DNA of 64,000 nucleotides from Blepharisma stoltei ATCC 30299. Its lineage: Eukaryota; Protista; Ciliophora. The stretch lies in NCBI GenBank assembly GCA_965603825.1, contig CBFDEM010000025.1:248001-312000 (forward strand). The letters are read 5' to 3'. The notes under the pieces are model-generated. The model searched no databases and was not told the DNA's origin. It was given only the letters and a program-made list of their open reading frames with translations. Of the stretch, positions 1 to 64,000 are shown piece after piece. Position 1 is the stretch's first letter; the number at the start of each line of letters is the position of its first letter. Made by a program: the position numbers and the translations under genes.

Positions 1-91
1 TAATCTTTGGATTACTTGCTAATAGAGGACAAATCACTGAAGGCAATACTTTATTACCGATTTCGACTGGTCTAATAGCCTCTTCGAACAT
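1..91 (-). CDS. Possible 5' end of a gene running off the left edge (MFEEAIRPVEIGNKVLPSVICPLLASNPKI...)
   Basis: ATG at 91 preceded by AT-rich sequence; frame open to the window edge; too short to identify. Confidence 0.35.
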   Translation of the reverse strand, partial: MFEEAIRPVEIGNKVLPSVICPLLASNPKI

Positions 92-2093
92 GTTTTTGCT
101 TTTAATATTAGTTTAAATCTCTTATAAAATTAGTGGACACCAGGTTTTCATATTGTTCGCATCATTTCCCTATTAAAAATACAAAAATTATTTTGTTAGG
201 TGAAGATATAAAGCTGAAATGCTTTCATTCTCTCTATTTCGTAAACTATCGCTATTTATTGTCTACACGTAAGTGGCGACTAAATTAAGCATTATAAGAA
301 AGTTTAATATTTATTTAATTTCTTAAAAAATGTTCAAAATCAACTCAGCGCTAAGAGTATAAATTTATGTCAACAAATAGAGGCTGATTTCTCTAAAATT
401 GGATTCTTTTAAGGATATTATAAGATTTTGTTTTACTTTATAACGTGCATGCCTAACCCAGATAGTCCACCATTTAAGCTGAGGACAAGCATCTGCAGCT
501 TACAAATTCTCTGAAGAATTATAGAGATGCAAATTAACTAAATTTTGAGAGATTAACTTAGCTTTTCATAAGTCTTATGCATACAAATCGTTTCGGCTTG
601 GCTATGCAAGCCACGAAACAATCATAAAAGATCAGTAATCTTTAATGACAAATTAGCACAACAAACTGGAAGGAGAGAACTGTCACTGATTGGCTTGTGC
701 GCAAAGATTTTTTCAGGTTCTAAAACATGCTCGGCAATCCTCTTGGTTAGACAAAAAATTATGAGGCGTAAATTTGTTTTAATCAATAATGCCAATTTTT
801 GAATTAATATGCACTGCAATTAATCTCAACGAATTTCAGTTCTAATTAATAAAATTTGTATCAGCATTTTTATTTTATGTGGAATTAAATTTTTCTGATG
901 CTTTTTTATTTCAGAAACTGATTTTAATTTTTTTTAATTCAGTAATAATTAAGATCTGACAATTATTTTATTGTCAGCTATATTTATAGTGGTAATTTTC
1001 TGATTAAAATTTGTTAAGATTATTCTTACTGATAAGTATTTCATCTATTAGCATATGGTGAATATTATTGAATTATCTGAAAAAGAGGGTTGATAAACTA
1101 ATTATAGTTAAAAAATTGAATTTAATTTGATATTGAGCTTTTTGCAAAGAAGAAAATATTACAAAAATTGATGCAATTTTATAAAAGACCTTGAATTTTA
1201 AAAGTATAAGAATGGACGATAAATAATAATAAAAATGGATTCGAAGATAAATGGATTTTATTTAACTCTCGATGATCTAAGAGCTAGCTTATTCATAAAA
1301 AAAAATTAACTAAAATTAATTATATATTTAAGAGTTGATGATATAAATCCACGAAAAGTTTTAAAAGATTCAGAAATTAATTCATTAAGATTATAAACAA
1401 GATTTAATATAAAGAAAGCAACTTATATGTAATAGTTTTGATGATATTGAGTAATCTTTTAATTACATTATAATACATAATTATGAAAACTCAGAGAACT
1501 CCATTTACATTAATTATAATTCTGAAAGCTAAAATAAAAAACAATAAAATTCCATATCTTTTGCTTTTGCACCATTCAAAATGATTATAAGCCGAATTAA
1601 AATCTGCATGCCTATAAGGAGATGCTTATGAGCTTAATTCTAAGTAAATATATAAGCTATTTACTGCCATAATTTTTCACACCAGATGAACGTAATCATA
1701 GGAAATTTCGTAATATTTTATATCCAAAATTTGTGTTTACATAAATATAAATAATCATAGAACTTTATCCTTATATAGGCATCATGGCAAGGCGTAAAAA
1801 AGTCAAGAATTTTATATAAATTATTAAATATTTATATATATCCTTTAATTCAACCTTCCCGATTTATGGAACATATCTCAAAAGCTAAACTTCGCTTTTA
1901 AAATATAATCTTTCAAATGATTCACAAACTGGGTTTTGCCTGATAAATAGGCTATTATCCTCCCCCCTAATCAAATAATAAAATAAGCCTAAAAACCCCA
2001 TATAATACAGCTAGTCGATTCAAATTCATTATGACTATATTTTATTCATTTATTTACTTTGAATTAATATTTTCTTAAACAACTTCGGTTAAA

Positions 2094-3353
2094 ATGTCTG
2101 AAGATAGTCAATTATGCTCCCAAATTGACAGTATATTAGCTCGTCTTGATCGCAGGATGGAAGAAGCTAAAACAGTGTCACCATTCAAGGAGAATCCCAG
2201 TATTCCTGACTTTTCCAGCAGAATTCCACTCAATTCTAGACAGAACAATCGAGCATCAAATAATGAAATGCCCCTGAAAAAACCTTTCAATTACCAAGAA
2301 CAAAGGCCAAAATCAGGTGCTGAGAATGAAACAGCACAAGAAAAGGCTCAAAAAATAGGAGAAACATTTTTTAACAGTCTAGGAAAGCTTTTAAATCGCC
2401 AAGCAAATGCAGAGCCTGAGCAATCATCAGGAACTTTTAAAATTCCTGAGCATCATCGATTAGAATCCTTTGGAAAAGAAACGTATGTCCAAGAAGTTAA
2501 GCTGAATGAAGCTATACAAATGCAATCGCAGCACCAAAAGCATCCTTCATTTGGAGGAAATAAGCCTAAACTAGCAGATAGTTACTCTAAATCTTCATCA
2601 AAATCTCCATTGAGAGATAAATCGCCGCTTAAAGAAAGCAGCTCATCATTTCAGCCACAATTAAGCAAAAAGTCAATGGTTATTGCCAAAAAGCTTGGCA
2701 GTGCAAAAGAAAGACTTTTAACTCAGCCAGCCCGTGAGGCCACAAATAATACAGAATCACTTACTTTTAAGCCTGAAATCAACAAAAAATCAGCGAAAAT
2801 TGCTAACAAGTTGACAACTCCTTCAAAGCAAAATCGTTGGGAAGCTTTATATCTCCAAGGTCACGAGCAAAAAATAAAGCTTGAAAAAATACGAAAAGAA
2901 GCAGAAGAGTCCAAAAAAGAAGACAAAGAATGCACTTTTAAGCCTTCAATTACCCCAACAAAAGAAAGACCTGACAAATCAAGCACAATTGACAGACTTT
3001 TAAGCTGGGGGAAAGTAAAAGAACAGAAAATAAAACAAAAAAGAGATGATGATCTTGAAAAAGATTTAGAAGGGTGCACTTTTACACCACAAATAAATGA
3101 TTTAAAATATTTTATAGAAGAAGACATATCGTCGCTAAGAGGGGTTTCTAAATTCCTTGATAGACAGCATGCTGCTAGGAGGCTAAAAGAAGAGAAGTTT
3201 GGTCCAACACCAATAAAAGAAGAATTAAGCTCAGAGCAGACTTCTGAAGGGGTTAGTCAATATAACTCTACGACATCGAAAGACATTACGATGCAAGAGT
3301 TTGCAGAAGCAATTGAGTCGCTACATGATGAGTTGCACTCTTTTCAAATCTAA
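2094..3353 (+). CDS. Hypothetical Ser/Lys-rich protein with repeated (C/L)TFxP motifs and coiled coils
   Basis: 419-aa ORF, ATG..TAA; SFQPQL, LTFKPEI, CTFKPSI, CTFTPQI repeats. Confidence 0.85.
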   Translation: MSEDSQLCSQIDSILARLDRRMEEAKTVSPFKENPSIPDFSSRIPLNSRQNNRASNNEMPLKKPFNYQEQRPKSGAENETAQEKAQKIGETFFNSLGKLLNRQANAEPEQSSGTFKIPEHHRLESFGKETYVQEVKLNEAIQMQSQHQKHPSFGGNKPKLADSYSKSSSKSPLRDKSPLKESSSSFQPQLSKKSMVIAKKLGSAKERLLTQPAREATNNTESLTFKPEINKKSAKIANKLTTPSKQNRWEALYLQGHEQKIKLEKIRKEAEESKKEDKECTFKPSITPTKERPDKSSTIDRLLSWGKVKEQKIKQKRDDDLEKDLEGCTFTPQINDLKYFIEEDISSLRGVSKFLDRQHAARRLKEEKFGPTPIKEELSSEQTSEGVSQYNSTTSKDITMQEFAEAIESLHDELHSFQI

Positions 3354-3713
3354 TCAGTGTTAAGACTAATCTTAAATGTTTATAATGCTTTACGTGGAAA
3401 AATAGGAAACTAATATTATGCCCAATTAAGATGCAAAAAATGAAGCTATTTTGAATATATTAAATTCTCAGTTCATTAATATAGGTATAAGAATATGGTG
3501 AAAATAATCATCTTCACTTTTAAATTTTATCAAAAAAAACGCCAATAAAAATTATAAAGCAGCAATTAAAACAATAATTTCTATTTAGTTTAATAACTCG
3601 TAAATTGTGATTTTCCCTGTCATATTTACTTTTCAATTTAGCCAACGGATTATTGAGAGTTTTTAAAATTCCCCAGAAAATCAGTGAAAATAAATCGTAA
3701 TAAACTAATAGAA

Positions 3714-5279
3714 ATGAATAGTTCCATGCAATCTCCTCACACACGAATTTCAAAGCAAAAGGTATTATTACCTGGAGCTACCCTGAGGAAAAGCTTAATG
3801 CCCATAAGTACCAAAGCAAAAAACCCAACCTCAAGATCCACGATTGCTAGCGACATGCCTACGCCAAAGCAACAAACTCCTACAAGTAGAAAGCAAGAAC
3901 AGTTTTTTGCTGACAAGGTTTCGCCTAATAGTACATTAAACTCCTCAAATATTTCAACTTTTAAGTTGAATGGCTCTTTTAATAGAAGTTATGGAAATTT
4001 GAGCAGAGATGAAGTAAGAACTGCAAAGCCAAGCCCAAGGGCTGGAGCAATAATAAGACAAAAATCCCTAGGGCAATCAGAGATTACACCTGATGAATTA
4101 ATGGCAACTTTGCAACTTCCTTTAACGCCTGCACAAATCTTGAAAAATTTTTCTAATTTTATGACAAAGTACGAACAAGGGGAAATTTTGGATTATCCTG
4201 AAATTTATTATTTAGGACTAAAAGCAAAAAAAACAAAGCCTAACCCTGCTGGGAATAATTTAGGCTTTGATGACGACAGATCTGATTACATTCAAGTAAT
4301 TGGAGACCAAATAGCTTATAGATATGAAATTATACAGGTCCTGGGCAAGGGGTCTTTTGGACAAGTGCTGAAATGTTTGGATCATAAATCCAAAGATTTT
4401 GTAGCTTTAAAAATTATTAGAAACCAGAGAAGATTCCACCGCCAGGGTAGAGTCGAAATTAAAGTGCTGAACCATATAAGGACTCACGATAAAGAAGGCT
4501 TATCACATTCTGTAATAATGCACGACTACTTTCTATTCCGCAAGCATATTTGCATTACTTTTGAGCTCCTAAATATGAACCTGTACGAACTCCTAAAAAA
4601 CAATAAATTTTCTGGCTTTTCTTTGTCTTTAGTCAAAAGATTTTGCATCCAGCTGCTTCAATGCTTAGCATTTACTGCAGAGCATAGAATAATCCATTGT
4701 GATTTAAAACCAGAAAATATCCTGCTAAAGCACCCAAATAAGTCAAGCATCAAAGTGATAGACTTTGGGTCATCATGCTTTGACGATGAAAAACTGTATA
4801 CTTATATACAAAGCAGATTTTATAGAGCGCCTGATATTATTTTAGGGCTCCCTTATACGACTGCAATTGATATGTGGTCACTCGGGTGCATTGCTGCAGA
4901 ACTTCATGCAGGGTATCCTTTGTTTGCTGGAGAATCAGAAGCAGAGCAGCTGCTGTGTATTATGGAGATTAAAGGAATACCTCCAGATTCAATATTAGAA
5001 AGAGCGACAAGAAGATCATTGTTTTTTGAAGAAGATGGAACACCGAAAATAGTGGCGAATAGTAGAGGAAAAAAGAGATTTCCTGGGACGAGAACTTTGA
5101 ATGAAAAAGCAAAATCGTCAGATCAAGAATTTCTTAGCTTTATTCAGCTTTGTTTGGATTGGAATCCTGATACAAGAATGACACCTCAAGAAGCGTTGTC
5201 ACATCCTTGGATTCTGGAAGCTGATAAACCCAAGTCAAGAATCAGCAGTTCAACTGGCTCAAGAGGAGATGGAAGTTAA
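3714..5279 (+). CDS. DYRK-family dual-specificity protein kinase (class 2-like)
   Basis: DH-box (GFDDDRSDY), GKGSFG, ALK, HCDLKPEN, DFGSS, YTYIQSRFYR; first ATG at 3714 (track starts at a GTG). Confidence 0.95.
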   Translation: MNSSMQSPHTRISKQKVLLPGATLRKSLMPISTKAKNPTSRSTIASDMPTPKQQTPTSRKQEQFFADKVSPNSTLNSSNISTFKLNGSFNRSYGNLSRDEVRTAKPSPRAGAIIRQKSLGQSEITPDELMATLQLPLTPAQILKNFSNFMTKYEQGEILDYPEIYYLGLKAKKTKPNPAGNNLGFDDDRSDYIQVIGDQIAYRYEIIQVLGKGSFGQVLKCLDHKSKDFVALKIIRNQRRFHRQGRVEIKVLNHIRTHDKEGLSHSVIMHDYFLFRKHICITFELLNMNLYELLKNNKFSGFSLSLVKRFCIQLLQCLAFTAEHRIIHCDLKPENILLKHPNKSSIKVIDFGSSCFDDEKLYTYIQSRFYRAPDIILGLPYTTAIDMWSLGCIAAELHAGYPLFAGESEAEQLLCIMEIKGIPPDSILERATRRSLFFEEDGTPKIVANSRGKKRFPGTRTLNEKAKSSDQEFLSFIQLCLDWNPDTRMTPQEALSHPWILEADKPKSRISSSTGSRGDGS

Positions 5280-5462
5280 GTAAATTTAGTATAAAAATTG
5301 TTACTCAATTCAAAAATTCGGTTTAAAAAAATAAAACTTCTCTATTGGTGAAATTCTATAAAATAGAATATTTTATGCACACTAATTATTAGTTTTTGCA
5401 TAAATAATTTCGAAAAAATACCCTATAATAAGAATATAGATGATACATTTTTGAAATAAAAT

Positions 5463-7466
5463 CTAATTTCTATTTGTATTAATTCTAAAAACTTTTTTGC
5501 CTCGGGCTTTAAAGCTCGCACCATCAAACACCTGCTTTCCTCTTATGTACACACTATGGATCCTTCCTTGGAGATTTTGAGAAAGAAATGGAGACATCTC
5601 TTTCCTCTCTGAATAAATATCTGATACATAAACTCTTTCATATGGTGCTCATATTACCAAATCAGCATACTTTCCTTTTTCAATTGATCCTCTTTTGTCT
5701 TGAAGGCCTAAAATTTTAGAAGGATGCAAGGAAAGCCACTTTGACATTCTAACTATATAATGCTCTAATTGCATATGGCTACTAACTGGAACGTTTAGCA
5801 TTGTCCATATAGCTTGCAAAGTGAACCCCATCGTACAAATTCCATTCAAAGCCTTTTGGAAGTTTCCTGTGTCAATTGATTTTAAAGATGGCTCAATAAA
5901 AGCATGCTGTGATGTTATGCAATCTATAGCCTTCATTTTCAGCAAATCTCACAATAAGTTGCAATTTCCTGTGTTTCTAATTGGGGGTGTATTTTTAAAT
6001 ATCGTTTTTCCATCTCCTACAGAATTGCTATTAAAATAAAGCTGGCTTGCAGGAATCTCGCATGTTAGACATGGAAAATGGTCTCTTGCCTGCCTAATTT
6101 TATTAATAGCAGCTGCAGATGAAATGTTTACAACATGAATTGAAACATTTCTTCTAAGACTGTGTATAAGTTTTTCTACACCTGAAATTTCTCAATAATC
6201 TGGATAATTTGCAAGATGGTACACATAACTTCTTTCTTTATTATTGGCTTGAGCAGCTTTTTCTATTTTAATAGGAATAGGCCGCTTGTTGATCATCCTT
6301 CTCTCATAAAGTCCAGTTGGTGTTGGGGTAGAAATAACATTTCCAGCATCACTAGAGTCGCTATCTGACTGATATCCACATTCTGTCTGGCCAAGTGATA
6401 AGCTTTTTCTTCTTGAAAATTGAGTCAGACCAGAGTCACTATATGTGCATTGCTCTGCTAAGCTTAGACATTCTATATTCTGCTGACATTCCCTTATCCT
6501 TCTATCTAAATCATCAAAAATTGTGTATACAGACTTCGATTTATGCATTTTTCTATGCTTCTTTTTTTTAGCAGGACTTTGCTCTTCTTCTTCCTCAGTA
6601 ATTTCAGGACACACCAAATGCGAAGCATTTTTTTGAAAATTCATCTCAAAGTCAAATATTTCTCCAGAATGTGATCTGTCTTTTGCAAAAGAGCCATTAG
6701 GTTTATCTTGTTCTTCATGAAATGACATTCATTTTGATCTATCATTCGGAGAGTCCTCAGAAAAGTCTTCGTCTTCATCCTCTCCTTCGCTTTCAATCGC
6801 ATTTGAAAACGCTCCTGCAAATACATTTAAATTTAAATTTTCTGATGTCTTCTTGTCATTTCTGGTTTCCAAAGATTCCATTCTCATCGGAGAAGCCATA
6901 TAAAGCATTCTTGGGTCTGGTAGCGTAGGATCAATAAGCATTGGTAGGCCAACTTTTTCTAGATTAGAAAACACTGCCGTTAAATTATGAGGTAAAGCTT
7001 GCACAGAGCTGCTTGGAGGGTAAAAATATCCTTTGAAAGCTAAGCAGCCTTTTGAAGCTTCAATTTCCATTGAATGCACATTTGTCCGATCAACAAGTGC
7101 GATTTTACCTAAATCACAAAAGAGTTCTCCGTTTGGAGGATTATCTGTGTAATAACCATCTTCTTCAGCAATCAAAGTGACACCGCCCGCAACTGCTGCC
7201 TTAGTCAGATATGTGTAATTTTCAAATTCCCTTCTAACATTTAAGTCAATTAGCCCAGGAGAGACATATAAATTTGAACAATCCTGAGGATTTCATTCTG
7301 AGTATTTTTCGAGAACAGCAGAAACAGGGATATTGTCATCTAAAAACACCACATCATGGATTGTGTCCCCATCTATGAGGATTATTCCATATACTGGATG
7401 GTGAGAGTAATTTTGTGTAAAACTACATAAAACAATGTGCTTGCTGATTATGGCTTTTTTTCCCAT
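5463..7466 (-). CDS. Allantoinase/dihydroorotase-like amidohydrolase-fold protein, 667 aa, probably inactive, with large low-complexity insertion
   Basis: One continuous frame with TGA=Trp; PGLID, AAVAGGVT, FKNTPPIR, RGSIEKGKYADLVIW motifs. Confidence 0.85.
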
Positions 7467-7848
7467 TATTATAATGATTTTAAATTAATGATAAAAATTA
7501 AGTTCCATATTTTCCAAAATAATATGTGCATCTAATATTAAAGGATACCACTGATAATTAAACCAGTAAACATTATGGGAATTTTCCTAATTTTTCGTTT
7601 AAAAATATTAGGAAAGACTTGGAGTTAATAAATCCAAATTTTGGTATAAAAATAGAATAATTATTTTTTATTTTTATAAAAATCTTGTGATATCCTTTGA
7701 AATTATTAACTTTTATTTCTTTTAAATTTTTCGGAAAGTTTATATATATTTATTAGATTAGACCCATTTTAATAATCTATTGCGTTAGCAACGGTATGTT
7801 GTGATACTAAAATATTTTAAGATTCAAAATGGGCGGCAACTTATAAAT

Positions 7849-8229
7849 ATGAAACCAAAGACCGGTGATAAGAAGGACACAAAAAACGAAAAAGCAGCAG
7901 CAAAAGACATAGGTGAAACTCAAGCTCAAAAGAAATCAAGCAGGCCAAAATCAAATAGCTTTGTTATATACATTCACCGTCTTTTAAAGCAGGTTCATCC
8001 AGATCTCAGTATCTCTAAAAAATCAATGAATATTATGAGTTCCTTTGTCAATGACTTGTTTGAGAGACTATCAACCGAATCCGCTAATGTTTCGAAATAC
8101 AGCGGTAAAAAGACTCTGACAAGTAAGGAAGTTCTCACTAGCATCAAACTCCTATTTCCAGGAGAGATAGGAGTTCACGCAATGACGGAAGCGGAAAAAG
8201 CAATCAATAAATACTCAAGTAGTGAATAA
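7849..8229 (+). CDS. H2B: Histone H2B, divergent variant
   Basis: IYIHRLLKQVHPD..IS..MxIMxSFVNDLFER..LLFPGE..HA..E..KA..KY histone fold. Confidence 0.93.
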   Translation: MKPKTGDKKDTKNEKAAAKDIGETQAQKKSSRPKSNSFVIYIHRLLKQVHPDLSISKKSMNIMSSFVNDLFERLSTESANVSKYSGKKTLTSKEVLTSIKLLFPGEIGVHAMTEAEKAINKYSSSE

Positions 8230-8279
8230 ACTTAATATGTAGTTAAAAGGTTTTCAAAATTAAAATTTAATGAAGTTGT

Positions 8280-8882
8280 CTAATTAATATTTTTTAAAGG
8301 CTTGTTCAATACCTTGCTGTCATTTAAGGACTCCAAAATGCACTGCGTAATAATTTTGTTAAACTGTCTTGCCTTCAACACGAAAAAGCCTTCTAAGAAA
8401 GCAACAATAAAAAGATAGCTCATCATCCACCCTATAGTTTCAATCATACTTAGTCCATACTCTTTTTCCCAATGGTTTTTATATGAATCAAAGTTTGCGA
8501 AATAGCTAAATATCAAATAAACAATATAAATCGCTGAGCATCCTAATAAAGCTTTAGCAAATCTTTTAGAAGTTCCTCTAGATTGAACTTTAACAGCCTG
8601 AAATCCGCCGTAGGCCACTACAAGCCATAAAAGTGATATTATCAGGCTTAAAATCCAATCAATAAGAACTGGAATGTTTGATGTGTCAACGTCTTGGCTG
8701 ATTGCAATTCGGTAGATTCCAAGTATGAAGCCAATTCCAAAATAAGCACAGATAAATATTGAAAGAAGCCTCAGGATACTTATGAAGTTTTTGATGTGAA
8801 GCTTATAGATTTCACCAATCAGTTTATTGTCACCTTTGTCTTGGATTCTATAATAGCTTACAGTAGCTCCGCTGCCAAACAT
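8280..8882 (-). CDS. Hypothetical membrane protein, about 4 TM helices
   Basis: 200-aa ORF with four hydrophobic segments. Confidence 0.8.
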   Translation of the reverse strand: MFGSGATVSYYRIQDKGDNKLIGEIYKLHIKNFISILRLLSIFICAYFGIGFILGIYRIAISQDVDTSNIPVLIDWILSLIISLLWLVVAYGGFQAVKVQSRGTSKRFAKALLGCSAIYIVYLIFSYFANFDSYKNHWEKEYGLSMIETIGWMMSYLFIVAFLEGFFVLKARQFNKIITQCILESLNDSKVLNKPLKNIN

Positions 8883-8992
8883 CTGATGAAATATATTAAA
8901 GCATTAAAATGAATAATTTTCGGAAGAAGAATATCATCAACAGAACAAAATATATATAAAATATCTAAATAATCTTTATCTACTAAAATCTA

Positions 8993-9715
8993 TTATGCTT
9001 TTTTGAGATTTTTGATAACACCGACTTTTGCTGACCTTAAAACTCTCCCATTTATTGTGTAGCCTAATGAAACTACATTTCCTACAGACCCGTCTTGCTT
9101 TGCTGGATCCTCAAAGGTAAAAAGTGCTTCATGCAAGTTAGGATCAAATTTTTGGCCGAGTGGATCTACTTCTGCAATTAAGAATTTCTTATAAACATTC
9201 TTCATTATGTCTCTCGTCATTGACACTCCTTTAACTAAATCATCGAAGGCTTTAGAACAATCCTCAGGAGTCTTCATTTCTTTCGGAACATTATCGATAG
9301 CTCTTTGCAAATTGTCAGAGACGTCAAGCATTTCTTTTGCGAATTTGGTTATGGCGTAAGTCCTTTCGTTGTCGGCTTCTAATTGCAATCGTTTTCTCAT
9401 GTTTTCTTGCTCTGCAAGGGTTCTAATGTAGAGGTCTTTATATTTGTTTGCCTCTTCAGCCATCAATTGGAGCTTTGCATCAATGTCTTTTGTGGAATCT
9501 TTTTGAGTGGATTCAGGCCCAGCTTTTTCAGATTTTTCCTTTGGTGCTTCTGATTTGTTTTTAAGCTCTTCTCCATTCTTTTGCTCTTCTTTTGCTCTAG
9601 CTTGCTCTTCTCCAAAGAATCTCTGTGTGCGAGCGCCCATGAAATTTTGTCTGGTTGCGGATCTTAAGTGGCAAGAACGACTCAAAAGCTGAAAGATATT
9701 TCTTCGAGCTGCCAT
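8993..9715 (-). CDS. grpE: Mitochondrial GrpE nucleotide-exchange factor
   Basis: Arg-rich presequence; AEQENMRKR, DNLQRA, FDPNLHEA, GYTINGRVLRSAKV. Confidence 0.96.
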   Translation of the reverse strand: MAARRNIFQLLSRSCHLRSATRQNFMGARTQRFFGEEQARAKEEQKNGEELKNKSEAPKEKSEKAGPESTQKDSTKDIDAKLQLMAEEANKYKDLYIRTLAEQENMRKRLQLEADNERTYAITKFAKEMLDVSDNLQRAIDNVPKEMKTPEDCSKAFDDLVKGVSMTRDIMKNVYKKFLIAEVDPLGQKFDPNLHEALFTFEDPAKQDGSVGNVVSLGYTINGRVLRSAKVGVIKNLKKA

Positions 9716-10141
9716 TTCACCACAAATTTTATGAGTAAAGATGGATTTACTGAGATGATTCTAATTTTTCAAGACTTTTCATGATGAATTCTTAAAAAAA
9801 TTGCTTAAAAAATTGAGAGAACTCGAATTCTCTTTTACTATAAAAAGCGCAGTTTTACTATGAATCCATATAAAATTTTCTGATATATTAATTTTCACCC
9901 ATAAATAATGATCGCTATGTTGAATAGTGCTCTTTTGCATTTGTTAAATGATTAAGGCTTTTAAATAAATAATAATCTAAGCTTACCTAAGATTTTACGC
10001 ACACATTTTTATTGCTTGATGTTAGCAGGATATACTAAAGTTGTAAGATATATATAAATTCTGACAATATTAATTTAAGTGATAGCATTGCAATTAATTA
10101 TTCGAATCTGCTCAAGTATAATGGCATTTCATTATAAGTAA

Positions 10142-11515
10142 ATGAACTGTGAAACTTGCCGAACAAGCAAATGCTGTCCAGAGCACTGCTGTGATTGGGA
10201 TACGTGCAACTGTGGTGATTGTCCAGAATGTGGAGGCCCAGCCTTGCAGCCTGATTCCCAAAACTCACAAACTGATCCTTCAGTCACATCAGTCATCGAT
10301 GAAACTGTAAGGCCTCAGCCTGTAGCTTCAACAGCAAGCACAGCTGACACATCAAAGCCACTATTACTATTTGATATGCCTCTTGATGAATATATTTCAA
10401 TGAGAGTAAAAGAAAACCTTGCAAAAGAAAAAATAGAAGAGGATAGGCGTAAAAAAGAATATGATGAAAAAGCTCAGTTAGAAAGAGATCGGCACAATGC
10501 AGTTTTAGAATCATCCAGAGCTACAATTGAAAGAAATAAAGAGCTCTTAAAGAGTACACAGGACACACTTGATAAGCTAAAAAATACTATTGAAGGCTGC
10601 AAACAGACTGAACAAAGGTTTAAAGATTTTCAGGAGTCCTTTGGGAAGATCATGAGCGATGGCTTAGCAAAATGCTTTGGAAGCGGAGAAGATGTTGAAG
10701 AAATGAAAAAAGTGTACGGAGTCCCTCGGATTGCATCAATTGAAGAAGTGGCTTCGAATATAGCAGAAAAAAGAAATGTTGTAATTCTGACTGGAGCTGG
10801 GGTGTCTGCTGAAAGTGGGGTTTTTACATACAAAGATTCAGACGAAACCTGGGAAATTGATGGAAAAAGTTATACACACCAAGAAATCGCTAATATTGAT
10901 ATACTGCAAACTTACCCATTAGAATTTTGGCAGAATTTCCATTACAATAGAATGAGGATTTCTCACTGCAGTCCTAACCAAACACATTATGCAATTGCTG
11001 ATTTCTATAACTTTATGAGATATTCCGGAAGAAAAGTCACTATTATTACTCAAAACATTGATGGCTTTGACAGGGAAATTTTAGGCCCAGAAGCTGACTT
11101 GTGTGAAATCCATGGCAATCTACACTATATGCGCTGCATGTTTGAATGTTGTACAGAAATTTTCCCAGGTCCTCCAGTTGACGAAATGGTTGAAACAATC
11201 CCAATGTGTCCTGTTTGCCAAGCATTAGCAAGGCCAAATGTGCTGCTTTATGGAGAAGAGTACAATGAAGAGCAGTACAAGTCACAGACAGCACTTCGAG
11301 CAGTAGAAGAATGCGACTGCTTAATTGTCATGGGAACTCAGTTGCATTGTGGGCTTCCAAATAAAGCAGTAAAAGACACAGCCAAAGCGAACAAGTTAAT
11401 AGTAGAAATCAATATCGAGCCAGTTATAGAGTACGGCAACGTTTTAGTGCTTCCAGAAACATGTGGAGCTGTTTTTCCACCAATTGCTGGGATAGTGAGA
11501 GATAGTTTTAGATAG
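10142..11515 (+). CDS. Sir2/sirtuin NAD-dependent deacylase with Cys-rich N-terminus and coiled coil
   Basis: TGAGVSAESG, TQNIDG, EIHGNL, zinc Cys pairs, RPNVLLYGE, EIN motifs. Confidence 0.92.
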   Translation: MNCETCRTSKCCPEHCCDWDTCNCGDCPECGGPALQPDSQNSQTDPSVTSVIDETVRPQPVASTASTADTSKPLLLFDMPLDEYISMRVKENLAKEKIEEDRRKKEYDEKAQLERDRHNAVLESSRATIERNKELLKSTQDTLDKLKNTIEGCKQTEQRFKDFQESFGKIMSDGLAKCFGSGEDVEEMKKVYGVPRIASIEEVASNIAEKRNVVILTGAGVSAESGVFTYKDSDETWEIDGKSYTHQEIANIDILQTYPLEFWQNFHYNRMRISHCSPNQTHYAIADFYNFMRYSGRKVTIITQNIDGFDREILGPEADLCEIHGNLHYMRCMFECCTEIFPGPPVDEMVETIPMCPVCQALARPNVLLYGEEYNEEQYKSQTALRAVEECDCLIVMGTQLHCGLPNKAVKDTAKANKLIVEINIEPVIEYGNVLVLPETCGAVFPPIAGIVRDSFR

Positions 11516-11571
11516 ATGCCACTAATTATTAAATAAAATTCCATAATTTAAAATGCTTATTTATACCAAAA

Positions 11572-13026
11572 CTAAAACTCTCGATCTGTAGGCTGGAAAC
11601 TTGAATAAAAATTCAGCCTATCAAGATAGTCTCTAACGGCCCTCTGTATGGTAATGCAAGCCTCCAAAACCCCCATTTTTTTCCGGTTGCAGCAGCACTT
11701 CGTTTCATTTGACCCTGAGATTATAGCAGTTACCGAGAATTTTTGGCAATTTTCATAGTGTCTGTATAAAGATCCATTCAAAATACATGTACAAATATTT
11801 AAATTGATGGCGTTTCTTGAAGAAACCACAATTGAGTTTTCAACACTTTCGTCGCTTGTAAAGGGCATGCTGCAATTTGCATCTTTTTTAAACTTAGGGG
11901 TAATGCTTGTATTTCTTGCTGAGCTTAATGAGCACCTAATTTCTTTATGATGAGGCTGCAAGGTCATTTCTAGGCTTTCTTTTTCTCTAGAGGAGTCCAC
12001 AATTCTAATTTTGTCCTCCTTATCTGAAATTAAAGTTGTGGTCTTGGAAAAAGGATGAGAAGGCATCTGCAACGGGGCTGGTATTTTCCTTTTAAAAGCA
12101 GGGTCAGGACTGATCGAAAAAGGATAATTAAAATCAGCTGTAGATCTCCTTGCGTGGCCTGGGTTTTGAGTAGTTGGCGTTGGGCTAGTATCTCTGCTTT
12201 GAGACCTAGATGTTTTGTTGTTATCGGAATTGATACTTATCATGGGGTTATAAAAAGAATCCTTTGCCTCACTCACATCTTCCCATTCTTTTGCCCCCAA
12301 GCTGTATTTAGAAACGGCGCTTTGGGAAGAGAAACTTTGAAAAGAAGTCTGGACTTCGTCCCATCTTTTTTCTCTGATGCTTTTAGAAACTTCACTTTGG
12401 TGTGAAGAATTGCTTTGAAAAGAAGTCTGCACAGCTGCTGAATAGTCTTTTTTACCTGAACTTCATTTAGAAGTAGAGCTTTTTGGGGAAAAATTCTGTA
12501 TAGAAGTTTGCACTGTTTGGTTAATTGTAAGTCTGGGGGTAAATGGAACTCTGCCTTTTGATTTTTTTGTAGCAGGCTCTTCGTCGGAGCTATCTAATAG
12601 GTTCTGACTATCATAATTAGAAATCATTGATGAGTTTAAGCTTGCTTTATAAGGTTTTGGTAAATATACACTGAGGTCTAATTTTGATTTTTTAGGTAAA
12701 TAATCGTCAAGATTATACCCAAGTCTGCTATGCTCAAAATTTTCGTCAACTTCTTTTATAATATTTAAAGGAGCTACCCCCGTTGTGCTTTGGTGCCGAC
12801 GTTTCGGTTTTGATGCTGATGATGGCCTTTTGTATTTTTCCGTTAAGGCATAAGATTTAACATCTCTTCTGTGTGATTTGCTAAAAACTCTGGAAGAATT
12901 TTCTGAGCTTGTATCGCTTAAAAGTTCTTCTGTGTCTATACTTGAGACTGTGGAGGTTTCAATAGAGGATGGATACTGCTTGTAACCAGATTTTAGTTTA
13001 TTGAGATATTCATGAATGCTAGACAT
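11572..13026 (-). CDS. Disordered Ser-rich protein (484 aa) with VQT repeats and C-terminal IQ motif
   Basis: Two track ORFs join in frame through TGA at 12463-12465; IQRAVRDYL near the C-terminus. Confidence 0.8.
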
Positions 13027-13158
13027 TCTTTACAATTATATTGTTAATAATTAAAAATTAATAAGTAAATGCTGTGCTTGTTAACAAACTTTAATCCAAA
13101 AAAATATTAGCAATTGCATGAATTATTATAAGATTTATTATTATTTAACTAATTTCTT

Positions 13159-13860
13159 TTAAAATGTAAGCTCAGGAGGGCAAGGCCATACCAGTTCATT
13201 ATCAAAAACAATGTCAAGAGGTAATATGTATATCCCTATAAAATCAGCAATTGATGGGAATTTATCACTCATCAGAATATTAAGCAATTCCTGATGAGGT
13301 ATAAGTTCTTTTGATTTAGATTTTATAGCTGCAGCCAGCCCACTAGTACTTGGAGTTTGATCATTTCCAAACACCATTGAAAGCCTTGTTCCTACTGTAT
13401 TCATGTTATTGTATAACTGCCAACACATTTCTTCAACATTGATTTGGGCAGGCTCTTCTTCTCCACTGCTTGTAGGAGGCAAAGTAATAGATGACCAATA
13501 CCCAAACATCTTTTTAGGGTTTTCCTCTGTGAATGCTATAACATTAACTCCAGTGAAAGGAGGAGTGTCCAATCTTAGTAATTGCTGCACCCATTGGATA
13601 TGCTGAAAAATCAATTCACTGCTAGCTTCAATGAAATGAACACAGTAATTTCCTGTTGAAATACAAAGCCCAGATATTCCAGGCTGCCTTTCTTTAACCC
13701 ACTTGTTCATGTCTTCTCCAATGTCAATTTTATGATGCCTATCTTCTACGTTTAATCTGCCAATATATAGAACTCGTGAAACAGCATTCTTGGATTCACG
13801 AATATCTTTGCTTACTTCATACATACTTCGGCGGTGAGGTTCCTCTTGGCTATCTTCCAT
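13159..13860 (-). CDS. TEX47/C7orf62-like (BLUF-like fold) protein, probably ciliary
   Basis: RVLYIG, ISGLCI..VHFIEA and C-terminal PLDIVFDNELVWP resemble this family from memory. Confidence 0.6.
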   Translation of the reverse strand: MEDSQEEPHRRSMYEVSKDIRESKNAVSRVLYIGRLNVEDRHHKIDIGEDMNKWVKERQPGISGLCISTGNYCVHFIEASSELIFQHIQWVQQLLRLDTPPFTGVNVIAFTEENPKKMFGYWSSITLPPTSSGEEEPAQINVEEMCWQLYNNMNTVGTRLSMVFGNDQTPSTSGLAAAIKSKSKELIPHQELLNILMSDKFPSIADFIGIYILPLDIVFDNELVWPCPPELTF

Positions 13861-13938
13861 TTTAAATGTAATTATTCTAATAAAATTAAAAGGTAACTCT
13901 CGTTAGCAAATTGTTTTGATGTTTAATTTAATATTTAT

Positions 13939-14937
13939 TTAATTTAAAGAATTAACATATAGCGAAAAGCCACCACCTAGACAAATAAGAAATGAAATTC
14001 CGATATTAAAAGCAAAAAGTAAAACCTCAAGAGTAAATTCTTGCAAAAATAAAAATCCAATAAAAAGATAAGCAGCAATCCCAATATTTAATAATCAATA
14101 GAGTATATAGCTGCAAGGCAACCATCCAAAATGAAAATAATCATATGCCAAAGCTATGCTGAGACCAGTAGGCCAAATCCCTGCTATGCCAGCAATTAGG
14201 TATAATAGTTTTCAAAGTATGAAAATCATTAAGTCATAAATCATATCAGATAAAATCGTTATTTTGCAGAAAAACAAAAAAATCATAATAATTGTTAGTC
14301 CCCAGCAGTAAAGCTGATTAAGCCCACAATATTTTCAGACATGGTTGCGATAAGGCTGCAGGCAATCCCAGCAGAATTCATATGCACAGTTTACACAGGT
14401 CATATGATAGCATCCTCCATTCTTTTCTATAGGAGACCCGCACTTAGGACAATGCTTAACTCACAGCTCTTCCCAAGTATAACTTCAAAAATCACTTTCT
14501 CCTCTTAGCATTTCATAAATAGCGTCTTTTAACCTATCCAGCTTTGGCTTTAAACTTGGATCTATTCATTTATTTTTGCATTTTGGGCATTGGAGCAAGC
14601 TTTTGCAGGTTGCTTTTGGATCAATTCAGCCTACATAATTACAATTTTTTGATGGGCATTGTTTAAACACTGGATCACGAATTAGCTCTCTTTTTAAGGT
14701 AAAATTTTCATAGACCTGATAATTGTGCTTAGTAAGGCATTTTTTTATATCTTCTTCACTTAAAATGTGACCAAAGCCAAGTGGGCATGTAATTTGAAAA
14801 TCAGCTTGATAAAATTTATCGAGTTGGGCAAGAATTCATTGGCTTGTAGAAGTTTTGCAAAAATAACAGCCACAAGAGAGTGTCAAAAAGTTGCTGGAGC
14901 TTTCTTGAATGCAGCAGATATTGCAATACTCTGTCAT
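13939..14937 (-). CDS. RBR (RING-IBR-RING2) E3 ubiquitin ligase with C-terminal transmembrane segments, 332 aa
   Basis: Absent from the ORF track (8 in-frame TGA); [53 protein letters not shown]. Confidence 0.92.
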
Positions 14938-15159
14938 TCGAAATAAATTTTATTTTGCATATTGTCAGACTATGGTGGTAAATTTCCAAATTGTAGCAAA
15001 TTATTAAGATTTACTTAAAAAGCATAAGTTTTTGGTAAATAATAAATTAATTTATAAAGACATTGCAGCAAAATCTTGATAATTCGAATCAATATTTAAT
15101 TTTAAAAAGCTGCGAGAGAACTCATATTTATCCTTAACAAGTTTATATATTAAAAGTGT

Positions 15160-17874
15160 CTAAAAGGCATCATCCCATCCGGATGGTGAGCGCTTTCCAA
15201 ATTTCGGTATATCATGAGAGTCAATTATTTCTTCTTTCTAAATATATATTACTGCAATCATTTTATAAAGCTGGCTGTTAATCTTAAATGCACGTGTAAT
15301 TTCGAATGATAGGCTATTCAGCTTTGGAATATACGGAGCAATTTCTTGTTTCCCAAGCAATTTATCCCAGTTCAATCCTTCAAATCAGATATGGGTTTTA
15401 AGTCAATCTATTTCCCCTCTTAACGCAGGATTTTTATTTAAAAGCTTCTCAATAATAAACTTTGATTTTGCTTTATGCTCAATAAAAGGAGGAAATGATA
15501 ACTTATTTTTAAGAATTTTTTCGTAAATTGTGAAAGGTTCATCTTCTTCATCTCCAAAAGGCATTCTACCACATATAACTTCATAAATGATCACTCCTAA
15601 GCATCATAAATCTGCTGAAAGCCCATATCCTCCCCCTTTGATAACTTCTGGAGACATGTAATGTGGTGTTCCAATAATGGAATACGTCCTCCCATCAACA
15701 ATTTTAGCAGTCCCGAAATCAATGAGTTTAGGATATCCATCCTCATCAATCATTATATTTTCGGGCTTTAAATCTCGATATATGATGTTTCTTTCATGCA
15801 AATGCTCTAAAATGATCAGTAAACATCCTGCGTAGAATCTTGCATTTTTATCATTCATAATCCTTAGATCATTTATTACATCAAATAAATCATTTCCTCT
15901 GACGAATTCAGTTAAATAGTAAATTCTGTCACGGTCTTTGAATGTTTTGACCAATTTCATGATAAAAGGATGATCTATTTGTAATAAAATATTTCTCTCA
16001 AGGATAAGGTTATTATAGATTTCATAGGCACGGATTTTTGCTCGACTAACAGTTTTAAGTGCATAAGGGATTTGCGATTTCTTGTGCACTGTAAGAAAAA
16101 CGTTGCCAAAAGTTCCTTTACCTAGAAGCTTTACAGGGACTAAATCAGCCAATGAGATTGTGTTATCTTGCAGGTACATTCGCTTTATAAGCTGGCCTCG
16201 TATGCCTTCATCAATTATTAGCAAAAAGTCTTCTTTGCTTAAAACTCACACTTGCACTGGGCCATTAGCAATAGCATTTGCAGTTCTTTTTTCATTTCCA
16301 AGAATTGATCTTTCTCCAAAATAATCATTATTAGTAATTGTTCTGAGTGTAGCATTATCCTTAACAATGTCTACTTGGCCTTCTTTTACTATATAGAACG
16401 CATCTCCACATGAATTTTCATAAAAAATCACTTCTTTGTCTCCATAATTTTGTATGTATAAAGCGTTTACCATCTGTTCCAATTTATTATTCGGTAAAGC
16501 TCTAAATAGCTGCGTCTTTTTCATGATATTTAAAACCTCATTTTGTGAACTTATTTTATTCAATTGTCCTCCTATGCACCTTTCAAAATATTCTCTTGTG
16601 ATTTCTTCTATATCAACTGGCCCATTTGCAATGTAATTTTCTTCATAAATCCCTGCAGGTGGCAATAATAATTCTTGATCCCCGATGCAGCTTAAGCATG
16701 GAACTTTTTTTCCTGTTTTTGAAGTTATTAATGATCCTTTCACAATTATTAATAATTTTTCACCTTTTTGTGTGCCACGAGGTATAACAACTTCTCTGTT
16801 TTTATAGCCTCTATAGCATGTATGGTTAATCATTAGCTCGATTTGAGACTTGGTTAGGACTTTTAAGTAGTGGCTGTTTTCTATAGCAATTCGTTGAGAG
16901 TTCTTATAAATTATAAGCTCAAGCTGATTTCCAAGTACATTTGTGAGATCATCTCTTTTGATATTGAGCACTGAAACCCTACTTAATGAGATGATTGTTG
17001 CAGTTCTTTTGCTGTTATAAAGCAATGCTTGCTCACCAAAATAGTCTCCTCTAGACATGTGTCTTATTACTTTGCCGTCCACAACACAACTGACTGTCCC
17101 ATCTTTAATAATATAAAATAAATCACCTTCTTCTCCTTGAGTCACAATTTTTAAGCCAGGCTCAAATACTTGTATTGAAATAACAGCCAATAACCCATCC
17201 TTTTGGGCTGGTGTCAAAATCTGAAAAAGTGGCACGCTGTCTACAAAACTCTTATTTTCCATATATTTTTTAGCACTCATAAACTCAACTATTGAGCGAA
17301 AATCTGTTCTGCTGATACCTCATAGCATTGTTTTGGTAGTCGTAAAAACAGAGTGCGACCTAGGAGTTTCTTGAATTAATGCAGCTTCTCCGAATGCATC
17401 ACTTTTATTTAGAAATCCTTTGAACTCTCCATTTACCAAAATTTCGAGCTTTCCTTCTGCAACAATGAAAAAGTGTGTCCCAGAACTTCCTTGAGCATAT
17501 ACCATTTGGCTGGGCTCAAGTTCGTAATATTTTAATTTTGTGATAGTTTCTTCAATATTTTCCACAGATAAAGTATTAAATATAAAAATACTGTTAAGAA
17601 CTGTTCTAATCTTGTCTTTTTCTTCTCGATCTTTTGCTTTTTCGCTTATAATGGCATTTGCAGCCTCGGTGATATCGTGGTGTGTGCTTATTTTTTGCAG
17701 ATTTCGAATTTTGGTTCTTCGATTGTGTAAATTAAATGAACTGTCTCCAGTCTTGCTTTCCTCAGCTTCGGTATTGCATATTAATTTTATGTCCATAGTT
17801 TCTGCTGATTTTGAATCAGGAAGCCATGATTGTGCTTTAGTTCAGCCTTTTCTGCAATATGCGCAGTTACCCAT
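15160..17874 (-). CDS. PKG: cGMP-dependent protein kinase with multiple cNMP-binding domains; one 15-nt intron
   Basis: MGNC start; FGEAAL, FGEQAL, degenerate IGDQEL and FGERSI cNMP cassettes; GKGTFG, YRDLKPEN, DFG, GTPHYMSPE; AGC-type tail GWDDAF; 6 in-frame TGA. Confidence 0.95.
15238..15252 (-). other. 15-nt spliceosomal intron GTAATATATATTTAG in PKG
   Basis: GT..AG, 15 nt; removal deletes an in-frame TAG and restores the conserved C-terminal WDxxF. Confidence 0.88.
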
Positions 17875-18481
17875 ATAAATATTTTGATTTTAGTGGAAGC
17901 AATATGATAAATGAAGGTTTTTCCTATCTGGTAAATATGGAAGCTAAACTTCAGTTTTAAGCTCAAACAGTTGGTTAAACAAGCTAAGAAGAGAATTTAT
18001 TTTTATGAAAAGTTTAAAGAGCCTATAAAACCTTTAGAATATTAAAATCCTTCCATAGTTAGATAAGTATGTTTTTTGCTTTGAATTAATTTTTTTTAAT
18101 TCCTAAATTAATTATTACTCAATTATTACTATTATTCAGACTTCCAATATAAAGAGGTCAAATGAACAATTTTCAATGCGTGGTAAATTTTGCAAATCAT
18201 AATTTTATACAAAAAAATTATTCAATATTAGTCATAAATAATCTTCATTATCAATTCCTTATATTGGCATCAAACTAAACTTCTTAAGAATTAATAAAGT
18301 ATAAAATGTATTATTTAGTCAAAACTTTTATAAAATAAAATTTAATTGCATAAATATGAAAATATTGTTCTCTTTAAAATAATAAAAATATCAAGAAAGC
18401 AAGCTTATCAAAACCAATTTTAAATTAATAGCCAATATTTTTAAAAAGCCCCTCTCACTTATAATAAGCTTCAATAAACAG

Positions 18482-19192
18482 ATGCAAGATATGAGTGAGG
18501 AAATCGAAGACTATAACTACAACCAAGAAGCCATGGAATTTACAAGTATCACAGTTTTTCCACTAAAACGAAAGCGAGAGACAAGTTCATCCGGCTATTC
18601 TTCAGCTAGGTTTGCCGAAAAAATACCAGAAGATTACATTTGCAAGATATGCAGTGATGTAGTGAAGCATCCTGTTGAATGTGCTCTCTGTGGAACTCTT
18701 CTATGTGAGGATTGCACAGCTAAGCCAATAAACCGAAATTGCACAGTTTTTTCGACTTTGGATTTTGAAAGACGCCCTGCTTGTCCGGTTTGTTCAACGA
18801 TCAATACTATGAGAAAGCCAAGCCGTGTGCTAAGGAGGATGATAAGTGAGCTAAAAATTTGCTGTAAAAATAGGAAGAGAGGATGTGAATTCATAACGAC
18901 TTTAGATCTTTTAGAAAGCCATGAGTCTCTTTGTTCATACAAAGTAATTAAATGTGGAAATAGTAAATTTTGTGGCATTAAAGGCACCATCCATAATTTT
19001 ATACCTTTAGATCCAGCTTTTATACGAACCAACTCAATGATCAGAGAGGGTAGCGGATACGTATGCTCTGAAGTATGCAAAAGAGAAGTCATATTTGATC
19101 GACTGATTCATAGCAGCTATATCCAAGAAGCTCTTCTTGACTATTTCCAGGTTGTTTCAGAAATAGATGAACGTAAACGTTCCATTAATTAG
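18482..19192 (+). CDS. RING plus TRAF/Sina-type zinc-finger protein
   Basis: CKIC..C..C..LCEDC..CPVC, then CKN..RGC..H...C. Confidence 0.85.
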   Translation: MQDMSEEIEDYNYNQEAMEFTSITVFPLKRKRETSSSGYSSARFAEKIPEDYICKICSDVVKHPVECALCGTLLCEDCTAKPINRNCTVFSTLDFERRPACPVCSTINTMRKPSRVLRRMISELKICCKNRKRGCEFITTLDLLESHESLCSYKVIKCGNSKFCGIKGTIHNFIPLDPAFIRTNSMIREGSGYVCSEVCKREVIFDRLIHSSYIQEALLDYFQVVSEIDERKRSIN

Positions 19193-19406
19193 CCACATTA
19201 AATATACAATTTCTTATAAAATCTATCATTTGCCTACTCTTTAATTTTATTAGATAGGCTAAAGATATTAGTTTCCATTAAAAAAATTAAAATTTTCTCC
19301 TTATACATAAAATAGCCACATCCCAGAAAAATGAACCTCTTCATGAGCTCTCCCAAGCATCTAATATTTACGAAAATGAATCTAATTTAGTTAGCACATT
19401 TATAAA

Positions 19407-19856
19407 CTATACCGATGCAATTCTCCCTGCAATTGTGCTAGGACGGCAAAAAGCATGCCGGAACATCGGTAAATCAATCTTGATTTGATTGTTTTGATTT
19501 ATTTCAGGCCCCTCAATTCTTACTTCAAAGGACTCTTCAAGCTTCTTGCCAGATAAAAGCGGTTCTGAAAGATGCTGAGAATGGTTTTGTCTGTGGAGCT
19601 TCAAAAAATGTATACATGGGTAGCATAATAAAAACCCGATTACTATAATACCTATCAATGCCAATATGAGGTGTCAAATTTTGATTCCGTTCTCCTCCAT
19701 AAACTCTAAGACTAAATCCGGTCTTTCATTGATTGAGTTGCGTTTCAACTCTGAATTAGAAGAACCAGCACTGATCAAAAATTGGTCATTGGTTGCAGAA
19801 CAAGTTATTATATGGGATAAGACGAAGAATATTTGCAATTTTTGCCAAATAATCAT
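19407..19856 (-). CDS. Small type I membrane protein (signal peptide plus one TM), 149 aa
   Basis: Two ORFs join through TGA at 19674; hydrophobic N-terminus and WHLILALIGIIVIGFLLCY helix. Confidence 0.7.
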
Positions 19857-20070
19857 TATATTTGGTTGGAATTGGTGAAACTTGAATAAATGGCCTTAGT
19901 GATATTTAAACTATAAGCTAAATATGAACTCGGGATAAAATGATCCCTTATTGGTTATTAAGATAAAGGTAAGAGAAATTTAATAATCCAAGAATTATTC
20001 TTATATCACAATTAAATAGCTGAGTTTAATTTTTGAGTTACTTATTCAATAAAAGTTGAAGAAAAGCCAA

Positions 20071-20922
20071 TTATAAAATAGTGCAGCACTCATAATGGTT
20101 TGTTGGCTTTAGAACAGTGTCTACCCTATCGATCTGCCTTGCTGATATATTTTTTAGTAAAACTGAATCCCCCGATCCAGCTAGCATTAGTGAAGTTTCC
20201 CTCAAAGTTGGGATGAATTTATTGCACGACATGCTCACTACTCTTTTATTTGAAATTGCTGCACTCACAAAAATTCTGTCATCGCCATTATCAATTAAAG
20301 TCATTTTCATATCCACAAAATCTTGAACAACTGCTTCTTCGGCCATGTCTGTGATTTCAGGAAATTCTTGTTTTTTGAAAAATTTGAACTCATTATTCAT
20401 CCCTACGTTTCCTCCAAAAATCAAAAATACTCTTTGAGAGTCCTGCTCTTTTTTTATTTTGCATACAGCTGCATCTGGGTCTTTAACTCCCACTCCTCGT
20501 GTAATTATGCAAAGAGTGGAATCTCCAATGAGCCTGAATGCCAGCTTAATTTCGCATGCAAGGCTCTTTAGCGCTAATGTTGGTTTTGACTTCAAAATTA
20601 AAGATCTCAGCTGAAGTCCATGGAGAACTGGCTGAAAATTAGCTGGCATCCAGTTGCCGCGGATTTCGGTGTTATTTTCTGTTCCAATGCCGCCTGGATA
20701 GAAATTGGCGAACTCCCAATTGTCGTATTCAGTATTTTCTCTAGTAAAAGTGTCCGCAAAAACTAATTTGTTCAAAAGATGTGATTCTGCTTTGCGTGAT
20801 TCTTCCATGAGGGCTTTTTGCTCCTTGAGTGGCTTTTCTTGACGCTCAACCTGAATTTTCATTATTAGTTCTTGAGGAAAAAGCATTGTTTTGTCTTCTT
20901 CAAATTTGTTGTTCCCTTCCAT
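20071..20922 (-). CDS. Hypothetical beta-rich protein with C-terminal CaaX box (CCTIL)
   Basis: Long ORF; first ATG at 20922; prenylation motif with adjacent Cys. Confidence 0.8.
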   Translation of the reverse strand: MEGNNKFEEDKTMLFPQELIMKIQVERQEKPLKEQKALMEESRKAESHLLNKLVFADTFTRENTEYDNWEFANFYPGGIGTENNTEIRGNWMPANFQPVLHGLQLRSLILKSKPTLALKSLACEIKLAFRLIGDSTLCIITRGVGVKDPDAAVCKIKKEQDSQRVFLIFGGNVGMNNEFKFFKKQEFPEITDMAEEAVVQDFVDMKMTLIDNGDDRIFVSAAISNKRVVSMSCNKFIPTLRETSLMLAGSGDSVLLKNISARQIDRVDTVLKPTNHYECCTIL

Positions 20923-21424
20923 CTTTTGATGATTGAAAGTTAAGAAAATTGGTTCCAAAACGAACAAAACATGTAAAAATTAAATAATTTATGCTTCTTC
21001 AAGACTAATAGGATATGGTACTAATTAGTTTTAAATTAAAAAGTTTACTATAATTGAGAGGTCCTAAAGATAAAGATATACTATGATTTAACAGATTTTC
21101 GTAGATATATTTTAAAACGTTAATAATTTAATTGCTTCTAGTAATTTACAGTAATAATATCATTTTGTTGCTTGAGCAATAAAATCTAAAAATATAAGTC
21201 TTTTGAGTCTAAATTTTATATAAAATAAATAATTTAATTGAGAATATTTAAACTCCAAATATTGAGCTTTTTATAAAATAAAATATTTATGCATCTTTAC
21301 GCTGTAATTTACTGATCTAAATATTAATTGTAGCAGCTTATGCCCATTTAAATATAATAAAATTAGAAAACAATCAGAAATTCACTTTGAATTAAAAAGT
21401 TAAAAGCAATATCAACTTAAGATT

Positions 21425-23029
21425 TTAATTTGACGTAAATATAGCTGACAATTGATTTTGGAATAGAGATAAAATCCCACTTAATACAATTGCTAGAAAT
21501 TTTCAAATTAATGACATATCAGCTTTCAAGCCCATTATCATTACAGGTCTCAATATTTAGTCTTGCCTCACTTTTTCTTTAACCAATTTAAGAGCTTTAA
21601 AAGCTGATTTTTCGTATATTTTATCACAATTCTTTAAATGGAAATTATCATTAATGATTGTCAGAATGCTGTCTTCATGTATAGAAAATGATCGATTTAT
21701 TTGAGCTCCAATAAAAATTATATAAAGAATCATAAAAAGAGATGCAAATGCAAGATATATAGCACCAATCATAATTGATATGCTTATAATATGAAAACTT
21801 AAAAATGCTTGGAGAATTAAGATTGCAAGCATAAAAAAGCAGAGAGGAATTGCTAAAGAAGCATAAACAAGGATTCTATAAGTAAATTTTCGACCGAAGT
21901 CTAAAAATGAAGACCTCATAATGTACCATGAATCTACAGTTCTCTTGTCTAGAAAGTCAAGCTTAGGTATATGATATTTTTGGAGAAGGGAATTTTGGTA
22001 GTTTTTAGTAGAAATTAAAGCACTGCATTGATTCATTAATGATTTTTTTCTCTGCAGGTCAATTATTCCAATATAGACATATAGCAGAAAAAGATGAGAC
22101 AGTATAAAACAAGCTATGATTGAGTATGCTGAATAAAAAATTTGGATTGGTCCAAAATTTATATGTCTATTTTGATATAAAATCGAAATCAATGGAGATA
22201 AGGAAAATTGTATTGAAATTAATGTCACAATTAATATTTTAGGTTTTATATTTTCTGCTACATCTTGTATGATAAATTTAGCAAGCTCTATTGTTGGTAT
22301 ACAGATTTTATTTCTACAATAGTGTGGAACGCTTTCATGCTCTTTTTGTGAATTTTTTCTATTATTTGTAAATTTATTTTTTAACTCCTCATGAATCTCA
22401 TTTTCAAAAATCAAGCATAATTTATCAATTAACCTATTTTGCCGGGCAATACTTGCTGCTAATTCCTCCCAAATCACGTCATTGGGGATTTTGAGTCACG
22501 CATTAAGAATTAATTGGATTTTCAGTATCTGTGTATCAACTATTTCAGTATTCATACGATTTCACAGTTCTTCAGTATAAAATCCATATTTTACTGAAAC
22601 CATAAATGTTTTCACACACATGATGGTAACTGTTGCAAAGGTCAAACTTAAAAAGTTTTGAAATTCATCTTTGTAATATATATAAAATATCAATGTAAAT
22701 AAAGTCCAAGATCATGGATAAAATTCCATATAGTAAAATCTATGCCAATAAAACCCCATATTCCTGCTTAAATTCCTCCCAAAAATCATCCATAAAATCG
22801 GTAAAGAAATAGGCCCGAATACTAAATGAATAAAATGAATTAGAGTAGCTATAACAGCATAACTGTACTTATAAGTAATCTCCAAATTTATATCAAAATC
22901 TTCGTGCATCGTCGTTTTAGTGTCAATTTTTTCAATTTGCATTGAAAACTCGTCAGTTGTTCTTATGGTCTCAGCTGACAAATCCAGCTTCACAACTTCT
23001 ATAGAAGGCTGCCTATTAAAACTTTTCAT
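21425..23029 (-). CDS. PHTF/7TMIC-like multi-pass membrane protein, paralog 1; in-frame TAA at 21557-21559 (possible pseudogene or truncated allele)
   Basis: Collinear with paralogs 2 and 3 over the whole length with TGA=Trp; homology continues past the TAA (ILRPVMIMGLKAD..SGILSLFQ). Confidence 0.8.
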
Positions 23030-23071
23030 GTTATTTATAATAATCCGAATTAAGAATATCTAAGAATTAGT

Positions 23072-24535
23072 TTAGTTTTGGTTAATCCCAAGCCAATATT
23101 CTATAGCCGACTGTTCAGTCACTCTTCCTGCTGATACTTCTGGAGGATCAAGAGGATTTGGGTATCTCAAATCTAAATGATGAGCTGCTCCTTCCATCAC
23201 AAAGGCAATAATATTAGGGTTATTTGATTTAGTCACACTTCCAAACTGCCATGGATCTAGTCCTCCATTGCTGAATACAATATTTGATACATCTCTCAAT
23301 GGGATCATAGGGTTTACGTTGGTTCCATAAAAAATATTGGCGTAGTTTATCTGAGGAGTGACTCCCCAAGTCTGCTGGCAATATTGGTTTTCAGCTTGCT
23401 GGTTCCAAGGCTGGTTTCCGAACATTGAGGTTTGTTTAATTCCGCCAATAGGGATATTTAAAGTGCTGCATGATAAATAATCCCATCCATTAGCACTGCC
23501 TAAATTGCCTGTTTGAGTGCCGAAAATGTCATTGCATGTAGATGTGCCTGTATAGTTGTAGTATATGCCTATAGCTTTGAAGGTAGCTTGCAACACTTCC
23601 CATGTGTCTGATATGTTGACATCAGCGTAAGCTTGGCAAGATACATTGACTGGGTGGCCAGGCATAGGATTCAAAAAGTTTGTGGCATATGGGTAGTCAG
23701 TCATTGCCATGTAAGTGAAGGCACTTTGTATGTAGCCAATTAGTTCATCAACATCGCCTTTGGTGATTAAAGCATCACAGGTTTGGAAGGTCATTGATAA
23801 ATTATAGTAAGTTGTCAAGTCTCCTTGGACTTGATATAGATAATCAAATGCTGTGGCCACATAAGCTGTGCATTCTGAAGCTCCTTTTTCTGTATCTGCT
23901 ATTGAGTAATCTCGAGTAATAATTGCGTTGAAGCCATTTGGGTCTGCAGTTCCATTAAAAGCCATAATAGGAGCAGATGCTGCAATTGCACCTAAAACTA
24001 GGTCTGGATATTTGATTCTCATCCATGCTGAAAGCATTCCTCCATAGCTTCCACCAAATACAATAACTGGGGCGTTATTATATTTAGTCTTTAAATAAGT
24101 TATCAAATAAGCATAATCAGCCAATGCTTGATGCGGTGAAAGATACTTAGTATAGCTTGGACTCTGGAAAGATTTGCCTCCAAATGGTAGAGATTGGCCG
24201 AAATATCTATGCTCTGCATACACAACTAGTGCATTTAGTGACTGAGCCAAGTAATCAATAAAGCCTGTATTGTTCATAAAGCTTTCGACTGGAGCTTCAT
24301 TCCCTGTATAGAAGAAAATTGGTCCTTTGCTGCCTCCATTGAGGTAATAGAGGGTCTTGGTAAAGTACCTCATGTTGAAAGTATTTGGCATCGTGGTGTA
24401 ATGATCAACGTAAGTGGTGAAATTAGCCACTGTATAGCCTTGAGGGGTGTACTGGAGAGGACTATATTCGATGTGAGGAATTATTCTTCCTAAGGTGCCA
24501 ATTAGAAATAGGGATAAAGTGGTGACCCAGAACAT
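23072..24535 (-). CDS. Serine peptidase family S28 (prolylcarboxypeptidase/DPP7-like), secreted or lysosomal
   Basis: Signal peptide; PIFFYTGNE, EHRYFGQS, GGSYGG, NGGLDPW, AHHLDL. Confidence 0.96.
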   Translation of the reverse strand: MFWVTTLSLFLIGTLGRIIPHIEYSPLQYTPQGYTVANFTTYVDHYTTMPNTFNMRYFTKTLYYLNGGSKGPIFFYTGNEAPVESFMNNTGFIDYLAQSLNALVVYAEHRYFGQSLPFGGKSFQSPSYTKYLSPHQALADYAYLITYLKTKYNNAPVIVFGGSYGGMLSAWMRIKYPDLVLGAIAASAPIMAFNGTADPNGFNAIITRDYSIADTEKGASECTAYVATAFDYLYQVQGDLTTYYNLSMTFQTCDALITKGDVDELIGYIQSAFTYMAMTDYPYATNFLNPMPGHPVNVSCQAYADVNISDTWEVLQATFKAIGIYYNYTGTSTCNDIFGTQTGNLGSANGWDYLSCSTLNIPIGGIKQTSMFGNQPWNQQAENQYCQQTWGVTPQINYANIFYGTNVNPMIPLRDVSNIVFSNGGLDPWQFGSVTKSNNPNIIAFVMEGAAHHLDLRYPNPLDPPEVSAGRVTEQSAIEYWLGINQN

Positions 24536-24844
24536 ATTTATTCAACAATGAACTTTGAGGGGAAAATATTTAGATTTAAGTTGTTGGTTATTTTTAGGAA
24601 AAAGTGATGATTATTGAAGAGAAGAAATAGTAAAATTGAAGGTAACTGAGATGTGGGCTGTTTACTTATGAGCACGATGCAAAAATCATATTGAGAATAA
24701 AAATTATGAGCGTATATGGGCAATTGGAGATGCAAAAAGAAAATATACCATAATAGAATGCAAACTTTTCGTTTAACTTTTTTTATGATATTAAGATAAA
24801 GTGCAATGTAAAATGGAAGCTGCTAAACAAAATAGAAAACTTTT

Positions 24845-26491
24845 CTAATTATTTAAACAAAACAAATTATCAGACGTATACACAAATTGCACTAACGACA
24901 GCACCCCGCTTCAAAACAACGCACCCAAATTTAACATAAATCCAGAATTTGCTTTGAATCCCATAATTCTTACAGGTCTAACCCTATCATCTTGTTCAAG
25001 CTTATAATACACCGACATAAGCGCTTGATATAAAATGCTATTCTTTGCATCTGTATTTTCTCTTAAATGCAAAATATCATTGCTCAAAGTGACAATTAAA
25101 TCTTTATGCAAATCAAAAGAATCGTTTACTTGTGACCCAACAATAATGATATAAAGTATTTCACTCAAACTTATAAAGCTCAAAAAAATTATTGAAGCCA
25201 ATGCTGCTTTGCTGATTATTACAGAAAAATTCACAGCTCCAAAAAACTGCAAAATAATTCCAAGAATTATAAAAATGCATAAAGGGAGAACTAAAGAGGA
25301 GTAAACAAAGGTTCGATGTGTGTAAGTTCTCCCAAAGTCCAGGCATGCAGCTCTCATATTATATCAGGAATCAATAGTTCTTAAGTCAGTAAAATCCAAT
25401 GAAGGGAGTCGATATTCTTTAGGAAATGACCTATCAAGTTCTTGGCATGAAATTAACGCTGCACATTGCTTCATTAAAAATTTTCGCCTTTTCATATCAA
25501 CAATTCCTACATAAATATATAGAAGGAATCTATTTGTAAAAATAAATGAAATTATCATTGAAAATACAGCATAGGCAACGCCGAAAATCCCTTCCAATGA
25601 ATTATCAAATTGAATTGAAAATAGACTGAGAACTATAGGGAAAAAAGTATAAAGCCCAGCAAAAACATCAATTATTCGCATCTCAATTTTTGATATTGCT
25701 CTATTATTTGATAATTCTATCAAAATCTCAGTCAAAGCTATTGTGGAAATACAATTAGTTTCTTTTTTATTAAACTTAAGACAATGATCCTCACTCTCCT
25801 CATTTTTATTAATTCTTTCTTTTATTTTCATCGGTAATCCACTTTCAAATTTTAAAAATAATGAATTTGGAAACCTATTCAATCGTTTGTAGCTCTTTAA
25901 ATGTTCTTCAATAATTAAATCAGTAGGAATTGTTAACCATGATGCAATTAATAAGTATTTTGTCAAAGATTTTATATCAATTTTTTCATTTCTCATCATT
26001 TTTCAATTTTTCTCAGTATAGTATCCATATTTTATCGAAACTAATAATAGCCGTAGTGTGATTATGGTTGATGTTGATATAATGAGACTTGATGTAGAGC
26101 TAAACTGTTCTGGGAATAAAATAAAATAAATTACCGTAAGGAGTACTCAAAACCATGAGACAAATTCAAATATGTAAAATGGGTGCCAGTTGAAGCCCAT
26201 ATTTGTACATAAGTTGTTTCCAAAGAAAAATCATAAAACAGGAAGAGACGCAGGACCAAATGCAACGTGGATCAAATGGATTGCTAAAGCAATTATGGCG
26301 TGATGGAATATATAATGGACTTCTACCTTCATTTCTTCATCAGGCTCGTTTTTTGTTGCAAAGGTTTCATAATTGTTTAAATCTTGCCATCGAGTTTCAT
26401 CAAGATAGTTAACATTTTCAATAGGTTTTTCTTCTATTTTGAAGGCTTCAAAAGGTTCTGGCAATACAGAAGAAGATGGGCTTACAAACAT
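24845..26491 (-). CDS. PHTF/7TMIC-like multi-pass membrane protein, paralog 2 (548 aa)
   Basis: Three track ORFs joined via TGA=Trp; ends RPVRIMGFKAN..SGVLSLVQF..TAG. Confidence 0.85.
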
Positions 26492-26600
26492 TTTTTATAT
26501 TTTTTACTCCAATTTCTGAATTTTAGCTACACAAATATATGATAATAAAAATATAATTTTTTTCAAGCATTAAAAGATTATACATAAAATATTATTTTCC

Positions 26601-28217
26601 TTACAAATTGGTACCGCGAGCATATCCAATCTGCCATAATGAAGCCAAGCCACTTACGATGAGTGCTCCTAAATTAGCAATAAATTTCGAATTTGCCTTG
26701 AGACCCATAATTTTGATAGGTCTTAGAATTTCATCATGCTGCAGCTTACTATCAATTGAGCACAAGGATTGATAAATTGCATTATTATTAGACTGACTAT
26801 TTTTGCTGATATGCAAAACATCATTGCTTAGTGTGGTAATCAAATCTCGATGGACATCAAACATATCATTTATTTGTGAACCTATAATAGTCATATATGC
26901 AATTCCAATCAAACTAATAAAAGCCAAATAAATTACTGCAATTGTAGCAGGAATGCTTATTATTGATATAATTTCAAACATTTCAAGAATCAATGAAAAA
27001 ATAATCAAAATGCATATAGGGAGAATTGATGAAGCATATATGACTGTTCGATATGTGTATTGCCTTCCAAAATCCAGAAAAGCTGCTCTCATATTATACC
27101 ATGAATCTATACTTTTTAAATCGTAAAAATCTAAACTTGGATACCAATATTCTTCTGGTAAACTTTTGTCCCTTTCCTTAATGCTAATTAATGAGCTGCA
27201 TCGCTTCATTAAAAATTTCCGTCTTTTCATATCAACAATTCCAACATATACATATAAAAGATATCTCCTTGCAATTACGATACAAATTAGAAAAGAATAA
27301 AGCCAATAAATAACTCCAAGAGCTCCAAAATCCCATCCATAATTAATGACAAAAGAAATTATAGGAGCTAGTGCAAAACTCAGAGCAAAAACATCAAGAA
27401 TTCTCGACTCTAATTTAGACATTGAAAACTTGACTGCTAAATCAATTAAAATTTTACTAAAAATGATTGATGGAACACAGTCTTTTGATTTTCTATGATG
27501 CAAAACTTTTACGCGACTATTCTTTATATTGTACAAATCTTTGGTTTTCTCAATCATCTCCTTTATTTTTTCAGGCAGCTCCGATTTAAAAGCCATGCAA
27601 AGCTGACTAGGGTCTCTATTGAGCCTTTTGAAACTTTTCAATAGCTCTTGACGAGCTATATCAGGAGGAATAATCTGCCATGATGACACTATTAATTGAT
27701 CAACCAACATTTTGGCTGGAATTTTTTCTGATTTCATATAGTTCCAAAATTCTTCTGTGTAGTAGCCATACTTAATTGATATAAGCAGTTCTTTTATAAA
27801 AATGGCTGAAGAAGTCGCCAAAATTATGCTAGAAGAGTTGCTAAATTCTGTGTATGATAAGAAATAATATAATATTGTTAAGGGAATCCAAGTCCAGGGT
27901 ATAAGTTCATATATATAAAACTGGTGCCAGTTGAAACCCATGTTTGTGCACAAGTTTTTTCCACAAACTAGCCATAAAAAGGGGATTGAAATTGGACCCA
28001 AAAAAGTATGTAAAAAATGAATTACCAAAGCTATAAATGCCTGATGGAAAATATATTCAATTTCTGTTTTCATTTCTTCAGTGCACTCGAAATTATCAGT
28101 CTCGCTCTCATTTTTTTCAGCTTGAGTCCAAATATTCTCATCTAAAATATTAGAGTTTTCTTCTGATTTTATAACTTCAAAAGTATCAGGCAAAGGCATT
28201 ACTCTTTCTGATTTCAT
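26601..28217 (-). CDS. PHTF/7TMIC-like multi-pass membrane protein, paralog 3 (538 aa)
   Basis: Uninterrupted ORF; first ATG at 28217; shared NMGFxW, KYGYYTE, GIVDMKRRKFLM, IDSWYNMR, RPIKIMGLKAN motifs. Confidence 0.88.
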   Translation of the reverse strand: MKSERVMPLPDTFEVIKSEENSNILDENIWTQAEKNESETDNFECTEEMKTEIEYIFHQAFIALVIHFLHTFLGPISIPFLWLVCGKNLCTNMGFNWHQFYIYELIPWTWIPLTILYYFLSYTEFSNSSSIILATSSAIFIKELLISIKYGYYTEEFWNYMKSEKIPAKMLVDQLIVSSWQIIPPDIARQELLKSFKRLNRDPSQLCMAFKSELPEKIKEMIEKTKDLYNIKNSRVKVLHHRKSKDCVPSIIFSKILIDLAVKFSMSKLESRILDVFALSFALAPIISFVINYGWDFGALGVIYWLYSFLICIVIARRYLLYVYVGIVDMKRRKFLMKRCSSLISIKERDKSLPEEYWYPSLDFYDLKSIDSWYNMRAAFLDFGRQYTYRTVIYASSILPICILIIFSLILEMFEIISIISIPATIAVIYLAFISLIGIAYMTIIGSQINDMFDVHRDLITTLSNDVLHISKNSQSNNNAIYQSLCSIDSKLQHDEILRPIKIMGLKANSKFIANLGALIVSGLASLWQIGYARGTNL

Positions 28218-28320
28218 TAATTCCACTATATAAAATATGAATTTTAATTATAAATTTTAGCTCAATCCATTTATTAATTATTTTATCTACTACCCACTTA
28301 ATTCAATTCCCATTAAGAGA

Positions 28321-30813
28321 TTAATTATTTGGCTGCTGATTAGCGGCAGCTCCAAGCATTCCTTGAGCAGTGTTGAAAAGATTAATTGGATTTTCAGTAT
28401 CACACAGCATGTATCCAGTAAGTCCCAATCCTCCCAATAACTCTGCCTGCATCTTTGGTCCAGCTTCAGAAATGGCGACCAGTGTATCACTTCCAATGCT
28501 TCTAATGATACCTTTGAATTTTTCGCTCTCAATCTCTGCTAGTCTTCTTGCTTTAGTGATTTCAAGGTCATCGATTTTCCTTTGATATTCAATTTCAAGA
28601 CTTTGCTTTTCTTTGGTATGGTTGATTTCGTTTTCTCTCTTTAATTTTTCTGCGCGTGAGTTCAGCTCAGCTGCATCTTTTTTGCTTTGAGCTTCAATTC
28701 TATTCTTTTCAGTCATAGCCTTGGCTGTTGCAGTAGCAATACCTTCGCTTTCCACATTTTCAGTTTGGCTTTTCAGTAAATATAGTTTATTGTTCTCGGC
28801 TTCTACCTTCAACTGGCCTTCAATTCTCAGCTTCTCCAGCTGTCCTTCAGCTTCTTGAGCTTGCCTTTCTGATGCATGTCTAGCCTTAGCTTCTTCAGTT
28901 TGAGTTGTAATTTCAATAGCCATGGTAACAGACTCTTGTAGTCTTTCCTTAGTTTGACGATCGACAGGCTCTACAGACTGAATATCCACATTAGTCAAGA
29001 CCAAATTATTTTCATCGAATTTGAAATCGTCATTAACATGTCCTGACTCATCAAGTCCAAATACAGATTTTCTGATAATTCTTGCAGATTCTCTATGGAA
29101 TTGGTCAAAAGATGCCCCAGCAACTGCTCCTCTTACTCTGGAAGCCATGAAATTGCAGAGGTTTCCGACGAAGTCACGGACCTTGAAGACTTGCTTGTGA
29201 GTTTCCTCATCACTTTTGTCGATGTTGAATTTCCAGTTATAAGAAAGCTGCAGGCGGAGACGACAATGATCTGATGTATCGACTTCTATGATGTCAGTAC
29301 TGAAATCAGGGCCGAGCATTAAATGCAGAGTTTTAATTACGCCGACACGTTTTGGCTTACCACCTGACAAGATGTTGACTGTAAACTGTTCATCTGGAGA
29401 AAGCATGACAAGGTTTGGTCCTAGCACTGTGCGAGATACCTTTGACTTGTAATCGTAGACTTGGACAATAGAGTTTGCAGGGCATTTATAAGTGACAACT
29501 CTAGTTTTATTCGTTCTAGCTTGGCCTTGTTGGCTTAGAAGTTCTTCAACGACGTCACTGAGTTCCATCTCCCATAGTTCTTCATGAGGCTTAAGCATGT
29601 AGCTCTTACCAATTTCTGATCTCACCTGTCCGGATTTGATGTCTCTGACATAAATTCCTTCATTAATATGCAAAGGTATTGCTTTTCTTACTTCCAAAAT
29701 TTCTACCTGAGTAGGTGGCATATATGAGCAAGGCCCATAAATCATCCATCTGTCTCCAGGTTTTCTGTCTTCTCCTTCACTGTGAAGTCCTTCTTTCGCT
29801 CTCAACAGTAAAGCTTCATCGTCAGCTAAGATGTATTTATTTTTAATTCCGCCTTCTAAACTTTCACCAGGAATTAAGAAAAAGCTTCTTTCACCCCAGC
29901 GTTGTTCTTTGAAACCATAGCGATTTGTCCCAAGTTCTTTATCAAAAGGATCTAAGACAACGCAGTATTGATTTTTATCCAGAACTGTAATTTTCACATC
30001 TCCAATGAATTCTTCATAAACGTCAATTATATGAAGTGGGCTCATTTCTGAAGTCACAAGCCATTCTTCTCCTGCTTTTCTTTTAATTCCATAAACATCA
30101 ATAAATGCTCTAGTGGCTCTAACAGCTATAGCTTTATAGTCAGTAAGAATTTTGGCTTCAAGAGTTTCGATGACAGTTTCATAAACTCCTGGTAGGTAAG
30201 CACCAGGTGTTCTGATAAGCCAATCTTCACCTGCTTTTCTGATATTTCCTTCGATATCAGTCAATTCTCTTTGAGCTCTGAGCTTTAAGGCTTGATTTAC
30301 TTTGATTTTTTTGGCTTCAACTTCTCTTACTACTCTTTCTTCGATTCTTGGATAATAAGTCCCTGGACCTTTGAAGTACCACAAATCACCTGGCTGCCTT
30401 TTATTTTCTTCTTCATCTGTGAAAGCTCTTTCAGATTCTATTAAAAGAGCTGTATCAGGAGCTACAACACGAAGCGCAGTGACCCTTCCAATGATTTCTT
30501 CACGAGGGTATAGAGGGAATGGATCTGGATAATCCTCATGGAATCTGATTTCTTGATCTCCATGGCGAACATTCACTTGTCCGTACTTATCAATGCTCAG
30601 TGATTTATCTGGATTTCTGATGACAGGGTTGTTTATTACTGCAAAAGATCTCGGAGGAATTGAAGTCATTGGAACTGGGTCTTTGCCAGTGACTACCTTT
30701 TCGTGGTCTTGTTTGATAAAAATCTTAGGACCAACATCAAGACGCGTGACGTTAGAGTTAGTGTCAAGGACATGGATGAAATGGTGAGGAGGAATTCGGA
30801 TAATGTTTGCCAT
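28321..30813 (-). CDS. MVP: Major vault protein
   Basis: IRIPPHHFIHVLDTNSNVTR start, vault repeats (GDLW, GEDWL, GEEWL, GDRWMIYGP), LGPDFSTD shoulder, coiled-coil cap, NPINLFNTAQGMLG. Confidence 0.97.
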   Translation of the reverse strand: MANIIRIPPHHFIHVLDTNSNVTRLDVGPKIFIKQDHEKVVTGKDPVPMTSIPPRSFAVINNPVIRNPDKSLSIDKYGQVNVRHGDQEIRFHEDYPDPFPLYPREEIIGRVTALRVVAPDTALLIESERAFTDEEENKRQPGDLWYFKGPGTYYPRIEERVVREVEAKKIKVNQALKLRAQRELTDIEGNIRKAGEDWLIRTPGAYLPGVYETVIETLEAKILTDYKAIAVRATRAFIDVYGIKRKAGEEWLVTSEMSPLHIIDVYEEFIGDVKITVLDKNQYCVVLDPFDKELGTNRYGFKEQRWGERSFFLIPGESLEGGIKNKYILADDEALLLRAKEGLHSEGEDRKPGDRWMIYGPCSYMPPTQVEILEVRKAIPLHINEGIYVRDIKSGQVRSEIGKSYMLKPHEELWEMELSDVVEELLSQQGQARTNKTRVVTYKCPANSIVQVYDYKSKVSRTVLGPNLVMLSPDEQFTVNILSGGKPKRVGVIKTLHLMLGPDFSTDIIEVDTSDHCRLRLQLSYNWKFNIDKSDEETHKQVFKVRDFVGNLCNFMASRVRGAVAGASFDQFHRESARIIRKSVFGLDESGHVNDDFKFDENNLVLTNVDIQSVEPVDRQTKERLQESVTMAIEITTQTEEAKARHASERQAQEAEGQLEKLRIEGQLKVEAENNKLYLLKSQTENVESEGIATATAKAMTEKNRIEAQSKKDAAELNSRAEKLKRENEINHTKEKQSLEIEYQRKIDDLEITKARRLAEIESEKFKGIIRSIGSDTLVAISEAGPKMQAELLGGLGLTGYMLCDTENPINLFNTAQGMLGAAANQQPNN

Positions 30814-31363
30814 TAATTATAAACTGTTACATAGACTGATAAATGGAATAGTTGGAGGGAATTATTAGGGAAATTAAATATTAAAAAGATATTTAGGACC
30901 TGACGCACAATAAAAAAAGACCTCGAACTAAAGGAATTTTTATAAATATTTTTTATAGGTTAAACAATTAGTTGGTCAGAATTTTTCAAAAAAGATAGGA
31001 TGAGCCAAATATAATAAAAATTAAGCGTTATTTTAATAGATTTATCTTAAAATGCAAATTATTCTTAAACTTTCTTAGTATGGCAGTTTCCTTGTTAAGA
31101 AAATTCACCTTGTGAAGCATCCATTTTTTCAGAAGCAATCAAATCTATATTAGTAAATTATATTGAATATAAATATTTATACTTATGAATGTTTTAAGAT
31201 GCATTTTATGCTAATATATTAAAAAAGATTAGATAGGATTTTATATAAAATAATTTTTTCTTGCATAATTAAATGAATAACAGAAAAGTGTTATCTCATT
31301 AATACAGTAAATTTGTTCATTAAATTAAGCCTCAATATATATTTTTTCAAATTTTATTTACGA

Positions 31364-31684
31364 CTATGCTAATGTTTTTACTTTTGTTTCAATCCTAGTT
31401 GTCATTTCTTCCAAAAAATCAACTGAGCTTTCCAGCTGATCTAAAACATCTTTTAACCCCTCTATCTCTTTTACAACCTCCTCTGATAGCTGATACTCAT
31501 TAATCACACTTTTCAAATTCTCTTCGATATTCTCTACATCTTCAATTAATCCTTTATATTTCCCATTGGCAATATCATTCATTTTCCCTATCAGCTCCAA
31601 ATTTAAGTTGCTTTCCAAACATTCCATTCTCGTCGCCCTCAGAAATTCCCTCACAAAACTTTTAGGTACTGATTCACTTTCCAT
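31364..31684 (-). CDS. BLOC-1 subunit 2-like coiled-coil protein
   Basis: LIGKMN..KY..LESSVDFLEE..IETK pattern and 106-aa size match BLOC1S2 from memory. Confidence 0.65.
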   Translation of the reverse strand: MESESVPKSFVREFLRATRMECLESNLNLELIGKMNDIANGKYKGLIEDVENIEENLKSVINEYQLSEEVVKEIEGLKDVLDQLESSVDFLEEMTTRIETKVKTLA

Positions 31685-31698
31685 TATTATCTAAATAG

Positions 31699-32163
31699 TT
31701 ATTTATTTTCGTCTTTAATCCCAAGCAAAAACTTTGCAAATTTTTCTATATTAACTTTTCCACTGTTTTCTGGGTCAGCGGCTTTTACCATTTCGTCACA
31801 ATCTGCTTCATTCATCCTTTCTCCCATCCTGCATATATAGTATCGAAATTCAGGGACTGGGATGTTTCCTTCACCTTCTCTATCAAGTAGTCTAAAAGCA
31901 GCTAAAAGTTCATCTAAAGTATCAGAATCCACCTTTTTGCGTGAATAAATTTTAACGAATTGGTCATATGTCAGAGTTCCTGAGCCATCTCTGTCAAACT
32001 CTGTTATGAAATCCACGATTTCGCTTTCTAAAGGGTTTAGCTTGAGAGCACGAAGACTGGGGCCTAGCATATTGGTAGGTATTGTTTGAGCAGCTGTGTT
32101 TCCGTAGATTAAAATAACGTCTTTTACGTCGCTTTCTTCTTGGGCTGTCAGTTTCACAGACAT
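31699..32163 (-). CDS. Calmodulin/myosin light chain-like EF-hand protein
   Basis: LRALKLNP, DRDGSGTLTYDQF, AFRLLDREGEG, DPENSGKVNIEKF. Confidence 0.9.
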   Translation of the reverse strand: MSVKLTAQEESDVKDVILIYGNTAAQTIPTNMLGPSLRALKLNPLESEIVDFITEFDRDGSGTLTYDQFVKIYSRKKVDSDTLDELLAAFRLLDREGEGNIPVPEFRYYICRMGERMNEADCDEMVKAADPENSGKVNIEKFAKFLLGIKDENK

Positions 32164-32275
32164 TTAAATATTGGAAAAATGAAGCAATATCAAAATAATA
32201 GCAAAATTATTTTAAATACACTGACATAAAAGCTTCAGCAAATAATAAGGGCATAGTTTAATTAAAAAAATTTTG

Positions 32276-33109
32276 ATGTTTTATAACAACGAAAAACTCT
32301 CACGAGAGTTAAAATACTCCAACAGTGTGCAGTCGATTAGAGCTTCAGGCCCAGCTAATGTTGAAAAAAAAATCAAAAGGCTAAGCGACAAACTAGATAA
32401 AGGAAAATTTTTAAAACTTGCAGATATATCCACAGGAAATTCAAGAGAAATCTCCAATCCTTTTGAAAGAAGACAAACACCCCATTTATCGACGATTTCA
32501 TCGTCGATTTTGCCTCAAAAAGTTTCACTGACACCGGTAAATAATTTTTTCCAGTCAAGAAACAAAAGCCCATTTCTCCTTAATAGGAGTACTATTCAAA
32601 AGAAGACTGAGCTTGACGAACAGGTTAGTATAAAGCCTGAAAGAAAATTACTTGTGGACAGAAAAGAACAAAGGACAATTACGCAGATTATAGATGAGTT
32701 TGATGTTACATGAAATAAAAGTCCGAAACGACTACAGGAAAATAGCTGCATGCCGAATATGTCTTATCTGTCATCTTGCAACCAACATAAATTATCGTGA
32801 GATCTATTTAGAGTGCCTAATCATAAGATATGCAAATCCCGTATCATTTTGAAAAAATCACAAGGGCTAACTGCAGAAAAATTTGCACAAATTGATAAAG
32901 AATTTAGAAGGAAAGAAAACTTTTTGAAAAAAATGGAAAATTTAGTTGTAGACTTCAGCTCAAAAACAAAGCAAATGAAAAAATTTAAATTTCGTGAAAA
33001 AAGAACTATTATTTCTCAAAGCTTCGAGGAATTTACAAATTCATTAGATAAATTTGCAAAAGAAGGAATTAAGGAATATCAAATTCCAGTGTATGAAAAA
33101 TATGAGTAA
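32276..33109 (+). CDS. Hypothetical basic protein (277 aa)
   Basis: Two track ORFs join in frame through two TGA codons. Confidence 0.75.
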
Positions 33110-33301
33110 ACTCATATCTTTTAAACATTTTAATCAATAATTTTGATATTATCTATATGGAAATTAACTAAAGATAAAAAGGTATTACATTTTCAGCCAA
33201 TGACAAATGTTTTGCTAACCAAGAAGGCGATTTTTATGAAATTGCCAGATATTATTTAAGTATTTTTAAGGATTTATTTTAATATCATTAATAAAATAAA
33301 T

Positions 33302-34393
33302 ATGCTTTGGTGTATTTGCTTTTACAGCTGCCTCTGCTGTTGTGATAGTGCTTTTTGCATGTGAATTAACTCACTTTACTATTTTCGCTATAAAACTCGG
33401 ACAATTATATTCTGGCTATTCCTAAATTATATGATAGTTAAATATTTCGCGCCTGGAGGTCAATTTTCAGATTTAATTGATATTACTGGCCTTTTCCCAA
33501 GTTTGCTTTCAGGAGATTTCTTTTTATATAGATGACTTTCATACACTGGGGAATTTATATTTTACTACTCAAAGTTTCATTATTTCTGGACAGGATTATT
33601 AGCTGCTTTGGGATTTATAAAATCTTCAAATCATCCATATGCTAAACTGAAGAACTCTCTATTTATTATTTTTTGAAATATTTTATTTATGTATACATTT
33701 CTGGATCGTGATTCATGAACAAATAATTTGTGTACCCTAATAGTTCCTGCTTGTTTACTTTTATGAGCTGCAATATATTTTGGCTTAAACGCAAATAGCA
33801 GTTGGCAGGTTAGCAACAATTCATTTTTCCTCACTTTTTGGTGACTTTTTGACATATTTTGGCTGATTTTTATCACATCTCTTTCATCTTTTAGGAATTC
33901 TTATGACTCATTAAGCGACGAGTTACTGGCTTTGGCATTTTATGTTCTATGGATTTGCTTTGATAATATCATATCGTTTTTCCTTTCAATTGTAATTTTA
34001 TGAATATTTGGATGGTGATGCATAGTGATTGTAAATCAATTAGAGGAAAATTCATATGCCAAAGCTAGCAGAGGAAAAGGTAAGAAGGAGGTTGTGAATT
34101 TTGTATTGAGAGAATTAGAAGGGATTTGGGGGTTAATTTTGATACATATTGGGATGCTTGCTTCCTACTATATATTAAGTTATTTTTATCATTGTCCATT
34201 CCTGGTTTCTGAAGGATTTATTATGCTTTCTTGTGCAGTCTTATCATATTCTTTGGGATTTGGTTCAGAAGAGGACGGTCGAAACTATTTTGGAGGGTTT
34301 ATGAGAGATATATCACAGAATCAAGTTAATGATTTTATCACAATATATCTAGAAGTCTTTTTATTTAGGACTTTAATTAATTTTATGACTTAA
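33302..34393 (+). CDS. Trp/Phe-rich polytopic membrane protein (363 aa) with Cys-rich N-terminus
   Basis: Open from ATG 33302 to TAA with TGA=Trp (8 TGA); many hydrophobic helices. Confidence 0.75.
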
Positions 34394-34402
34394 AATTATT
34401 AC

Positions 34403-34600
34403 TTAAATGAGTTTTCATATTAAAATTATAAGAAATATTAATAAAACTCATATCATCATTGTATTGTCTGGAGATATGTGGGTTCTGGGAGTTCTGGGAG
34501 TTCTGGGAGATCTGGGAGATCTGGGAGTTCTGGGAGTTCTAGGAGTTCTAGGAATTCTGGGAGTTCTGGGAGTTCTGGGTGTTCTGGAAGTTCCGATCAT
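34403..34600 (-). CDS. 65-aa tail-anchored microprotein with (T/S)PR repeats
   Basis: MIGTSRTPRTPRTPRIPRTPRTPRTPRSPRSPRTPRTPRTHISPDNTMMIWVLLIFLIILIWKLI*. Confidence 0.55.
34481..34590. repeat. 9-bp tandem minisatellite (GTTCTGGGA), about 12 copies
   Basis: Directly visible, with variants GATCTGGGA and GTTCTAGGA. Confidence 0.95.
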
Positions 34601-34767
34601 CTTGGATATTTCAATGGTTTCTATTTATAATAATTAAAAATATTTGTGTTATAATCCTTACCTAATTTTAACTATATATGATCTAGAGAGTGCACAAATA
34701 GCAGATTTGTATTATGAGGTGAATCGATTGATTGGACAGTAATTTTTGCATGCTGATTTGACTATCA

Positions 34768-35539
34768 AATTCTCCAAATAATAATAATAAATTACGGTTT
34801 AACGCTCACTTATTGAGCCAAATTCTTCTCTAAATTTATTCGGATTTTCTATTTCACTTCAGCATTTCTTTTTCATAGCTTGTTCAAGCCTTCAGCTATA
34901 TAAAACTATCTCTGTCAATTTTAGCGATGAGATCATCCTTTAATACTCCCTTCAAAAATTCAGTGATCTTTATCCTGCTTTCTTCATATGCATTACATTC
35001 TTCAATTACATATGCTTCGTCTTCCACCGGTTTTCCGCAGAATTTGAATCAGGACTGTCGATAATGTGCCTAGTATATCTACATTGATTGGTAAAGTTTG
35101 AGCCTGCCCTTAATCCAAAAATTATGCTGGCTGCTCTATTCATTTCTGGAGTCCCCCGCAAATATAGCGGTAGTCCATCCTTTTGTTCGCTTCCTATCAG
35201 AGTCCTGTATAATCCGGTTGTTTTCATGTTTCAGTTGACATTCTTTCTATTTTTTTTGCATCAGATCTCATTTTCATCTTACTTCAATGATCATTGATAC
35301 TATTGTCAGGCAGCCCGTATTTTTCTTGCACATTTCCGCATCTCATTTCCCATGTAATAATCATTGTTTATTAATTTGTAGTAAATCCTGGATGATCGCA
35401 TTCCCTTTGGTCTGTAATCTACATCTGAACGCTAGCAATCTGTTGTCCAGCTCCGTTTCAATGCTAACTAAGTCTGCGTCATTTAATACAGTCTCTTTGC
35501 ATGCATTCCTGGGCTCTCCAAGCCAATTCTCCAAATAAT
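34768..35539 (-). mobile_element. 5'-truncated, degenerate non-LTR (LINE-like) retrotransposon with 15-bp TSD
   Basis: AATTCTCCAAATAAT at 34768-34782 and 35525-35539; frameshifted remnants of a LINE ORF2 C-terminus; short (TTA)n 3' tail. Confidence 0.8.
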
Positions 35540-36178
35540 TCTAACAAATTATACGCTATGTGAATATAATTTATTTAGTTTAATTAATTGATGATCAATG
35601 AAATGAATGATATTTTTTAAGCTAATGCAATAGGCTAAATAACTAAATATTAATTGAACCATAAATTTCTAATTTTCTGCTTACTAATCTTAGTGCTTTA
35701 TTGTGATTCAAAATAGACTAGCTGTTGTTTCTATTAATCACTCTACATATAATAAAAAAATTTCCTTTCTATATATATTATTTTTAATATTACTCATATG
35801 ATAATTTGCTTAAAAAATTTAAAAAGCTAAGGTGCATTTGCTTTTGCTCGCTCTATTATAAATTCTCAGAGAGTTAATTTTGTCTTTTTTTTAACTAGCA
35901 AATATGGCTCAATGCTATAGAAGACTAATATTTTTAGGGATAGAACAATACAATTTTCTTCAAATTTTATTTAATATAATAATTTTTTGATAAATGCTTA
36001 ATTCTTTTTCTATTGTTGATCTCAAATTATATCGAAGTCTAAGTAGGCTTAGACGTCTTATTCGAAATCACATTGAGGAGCTAAAATTTAATTGCTAAGA
36101 ATAGTCTAACTTTAATATCAGTCATAAAATTGTGAATTTTATTACTTCTTATGTCTCATTATTTAGAAATAAATACTA

Positions 36179-38167
36179 ATGGATATCTCTCTCACTTTAG
36201 AGCACTTGAACCAATATCACCAAAAAGTTATTGAAAGAAATGAAATCAAGCACTTTCGAGAAGATATTGTAGCGCTCATTAGAACCTCATCAAAAAAAGG
36301 TCTTTTCAAAGGAATCACAAATCCTTCAGATTATATTCAAAATCTCCGGACACAAAAACTAAACAGTATTTTACCAAAAAACCAGCTTCACGATAAAATA
36401 GATATTTATGAGGAGTTTATTAAACACCCAGATCTCAATTTGAATATAAATATTCCCTCTACCTTAATTCGCCTTTCTCAATCGCCAGTACCTTTTTTGA
36501 TCCAAACATTAAAAAATGGTAAAATTGTTTCAAGAGCCTGCCCAGAGGCCGAGTTTTTTAATTTATCCAAAGAGGAAAATAATATGTTTTGCTATAAAGT
36601 AAAAAATAAAGAAACTGTTGTTTTACTTTCAAGCGAACTAGCAAAAAGCATATGGGATTCATCAAAAGAGCCTGCATCTATACAACAATTTATTGAAAGT
36701 CGAACTAACCCGCCTTCAATTACTAGAGTCATTTGGAAAGAAGGCTCGAAAAATAAATATTTTTCTATCATCAATAAGAAAAAAGTTCAAAAAACTCAAA
36801 AAAGCGACAAGAAAATCCCAAAAAATAAAAAAGGACTTATTAAGCCACGAGCTATATCAGAAATTTCTCACTTTGAGTACTCAAAATCAATGCTGACGAC
36901 TTCTAAATCTGTAAATAACCCTTTTAAGCTTAAGCTTAATTTGAAGTTCCCAAAGCTTGATTTAAACCAATCTCATTCCAATCCAAACCAATCAGAAATT
37001 TCTGGAATTAAACAGAACGGGATTTGGAATGATTTCGAGAAAATTCTGGAAAGTGATAGAGCCAAAAATTTTTTGGTAAACTCAAAAAATCCTGATAAAT
37101 GCACATCAATAGAAGCAAAAGGAAATTTCAACGATATTGATAAAATGGTATCCCAAATTGTTGGGTTTTTGAATGAAAATGTTTTCAAGGAAATTAAAAT
37201 ATCAGCAATTGTCCTTGATTTTATCCAAGATAAGAGCAAGAAATGGATTTTATTGAAATGCAGAGAATGCACATTTGATAGGCATTTTGAATTAAATTTT
37301 CATAGAGAAAGAAGTCAAAGAAAGCTGAAAAGGAGGCTGTCTAATAGCTCAATCAAAAGATATGATTCTTTTCAAGAAGAAATGGTTGTTAGACAAGAAA
37401 GTGTGGAAATCCATACAACTCCTCTTGATTTAGAAGAATCGAAACAGGATGAAATTCAAGTTTTATATAAGAAAAAGCCAAAACCTATTCAGCTAGATGA
37501 AGTTTCTGAAAGAGATTTATTTGAAAGATATGCCAAAGTTTCAGAAAAAGTAGACAAAATTGCAAGCCAAAAAATAAATTTCACTCCAATACCTCCAAAA
37601 GAGCCTTCTACTCCTCAGTGCTTTTCTATGAATCCTTTAATATCTAAATCAAAATACCCATTCCCAAAAAGAAATGCTTCAGATAGCCAAAACAAATCAA
37701 AATTTCAAGAATCAGTTTATCATTATACCCAGCAGCATATGAATGAAGTTGTATATAGTTTTGATGAAATTAAAATAAGCGGCCAGTTATCGAAAATCCC
37801 TAAAGAGAATTTGATAAAAAAATACGGCGGAGACGAATTTTGGAAAGAATTTATACTTTCTCTTTATAATAAAGTTCTTGCAAGCGATATCCTCAATAAA
37901 TACTTTAAAAATTCCAAGCTAGAGAATTTCACAATGATAGTAAATGGGATGTTTACCATTTTCAACAGCCAAGTGAGCCCAGAATTTCGAAGAAAAGTAA
38001 GAACCTCTCATCAAAATATGGGGCTAATTGAAAAGGAATTTGACTGTTATGCAAACATTTTTGAACACACACTTACAGAGTTTGAGGTAGAGGAAAATGA
38101 TAAGCATATAATTATGAGCCAAATCAAGTCAATGAAATATTTGATTTGCAAGCAAGGGTATTATTAG
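36179..38167 (+). CDS. 662-aa protein with C-terminal group I truncated (2/2) globin domain
   Basis: LIKKYGG..LYNKVLAS..LNKYF..HQNMGL..EFD..TL pattern of trHbN. Confidence 0.85.
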   Translation: MDISLTLEHLNQYHQKVIERNEIKHFREDIVALIRTSSKKGLFKGITNPSDYIQNLRTQKLNSILPKNQLHDKIDIYEEFIKHPDLNLNINIPSTLIRLSQSPVPFLIQTLKNGKIVSRACPEAEFFNLSKEENNMFCYKVKNKETVVLLSSELAKSIWDSSKEPASIQQFIESRTNPPSITRVIWKEGSKNKYFSIINKKKVQKTQKSDKKIPKNKKGLIKPRAISEISHFEYSKSMLTTSKSVNNPFKLKLNLKFPKLDLNQSHSNPNQSEISGIKQNGIWNDFEKILESDRAKNFLVNSKNPDKCTSIEAKGNFNDIDKMVSQIVGFLNENVFKEIKISAIVLDFIQDKSKKWILLKCRECTFDRHFELNFHRERSQRKLKRRLSNSSIKRYDSFQEEMVVRQESVEIHTTPLDLEESKQDEIQVLYKKKPKPIQLDEVSERDLFERYAKVSEKVDKIASQKINFTPIPPKEPSTPQCFSMNPLISKSKYPFPKRNASDSQNKSKFQESVYHYTQQHMNEVVYSFDEIKISGQLSKIPKENLIKKYGGDEFWKEFILSLYNKVLASDILNKYFKNSKLENFTMIVNGMFTIFNSQVSPEFRRKVRTSHQNMGLIEKEFDCYANIFEHTLTEFEVEENDKHIIMSQIKSMKYLICKQGYY

Positions 38168-38437
38168 GTTTTCACTGTGATAAATATTGAGTAAATTATT
38201 AATAGACAATTCATAAAATATGGATTTTATATATAAATTAAGTAAAATTGTAAATGTTATTAATTCGGTTACTTGCAGCGCAGCTATTGAAACATAATTA
38301 AAAAATTATTTTTACTTTACATTTAAGAATCATAAATATTTAGAGATATCAGAAAATTTATCTTAATTTTTATTTCCCTAGTGTTTGTTGCATTAAAACG
38401 CTTCAAATCATGTTTCTTGTTTAACCTAATATTCAAT

Positions 38438-39367
38438 ATGGGATGCTGCCATTCTCAACTTGAGCCTATTAGGCCAAGTCTCCCCAGCTTCCCTGGCTCC
38501 CTTACTTCTACTTTCAGTCGCCAACGTTTCAGCTCAATTTCCCAGTCCAACTCTCCTCAGCTTTTCAGCAATAATTTTCTCTACCTCTTCGATTGCAAAG
38601 ACAATAAAACTCGGTTGACTCTTTATGACACAGTTCTCCGCGACATGGGACAAAGATTCATCCAGACTCCAGAGCCTCTTGACAAATATACCTCAACCGC
38701 ACAGTTACCGAACTCAGAAATATTTTGCTTTGGAAACCACGATCCCTCTTCTGGATTTGCCTGTATCATTGACATGAAGCAGCTAAAAGTCAAAAAAACA
38801 TTGCCGCCTGGGGCTCCGTGCAACTCAGTAGCCGCAGTTTATTATAAAAATTCTGTCTATATATTCGGAGGATTTGACGGAAGCAAGTCCACAACGCTTG
38901 CTAACAGATTCGATTTGTCGCTAAATAAATGGAATAAATTGGCGCCACTCCCAATGGAGTCGTTTAATTGCTCATGTATTGAATTTAATGAGTGCATTTT
39001 GGTGTCAGGGTATTATCATACCAAGGTGTATAAATATGATTTAACGCAAAATAATTATTCGGAATTAAGTGAGGCGGTGGTTGATGGAGATAACCATAAG
39101 ATTTTGGCTGTGGCGAACTCTAGGGCTTATATAGTTGAAAATTATGGGTTTATTTTGGAGAGTGATGAAATGAATGAGATGGTGTGGAGGAAAATAGGAA
39201 AATCAACACTCACGAGTTTTGCACAGCATTACTGGATATGGAATGATGGGTCTCTTTTTATTGGGCTCATCCACTGGTATGCTAGCGATTATTTTTATGA
39301 TTTTTATCAATTTGAGTTGAGAGAGAAAAAATTTGAGAGAATTGGTGAATATGAAATTAAGGTGTAA
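38438..39367 (+). CDS. Kelch-repeat beta-propeller protein, predicted N-acylated (MGCC)
   Basis: VYIFGGFDG..RFDLSLNKWNKLAPLP; ATG at 38438. Confidence 0.88.
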   Translation: MGCCHSQLEPIRPSLPSFPGSLTSTFSRQRFSSISQSNSPQLFSNNFLYLFDCKDNKTRLTLYDTVLRDMGQRFIQTPEPLDKYTSTAQLPNSEIFCFGNHDPSSGFACIIDMKQLKVKKTLPPGAPCNSVAAVYYKNSVYIFGGFDGSKSTTLANRFDLSLNKWNKLAPLPMESFNCSCIEFNECILVSGYYHTKVYKYDLTQNNYSELSEAVVDGDNHKILAVANSRAYIVENYGFILESDEMNEMVWRKIGKSTLTSFAQHYWIWNDGSLFIGLIHWYASDYFYDFYQFELREKKFERIGEYEIKV

Positions 39368-39521
39368 ATAGGAGTAGAAGTGCATCAAAAAAATTAAATT
39401 TAATAACGATTTAATTTACAAAACATTATTGGGCCACAAGAGATTTATTTAGGAATGAAGAGAAATAATTTATTTTGAATTTTTTTCTTTAATTTAATCT
39501 ATTATCTTAAGCTTTATCATC

Positions 39522-40094
39522 TTACTTTTGAGAAGCAATTTTTCTAGCTTCATCATAGCTTAGCTTTGTCTCTGTAGGTCCATCATAGCGTTCTTCATCT
39601 CCATAGAAATTCCTTGTAGCAGCAAACACATCTTGTCTATTAACTTCTGGCTCTTGCCCCTCATCTCTTTCGTAATAGTTAGAAAGTGACCTTCCCATGT
39701 CGTCTAAGTTTCCTGAAGGCTTTACACCATAAAATTTGGATAAAGTTTCTGAAGGGATTTCGTTGATTGGATCTTCAGGTGGCAAAGGATATTCTTTAGG
39801 GTGTAAAAATGGGACGTAAATTCTGAGCTGGTTTACGTAGTTTTCTTGGGTAATTGATTTGAATTTATCTTCGACTGGGATATCTCTTCCTTTGTTATAG
39901 GTCCCAAGCGCAGACATTTCGGTTATTTTTCCATAGGTTTTGCCGAAGAGATTTTCAGATTTGACTCCTGGGATGAAGCCCATGTAATTGGGAAGCTGAG
40001 GTCTTCGAGGCTGAGGCTGAGGGGGCTCCTCAATTTGCTGATTTTTTGGAATGTGACCTGTGTAACCAGGAAGATGGCCATGTCGTTCTAACAT
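39522..40094 (-). CDS. FAM166/CIMIP2-like ciliary microtubule inner protein
   Basis: LPGYTGHIP and LPNYMGFIPGVKSENLFGKTYGKIT repeats. Confidence 0.8.
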   Translation of the reverse strand: MLERHGHLPGYTGHIPKNQQIEEPPQPQPRRPQLPNYMGFIPGVKSENLFGKTYGKITEMSALGTYNKGRDIPVEDKFKSITQENYVNQLRIYVPFLHPKEYPLPPEDPINEIPSETLSKFYGVKPSGNLDDMGRSLSNYYERDEGQEPEVNRQDVFAATRNFYGDEERYDGPTETKLSYDEARKIASQK

Positions 40095-40273
40095 ATTGAA
40101 TTTTTATTATTTCATAATTTCAAGAGACATTTAAGGACACTTCAATTTAATTCCTAAAATTTATGTTAAATTCGCAATTGCATATGATGCAAAGATCAAT
40201 AATTTTTTATTATGAGACGATTATTTAAGAGATTATAAGCTTTTTTCAAAAATCTATTAAATTTAATTGTAGA

Positions 40274-40666
40274 ATGGAAACTTCAACTAGAGCTACTTGG
40301 GACATGGATCCATCAACAAATACAGAGCCTAATCTTCCTCTTGCTGAAAATAGACTTACCCGGCACGAGGGTCTATCAACAAATACAGCACCTAATCTTC
40401 CTCGTGCTGGAAATGCAAATCAATTTATTGATCAAATAGTTGAAGATAACAGTTCTAGAGAGAATTCAATTTCGGTGACTCAGTTTTGTCTTGATTCATC
40501 AGAATCAATCTCAACTCACACTATTATTGAGAAAGCTAATAATCTAATGCCAGATATAAGCACTGAAACATATACCTTCCCAAGTGGCGAAATAATGGAC
40601 TTCATAACTTACCAATCTTACCTTGTGACGTGTGAAGCGATTGGAGTTGATCCATTTACAAGATAA
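40274..40666 (+). CDS. Hypothetical acidic protein with internal duplication
   Basis: 130-aa ORF; STNTEPNLPLAEN and STNTAPNLPRAGN. Confidence 0.65.
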   Translation: METSTRATWDMDPSTNTEPNLPLAENRLTRHEGLSTNTAPNLPRAGNANQFIDQIVEDNSSRENSISVTQFCLDSSESISTHTIIEKANNLMPDISTETYTFPSGEIMDFITYQSYLVTCEAIGVDPFTR

Positions 40667-40741
40667 GTCGCCCGGCTAACTAACGAAAAAAAGTTTTTAA
40701 TTTATTCTCTATTGCCTTTTAAAAATCTAATTTCCATTATA

Positions 40742-41332
40742 ATGATTTCTTTGATTTATTTTATCTTATCGTGCACCTCTTTAGCTCAAATAACTGACCT
40801 TAAAAGAAATGAGCTTGATCTCGCTAAAGAGCTAAAAGAGGTTTCTCAGCTTATTAAAGCTCTAAAATCCTCCACCCAAAATTCTTATATCTTATCACTA
40901 CAAACTGAGCTCAACTCTCTTAAAGATGAAATGGCAAAAATCGGATCATCATTGGAGTCTCTGGAAAAGTCATCAATAGATGCTACACAAGATCATCAAG
41001 TTTTGGACTTTAGCAAAGTAGATGATGGCATTAAAACAATAGAAAAGCTAAATGAAAATATCGCTGTATTGGAAGCAAGAATGATAATTTTGGATGATAG
41101 AAATATCACCCAGAAAATGGATGATTCTATGGAACTTGTAGATAATTATGATAGAGAAATAAGAAGCACCACTTATAGAGTGAAAGAACAGCTTGAGGAG
41201 ATGGAAGCAATAATAAAAAAGGATAAAAGGCACTATTGGATTTATGGTTTCGTTGGAGCAATGACTTTAGCTGTTTTAATTAGCTGGTGCATTGTAAAAG
41301 AAGCAGAGCACCCAGAACAAAAAACAGAATAA
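40742..41332 (+). CDS. Signal peptide plus coiled coil plus C-terminal TM protein
   Basis: ATG at 40742; heptad pattern; YWIYGFVGAMTLAVLISWCIV helix. Confidence 0.8.
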   Translation: MISLIYFILSCTSLAQITDLKRNELDLAKELKEVSQLIKALKSSTQNSYILSLQTELNSLKDEMAKIGSSLESLEKSSIDATQDHQVLDFSKVDDGIKTIEKLNENIAVLEARMIILDDRNITQKMDDSMELVDNYDREIRSTTYRVKEQLEEMEAIIKKDKRHYWIYGFVGAMTLAVLISWCIVKEAEHPEQKTE

Positions 41333-41652
41333 TTTAATATAATTTATATAAGATCAATTTTTTGTTCCTTTTGATAAATTTATAAATGGAGTCTTCTATA
41401 ACAGAAATGGAAAAAAGAATATAAATCAGCTTTTTTGTTTCGCGCCAAGTGATTTTACCTGAATTTTGATAAATATCTCTTTAAAATCTTACATATTAAT
41501 ATTGGAATATTTTTAGCTGGCTAAAGCTAGTGTTTGTGGGAGTTGAAATTAATGGAGGTTCATAAGAGCTTTTCTCTAGAAACAGTTTCGAACAAATAAA
41601 AATTTTTTATTAACTCTTTTGGATTAAACTAAAATAATTTTTTTAAAAATAA

Positions 41653-42201
41653 TTATACTTTTAAAGAACTAAATTGAAATGCCTCCTCCATTGCTTTTCT
41701 TGCAAATTTCTGAGCAAGGTCTCTTATGAATTGATTTAAATCAAACTCGAATTTTCGAATGCTACTGAGAGAAACTCCATAATCCTTAGCAATATTCTCG
41801 ATGTCCGGCAAACTATAAATATTTAATCTCAAATGGACAGTACAGTTCAGCAGTCAGTGAAAAATAGACAAATTCATACATTTAACCATCTTTCTTAGAA
41901 TGTCCAGATAATGAAAGCTATGAGAACTAGTTAAGCTTTTGATTATCCAGGCTGATACTGCTATGCAATTCTTAAGTTTCATCGATTGAATGCCTTGCAA
42001 ACGTTTTAAAACTAGACCAAGAAAAAAAAGGTCTGAAGTTGAAAGATGAAATTTTTTAGCCATGTTGACTAAAAGCTCGTAAATAAGCTTGGCTTTATGG
42101 AATCTCGTGCAAATACGGTTGATTACTTGCATGTGAATTATTGAAAAAGCCTGCTCATACTTAAAAGTGATCATTCGCTGTGTGCTAATTCTTCTAACCA
42201 T
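41653..42201 (-). CDS. Hypothetical helical protein (182 aa)
   Basis: Track ORF extends through TGA at 41854 to TAA at 41653. Confidence 0.65.
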
Positions 42202-42747
42202 TAGTTTATTTATAATTTATAGCATTTATTTTTATTTAAGATAAGAGTACCTAATAGATTTTGTTTGATAAAGAAACTTGTTTAATATAATTATAAAATA
42301 TTAGTAAAAATGAAAGTTAGTTTTGAATATATTCGCCTAGGAAAAGAAGATTTTATATTCCAGCCATTTTTAGCTCTAATTAGTTTATAATATTTCTGAT
42401 AATAATAAACTGATTTAGCTGATAGCTTAGTAAGACAGCTTTTCTGAAAAAATTTGAGCCGAATTTAAATTATCAATTACTCATATTCTGTGCTCACGAA
42501 CTTTTATTTAAATAAAGAATGATAGATGCCTAACTAATTTCGAAATGCACTGCTTTCCTTATTTTTGCTTTTCTTATTAGTCGTAAATAATCATATTTTT
42601 CCAAAAAGAATAAGAATGAACTTTTAAACAGCAATTTAGGTTAAATCAAGATTATATTGGATCCATACAGAAAAATATATTATCTAAGTGAATTTGAAAT
42701 AATTTAATACATATGAATATTATTTGCTATTTATTATTTGTGAGGCA

Positions 42748-43856
42748 TTAGGGTTTAAATATTCCTGATATCCCACTTAAAACGGAATCAATAAAACTTT
42801 TTTTCTCAACTTGCCACCAATCGAAGACTTTTTTGCTTGCACTAATTTCACTGCAGTTAATTTTGCGACTTTTTCCATATTCCCAAATGTTTCCATCCCA
42901 TTTTTTAAGTAAATATTTATACTCAATCGAATGAAGGTCTTCCTTTCTTATTGAAATATAATTGCTTCACAAGCCTCCATCGTTCCACTTTAACTTAAAT
43001 GCTCTATTTGGATCCCAGTTGCCAAGTTTGTCATGATTCCCTGAAACACAAATAGTTTCTCCATGTCTTGTTCAGTAGTGAAGATTGAACTCAATATTAC
43101 AATTTTCTAGTCTGCTTTGCAGGATATTATTTCATTCTTCATTATCTTGCCATATAAATCAGTCATCCTTTTTAACTACATATTTATAATGGAGCACTGA
43201 ATGATCAATGTCATTAAATGAGGCTATCCCTTTTCAAATATTCCCATCTGTCCAACCTAAGTGAAAGCCCCTTTTTGGGTCCCAATTTCCAAGCTTTTCA
43301 TTATTTCCTACAACTAAAACAATTTCTCCATATTTTGTAGGAAATTCTATTTGAAAATAGGCATTAGTTTCTATTCTTTCATTTTTATTAAATTTTGGGG
43401 CTCTATCTTCATTTTTATCGAAATTTGATGTTCCATCTTTGCTATCAATTCACCTGGGGTTTTGATGTACGGGGCTAATTTTGGATTCTTCACACTTTAA
43501 TTCTTCACTTTTACAATCAGCAGTGACTTCTGAAACTCGCTCATCACTTTTTTGAGCTGATTCAATTTTGCTAAGAACGTTTAACCAGTTGTCTTTTATT
43601 ATTTCGGCTGCCTTTATCCTCTCTGCACAATCTGTCCCTGAAGCTTTAATTGCCCTTAATTCATCAACTCTTTTACTAAAAATTAATTTTGCATCCATTT
43701 GATTCTCGAGAGATAAAATATTGATACTATGAGCAGTTTTGAGTTCAATTGGAAATGAGCATCAAGATCCTCGTAACATAGTACAATCTCTCCTTCACTG
43801 CAATTGCATGAAGCACGTGCAGGCTTAGAGCAGCATAGAATATAGCAAGTCGCCAT
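42748..43856 (-). CDS. Cys/His N-terminal domain plus coiled coil plus two CBM20 starch-binding domains; 1-nt frameshift near 43738
   Basis: TKYGEIVLVVGNNEKLGNWDP..W..YKYVV and TRHGETICVSGNHDKLGNWDP..EYKY..WE; the N-terminus is in a different frame. Confidence 0.8.
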
Positions 43857-44368
43857 TTTAATATTATAAAAGTTGGTTGGATATTTATTAAATATTGATT
43901 TCAACACTTCCTTTATAAGACTGATCTTTCATGCTATGAAATACACTCGAATAGCATCAGAAAAGCCTTACTCGGAACCCACATACACTAATACAGAAAA
44001 TGTGTTTTCACGCTATATATATTTAATGTAATCACTTAGCTTGTGTTTCGATTCGTATACATAAAGATCTAGATTTTTTTCTTGGCCAATCGAGAAATTA
44101 AAATAAGCTTATAACTATTAAATAAAATATATCCAATCAACCTCACTTACCATTATTACAAATAATGAGTTTATTGCATTTTTTATTATTATTTTTTTAG
44201 ATCTCCAAGTTTAGCTATCAATCAATCCCTCTATAAAATAGGCCGCTTCCCTTTTGCATAAAAAGAAATTTATTATATTTTTACACTCAGATAGCTCTAG
44301 ATATCTATCTATTCTTGAAATAAAACAGAAATGAAAGATTTAATTCTTTATTTAGGTAAACTCTTAAC

Positions 44369-45964
<1,596 letters not shown>

Positions 45965-46109
45965 TTAAAATTTAAATAGAGATGGGAAAAAGAAAGAATT
46001 GAAAATGGAGAAGGGTTGATGCAATTTTATGTAAAGGGAATGAGTAATTTATTAAATAAATTGTTAAAGTTAAATAAAAAATAATCATATATGAGTAATC
46101 AGCAGTTGC

Positions 46110-47834
46110 TTAATTTGAAATAATTTTTGTGTCAATAATTCTGAACCCATCAGGCGCCACTTCTATTCCAAATTCAAAAAGAGATTCATAGCTTAATAAT
46201 AACTTTTTCAAATTTTCCCATCCCATAGACCCAATAAATTGAGAGCAATCTTCTTCATTAAGAATCAGCCGAATCACACTTTTTACATTTTCACTTCCAT
46301 CCCATAAGAAAATTTCAAATTTGCATTTTATTTCTGTTTCATCTCCACATTGACAAAACTGGAAGCAAGTTTTCGCTTTGCATGTGCTACAGTACATCCC
46401 TTCAGCTTCTCAAGGATTTTCAGGCAGGATTTTAATAATAAATCCTTGAACTCGACATTTAGCATTCATATCAATATGTTTTAACCTTTCGTAGGAATAC
46501 ATAGGAAATGAGTATAGAGAAGGATTTATTTGAGATCTTTTAATTATCTGATAACTTGGCATGTATCCTTTTAAAATGGCATTTAATTCTTTAGATTTTT
46601 CAGGGATTAAAGGAATTTTATTGCTGTTCATGAATTCTGGGATGATTAGAATGTCAGACTGCTTTGTGAGAAAAATTCTTCCATTTTCAAAGATTGCATT
46701 TGTGATTTGCATAGTGTCAGAATTTTTTATGTATTTATAAGCATTTTCTTCTGATTTTTGAATTATGGCTTGACATATTGATGCTTGGTCATATCCAACT
46801 AGCGCTGATGGGCTATTTTCTCGTATGCCCATTTTGTAAATTCCATACACTCTAAAAACTATATTAGCTTCTTCATTTTTATTAATCATGCTTAATCTTT
46901 TTGAGTTTCTTCCTAAAGGATTATTGTTCGCAAAAGTGCCTATAGTCCATTCTCTCACGTTTTTCATAATGATTTCATGGTCCTTATCTGGTTTAAAAAT
47001 ACTTTTATAGCTTCCATACGGATTTGAATGGCTATTTTCCAGATCAAAAACAAATCACTTTGAAGAACTTCTTCCAGCAGACAATCTCCCGCTCACCTCT
47101 CCATTTTTGCATCTAAATTGGCATTGATGTAAATAGACTATATCTCCTAAAGCACGAATTTTAATCATTTCTCGGGGGCTATGATGAAAAATGGTGACAT
47201 CAATACTTTCAGGGTAAATTGATAAATCGGTGATTTGGATCATTGCAATAAAATCTTTTATATGCGAAATATTATATGAACTGGTTGAATGAAGTATTGT
47301 CCCATAGCAATTCGCATAAAATCCGCTTTCATTTGAGTGTTCTATTATATACTTAAGATTGCAAAATTTAGGAGATTTTGGATCAAAATGTGGAATCTTG
47401 ACTTTGTAAAGATCTTCAATAGAAATTTTATTTAAATTTGTGTGTTCGTCAATTTGTAAAGTATTTGATTTATATGATAATTCGAGAGATGGAATTTGGC
47501 CATCAGTGATATGAATAAATCATTGAAAATCAGAGCCGTGATTTGTGATGTTTGGGCCATGAATAAAATCTGGGAAATACTGGCTTACTTGTGAGTAATC
47601 AGTGCTGATAACGAAATCAGAAACTTTTATGCTTGTATCTTTCCGAATGCGTTCAAAGCATTTTGCAAATAATTCCCCTTCGAGAATAATATTAGCCTTT
47701 GAGCCATTCGAATCTTTAATAGCAATTCTCATTAATTGCTCATGCAAATTGCTAGTAGATTCAATTTTTGCAGAGATAGTTTGCTTTATAAAGCCCGCCT
47801 GCAAATTTTTTAATGACATTTTTATTAAATTCAT
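46110..47834 (-). CDS. POT1/TEBP-alpha-like multi-OB-fold ssDNA-binding protein (574 aa)
   Basis: Four ORFs join via TGA; NCYGTI..KDFIAMIQITDLS..VTIF..LGDIVYLHQ..NG..SKWFVF; C-terminal CSTC..CQC zinc OB with FLWDGS. Confidence 0.78.
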
Positions 47835-48261
47835 TTCTTTGACACTGTTCTTAAAGCTCTTTTAGAATTCAATTTTTATCAAGACTCTACTCAACTGTAC
47901 TTTTAAGCTTACAAGTCTTAAGTGGTATAATTTTGCATTGTTTTTTAGATAAATAGTCAAATTAGAATCGATATGAGAACTAAAAAACTTAATTTTATTA
48001 TCATGTAAAGTATAATTTTATATATTATATATTTATATAATACTAAAAATCAGCCATAAAATTAATTTGCATCGTCTATTCAAGTCATGCTTTAAATAAC
48101 CAATAAATATTTAATCAGTAAATGCAGAAATTCATTTTAAAATTAAAGACATTTTTAAACTTCATTACATTAAAATTAGCTATGCTTTCTATTTATTTAA
48201 GATTTATTTTTTACAATTCTATATTTATAATTTAGCAACTCTATATTTATAATTTATCAAT

Positions 48262-50961
48262 ATGAATACTGATAGATTTATTTGTAAAAAATGCTACCAT
48301 TATGCACTATTTCAAACTAATTTCAAAGATTTTTTCTGTCACAAGCACTCAAAGGATCTCTGTGAGGTCAGCACACAAAATGTATTGGAAAGGATAAAGC
48401 ATTCTGTAAACCAAAAATCGAAAGAAATTATCAAAAACTTTATTATAAATGCAATTAGCTGTATTGAAAGAGTATTAGAGCTCATTAACAACCTTCCTGA
48501 AGGAGATTACAATAAGGATGATAAAAATAGTATTGAAAACTGCATCAATAAGCTAAAGGCATTGCTGGAAAAATGCTCAAAAACAGATTTCGTTGAAGCC
48601 AAAGCGTTTTATTTACCTTTAGAGTATTTTTTGATAAGGCTATCTGATGATGCCTATAAGTTCACAGAAAATGTTTTTGTGCCTGATTTAAATGAAGATA
48701 TAAGCTATCAAGCAGAAATGTGACTAAAATTTACTGATTATATATTCAATTGCAATTATTTCAAAATATTGGATTATGAGTGAACCTGAGCTTATTATCA
48801 CTCAAGCTTTAAGAGGCTCAATGATTTATTATGAGTGGGTCTTTATCAAGCTACAGAATATTTACTTATATATGAGTATGAATCAGCACAGCAATGTATG
48901 GAATCATGCAAAGAAATTTGCAAAGAAATAAGTTTTCCTCATCAAATTGATGAATATATAATTGAGGCATTTTTGCTAGTCATAAAACTTGATCAGATTT
49001 ATAAAAGTCCAAAATTCAGCAAAGGGTTACAAAAAGTAGAGAATAAAATAATTAGTGCAGGCAAAATGACGAAGCTAAAGATGTTTTATCATATTTTCAT
49101 GAACATCTTTCTTTATCTTAACGATCTTCAATCTTCCAAAATGTATGCAAGAAAATTGCTTAATCATTTTGATAGCATTGAAGCCTATTTACTTTTGTCA
49201 AATATTTATGTTTCAAATTTAGATTTGAAAAAATCAAGAAAATATTTAAAGAAAGCCTACTTGTTGATCAAAAAATACATGAAAAAAAGTTTTTTGACTA
49301 AAGCAATAATTTTACAAGAGTTAGGAATAATAAGCATATATCAAAATCAAAAAGAAAAAGCTGCTAAATATTTTAAAGTTGCAATTAGACATCTTAGAGA
49401 GGTCAAGTCAAATAATCAGCTAATAGCTTTTCAAAAGCAATATTATTTAGCCAAAATACTTTTACTTCAATCAGATTTTAAAGAGTCTTTTGATATCTTT
49501 TATAAGGAAATTTTTCATTTTTTTAAAAAACCAAATAAATGAATATCTGCAGAGCTGATAAAATATCATCAAGAATATGTTTGGCTTTTTTATTCAATGG
49601 ATCTTATATCCGAAGCAAGAAGTGAGATTTTGAAAAATATAAAAATATGAATTGATATGTTTTTACGATGGAATCATCCAATTTTATTCTGAGTTTATCT
49701 ACTAAGTTCAGCAATTGCATTTCGTTCTGGCTTATGAGATGAATGCAGGACCTATCTAAAAAGTGCTAAGAAAATCATTAAGTCAAATCGTTTTCATAAT
49801 ATAAAATTTCTTCGAACTTTAATTGATGAGCATTTGGGATTTTTATATATAAAAATAAATGACTTAGACCGAGCTGAAAAATTATTAAAGCGTTGCATAC
49901 AGTCTTATGAAGCGCCAGAGTGTCACCCAATCGTTGACTTATTTTGGCTTACGTATTCTTTAAACGGAATAAATCTTAAAAAACAAAATTTCATCAAGTC
50001 ATTTGAATATTTATTAAAAGCCCAGAAATTCTGAGATTCTAAACATAAATTAAAGTCCCATTCTTGTGAAATTCAGATTAAATTGCCATGGCTTTCGACC
50101 TTTCAAAATGAACAATTTGCAAAGCAATTTAAAGATCTTTATACTGTTGAAAAAAAAATTCTGGAAAAAGGAGAATATCATTTAGCACATCCTGAATTTG
50201 ATTTACAATCTTTCTCTAAAAATATTGAAAATGAATATAATTTTTTACACAGGCTTGGAAACTTATCAGAGCATTTTGTAAAATATTACAAATTAGCACA
50301 TATTGGAGATGAAATGATTTGTATAAGAGATCAAATTAAGGGAAACTTATATGAAGAGATTATTGAAAGAAGTAAAAATGGAATTTATTGGACTGAAAAG
50401 GAACTCATAGCTATGGCTTCTTTTTTATCTGAGTCTTTAGCCATTCTTCATGAAAATTACATTTATCATGGAAATTTGGATCCCTCATCAATTCTAATTA
50501 GTCTTAATGGCGAGTGAAAAATTGGAAACTTTTTAGAGGCAAAGCAGTTTTGGATATATAGCAGCACAAACAAAATACTGGAATTTGATAAAAATGACTG
50601 AGTAGACTTAAGCAGTGAAAACTCCAAAGATGACAATTTACGCCTTAAAACTAAAATTCCTATTGAGAGAAAAGAAGTCTATTTATTGGGGAAAATAATT
50701 TGAATGGCAGCTTCATTGAAGTCTTTTGATCCAACCACTTTTATTTTAGACACCACTATTAAAGAAAAATACAGTCGAGACTTCCAAAAATTTATAGACT
50801 TGATGCTTCTAAGACTTAGTGATAATTTGTATTGACCTTATATGAGAGACATTAATCTCAAAGCCAGGAACCTTCTCAAAATTTCCACACCAGAAAACTA
50901 CCTTATAGATCTTGAGCTACAAAGACTAAATTTAATTTTGAAGGAGCGCAATTTCCACTAA
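48262..50961 (+). CDS. 899-aa protein: N-terminal Cys/His motif, TPR-like helical repeats, C-terminal pseudokinase
   Basis: Continuous 2700-nt frame with 13 TGA; YHGNLDPSSIL, WKIGNF, EVYLLG kinase remnants. Confidence 0.82.
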
Positions 50962-51088
50962 TACAATTTGCTTATTTTAAATCCGTCTTGAACTTCATAT
51001 TATAAACAATCATAGAAATAGCCAATAATTAGATAATAATTATAATAGATAGAAAGCCTTATTTATAGAAATCTATAATAATAGTAAA

Positions 51089-54000
51089 ATGTCTCTAACA
51101 GCTCGACTACTCGCTACAAGTTTTTATGATGATGAATGCCAAGCAGGAATGGAAGAGAACGTAGAGATGAAAGATATGTCAAATGATATCCAAAAACATC
51201 TGGGCTTAAAATTCACTTTAGGTGAGCTCTTGGATTGTAGTGCTTTCAGCCCAGATGGCAAATATTTGTGCTTTACAACTGATACGAATGTTTTATATGT
51301 AATAGCAAATATCGAAGAACGATTTTGGACAGCTGAGATTGCAAGAAGCAGGGAAATAGGCAGACATCCAAGCATTAGGAGTCCATCTATCATTCAAAAT
51401 CAACAAATAACGCCTTACACGCTTGGAAGGAGAATAAATATCATCAAGATGAGGCAAGACCCAAAGACCAATGCTTATATAATTGGCTGTTCTGGAACTA
51501 AGGCCATAACTATATTTGAACTCAATGAAGGCATCTTAACCAAAATATATGAGAAGACAATTGAAGTCAGCTCGGCTGCTTTAGAAATCACAGAGGATAT
51601 GGCAATTCTTCATAACACCAATAGAGAAATCAAAAAAATAACATACACAAAAGTCAACAACGTATATGATTTTGACGACGATACAATTGCTTTCTCAGTT
51701 AGAGACTCTACTGCGATTTCATCTTTTGAAGGAATAATTGCTTCAGGGAATTCAAAAGGAATAATCCATAGATTGAGGCCAGATAATGATTGGCCTTTGG
51801 AAATTGCATGGGATGTACATGATGGCATGCCAATACGAATATGAGCAATTAGCTATTATAAAACATATATAATAGCTGGCTATGACAATGGATTTGTCTA
51901 TATGTATAATGACTATATAACTGAAATTAGAAAAATAAAGTCATTTAAGGCACATGACGACGTCGTAAGATTTATCGTTCCAAACCCTTTCAGTAACTAC
52001 ATTCTTACTGCAAGCAGAGATGCGACAATTAAGCTTTGAAAAATCCATAAAGACTGCATGAAAGAGACATATCTCCATAATTCTTCTTCAAAAGGGCAAG
52101 AAAAACATTTCAGGTCAATAAATTTCTCTTCTAATGGCATTAATCCTGAAATTACAATTGCTACAAGAAGTGGGAAGGTTTTAAAGTATTTATCTCCTGA
52201 ATATCTCGACTCCGAAACATGCCTGGTAGAAAACAATGAAGAGATTTATCATTTGTGCTCTCACGAATCGAATTTGATCTCTTTCGCAAGGGATAAAGAA
52301 ATTAAAGTTCTAGAAAACATTAGAGAAGAATGCGAAAATTATAATTTCACTTCTTCTAATTCTAGATTAAGGCAAGGTGGAGCAATAACCACAGATGTAC
52401 CAGAAAAGCCAATGAGCATAAGTCCTGATGGAAGCCAGCTTTTGTATTGTGCTGATGGGAGACTGATAAAAGCTGATTTGCATACTAGTAGAGTAGTTCA
52501 AGAACCTCAAATTGAAGATGCAGTGATTTCAATAATTACTTATGAAGATAACGGAGAATTTTATGCTTTCACAGGGCATAAGGGGCATTGGATTCGGCAA
52601 TGGCGAATAAATGATATAACGACTCCGATCGCAGAGACTAAAGTTCATACTTCTCGAGTGAGATGTCTTGCACTGGCTAAGATTGAGGAGAAATCCCCCT
52701 TAGACGCCTCACCTAGAAGTACTAAAATTTTATTTTCAGGCGGGAAATGCACTATTATAGGGTACAGAATAGACCAAACTGATATGATGACCAGAGTGAA
52801 AGCTCATTCTAAATATATAAATGACTTGAAGGTCACCAATGACTGCTCTCTGCTTATTTCTTGCTCTGATGATTGTTTGGTGCTGATATGGAGTATAAAC
52901 TTCAGCTTTGGCTATAACGAGCTTAGTCTTGCAAAATTAAAGCAAATTTCTTACCATCAAGAAAGAGTTACAAGTTTGCTAATTAATGACAAGCATTTTA
53001 TGGCGTCTTCATTTGATGGAAAAGTCTCAATATGAAACATATCAGATTTTTCTCTTTGCTTAAGCTTGAATTTTGATGAAAAATGCAGCTCTGTTGTTTC
53101 TTTGTCAAATAACTCTATCCTTGCAGTTGCAGCAGGAAAGAAAATCATTGTTTTAGACAACCCTGTTTCAACTAGAAAATTTTTAATATTTGGAGAGCGA
53201 AGCAAAATAAGAAAATTCATAAAATATATATACTCAGCTTACAGCTCAAGCCCTCCAGAGCATGATGTAGAGATGGATAACTTTTTTATAGCAAAATACC
53301 ATATGAATATTCTACATATCTATGCTGACAGAGACTTGGCAGAGCATTTGACACTAAGTTTAAAAGCTGATGGACCATTTTCAGCAACTATTCAAAACGA
53401 AACACCCCTCAGCTTAAGTTTGAAGAGTAGGCATAGAGACTGTATTAATGCAATCTTAGATAATATAAATAAAAGAATCATCGAATCCCCTAAAACTGCT
53501 TCTTATTTAGAAGAGAAATTAGATGTCCTTAATGAAATCGGTGCAAGCTCACTAGATGAGTTTTATACATCTATTTTCATTAAGAGAGAAAATGAAGTCG
53601 AAAAATTTGTTACAAAATACAATAGACTCCCTAAAATTATTTATTCAGAAACCTTTGTGCCTTTAAAAAGAAACTTTGAAGAGGAAAATAAATTTACTTT
53701 TGGACGCCATGGCACCCCAATTGTCTTCTTTGTCAGCGCTGTTCAGGTAAATATGATATGGACCCAGACCTTGATATATTTCACCTATCTTACTCTATTA
53801 TCGCTTTATTTTATTTTCTTTAATGATACGTGGGGTTTCCTCTATTTGATATCTGGCTTCAACATGATTTTATTTTTAATTGAAGTAGCGCACATGAAAG
53901 TGGACTTTCAGGCCTATGCCAAGGACAAGTGGAATTATTTTGACATTTTAAGGGACCTTTGTATGTTTGTTTACGTAATAATCAAGGAAATATTGGAAAT

Positions 54001-54730
54001 TAATGATGGTTACTTAGGCTTGCTATTAATTACAGTTGTAGTATTGTCTTGGGCTAAAGGAATCAGCTATTTCCGAGTGCATAAGTCGACAAGATACATT
54101 GTAAATTTGTTCTCCAATGTAATCAAAGATATGATTTCTTTTGTGATTTTTCTTTTCTTTTTAGACATTGCTTTTGTGGTCATCTTTATTGCCATAGACT
54201 TCTTAGAGCATAATGAAATCCAATCAATTGGTAGCTATTTTATATCAATTTATTTATTAAACTATGGCGATTTCAACACAGATGACTATACCACAATTAA
54301 ATGGGTGTTTTGTTTCTTCGCAACACTGTGCAATACCTTAATTATGCTCAACCTTTGCATTGCAATTATTGGAAATTCGTTCACAAAAGTCCAAGAAAAT
54401 CGCGTAATTGCTGACCAGCTGGAAATGATTGATATAATTTTAGAATGCGAACTTTTAATGGTTACAAGAAGGGATAAAGGAATAAAAAAATATTTGCAGA
54501 TGTGCAGTGCAAAGGATTCTAAAGAAGGAAAACAGGATAAGATTGAAGAAATGCTGGATGAAATGAAAGGAAATTTATCAAAAGCAATTGAAGAATTGTC
54601 AGGGAAAACTGATAAGGTTGTTGAGGGGAAGCAGGATATTGCAGAATTAAAAGAAATGGTCCAAGCATTATTTAGGAGACAGCAATCAGAAAATGCTGCA
54701 GAAATTAGGAGAGAACATTCAATTAATTAA
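51089..54730 (+). CDS. WD40-repeat plus ankyrin-like plus 6TM TRP-like cation channel (1213 aa)
   Basis: SRDATIKLW, SDDCLVLIW, SFDGKVSIW; ETPLSLSL; WNYFD, YGDF pore, MLNLCIAIIGNSF; C-terminal coiled coil. Confidence 0.9.
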
Positions 54731-54833
54731 TAAATCCTTTATAATCTTTCATTAATTTAAGACAATTAAAACACTTTTATTATAAATTTATTTATAATCC
54801 GTAAATTAATTAAAATTTACGATCTAATCTATA

Positions 54834-56027
54834 CTAAATATGCATTTTTTTGGAATAAATCTTCATCAATTCTCTTTCTGCAAGCTTTATTTGTTCCAAT
54901 AGCAGCATTCTTTGGCCTATTCCATATCTCACTGCCACATTTTCTCTCAAATTCTCCTTCGAAGATAGCAGCCTTTGCAAATCTCTCAGGCTATATTTGC
55001 TTCCGCTCAAAATTTCACTAACTTCCTTTAAATATTTTTTTAACCCAACCTCATTTCCTTTTCCTTCAGCCAGGAAGTCCAAAAATCTCTTATTGACTTC
55101 GTAAGAATTCAAAGTCCATTGGCATTTTTCTTTCATCTTCTTTTCATTGCATTTATCAGTTGTTTTCTTAATGTAAAACTCTTCCAAATAATTTTTTTCA
55201 AGCACAAACCCATGCTTGAAAAGCATCCCATTATTTGGGTCTTCATCATATTCAATGCAAAACTCTTGACCAGCTTTAAAATTCATCTGAGCCATCACAG
55301 CAGCCCACTTGTCTTTCATAGTCATCGCTGGAAATATAAAAGGCTTCCTATCTTTAATTGGGACTGTACAATGGTTGACATTTTCAGCAACAGGGTAGAG
55401 CCCTGTTGTCCTAATTGCGTAGTCGTCTGGGACCACTTCTTCCCCTCTGCCAATTTTTATCAGTGCTAATGGATAGGACCAAGTTCTAGAAATCACAGCT
55501 CCATAGCCCCACTGAAACCATTTCAGCTCCAACAGCTCTTTCGGCACAAAATCAAGTTTTTCTAAAATTTGCTTTGCTTTGAGAAACTCATCTTTTAATA
55601 TAAAAGAGTGGTTATACTCAAAAAATTCAATTGAATACTCATGCATCCATTGTCTTTCTGTCTCATTCCACAGGCCAAAAGTGTTATAAGACTCTGGGAT
55701 AATTTCAGTAAACGTTTTTGTGAGTGGTTTGGTAGGGGCAGTTGAGAATCTATCCCAAAGCAAACGGTAAGCCAAAAGGCCTTCTGAAGATAATAAGTCT
55801 TTGAGGTAAGGAGATAGCGGGTATGGATCATGAGAATTAATCACCCAGTCTATCGGGATTATCATAGAAGGAGTTCCTTTTGGGATATCTCTTGCAGCCA
55901 TTGCACCAAAGCCTCTTCAGTCGCCAAAGTCAACTATGGATACAGGCCAAAAACTTATATCAAGGCCTAAAGTGTCAATTCCATAAGAAGTTATTGCAAA
56001 ACTCATAAGGAACAGAATGGTAGCCAT
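54834..56027 (-). CDS. SET-domain (Rubisco LSMT/SETD3-like) methyltransferase with N-terminal signal peptide
   Basis: WRGFGAMAARDI, VISR, ENVNH, IEYD..N..LFKHGFV; start extended through TGA to ATG 56027. Confidence 0.85.
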
Positions 56028-56057
56028 TTTTGTAAGAAAATTCTTGGACTCAATTAA

Positions 56058-57158
56058 TTAATTTCCCACATTATTTATATTTTTATGTGAATCTCGATAT
56101 CTCAGTGAGTGCATTTGCTCGACATAGTAGAAATTCTTCAGTGACTCAATTGGTGATAAATGGCTTAGCAATATAAAAGGTTTCACCCTCTCCCCAATTC
56201 TCTTATGAGATGACGAATTTTTAAATTCATTACCTCTTGACCCATGCTTTACAAATGCAGTTTTTGAGTGGCGCTTCTTTTCCTCTTCTCTTCTAACCTT
56301 AAAATGAGGTAACAGTCTCACATCTCCATTTCCAGAGCTCGTTCTTGGAGAAGGCAATTCGCTTTCATCGTCGTCTGAGCCATTCAAATAGTAAGAGTTA
56401 TGGTCTCGTGGCCCAAAAAACAAGCTTTTTGCAGGTCCTTTTTCTCTTCTCTCGTCAACATTGTTTTTTCTCTGTTGTTTTGCCTCAAGAGCTTTCATAG
56501 ATAATTCCCTGACTGGTGAAGTTTTGTCTTCTAATATTCCTTTCCACATTCTGTCGTGGTAATATTTAGCTCTATCTAGATCTCCAAGATAATAATATTG
56601 CATCCCGATATAGTCATAAGCCAAAAGTTCCCATTTTATACTATTCTGAGACCATGCCAGCTGCAGCAATTTTTTGAAATTAATCAAGGCAAGCCTATAT
56701 TCTTTAAGCAGTTTGTAACAATGTCCAAGCTGCTTATAAGCAAGCATTTTGTCCTTATAGTCTTTGTTTTGTTCGGCAAGGTTCTTCTGCTGCTGGTAAC
56801 AAATAAGAGCTTCTTTTACGTTATTATTGTCAAGGAAAATATCACCCTTGAAGCTGAAAGTAGACTCCAGGCCTTTCATATCATTTGCGTTGTGCATCAT
56901 TTCTTGAATTTTGTCAGTGGCCTGGAGAGCGCCTTTGAAATCACGCTTGCTCCAGTGCTCTTTGGCTGATCTTCAATAGTATTCTACTAAAACTGAAGCC
57001 TTGATTTCTGTTTGGTCTTTGGTTTGAGGGTTTTTTTGCTGAGATTCTGATGACTGTTCTTGGATTGATTCATGAGAAATTACAGAATTGGCATCACTTA
57101 GGGAGTTATGGGATCGGGATGTATTTCCTTTTTTTAACTTTGGAAGGGATTTTTTCAT
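56058..57158 (-). CDS. TPR-repeat protein (366 aa)
   Basis: Joined via TGA at 56973; AYKQLGHCY, AYDYIGMQYYYLGDLDRA. Confidence 0.85.
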
Positions 57159-57190
57159 AGATATTTATTATGAAGTGATAACTGATATAA

Positions 57191-58378
57191 TTAGATTAAC
57201 TTGAAAAATTTTGAAATTAACCATTCCGATTTCTTGAATTTGCCAGGAATTGTAGATGCATTTTCGTCTGAAATTATATAATCTGCTTCACAGCTTGAGC
57301 CTATTACAGTTCCACCGAGACTTTCAACAATTGCACGATAAACTTCTATTTTAACATCTATGGCTTCTTCATTTCCACATAGGAAAAAAATGCTTTTTCC
57401 TTTGAGAACTTGGCTTTTCAAAATTTGAAAAAGCTCTGAAACTCCCTTGGTGTAAAATCACAAGAATCTGGCCTTGTGAATTTTACTCACAATTTTAAGT
57501 ATGCACGGAAACTGATCTTCTTTGTCAATAAATAATTTTTTTTCATCAACTACAGTTAGTCCTTTAAAGTAAGTGTAGGACTTAACCAGCTCTTGATATT
57601 TACTTGAATTTTCATATTCACTGTGCTCTTGAGGACAAGGAATATATTTCATGCTTTGGATAACATTACCTTGATCTTCCATTCTCCAGTGTCCTATATT
57701 AGTATCAATAATTAGTGTATCATTTGATTCAAGTCCAAGCTCTGATAGTGATCTTTCTGCACTTTTTGAGTGATGAACTCTACCTTGGAAGTAATTTCAA
57801 TATGGGTCAACTGCCTTGAGAATTTCATGCAAATAATTGTCACTAATCTTCGTAATTAAATGTAAAATTGCTTTTTGATTTAGGCTTCTCAAAAAAGAGT
57901 CTAAATTGTGCCGAATAGCTATAATATAATACACACTCCCAGCAGAAAAATAAATCGATTTAAAGCATTGGTGATATTGATTTCTTAGCCTCTTAATTTC
58001 CGCCTGTATTGTTTCTTGATTGTGAGAAACTTTCGGATGAATCTTATAGATCATTGATTCTAAATCAATAATAATATTAAGCTTTTTCGTTTTAAGTGAA
58101 GGGATATTATAGGAATTTAGGTCGTTTTGCTTAATCTCGTAGATGTTTTCTCTTCAGACTTTATCTTTAAACCGAGGATCGACATGGCATGCTGATGACG
58201 ATGTTAACGGAATCTGGATTGGTGGGGTAGAGTTTTGAGGATGCACAATTAATGATTCCTGAGAAGCCTCTAGTCCTAATTCTGAATAATTTGACGTCAG
58301 AAAATTAGAATTTCCAGATCTACTGTAGTTATTTTGCAAATCCATTATAAAATCTATATTAATTTTACGCTTCTGCAT
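57191..58378 (-). CDS. FCP1-like HAD phosphatase plus BRCT domain, degenerate active site
   Basis: KLNIIIDLESMI, VDPYWNYFQGRV, LIIDT, C-terminal ESLGG..SEWL BRCT; start may instead be 58345. Confidence 0.75.
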
Positions 58379-58844
58379 AATCACTATTATTTTTCGTCTA
58401 GTACAGGTTTCGATATTTCTGCTGATTTTCTCAAAAAATATTTATCTCTGAAAATAAATAATTGCAAATCGCCAAACTGATTAAGAAAATGGAAAATTAT
58501 TGGGGAAAAGTCGTCATCAAATCTACCAGTTTCGATTTTAACGATTTACCACAAATATTCGCTGATAATTTCCCAGCTAAGCCTTAATATCCCAGGCATC
58601 AAATTTTCCAGCATTACTATCTTATTGCTGAAGAATTAAAAAACGTCCAGAAATTTCCTATATAAAAATGCATTATTCATCTGAATTATGGCGTTTTAAC
58701 ATCTAATTTTCCTATTTCATTATATAGACTTTTTGATCGGGCTATGATGCTCACTAAGGAGCCCTTTATACTTATCCTTTTTTTGAGTACTGGATTGCTT
58801 AAATCTGGGATAATTAATTAATAAAACCATGGCAATATTTAAAT

Positions 58845-60032
58845 ATGTCGTATAGAGAATTCTTACAAGGTTACGAAGAAAAAAACCAGCTCGCGGAGCT
58901 AAAGGACGCAATTGACTACCATCTCAGCTCTGGCGATTTCGTAACAGCCTCCAACGCTTTCTGTCAGCTTGTCACTCTTGACGGGTACAATCCTGCAGAG
59001 TGGGCGAATTTAGGTCATTGCTACCTCCTCTTAGAAAGGCTCGAAGAAAGTTTCAGAGCCTACTCCAACGCCCATCTAATATGAAAAGATTCAGCGCCAG
59101 CTCAACTTTGGTACGGACTCGGGCTTCTTTGTTACAAATGTAGACTTTTTGAAATGGCTGAGACGTACTTCGAAGCAGCGCTTAGAACTGATCCCAAATT
59201 TGAGTATGCACCACAGATATACTTAAAGTTAGGCATCATTTATAAAAGCTCCAACCAATATCTCAAGGCAATTACTTTTCTAAGAAATTGCCTCAATACA
59301 CAAGACCTAACTGAAGAGCAGATTATCGAGACTTTGTGCCAAATCGGAAGCTGCTTGGAGATTTCAAGGAAAGGAGAGGCACTGGAGCTATATAAAATTG
59401 CGAGAAACCTAAAAACGAGCCTGAAAACAACTGTTTGCTTGGGATGGGGATTTTTTGTGAACTGGGAATTTGACAAAGCCATTTCGATGTTTAACGAAGC
59501 TTTGAATCTGGTCGAAGACCAAGAAAGCAAAGCCTATTGTGACATCTTATACCTGAAGGCTCGGTGCCTAGTGGAGACCAAGTCATTGCAGAGAGCGCTT
59601 TCAATATTTACTTCAATAACCAGTAAATATCCCCAGGAACCTATTTATAAGATGTCTCTAGTCGTCCTTTATGCGGAGCTTGAGCAGTGCCAGAACGCCT
59701 TGACGTGCCTTTACAATTGTTTGTCATTGAAATATGACGAAATTGAAGTGTACGTAAACCTAGGAATCATCAATGAGCTTATGTTGCAAAGAGAAGAGGC
59801 AAAGAAATGATACCAAAAAGCAGTTGACAAAAACCCTGGAAATAGCATTGCTGCTAACAGGCTTAATCTTTTGATTAAGCAAAAAAACAGGCCAAGAAAT
59901 ATTCCGAACCCTTACCAGCCAACTATTGACATCACAGAGTTTCCATTCAGGCATTCCGAAAGGAGCTTCCAGCCTCAGATTTCAGTCCCAAAAGATGACA
60001 ATCAGTCTGCGTTCAAGAAAATCACTTTTTAG
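58845..60032 (+). CDS. Cyc8/Ssn6/UTX-like TPR protein, paralog A (395 aa)
   Basis: WANLGHCYLLL, LWYGLGLL; two TGA align to TGG in paralog B. Confidence 0.88.
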
Positions 60033-61151
60033 AAGCTGCCTAGTTGCTAAATACTAGCCTAAGTATTTTAATCAGTTTTAAATTTAAAAAATGATCTCTG
60101 TATCCATAAATGAGGGCAAGTTTTGCTTTATAATTTGAATTCGGTTCCTATTGAGCCGAGCTCTTGAAATTCTGAAATAAGGATAAAGATGGAATTTTCA
60201 GTCTAAGAATTTTGGTCTTTGAATAGGATAATCATTTTACTAACTATTTTTTGTAATAAAAACATTCTTATTTCTCATTATGCTCCTCATTGCCATTATA
60301 CTTTTATAACCGATAATTCCAATAAAATTATAAAATTCAAAAAATTATATTTCTGACATCCCATATTAATTTTTTTTACGCATAAGTCAGGATTTAATGC
60401 TAAATTTTACTTCTGGCTTCAATTTTTAATAAGTAGTGCGTTAAGCTATTTTTCCGGTACTTGATATTTTGAATTAGGCCAAATTGTAGTTTAAAAAAAA
60501 ATTGGATCCACATTTGTTTTCCTCGTAAGAAATTATAAACCCTAAGTATGAGCCATCATAAAACAAAAACGAGGCTTTGAAAGCTGCTTAGCGGGCCTAC
60601 CAGCTAATATTTATACTGAATCATCTACTTATTTCAAAAGAATTATTTTTCAATTATACTGGAAAATTGTAAATATTCACTAAGTAAATGATTTAGGACC
60701 AATCATAGAAAAAGGTACTCAAAAATCATGCGAATTCTTCATATGAACTCAAATTTTGAGTGTAGGCTGGGCTAAGGTTAGCTAAGTTTGGATTATTGGA
60801 TGCCACTTTAAGGCATTATCTTGGCAGAGACACGTGAGATTTGACCAATCACAAAAGCTTTTAAAGGGCAAATTCACAATTTTTCTTTACGATAAGATAA
60901 AGATACTTACTCAAAGACACCCAAATCTCAACCATTCTCTTTGGGCATTCATAAATTTTGAATTCTGACAGATCTCCAAGTCAAGCTGAAACCTCTGCAC
61001 AGCACTTATTTACAAAAAGCAGCGTTCCGAATCTCAACAGAAATAATGCAGCTGCTTTAAAAACAGGCTATGGCGCAAAAGAAACGCTTTAATCATTTTA
61101 AAGCCAAATTCTGGTAAAAAGTGAAAAGAATTTTTCATAAATATTAAATAG

Positions 61152-62363
61152 ATGTCATATAGAGAATTTTTACAAGGGTATGAAAAAGAAACCAACCAGC
61201 TTGACGACCTCAAGGAAGCAATTGAATACCACCTTAGCCTTGGTGATTTCAGCACTGCTTCAACTTTACTTTGCCAATTGGTTACACTGGATGGTTACAA
61301 CGCAACAGAATGGGCGAATCTCGGCCACTGCTACCTTCTATTGGAAAGGCTCGATGAGAGCTTTAGAGCCTACTCCAATGCCCATCTCATTTGGAAAGAT
61401 TCAGCTCCAGCACAGCTTTGGTATGGACTTGGCCTTCTGTGTTTCAAATGCAGACTTTTTGAAATGGCCGAGCGATATTTCCAAGCTGCTCTTCGAGCTG
61501 ATCCTAAATTTGAGCATACATCTCACATATACTTAAAGCTTGGGATTATTAATAAAAACTCCAAGCAATACCTTAAGGCAATTACTTATCTAAGAAATTG
61601 CTTAAACACTCAAGATCTCAGTGAAGAACAGACTGTTGAGACTCTGTGCCAAATAGCAAACTGCTTAGAAGTTTCAAGAAAAAGTTATGCAATAGAACTT
61701 TACCAAGTTGCAAAGAATTTGAAATCCAACCTAAAAACCACAGCATGCTTGGGATGGGGTTATTTTGTAAATAAAGACTACGACAAAGCTATTGCAATGT
61801 TCAACGAAGCTTTAAGCCTTGCTGAAAACCCAGAAACTAAGCCTTACTGCGATATAGTTTACCTGAAGGCTCGCTGCCTGATAGAAACTAAGTCGTTTCA
61901 TAGGGCACTTTCTCTTCTTGTCTCAATTACCACCAAATACCCACAGGAGCCAATTTACAAGATGTCGTTGGCAGTTGTATATGTAGAGCTTGAGCAATGC
62001 CAAAATGCTTTGGCATGCCTTTACAGCTGTCTAACACTTAAATACGACGAAATTGAGGCTTACATCAATTTGGGAATTGTTAACGAATTGATGTTCCAAA
62101 GGGAAGAAGCCATTGCGTGGTACCAAAAAGTGATTGACAAAAACCCTGCAAATAATATCGCCCCAAAGAGATTCAAGCTTTTAAGCAAGCACAAAAACAA
62201 GCCAAGAAATATTCCAGAGCCGCTTCAGCCAAACATCGACATTACTGAATTTCCATTTAAGCATATTGAGTGGAATTATCAGCAAACTGCTTACCCTCAA
62301 AATTGAATAAAAAGTAACATTGCTCAAGAGAATACCATATTAGGTACTGTTGAAAATATATAA
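61152..62363 (+). CDS. Cyc8/Ssn6/UTX-like TPR protein, paralog B (403 aa if TGA 62304 is Trp)
   Basis: Collinear with paralog A; the first TAA after the TGA is at 62361-62363. Confidence 0.88.
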
Positions 62364-62842
62364 TTAATTAAAGAATCAATTTTTATCAATTATTTTAATA
62401 AATTAAGATTATTCTTGAATTATGGCTTGTAAATTTAAAATTTGTTTAAAAATTAAGTTTAATAAAGGAATTGAAGTTGGCATGATGGTGTAGCTGTTTC
62501 ACTTTTGAACTTTAAATGAAAGACATTTTTAACAGTTGTTTTAATTTTATTAATAAAATGTCAATTATTTAAATATTTTAACTAGAGAATTAAAAAATCA
62601 TGCAAAAATAAAAATAATGTGAGATCTTTAAGTGGCAAGAAAATTATTATAAATTTTCGCTTATTTATGCTTATTGTTTTTGGCTAATAATTATTCTTCA
62701 TAAATTAAATAATCGATGAATTAAAATTACATAAAAGTTTATAAATCTCACAAAAGTATATAATTCTATTAGATAATAGCATGAAAGTTAATATTAAACT
62801 TATTGCATAATAAAAATAATAAGTTAATTTTAGCATAAATAT

Positions 62843-63058
62843 TTAGTACTCAGAAGCTTCAGAAGCAGATAAAGAGTCACAAGAATTTTCTACGATTTCC
62901 AAATCTATTTCACTACGCAAAGATTCAGAATCAAAACTATCTTCGCTGCTTCCATCTTGAGCAATCACGCTACTTAAGTCAGCACGACTTGCATCATTAT
63001 CTTCAAAGTATCCATCTGATAGTGTTTCTTCTTCTAGAATTTCTCTATTGATACTCAT
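62843..63058 (-). CDS. Small acidic Ser/Glu/Asp-rich protein (71 aa)
   Basis: ATG..TAA ORF that is more GC-rich than its flanks. Confidence 0.5.
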   Translation of the reverse strand: MSINREILEEETLSDGYFEDNDASRADLSSVIAQDGSSEDSFDSESLRSEIDLEIVENSCDSLSASEASEY

Positions 63059-63192
63059 ATATCTGAATAAAATTTATCAAAGATAAATGGGGCAAACTAA
63101 AATTAATTTTAATCTATAATATAATAAATTATTGATAAATAAAATAGATAGTGCATTTTATTTACTTATTGACGTTAAAACTTTACCTAAAC

Positions 63193-64000
63193 TTAATAAT
63201 ATCTTTTTACATTCGGACTCCTAATATTATTAGGGGTACCGTATCGTATTGGACTTTTGGTTTTCCCCTTTTTAACTGAGCTGGCTGGGCTTACTGACTG
63301 ATTCCTACTAGTAGATGTTCTTGGTGGAGATTTTTCGGGTATAAGTGGGGTATTTGGCCCACTTTGATTTGTTTTTTTCGCTGATATAAGTCTTTCAGCT
63401 TGACCATTATCTCCATGTGTGCTTATATATTTCTCTTCTGGCGACATTCTTGTATCCACTTTCACAATTGGCCTCAAAGCTTTCACATTACCATTTCCCA
63501 TCCTAAAAAATTCTTGCTCCCTATCACACAAAAATTGCTGCTGAGGACCCAGCACACTCCCAGGTCTGCACAGTCTAATCCACCCAATAAAATCAGCAGC
63601 TGGAAACCTATAATGTTTCATCGCATATATTCCTATCAAAGTTCCAGTCCTCCCTAATCCAGCTTTACAATGCACAGCAACTGCTCCAGGCTCATTCTCC
63701 ACAATTCTCAAAAAATCACTAATTATGCTTTCACTAGGACAGGACCCATCCAAAAAATATAAATCATAATGCTTGATCCCAAGCCTCACAAATTTCTCAG
63801 CATCATAAGTCTTATTATTCAGTCTTATCACGGCGCCAACTCCTAGCTTATGAAATAATGGCGCATAATCTTCTGGAGTCCACACTTTAAACCCTTCTGT
63901 ATCATTTGAAGTAGGGCTTGGTGAGGCAAATGCTAATAATTTCCCTGGAATAATCCAGTTCCAGTCCCCATTTTCAACTTTTTCATAAAACTCGTAGTCG
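63193..64000 (-). CDS. CDC14: CDC14 dual-specificity phosphatase, 5' part outside the window
   Basis: YEKVENGDWNWIIPGK, FLDGSCP, HCKAGLGRTG, RPGSVLGPQQ. Confidence 0.96.
   Translation of the reverse strand, partial: DYEFYEKVENGDWNWIIPGKLLAFASPSPTSNDTEGFKVWTPEDYAPLFHKLGVGAVIRLNNKTYDAEKFVRLGIKHYDLYFLDGSCPSESIISDFLRIVENEPGAVAVHCKAGLGRTGTLIGIYAMKHYRFPAADFIGWIRLCRPGSVLGPQQQFLCDREQEFFRMGNGNVKALRPIVKVDTRMSPEEKYISTHGDNGQAERLISAKKTNQSGPNTPLIPEKSPPRTSTSRNQSVSPASSVKKGKTKSPIRYGTPNNIRSPNVKRYY

Follow-up and report, generated by a model that had tools for sequence, protein, structure and literature searches.

What kind of protein is encoded by the three related genes at positions 21425-28217 of the window (the whole stretch of Blepharisma stoltei DNA analyzed here, 64,000 nucleotides long), and could it be a sensory receptor? 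A preliminary description had seen in them candidate chemoreceptor channels related to PHTF proteins and insect gustatory receptors (GRs). The 7TMIC (seven-transmembrane ion-channel-fold) superfamily takes in insect odorant receptors (ORs) and GRs, plant DUF3537 proteins and animal PHTF proteins. The three genes (A, B and C) are likely to be part of an 11-copy B. stoltei family of Class-B (PHTF-like) proteins with the 7TMIC fold; copy number, gene arrangement and conservation pattern were established directly, and the fold by way of a predicted model.

Three paralogs and their genomic family

All three genes are on the minus strand, and each becomes a single intron-less ORF when TGA is read as Trp (translation table 4), with lengths of 538, 548 and 534 codons for A, B and C, in agreement with the same-orientation paralogs of about 540 residues first described. 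Gene A (P0001; 26601-28217) is an intact PHTF-like 7TMIC paralog of 538 aa with no TGA codons and a TAA stop; gene B (P0002; 24845-26491; 548 aa) and gene C (P0021; 21425-23029) have five and four TGA=Trp codons, and are the two that had appeared broken up. Genes A and B share 49% identity, and C is 38% identical to either of them; all of the strings previously quoted (YVYVGIVDMKRRKFLM, PSLDFYDLKSIDSWYNMRAAFL, MTIIGSQIN, RPIKIMGLKAN, and SLWQI/SLVQF/SLFQN) are present in the translations. The term “tandem cluster” is apt insofar as the three are same-strand neighbors, but an S28 serine carboxypeptidase gene (23072-24535, minus strand; PF05577, Pfam E 1.3e-73), unrelated to the 7TMIC-like family and of interest as context only, separates B from C.

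Gene C retains one in-frame TAA (21557-21559, minus strand), just upstream of the codons for the last helix, and the public gene model (P0021) ends there, at 490 aa. The same site is a Glu or Asp codon in 10/10 other paralogs (GAA in eight), and the conserved LRPxxIMG hairpin, followed by the last helix, can still be read from the 43 codons past it. The TAA leaves gene C broken or truncated: barring misassembly or translational readthrough at this site, the protein lacks the predicted pore helix, and the gene is therefore probably a recent pseudogene.

The B. stoltei genome has 11 such paralogs in six loci, all single intron-less ORFs and partly in tandem arrays (groups of 3, 3 and 2 genes), as a multi-copy family had been expected to be; 10 of the 11 fall in one clade. 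Sequences of TGA-containing paralogs came either from translation with table 4 (X at the gene C TAA) or from database entries (P0002, P0020, P0021, P0024, P0031, P0168). Amino acid identity among the paralogs is 26-63%. Because synonymous sites are saturated (dS), with no young duplicates, and dN/dS is about 0.17-0.31 (roughly 0.2-0.3), the sequences indicate old duplicates under purifying selection, not the array expanding and diversifying like those of insect receptors that had been proposed.

UniRef names three of the paralogs “Odorant receptor.” The nearest outside relatives, 572 aa in length, are encoded on contigs of marine bacteria, fitting the bacterial Class-B-like proteins reported as horizontally transferred (10.1101/2023.08.30.555482). 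Wider relatives comprise 896 representative clusters at E <= 1e-3, Euplotes among them. In a search of a protein database with a profile of 75 family sequences, the 8000 most word-rich candidates were scored, a scope that could not reach PHTF; five Blepharisma proteins were returned.

Predicted fold and likeness to insect receptors

An AF2 model of gene A built from the 75-sequence alignment has a pLDDT of 88 and a pTM of 0.87; one from a shallow 8-sequence alignment was discarded (pLDDT 39.7). With the former, the top 20 Foldseek matches are all 7TMICs (probability 0.90-1.0), at TM-scores that are low (0.27-0.32 by query), and the probability of transporters is <0.15. In structural comparison every solved 7TMIC outranks every other fold, by a gap of 3-7 Z units (Z to Orco about 12-13), in alignments that cover 80-94% of each target at an rmsd of 5.3-7.0 A. 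The model also reproduces the split TM7 of the 7TMIC fold (DSSP, pLDDT 85-97): helix S7a (residues 477-498), strands 502-503 and 506-507, and helix S7b (510-537). These matches, those in the ESM Atlas described below, the split TM7 with its hairpin, and a long intracellular loop 1 (IL1) bear out the OR/GR/PHTF fold first suggested, and it is very likely that the family has a homologous 7TMIC fold, as far as a predicted structure can tell.

Several parts of gene A can be placed on this model (all coordinates minus strand). S7b (26607-26690), the predicted pore helix, contains 522-SGLASLWQI-530. S7a and S7b are joined by a predicted beta-hairpin (residues 498-509, LRPIKIMGLKAN; 26691-26726) that includes P500 and G505, nearly invariant across the wider family (75-sequence alignment). 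Helices S4-S6 (299-342, 367-413, 422-471) are 44-50 residues long, with long cytoplasmic extensions; those of S4 and S5 (residues 323-388; 27054-27251), equivalent to the anchor domain, are the best-conserved part and include D329, R332, P360, W373, R377 and G384. IL1, between S2 and S3 (residues 152-267; 27417-27764), a PHTF-like or Class-B feature, has 116 residues, is confidently folded, and contains an invariant W180. An extra hydrophobic N-terminal helix, H0 (residues 57-85; 27963-28049), with conserved H67 and G74-P75, precedes the S1-aligned region and is not among the canonical seven helices; in the model it could be either membrane-spanning or re-entrant. Counts of Lys plus Arg (21, 12 and 6 in the assigned intracellular loops IL1-3; 0 in EL1-3) fit the S1-S7 orientation, as read from loop charge; with H0 present, the N-terminus may lie on either side. 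Among paralogs, the cytoplasmic core and extensions are 58-64% conserved, S7b only 34%, and S1, S3 and S4, the outer helices within the membrane, least (25-29%).

How far does the likeness to insect receptors (BmGr9, Gr43a, Gr64a, MhOr5, AbOrco) extend? They share S7a, beta-hairpin and S7b, as well as long cytoplasmic S4-S6 extensions, and in both cases paralogs occur in tandem arrays. The ends of alignment ranges put gene A Q529 opposite BmGr9 Q443, AbOrco Q472 and MhOr5 Q467, and align gene A 522-SGLASLWQI-530 with BmGr9 436-TYLVILIQF-444 (five BmGr9 entries give an offset of 86). Of the GR TM7 signature hhhhhQF that the last helix had been said to resemble, the Gln appears to line up with the GR gate, but the Phe is mostly lost: the S7b motif of the paralogs is [S/T]G-h5-Q-h, with S/T in 11/11, Q in 10/11, F in gene B only and Y never, so that against the TYhhhhhQF of insect receptors the Tyr is replaced by Gly. 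In the wider family (75 sequences) S/T is found in 56 and Q in 23. The B. stoltei family differs further in its long IL1 domain, its extra N-terminal helix, its few and old copies, the low identity of the structural alignments (4-11%), and the absence of matches to Pfam 7tm_6 or 7tm_7. The insect receptors are ligand-gated; the likeness of the ciliate proteins to them is one of predicted fold and S7b motif.

Comparison with PHTF and other named families

Class-B (PHTF-like) 7TMICs have been reported across unicellular eukaryotes (Himmel, Moi and Benton, 2023; 10.1101/2023.08.30.555482); ciliates are not named among 7TMIC holders in the literature searched. The PHTF strings quoted in the preliminary description do occur in vertebrate PHTF1/2 (supplement of PMC9998090). 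In a manual reading, the family and PHTF2 have in common the spacings P-x12-W-x3-R-x6-G and P-x4-G-L-x2-N, the latter making the hairpin identical in spacing to PFRLYGLTMN of PHTF. Of the C-terminal PHTF pattern originally proposed, then, two blocks have exact spacing and a third (KxR...L[IT]S) corresponds loosely, but the VTLGSET block is unmatched. The family invariants D329, R332, N450, H456, Y150 and W180 are absent from vertebrate PHTF.

In structure searches of the ESM Atlas, the Atlas's own model matched an arthropod PF12129 PHTF cluster over 437 residues (TM 0.67 by query, 0.45 by row); this cluster was not listed in the search, an approximate one, with the AF2 model of gene A. The latter search found plant DUF3537, a Class-A 7TMIC, whose predicted structure superimposes over 341 residues (TM 0.53 by query, 0.64 by target) and whose language-model feature score is 0.91; DUF3537 differs in having no long IL1, and its Pfam profile (PF12056) is unmatched in the B. 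stoltei proteins. A feature match to Tmp39 (0.93) was dropped, there being no structural match behind it.

Sequence profiles (Pfam, PDB sequences) give no link between the family and any named 7TMIC family. PHTF1-2_N (PF12129) was not matched by seven paralogs at E <= 10, nor in a six-frame genome search in which the controls were likewise silent; a Pfam scan of 75 aligned family members at E <= 0.01 found no relevant family, PHTF1-2_N included. Profiles for 7tm_7/GR (PF08395), 7tm_6/OR (PF02949) and DUF3537 (PF12056) did not match the same seven paralogs at that limit, and genome searches with GR, OR and DUF3537 profiles gave only sub-threshold matches, at other loci. The family profile against PDB sequences yielded only noise (E >= 0.27).

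Overall, the B. stoltei proteins resemble Class-B/PHTF in their seven-helix OR-like core, split TM7 and long TM2-TM3 loop. They differ in IL1 (116 residues and folded, vs. >300 and mostly unstructured in PHTF), in lacking the PHTF-type N-terminal region of about 100 residues, in place of which they have an acidic tail and the extra hydrophobic helix, and in number (11 copies per genome vs. one or two).

Possible roles in Blepharisma

What might such proteins do? It is an even call whether they work as ion channels at all. If they do, solved insect receptors suggest by analogy that the subunits would assemble as tetramers via the conserved S4-S7a cytoplasmic extensions, around a central cation pore lined by S7b; the conserved Ser/Thr522 and Gln529 would be the counterparts of the GR Thr ring and gating Gln, and a site controlling gating, whatever its stimulus, might lie where S1, S3 and S4 are more variable, in their outer halves.

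Possibilities for their role include that of PHTF-like housekeeping proteins in the membrane of the ER or some other organelle, serving as channel or scaffold rather than in sensing, as has been proposed for animal PHTF1; we consider this plausible but short of an even chance. PHTF1 has been reported in the ER (PMC9998090), and the long IL1 and PHTF motif spacing are Class-B features; all copies are under purifying selection, and relatives are as widespread as noted above. On the other hand, it is rare for housekeeping genes to persist as 11 diverged copies, 10 of which make up a lineage-specific clade, and both the shorter, folded IL1 and the missing PHTF N-terminal Pfam domain set the family apart from PHTF itself.

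That the family is instead a chemosensory array, of cell-surface ligand-gated channels for food cues or mating pheromones (e.g., gamones) that duplicate in tandem like insect ORs and GRs, is unlikely, as is a chemoreceptor role in general. The fold with its GR-like S7b motif, the lineage-specific and partly tandem 10-copy clade, and outer helices more variable than the cytoplasmic core, as in insect receptors, would all fit; but there are 11 copies only, all of them old, variability of lipid-facing helices is common to membrane proteins generally, and a chemosensory role is known for no PHTF-like protein. A review of GRs likewise describes as unknown whether such proteins act as chemoreceptors (PMC12635824). 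The more specific proposal, that ciliate-specific PHTF-like 7TMICs are cell-surface ligand-gated cation channels for environmental or mating cues, is less likely still.

Least likely is that the OR/GR likeness is convergent packing of long helices in an unrelated polytopic protein such as a transporter: the missing sequence-level link to named 7TMIC families, the rmsd and the additional N-terminal helix would fit, but the Z-unit gap and target coverage of the solved 7TMICs, the split TM7 with hairpin, the gating Gln in register across three receptor types, the low Foldseek probability of transporters and the exact motif spacing in common with PHTF all speak against it.

The Class-B-like 7TMIC family itself is the better-supported reading, and because the class has been known across unicellular eukaryotes since 2023 and UniRef already carries “Odorant receptor” labels, what is gained is the documentation of a family and a system for testing it, rather than a novel protein type. 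Conservation of PHTF-like 7TMICs extends from humans to protists, and we know of no member with a known function. Blepharisma offers a giant, recordable cell, RNAi, well-described pheromone behavior and 11 compact intron-less Class-B genes, making it a practical system for asking basic questions: are Class-B 7TMICs channels, and if so, gated by what? Should they prove to be ligand-gated sensing channels, a function would for the first time be assigned to a Class-B (PHTF-like) member, and in a cell whose size permits direct electrophysiology; this might also give a hint to the role of human PHTF1/2.

The gene cluster and its nonsense codon

Three same-strand paralogs, genes A, B and C, occupy 21425-28217 on the minus strand; with TGA read as Trp (table 4) for the gene calls, the coordinates and strings quoted in the preliminary description proved correct. 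All are single-exon: A at 26601-28217 (538 aa), B at 24845-26491 (548 aa, five TGA codons) and C at 21425-23029 (534 codons, with four TGA and one in-frame TAA). The cluster had been called tandem; the three same-strand paralogs stand, but not a purely tandem arrangement, as an S28 serine carboxypeptidase gene (23072-24535, minus strand; PF05577, E 1e-73) sits between B and C. Upstream of A is an intact major vault protein gene (28321-30813, minus strand; 830 aa, with Vault repeats and shoulder domain by Pfam), and directly downstream of C a 298-aa ORF without Pfam match (20071-20967, minus strand). Gene A has zero TGA codons (12 of 12 Trp codons TGG), as do the vault protein (7 TGG) and S28 (8 TGG) genes, while each paralog of A has 1-6; in total, long open frames in the window use 150 TGG and 100 TGA codons for Trp. 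TGA as Trp seems to be avoided in some genes, perhaps those that are highly expressed.

The in-frame TAA of gene C (21557-21559, minus strand) ends its public gene model, P0021, at 490 aa. The 43 codons past it still code for the conserved LRPVMIMGLKAD hairpin and last helix, and that position codes for Glu or Asp in all ten other paralogs (GAA in eight), so gene C is a recent nonsense allele, is misassembled at this site or undergoes read-through. The predicted pore could not form if the last helix were missing.

Family size, history and relatives

A six-frame search of the 41.46-Mb genome (64 contigs) found 11 paralogs: the three in the window, which spans 248001-312000 of contig C25; three on contig C36; a pair on C31; and one each on C14, C57 and C27. 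Every copy reads as a single frame of 534-549 codons (table 4), uninterrupted by TAA or TAG except in gene C, and pairs share 26-63% amino-acid identity. The preliminary description envisaged an expanding, diversifying array, but rapid turnover is not borne out: synonymous sites between paralogs are saturated (pS 0.66-0.78), and dN/dS is 0.17-0.31 for pairs where it was computable. A maximum-likelihood tree of the Blepharisma copies plus 32 outside relatives puts ten of the eleven in a single clade (support 98/97). Nested in it are A, B, C and the C14 copy, joined as a subclade at 100/100. The C27 copy clusters with non-Blepharisma sequences. The Blepharisma expansion is lineage-specific, yet old and constrained.

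Apart from A and B, a word-indexed search matched nothing but a set of sixteen nearly identical 572-aa proteins. These sixteen (22% identity, E about 1e-5) are the closest non-ciliate relatives; they lie on contigs of bacterial gene order from marine metagenomes (loci L012:4595-6313, L013:2699-4417 and L014:2364-4082), beside genes for an ABC transporter, a sulfatase, MerC and CobW, and form a separate well-supported clade in the tree. Their setting is in line with the transfer from eukaryotes to prokaryotes that has been reported for PHTF-like members of the seven-transmembrane ion-channel-fold superfamily (7TMICs), which includes insect OR/GR/Orco, plant DUF3537 and animal PHTF. An exhaustive profile search gave 896 representative clusters at E <=1e-3 (377 at <=1e-10), two Euplotes crassus proteins among them, and the nearest ESM Atlas neighbours are ciliate clusters named “Transmembrane protein, putative.” Across the family Y150, W180, D329, R332, P360, W373, R377, G384, R390 and G505 (gene A numbering) are invariant or nearly so, and N450, H456 and P500 are conserved in 62-64 of 75 aligned sequences.

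None of the 75 aligned relatives matches the relevant Pfam families, and the Pfam PHTF1-2_N domain was not found in the Blepharisma paralogs by profile search. Two sub-threshold Pfam matches at non-family loci, 7tm_7 at G000:C5:530259-530402 (L015; E 0.03, 17.5 bits) and 7tm_6 at G000:C25:357363-357671 (L016; E 0.16, 15 bits), are probably noise.

Predicted fold and motif comparisons

An AlphaFold2 model of gene A from a 75-sequence alignment reached pLDDT 88.0 and pTM 0.87 (one from 8 sequences, at pLDDT 39.7, was set aside). The proposed OR/GR/PHTF-type fold is supported by Foldseek with this model: all 20 top matches are 7TMICs (probability 0.90-1.0, E 1e-3 to 0.1), followed by transporters at probability <0.15. 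In the ESM Atlas, its own model matches an arthropod PF12129 (PHTF) cluster (TM 0.67 over 437 residues), and the AlphaFold2 model matches plant DUF3537 (TM 0.53/0.64).

Helices 101-127 and 129-151 align to S1 and S2 of 7TMICs. Next is a confidently modelled cytoplasmic loop, IL1 (residues 152-267, window 27417-27764), a compact helical domain with small strands and the invariant W180, which the fold searches scarcely tested; a long IL1 is the defining trait of PHTF-like Class-B proteins (10.1101/2023.08.30.555482), shared by gene A. The remaining helices are S3 (268-293), S4 (299-342), S5 (367-413), S6 (422-471) and S7a (477-498), then a two-strand hairpin (502-507) and S7b (510-537), the same order of S7a, beta-hairpin and S7b as in GRs (PMC12635824). 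Lys+Arg residues number 21, 12 and 6 in the putative intracellular loops and zero in each of the three putative extracellular ones. Conservation among paralogs peaks where S4 and S5 extend into the cytoplasm and in the hairpin (58-64%); it is lowest in S1, S3 and the membrane portion of S4 (25-29%). An extra hydrophobic helix ahead of S1 (residues 57-85, window 27963-28049; pLDDT >90), with conserved H67 and G74-P75, might cross the membrane as an eighth span or, like S0 of Orco, be re-entrant.

The PHTF strings quoted in the preliminary description are present in vertebrate PHTF1/2 (supplement of PMC9998090). Compared by hand, the pattern proposed for the C-terminal half holds in part: P360-x12-W373-x3-R377-x6-G384 and P500-x4-G505-L-x2-N509 (PHTF PFRLYGLTMN) have spacing identical to PHTF, KRR...LIS agrees loosely with KQR...LTS, and there is no agreement at the VTLGSET block or at D329, R332, N450, H456 and R390.

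For S7b (522-SGLASLWQI-530), five alignments to BmGr9 have end coordinates that consistently give an offset of 86, placing S522, Q529 and I530 opposite T436, Q443 and F444 of BmGr9 436-TYLVILIQF-444; Q529 also falls opposite Q472 (Orco) and Q467 (MhOr5-eugenol), the register in all three being derived from alignment range ends rather than residue-level alignment. Roles of the insect-receptor gate residues are from PMC11100771.

Function and novelty

PHTF proteins are of unknown function, PHTF1 being reported in the ER (PMC9998090). Our reading is that the paralogs would assemble into tetrameric cation channels of PHTF-like type; a chemosensory role for them seems unlikely. Three paralogs (P0020, P0024 and P0168, on C14, C36 and C57) bear the UniRef name “Odorant receptor” (A0AAU9IQX2, A0AAU9JB07 and A0AAU9K902); Pfam at E up to 10 gives zero families in these three, and we suspect that the label comes from an automatic name predictor.

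Ciliates go unmentioned in the main text of key 7TMIC papers, ciliate genus names were not found in the accessible portion of the supplements of PMC9998090, and a search of the available literature returned no work on 7TMICs in ciliates. Class-B 7TMICs have been known across unicellular eukaryotes since 2023 (10.1101/2023.08.30.555482): what is new is a documented Blepharisma family within an already known class, the PHTF-like 7TMICs.
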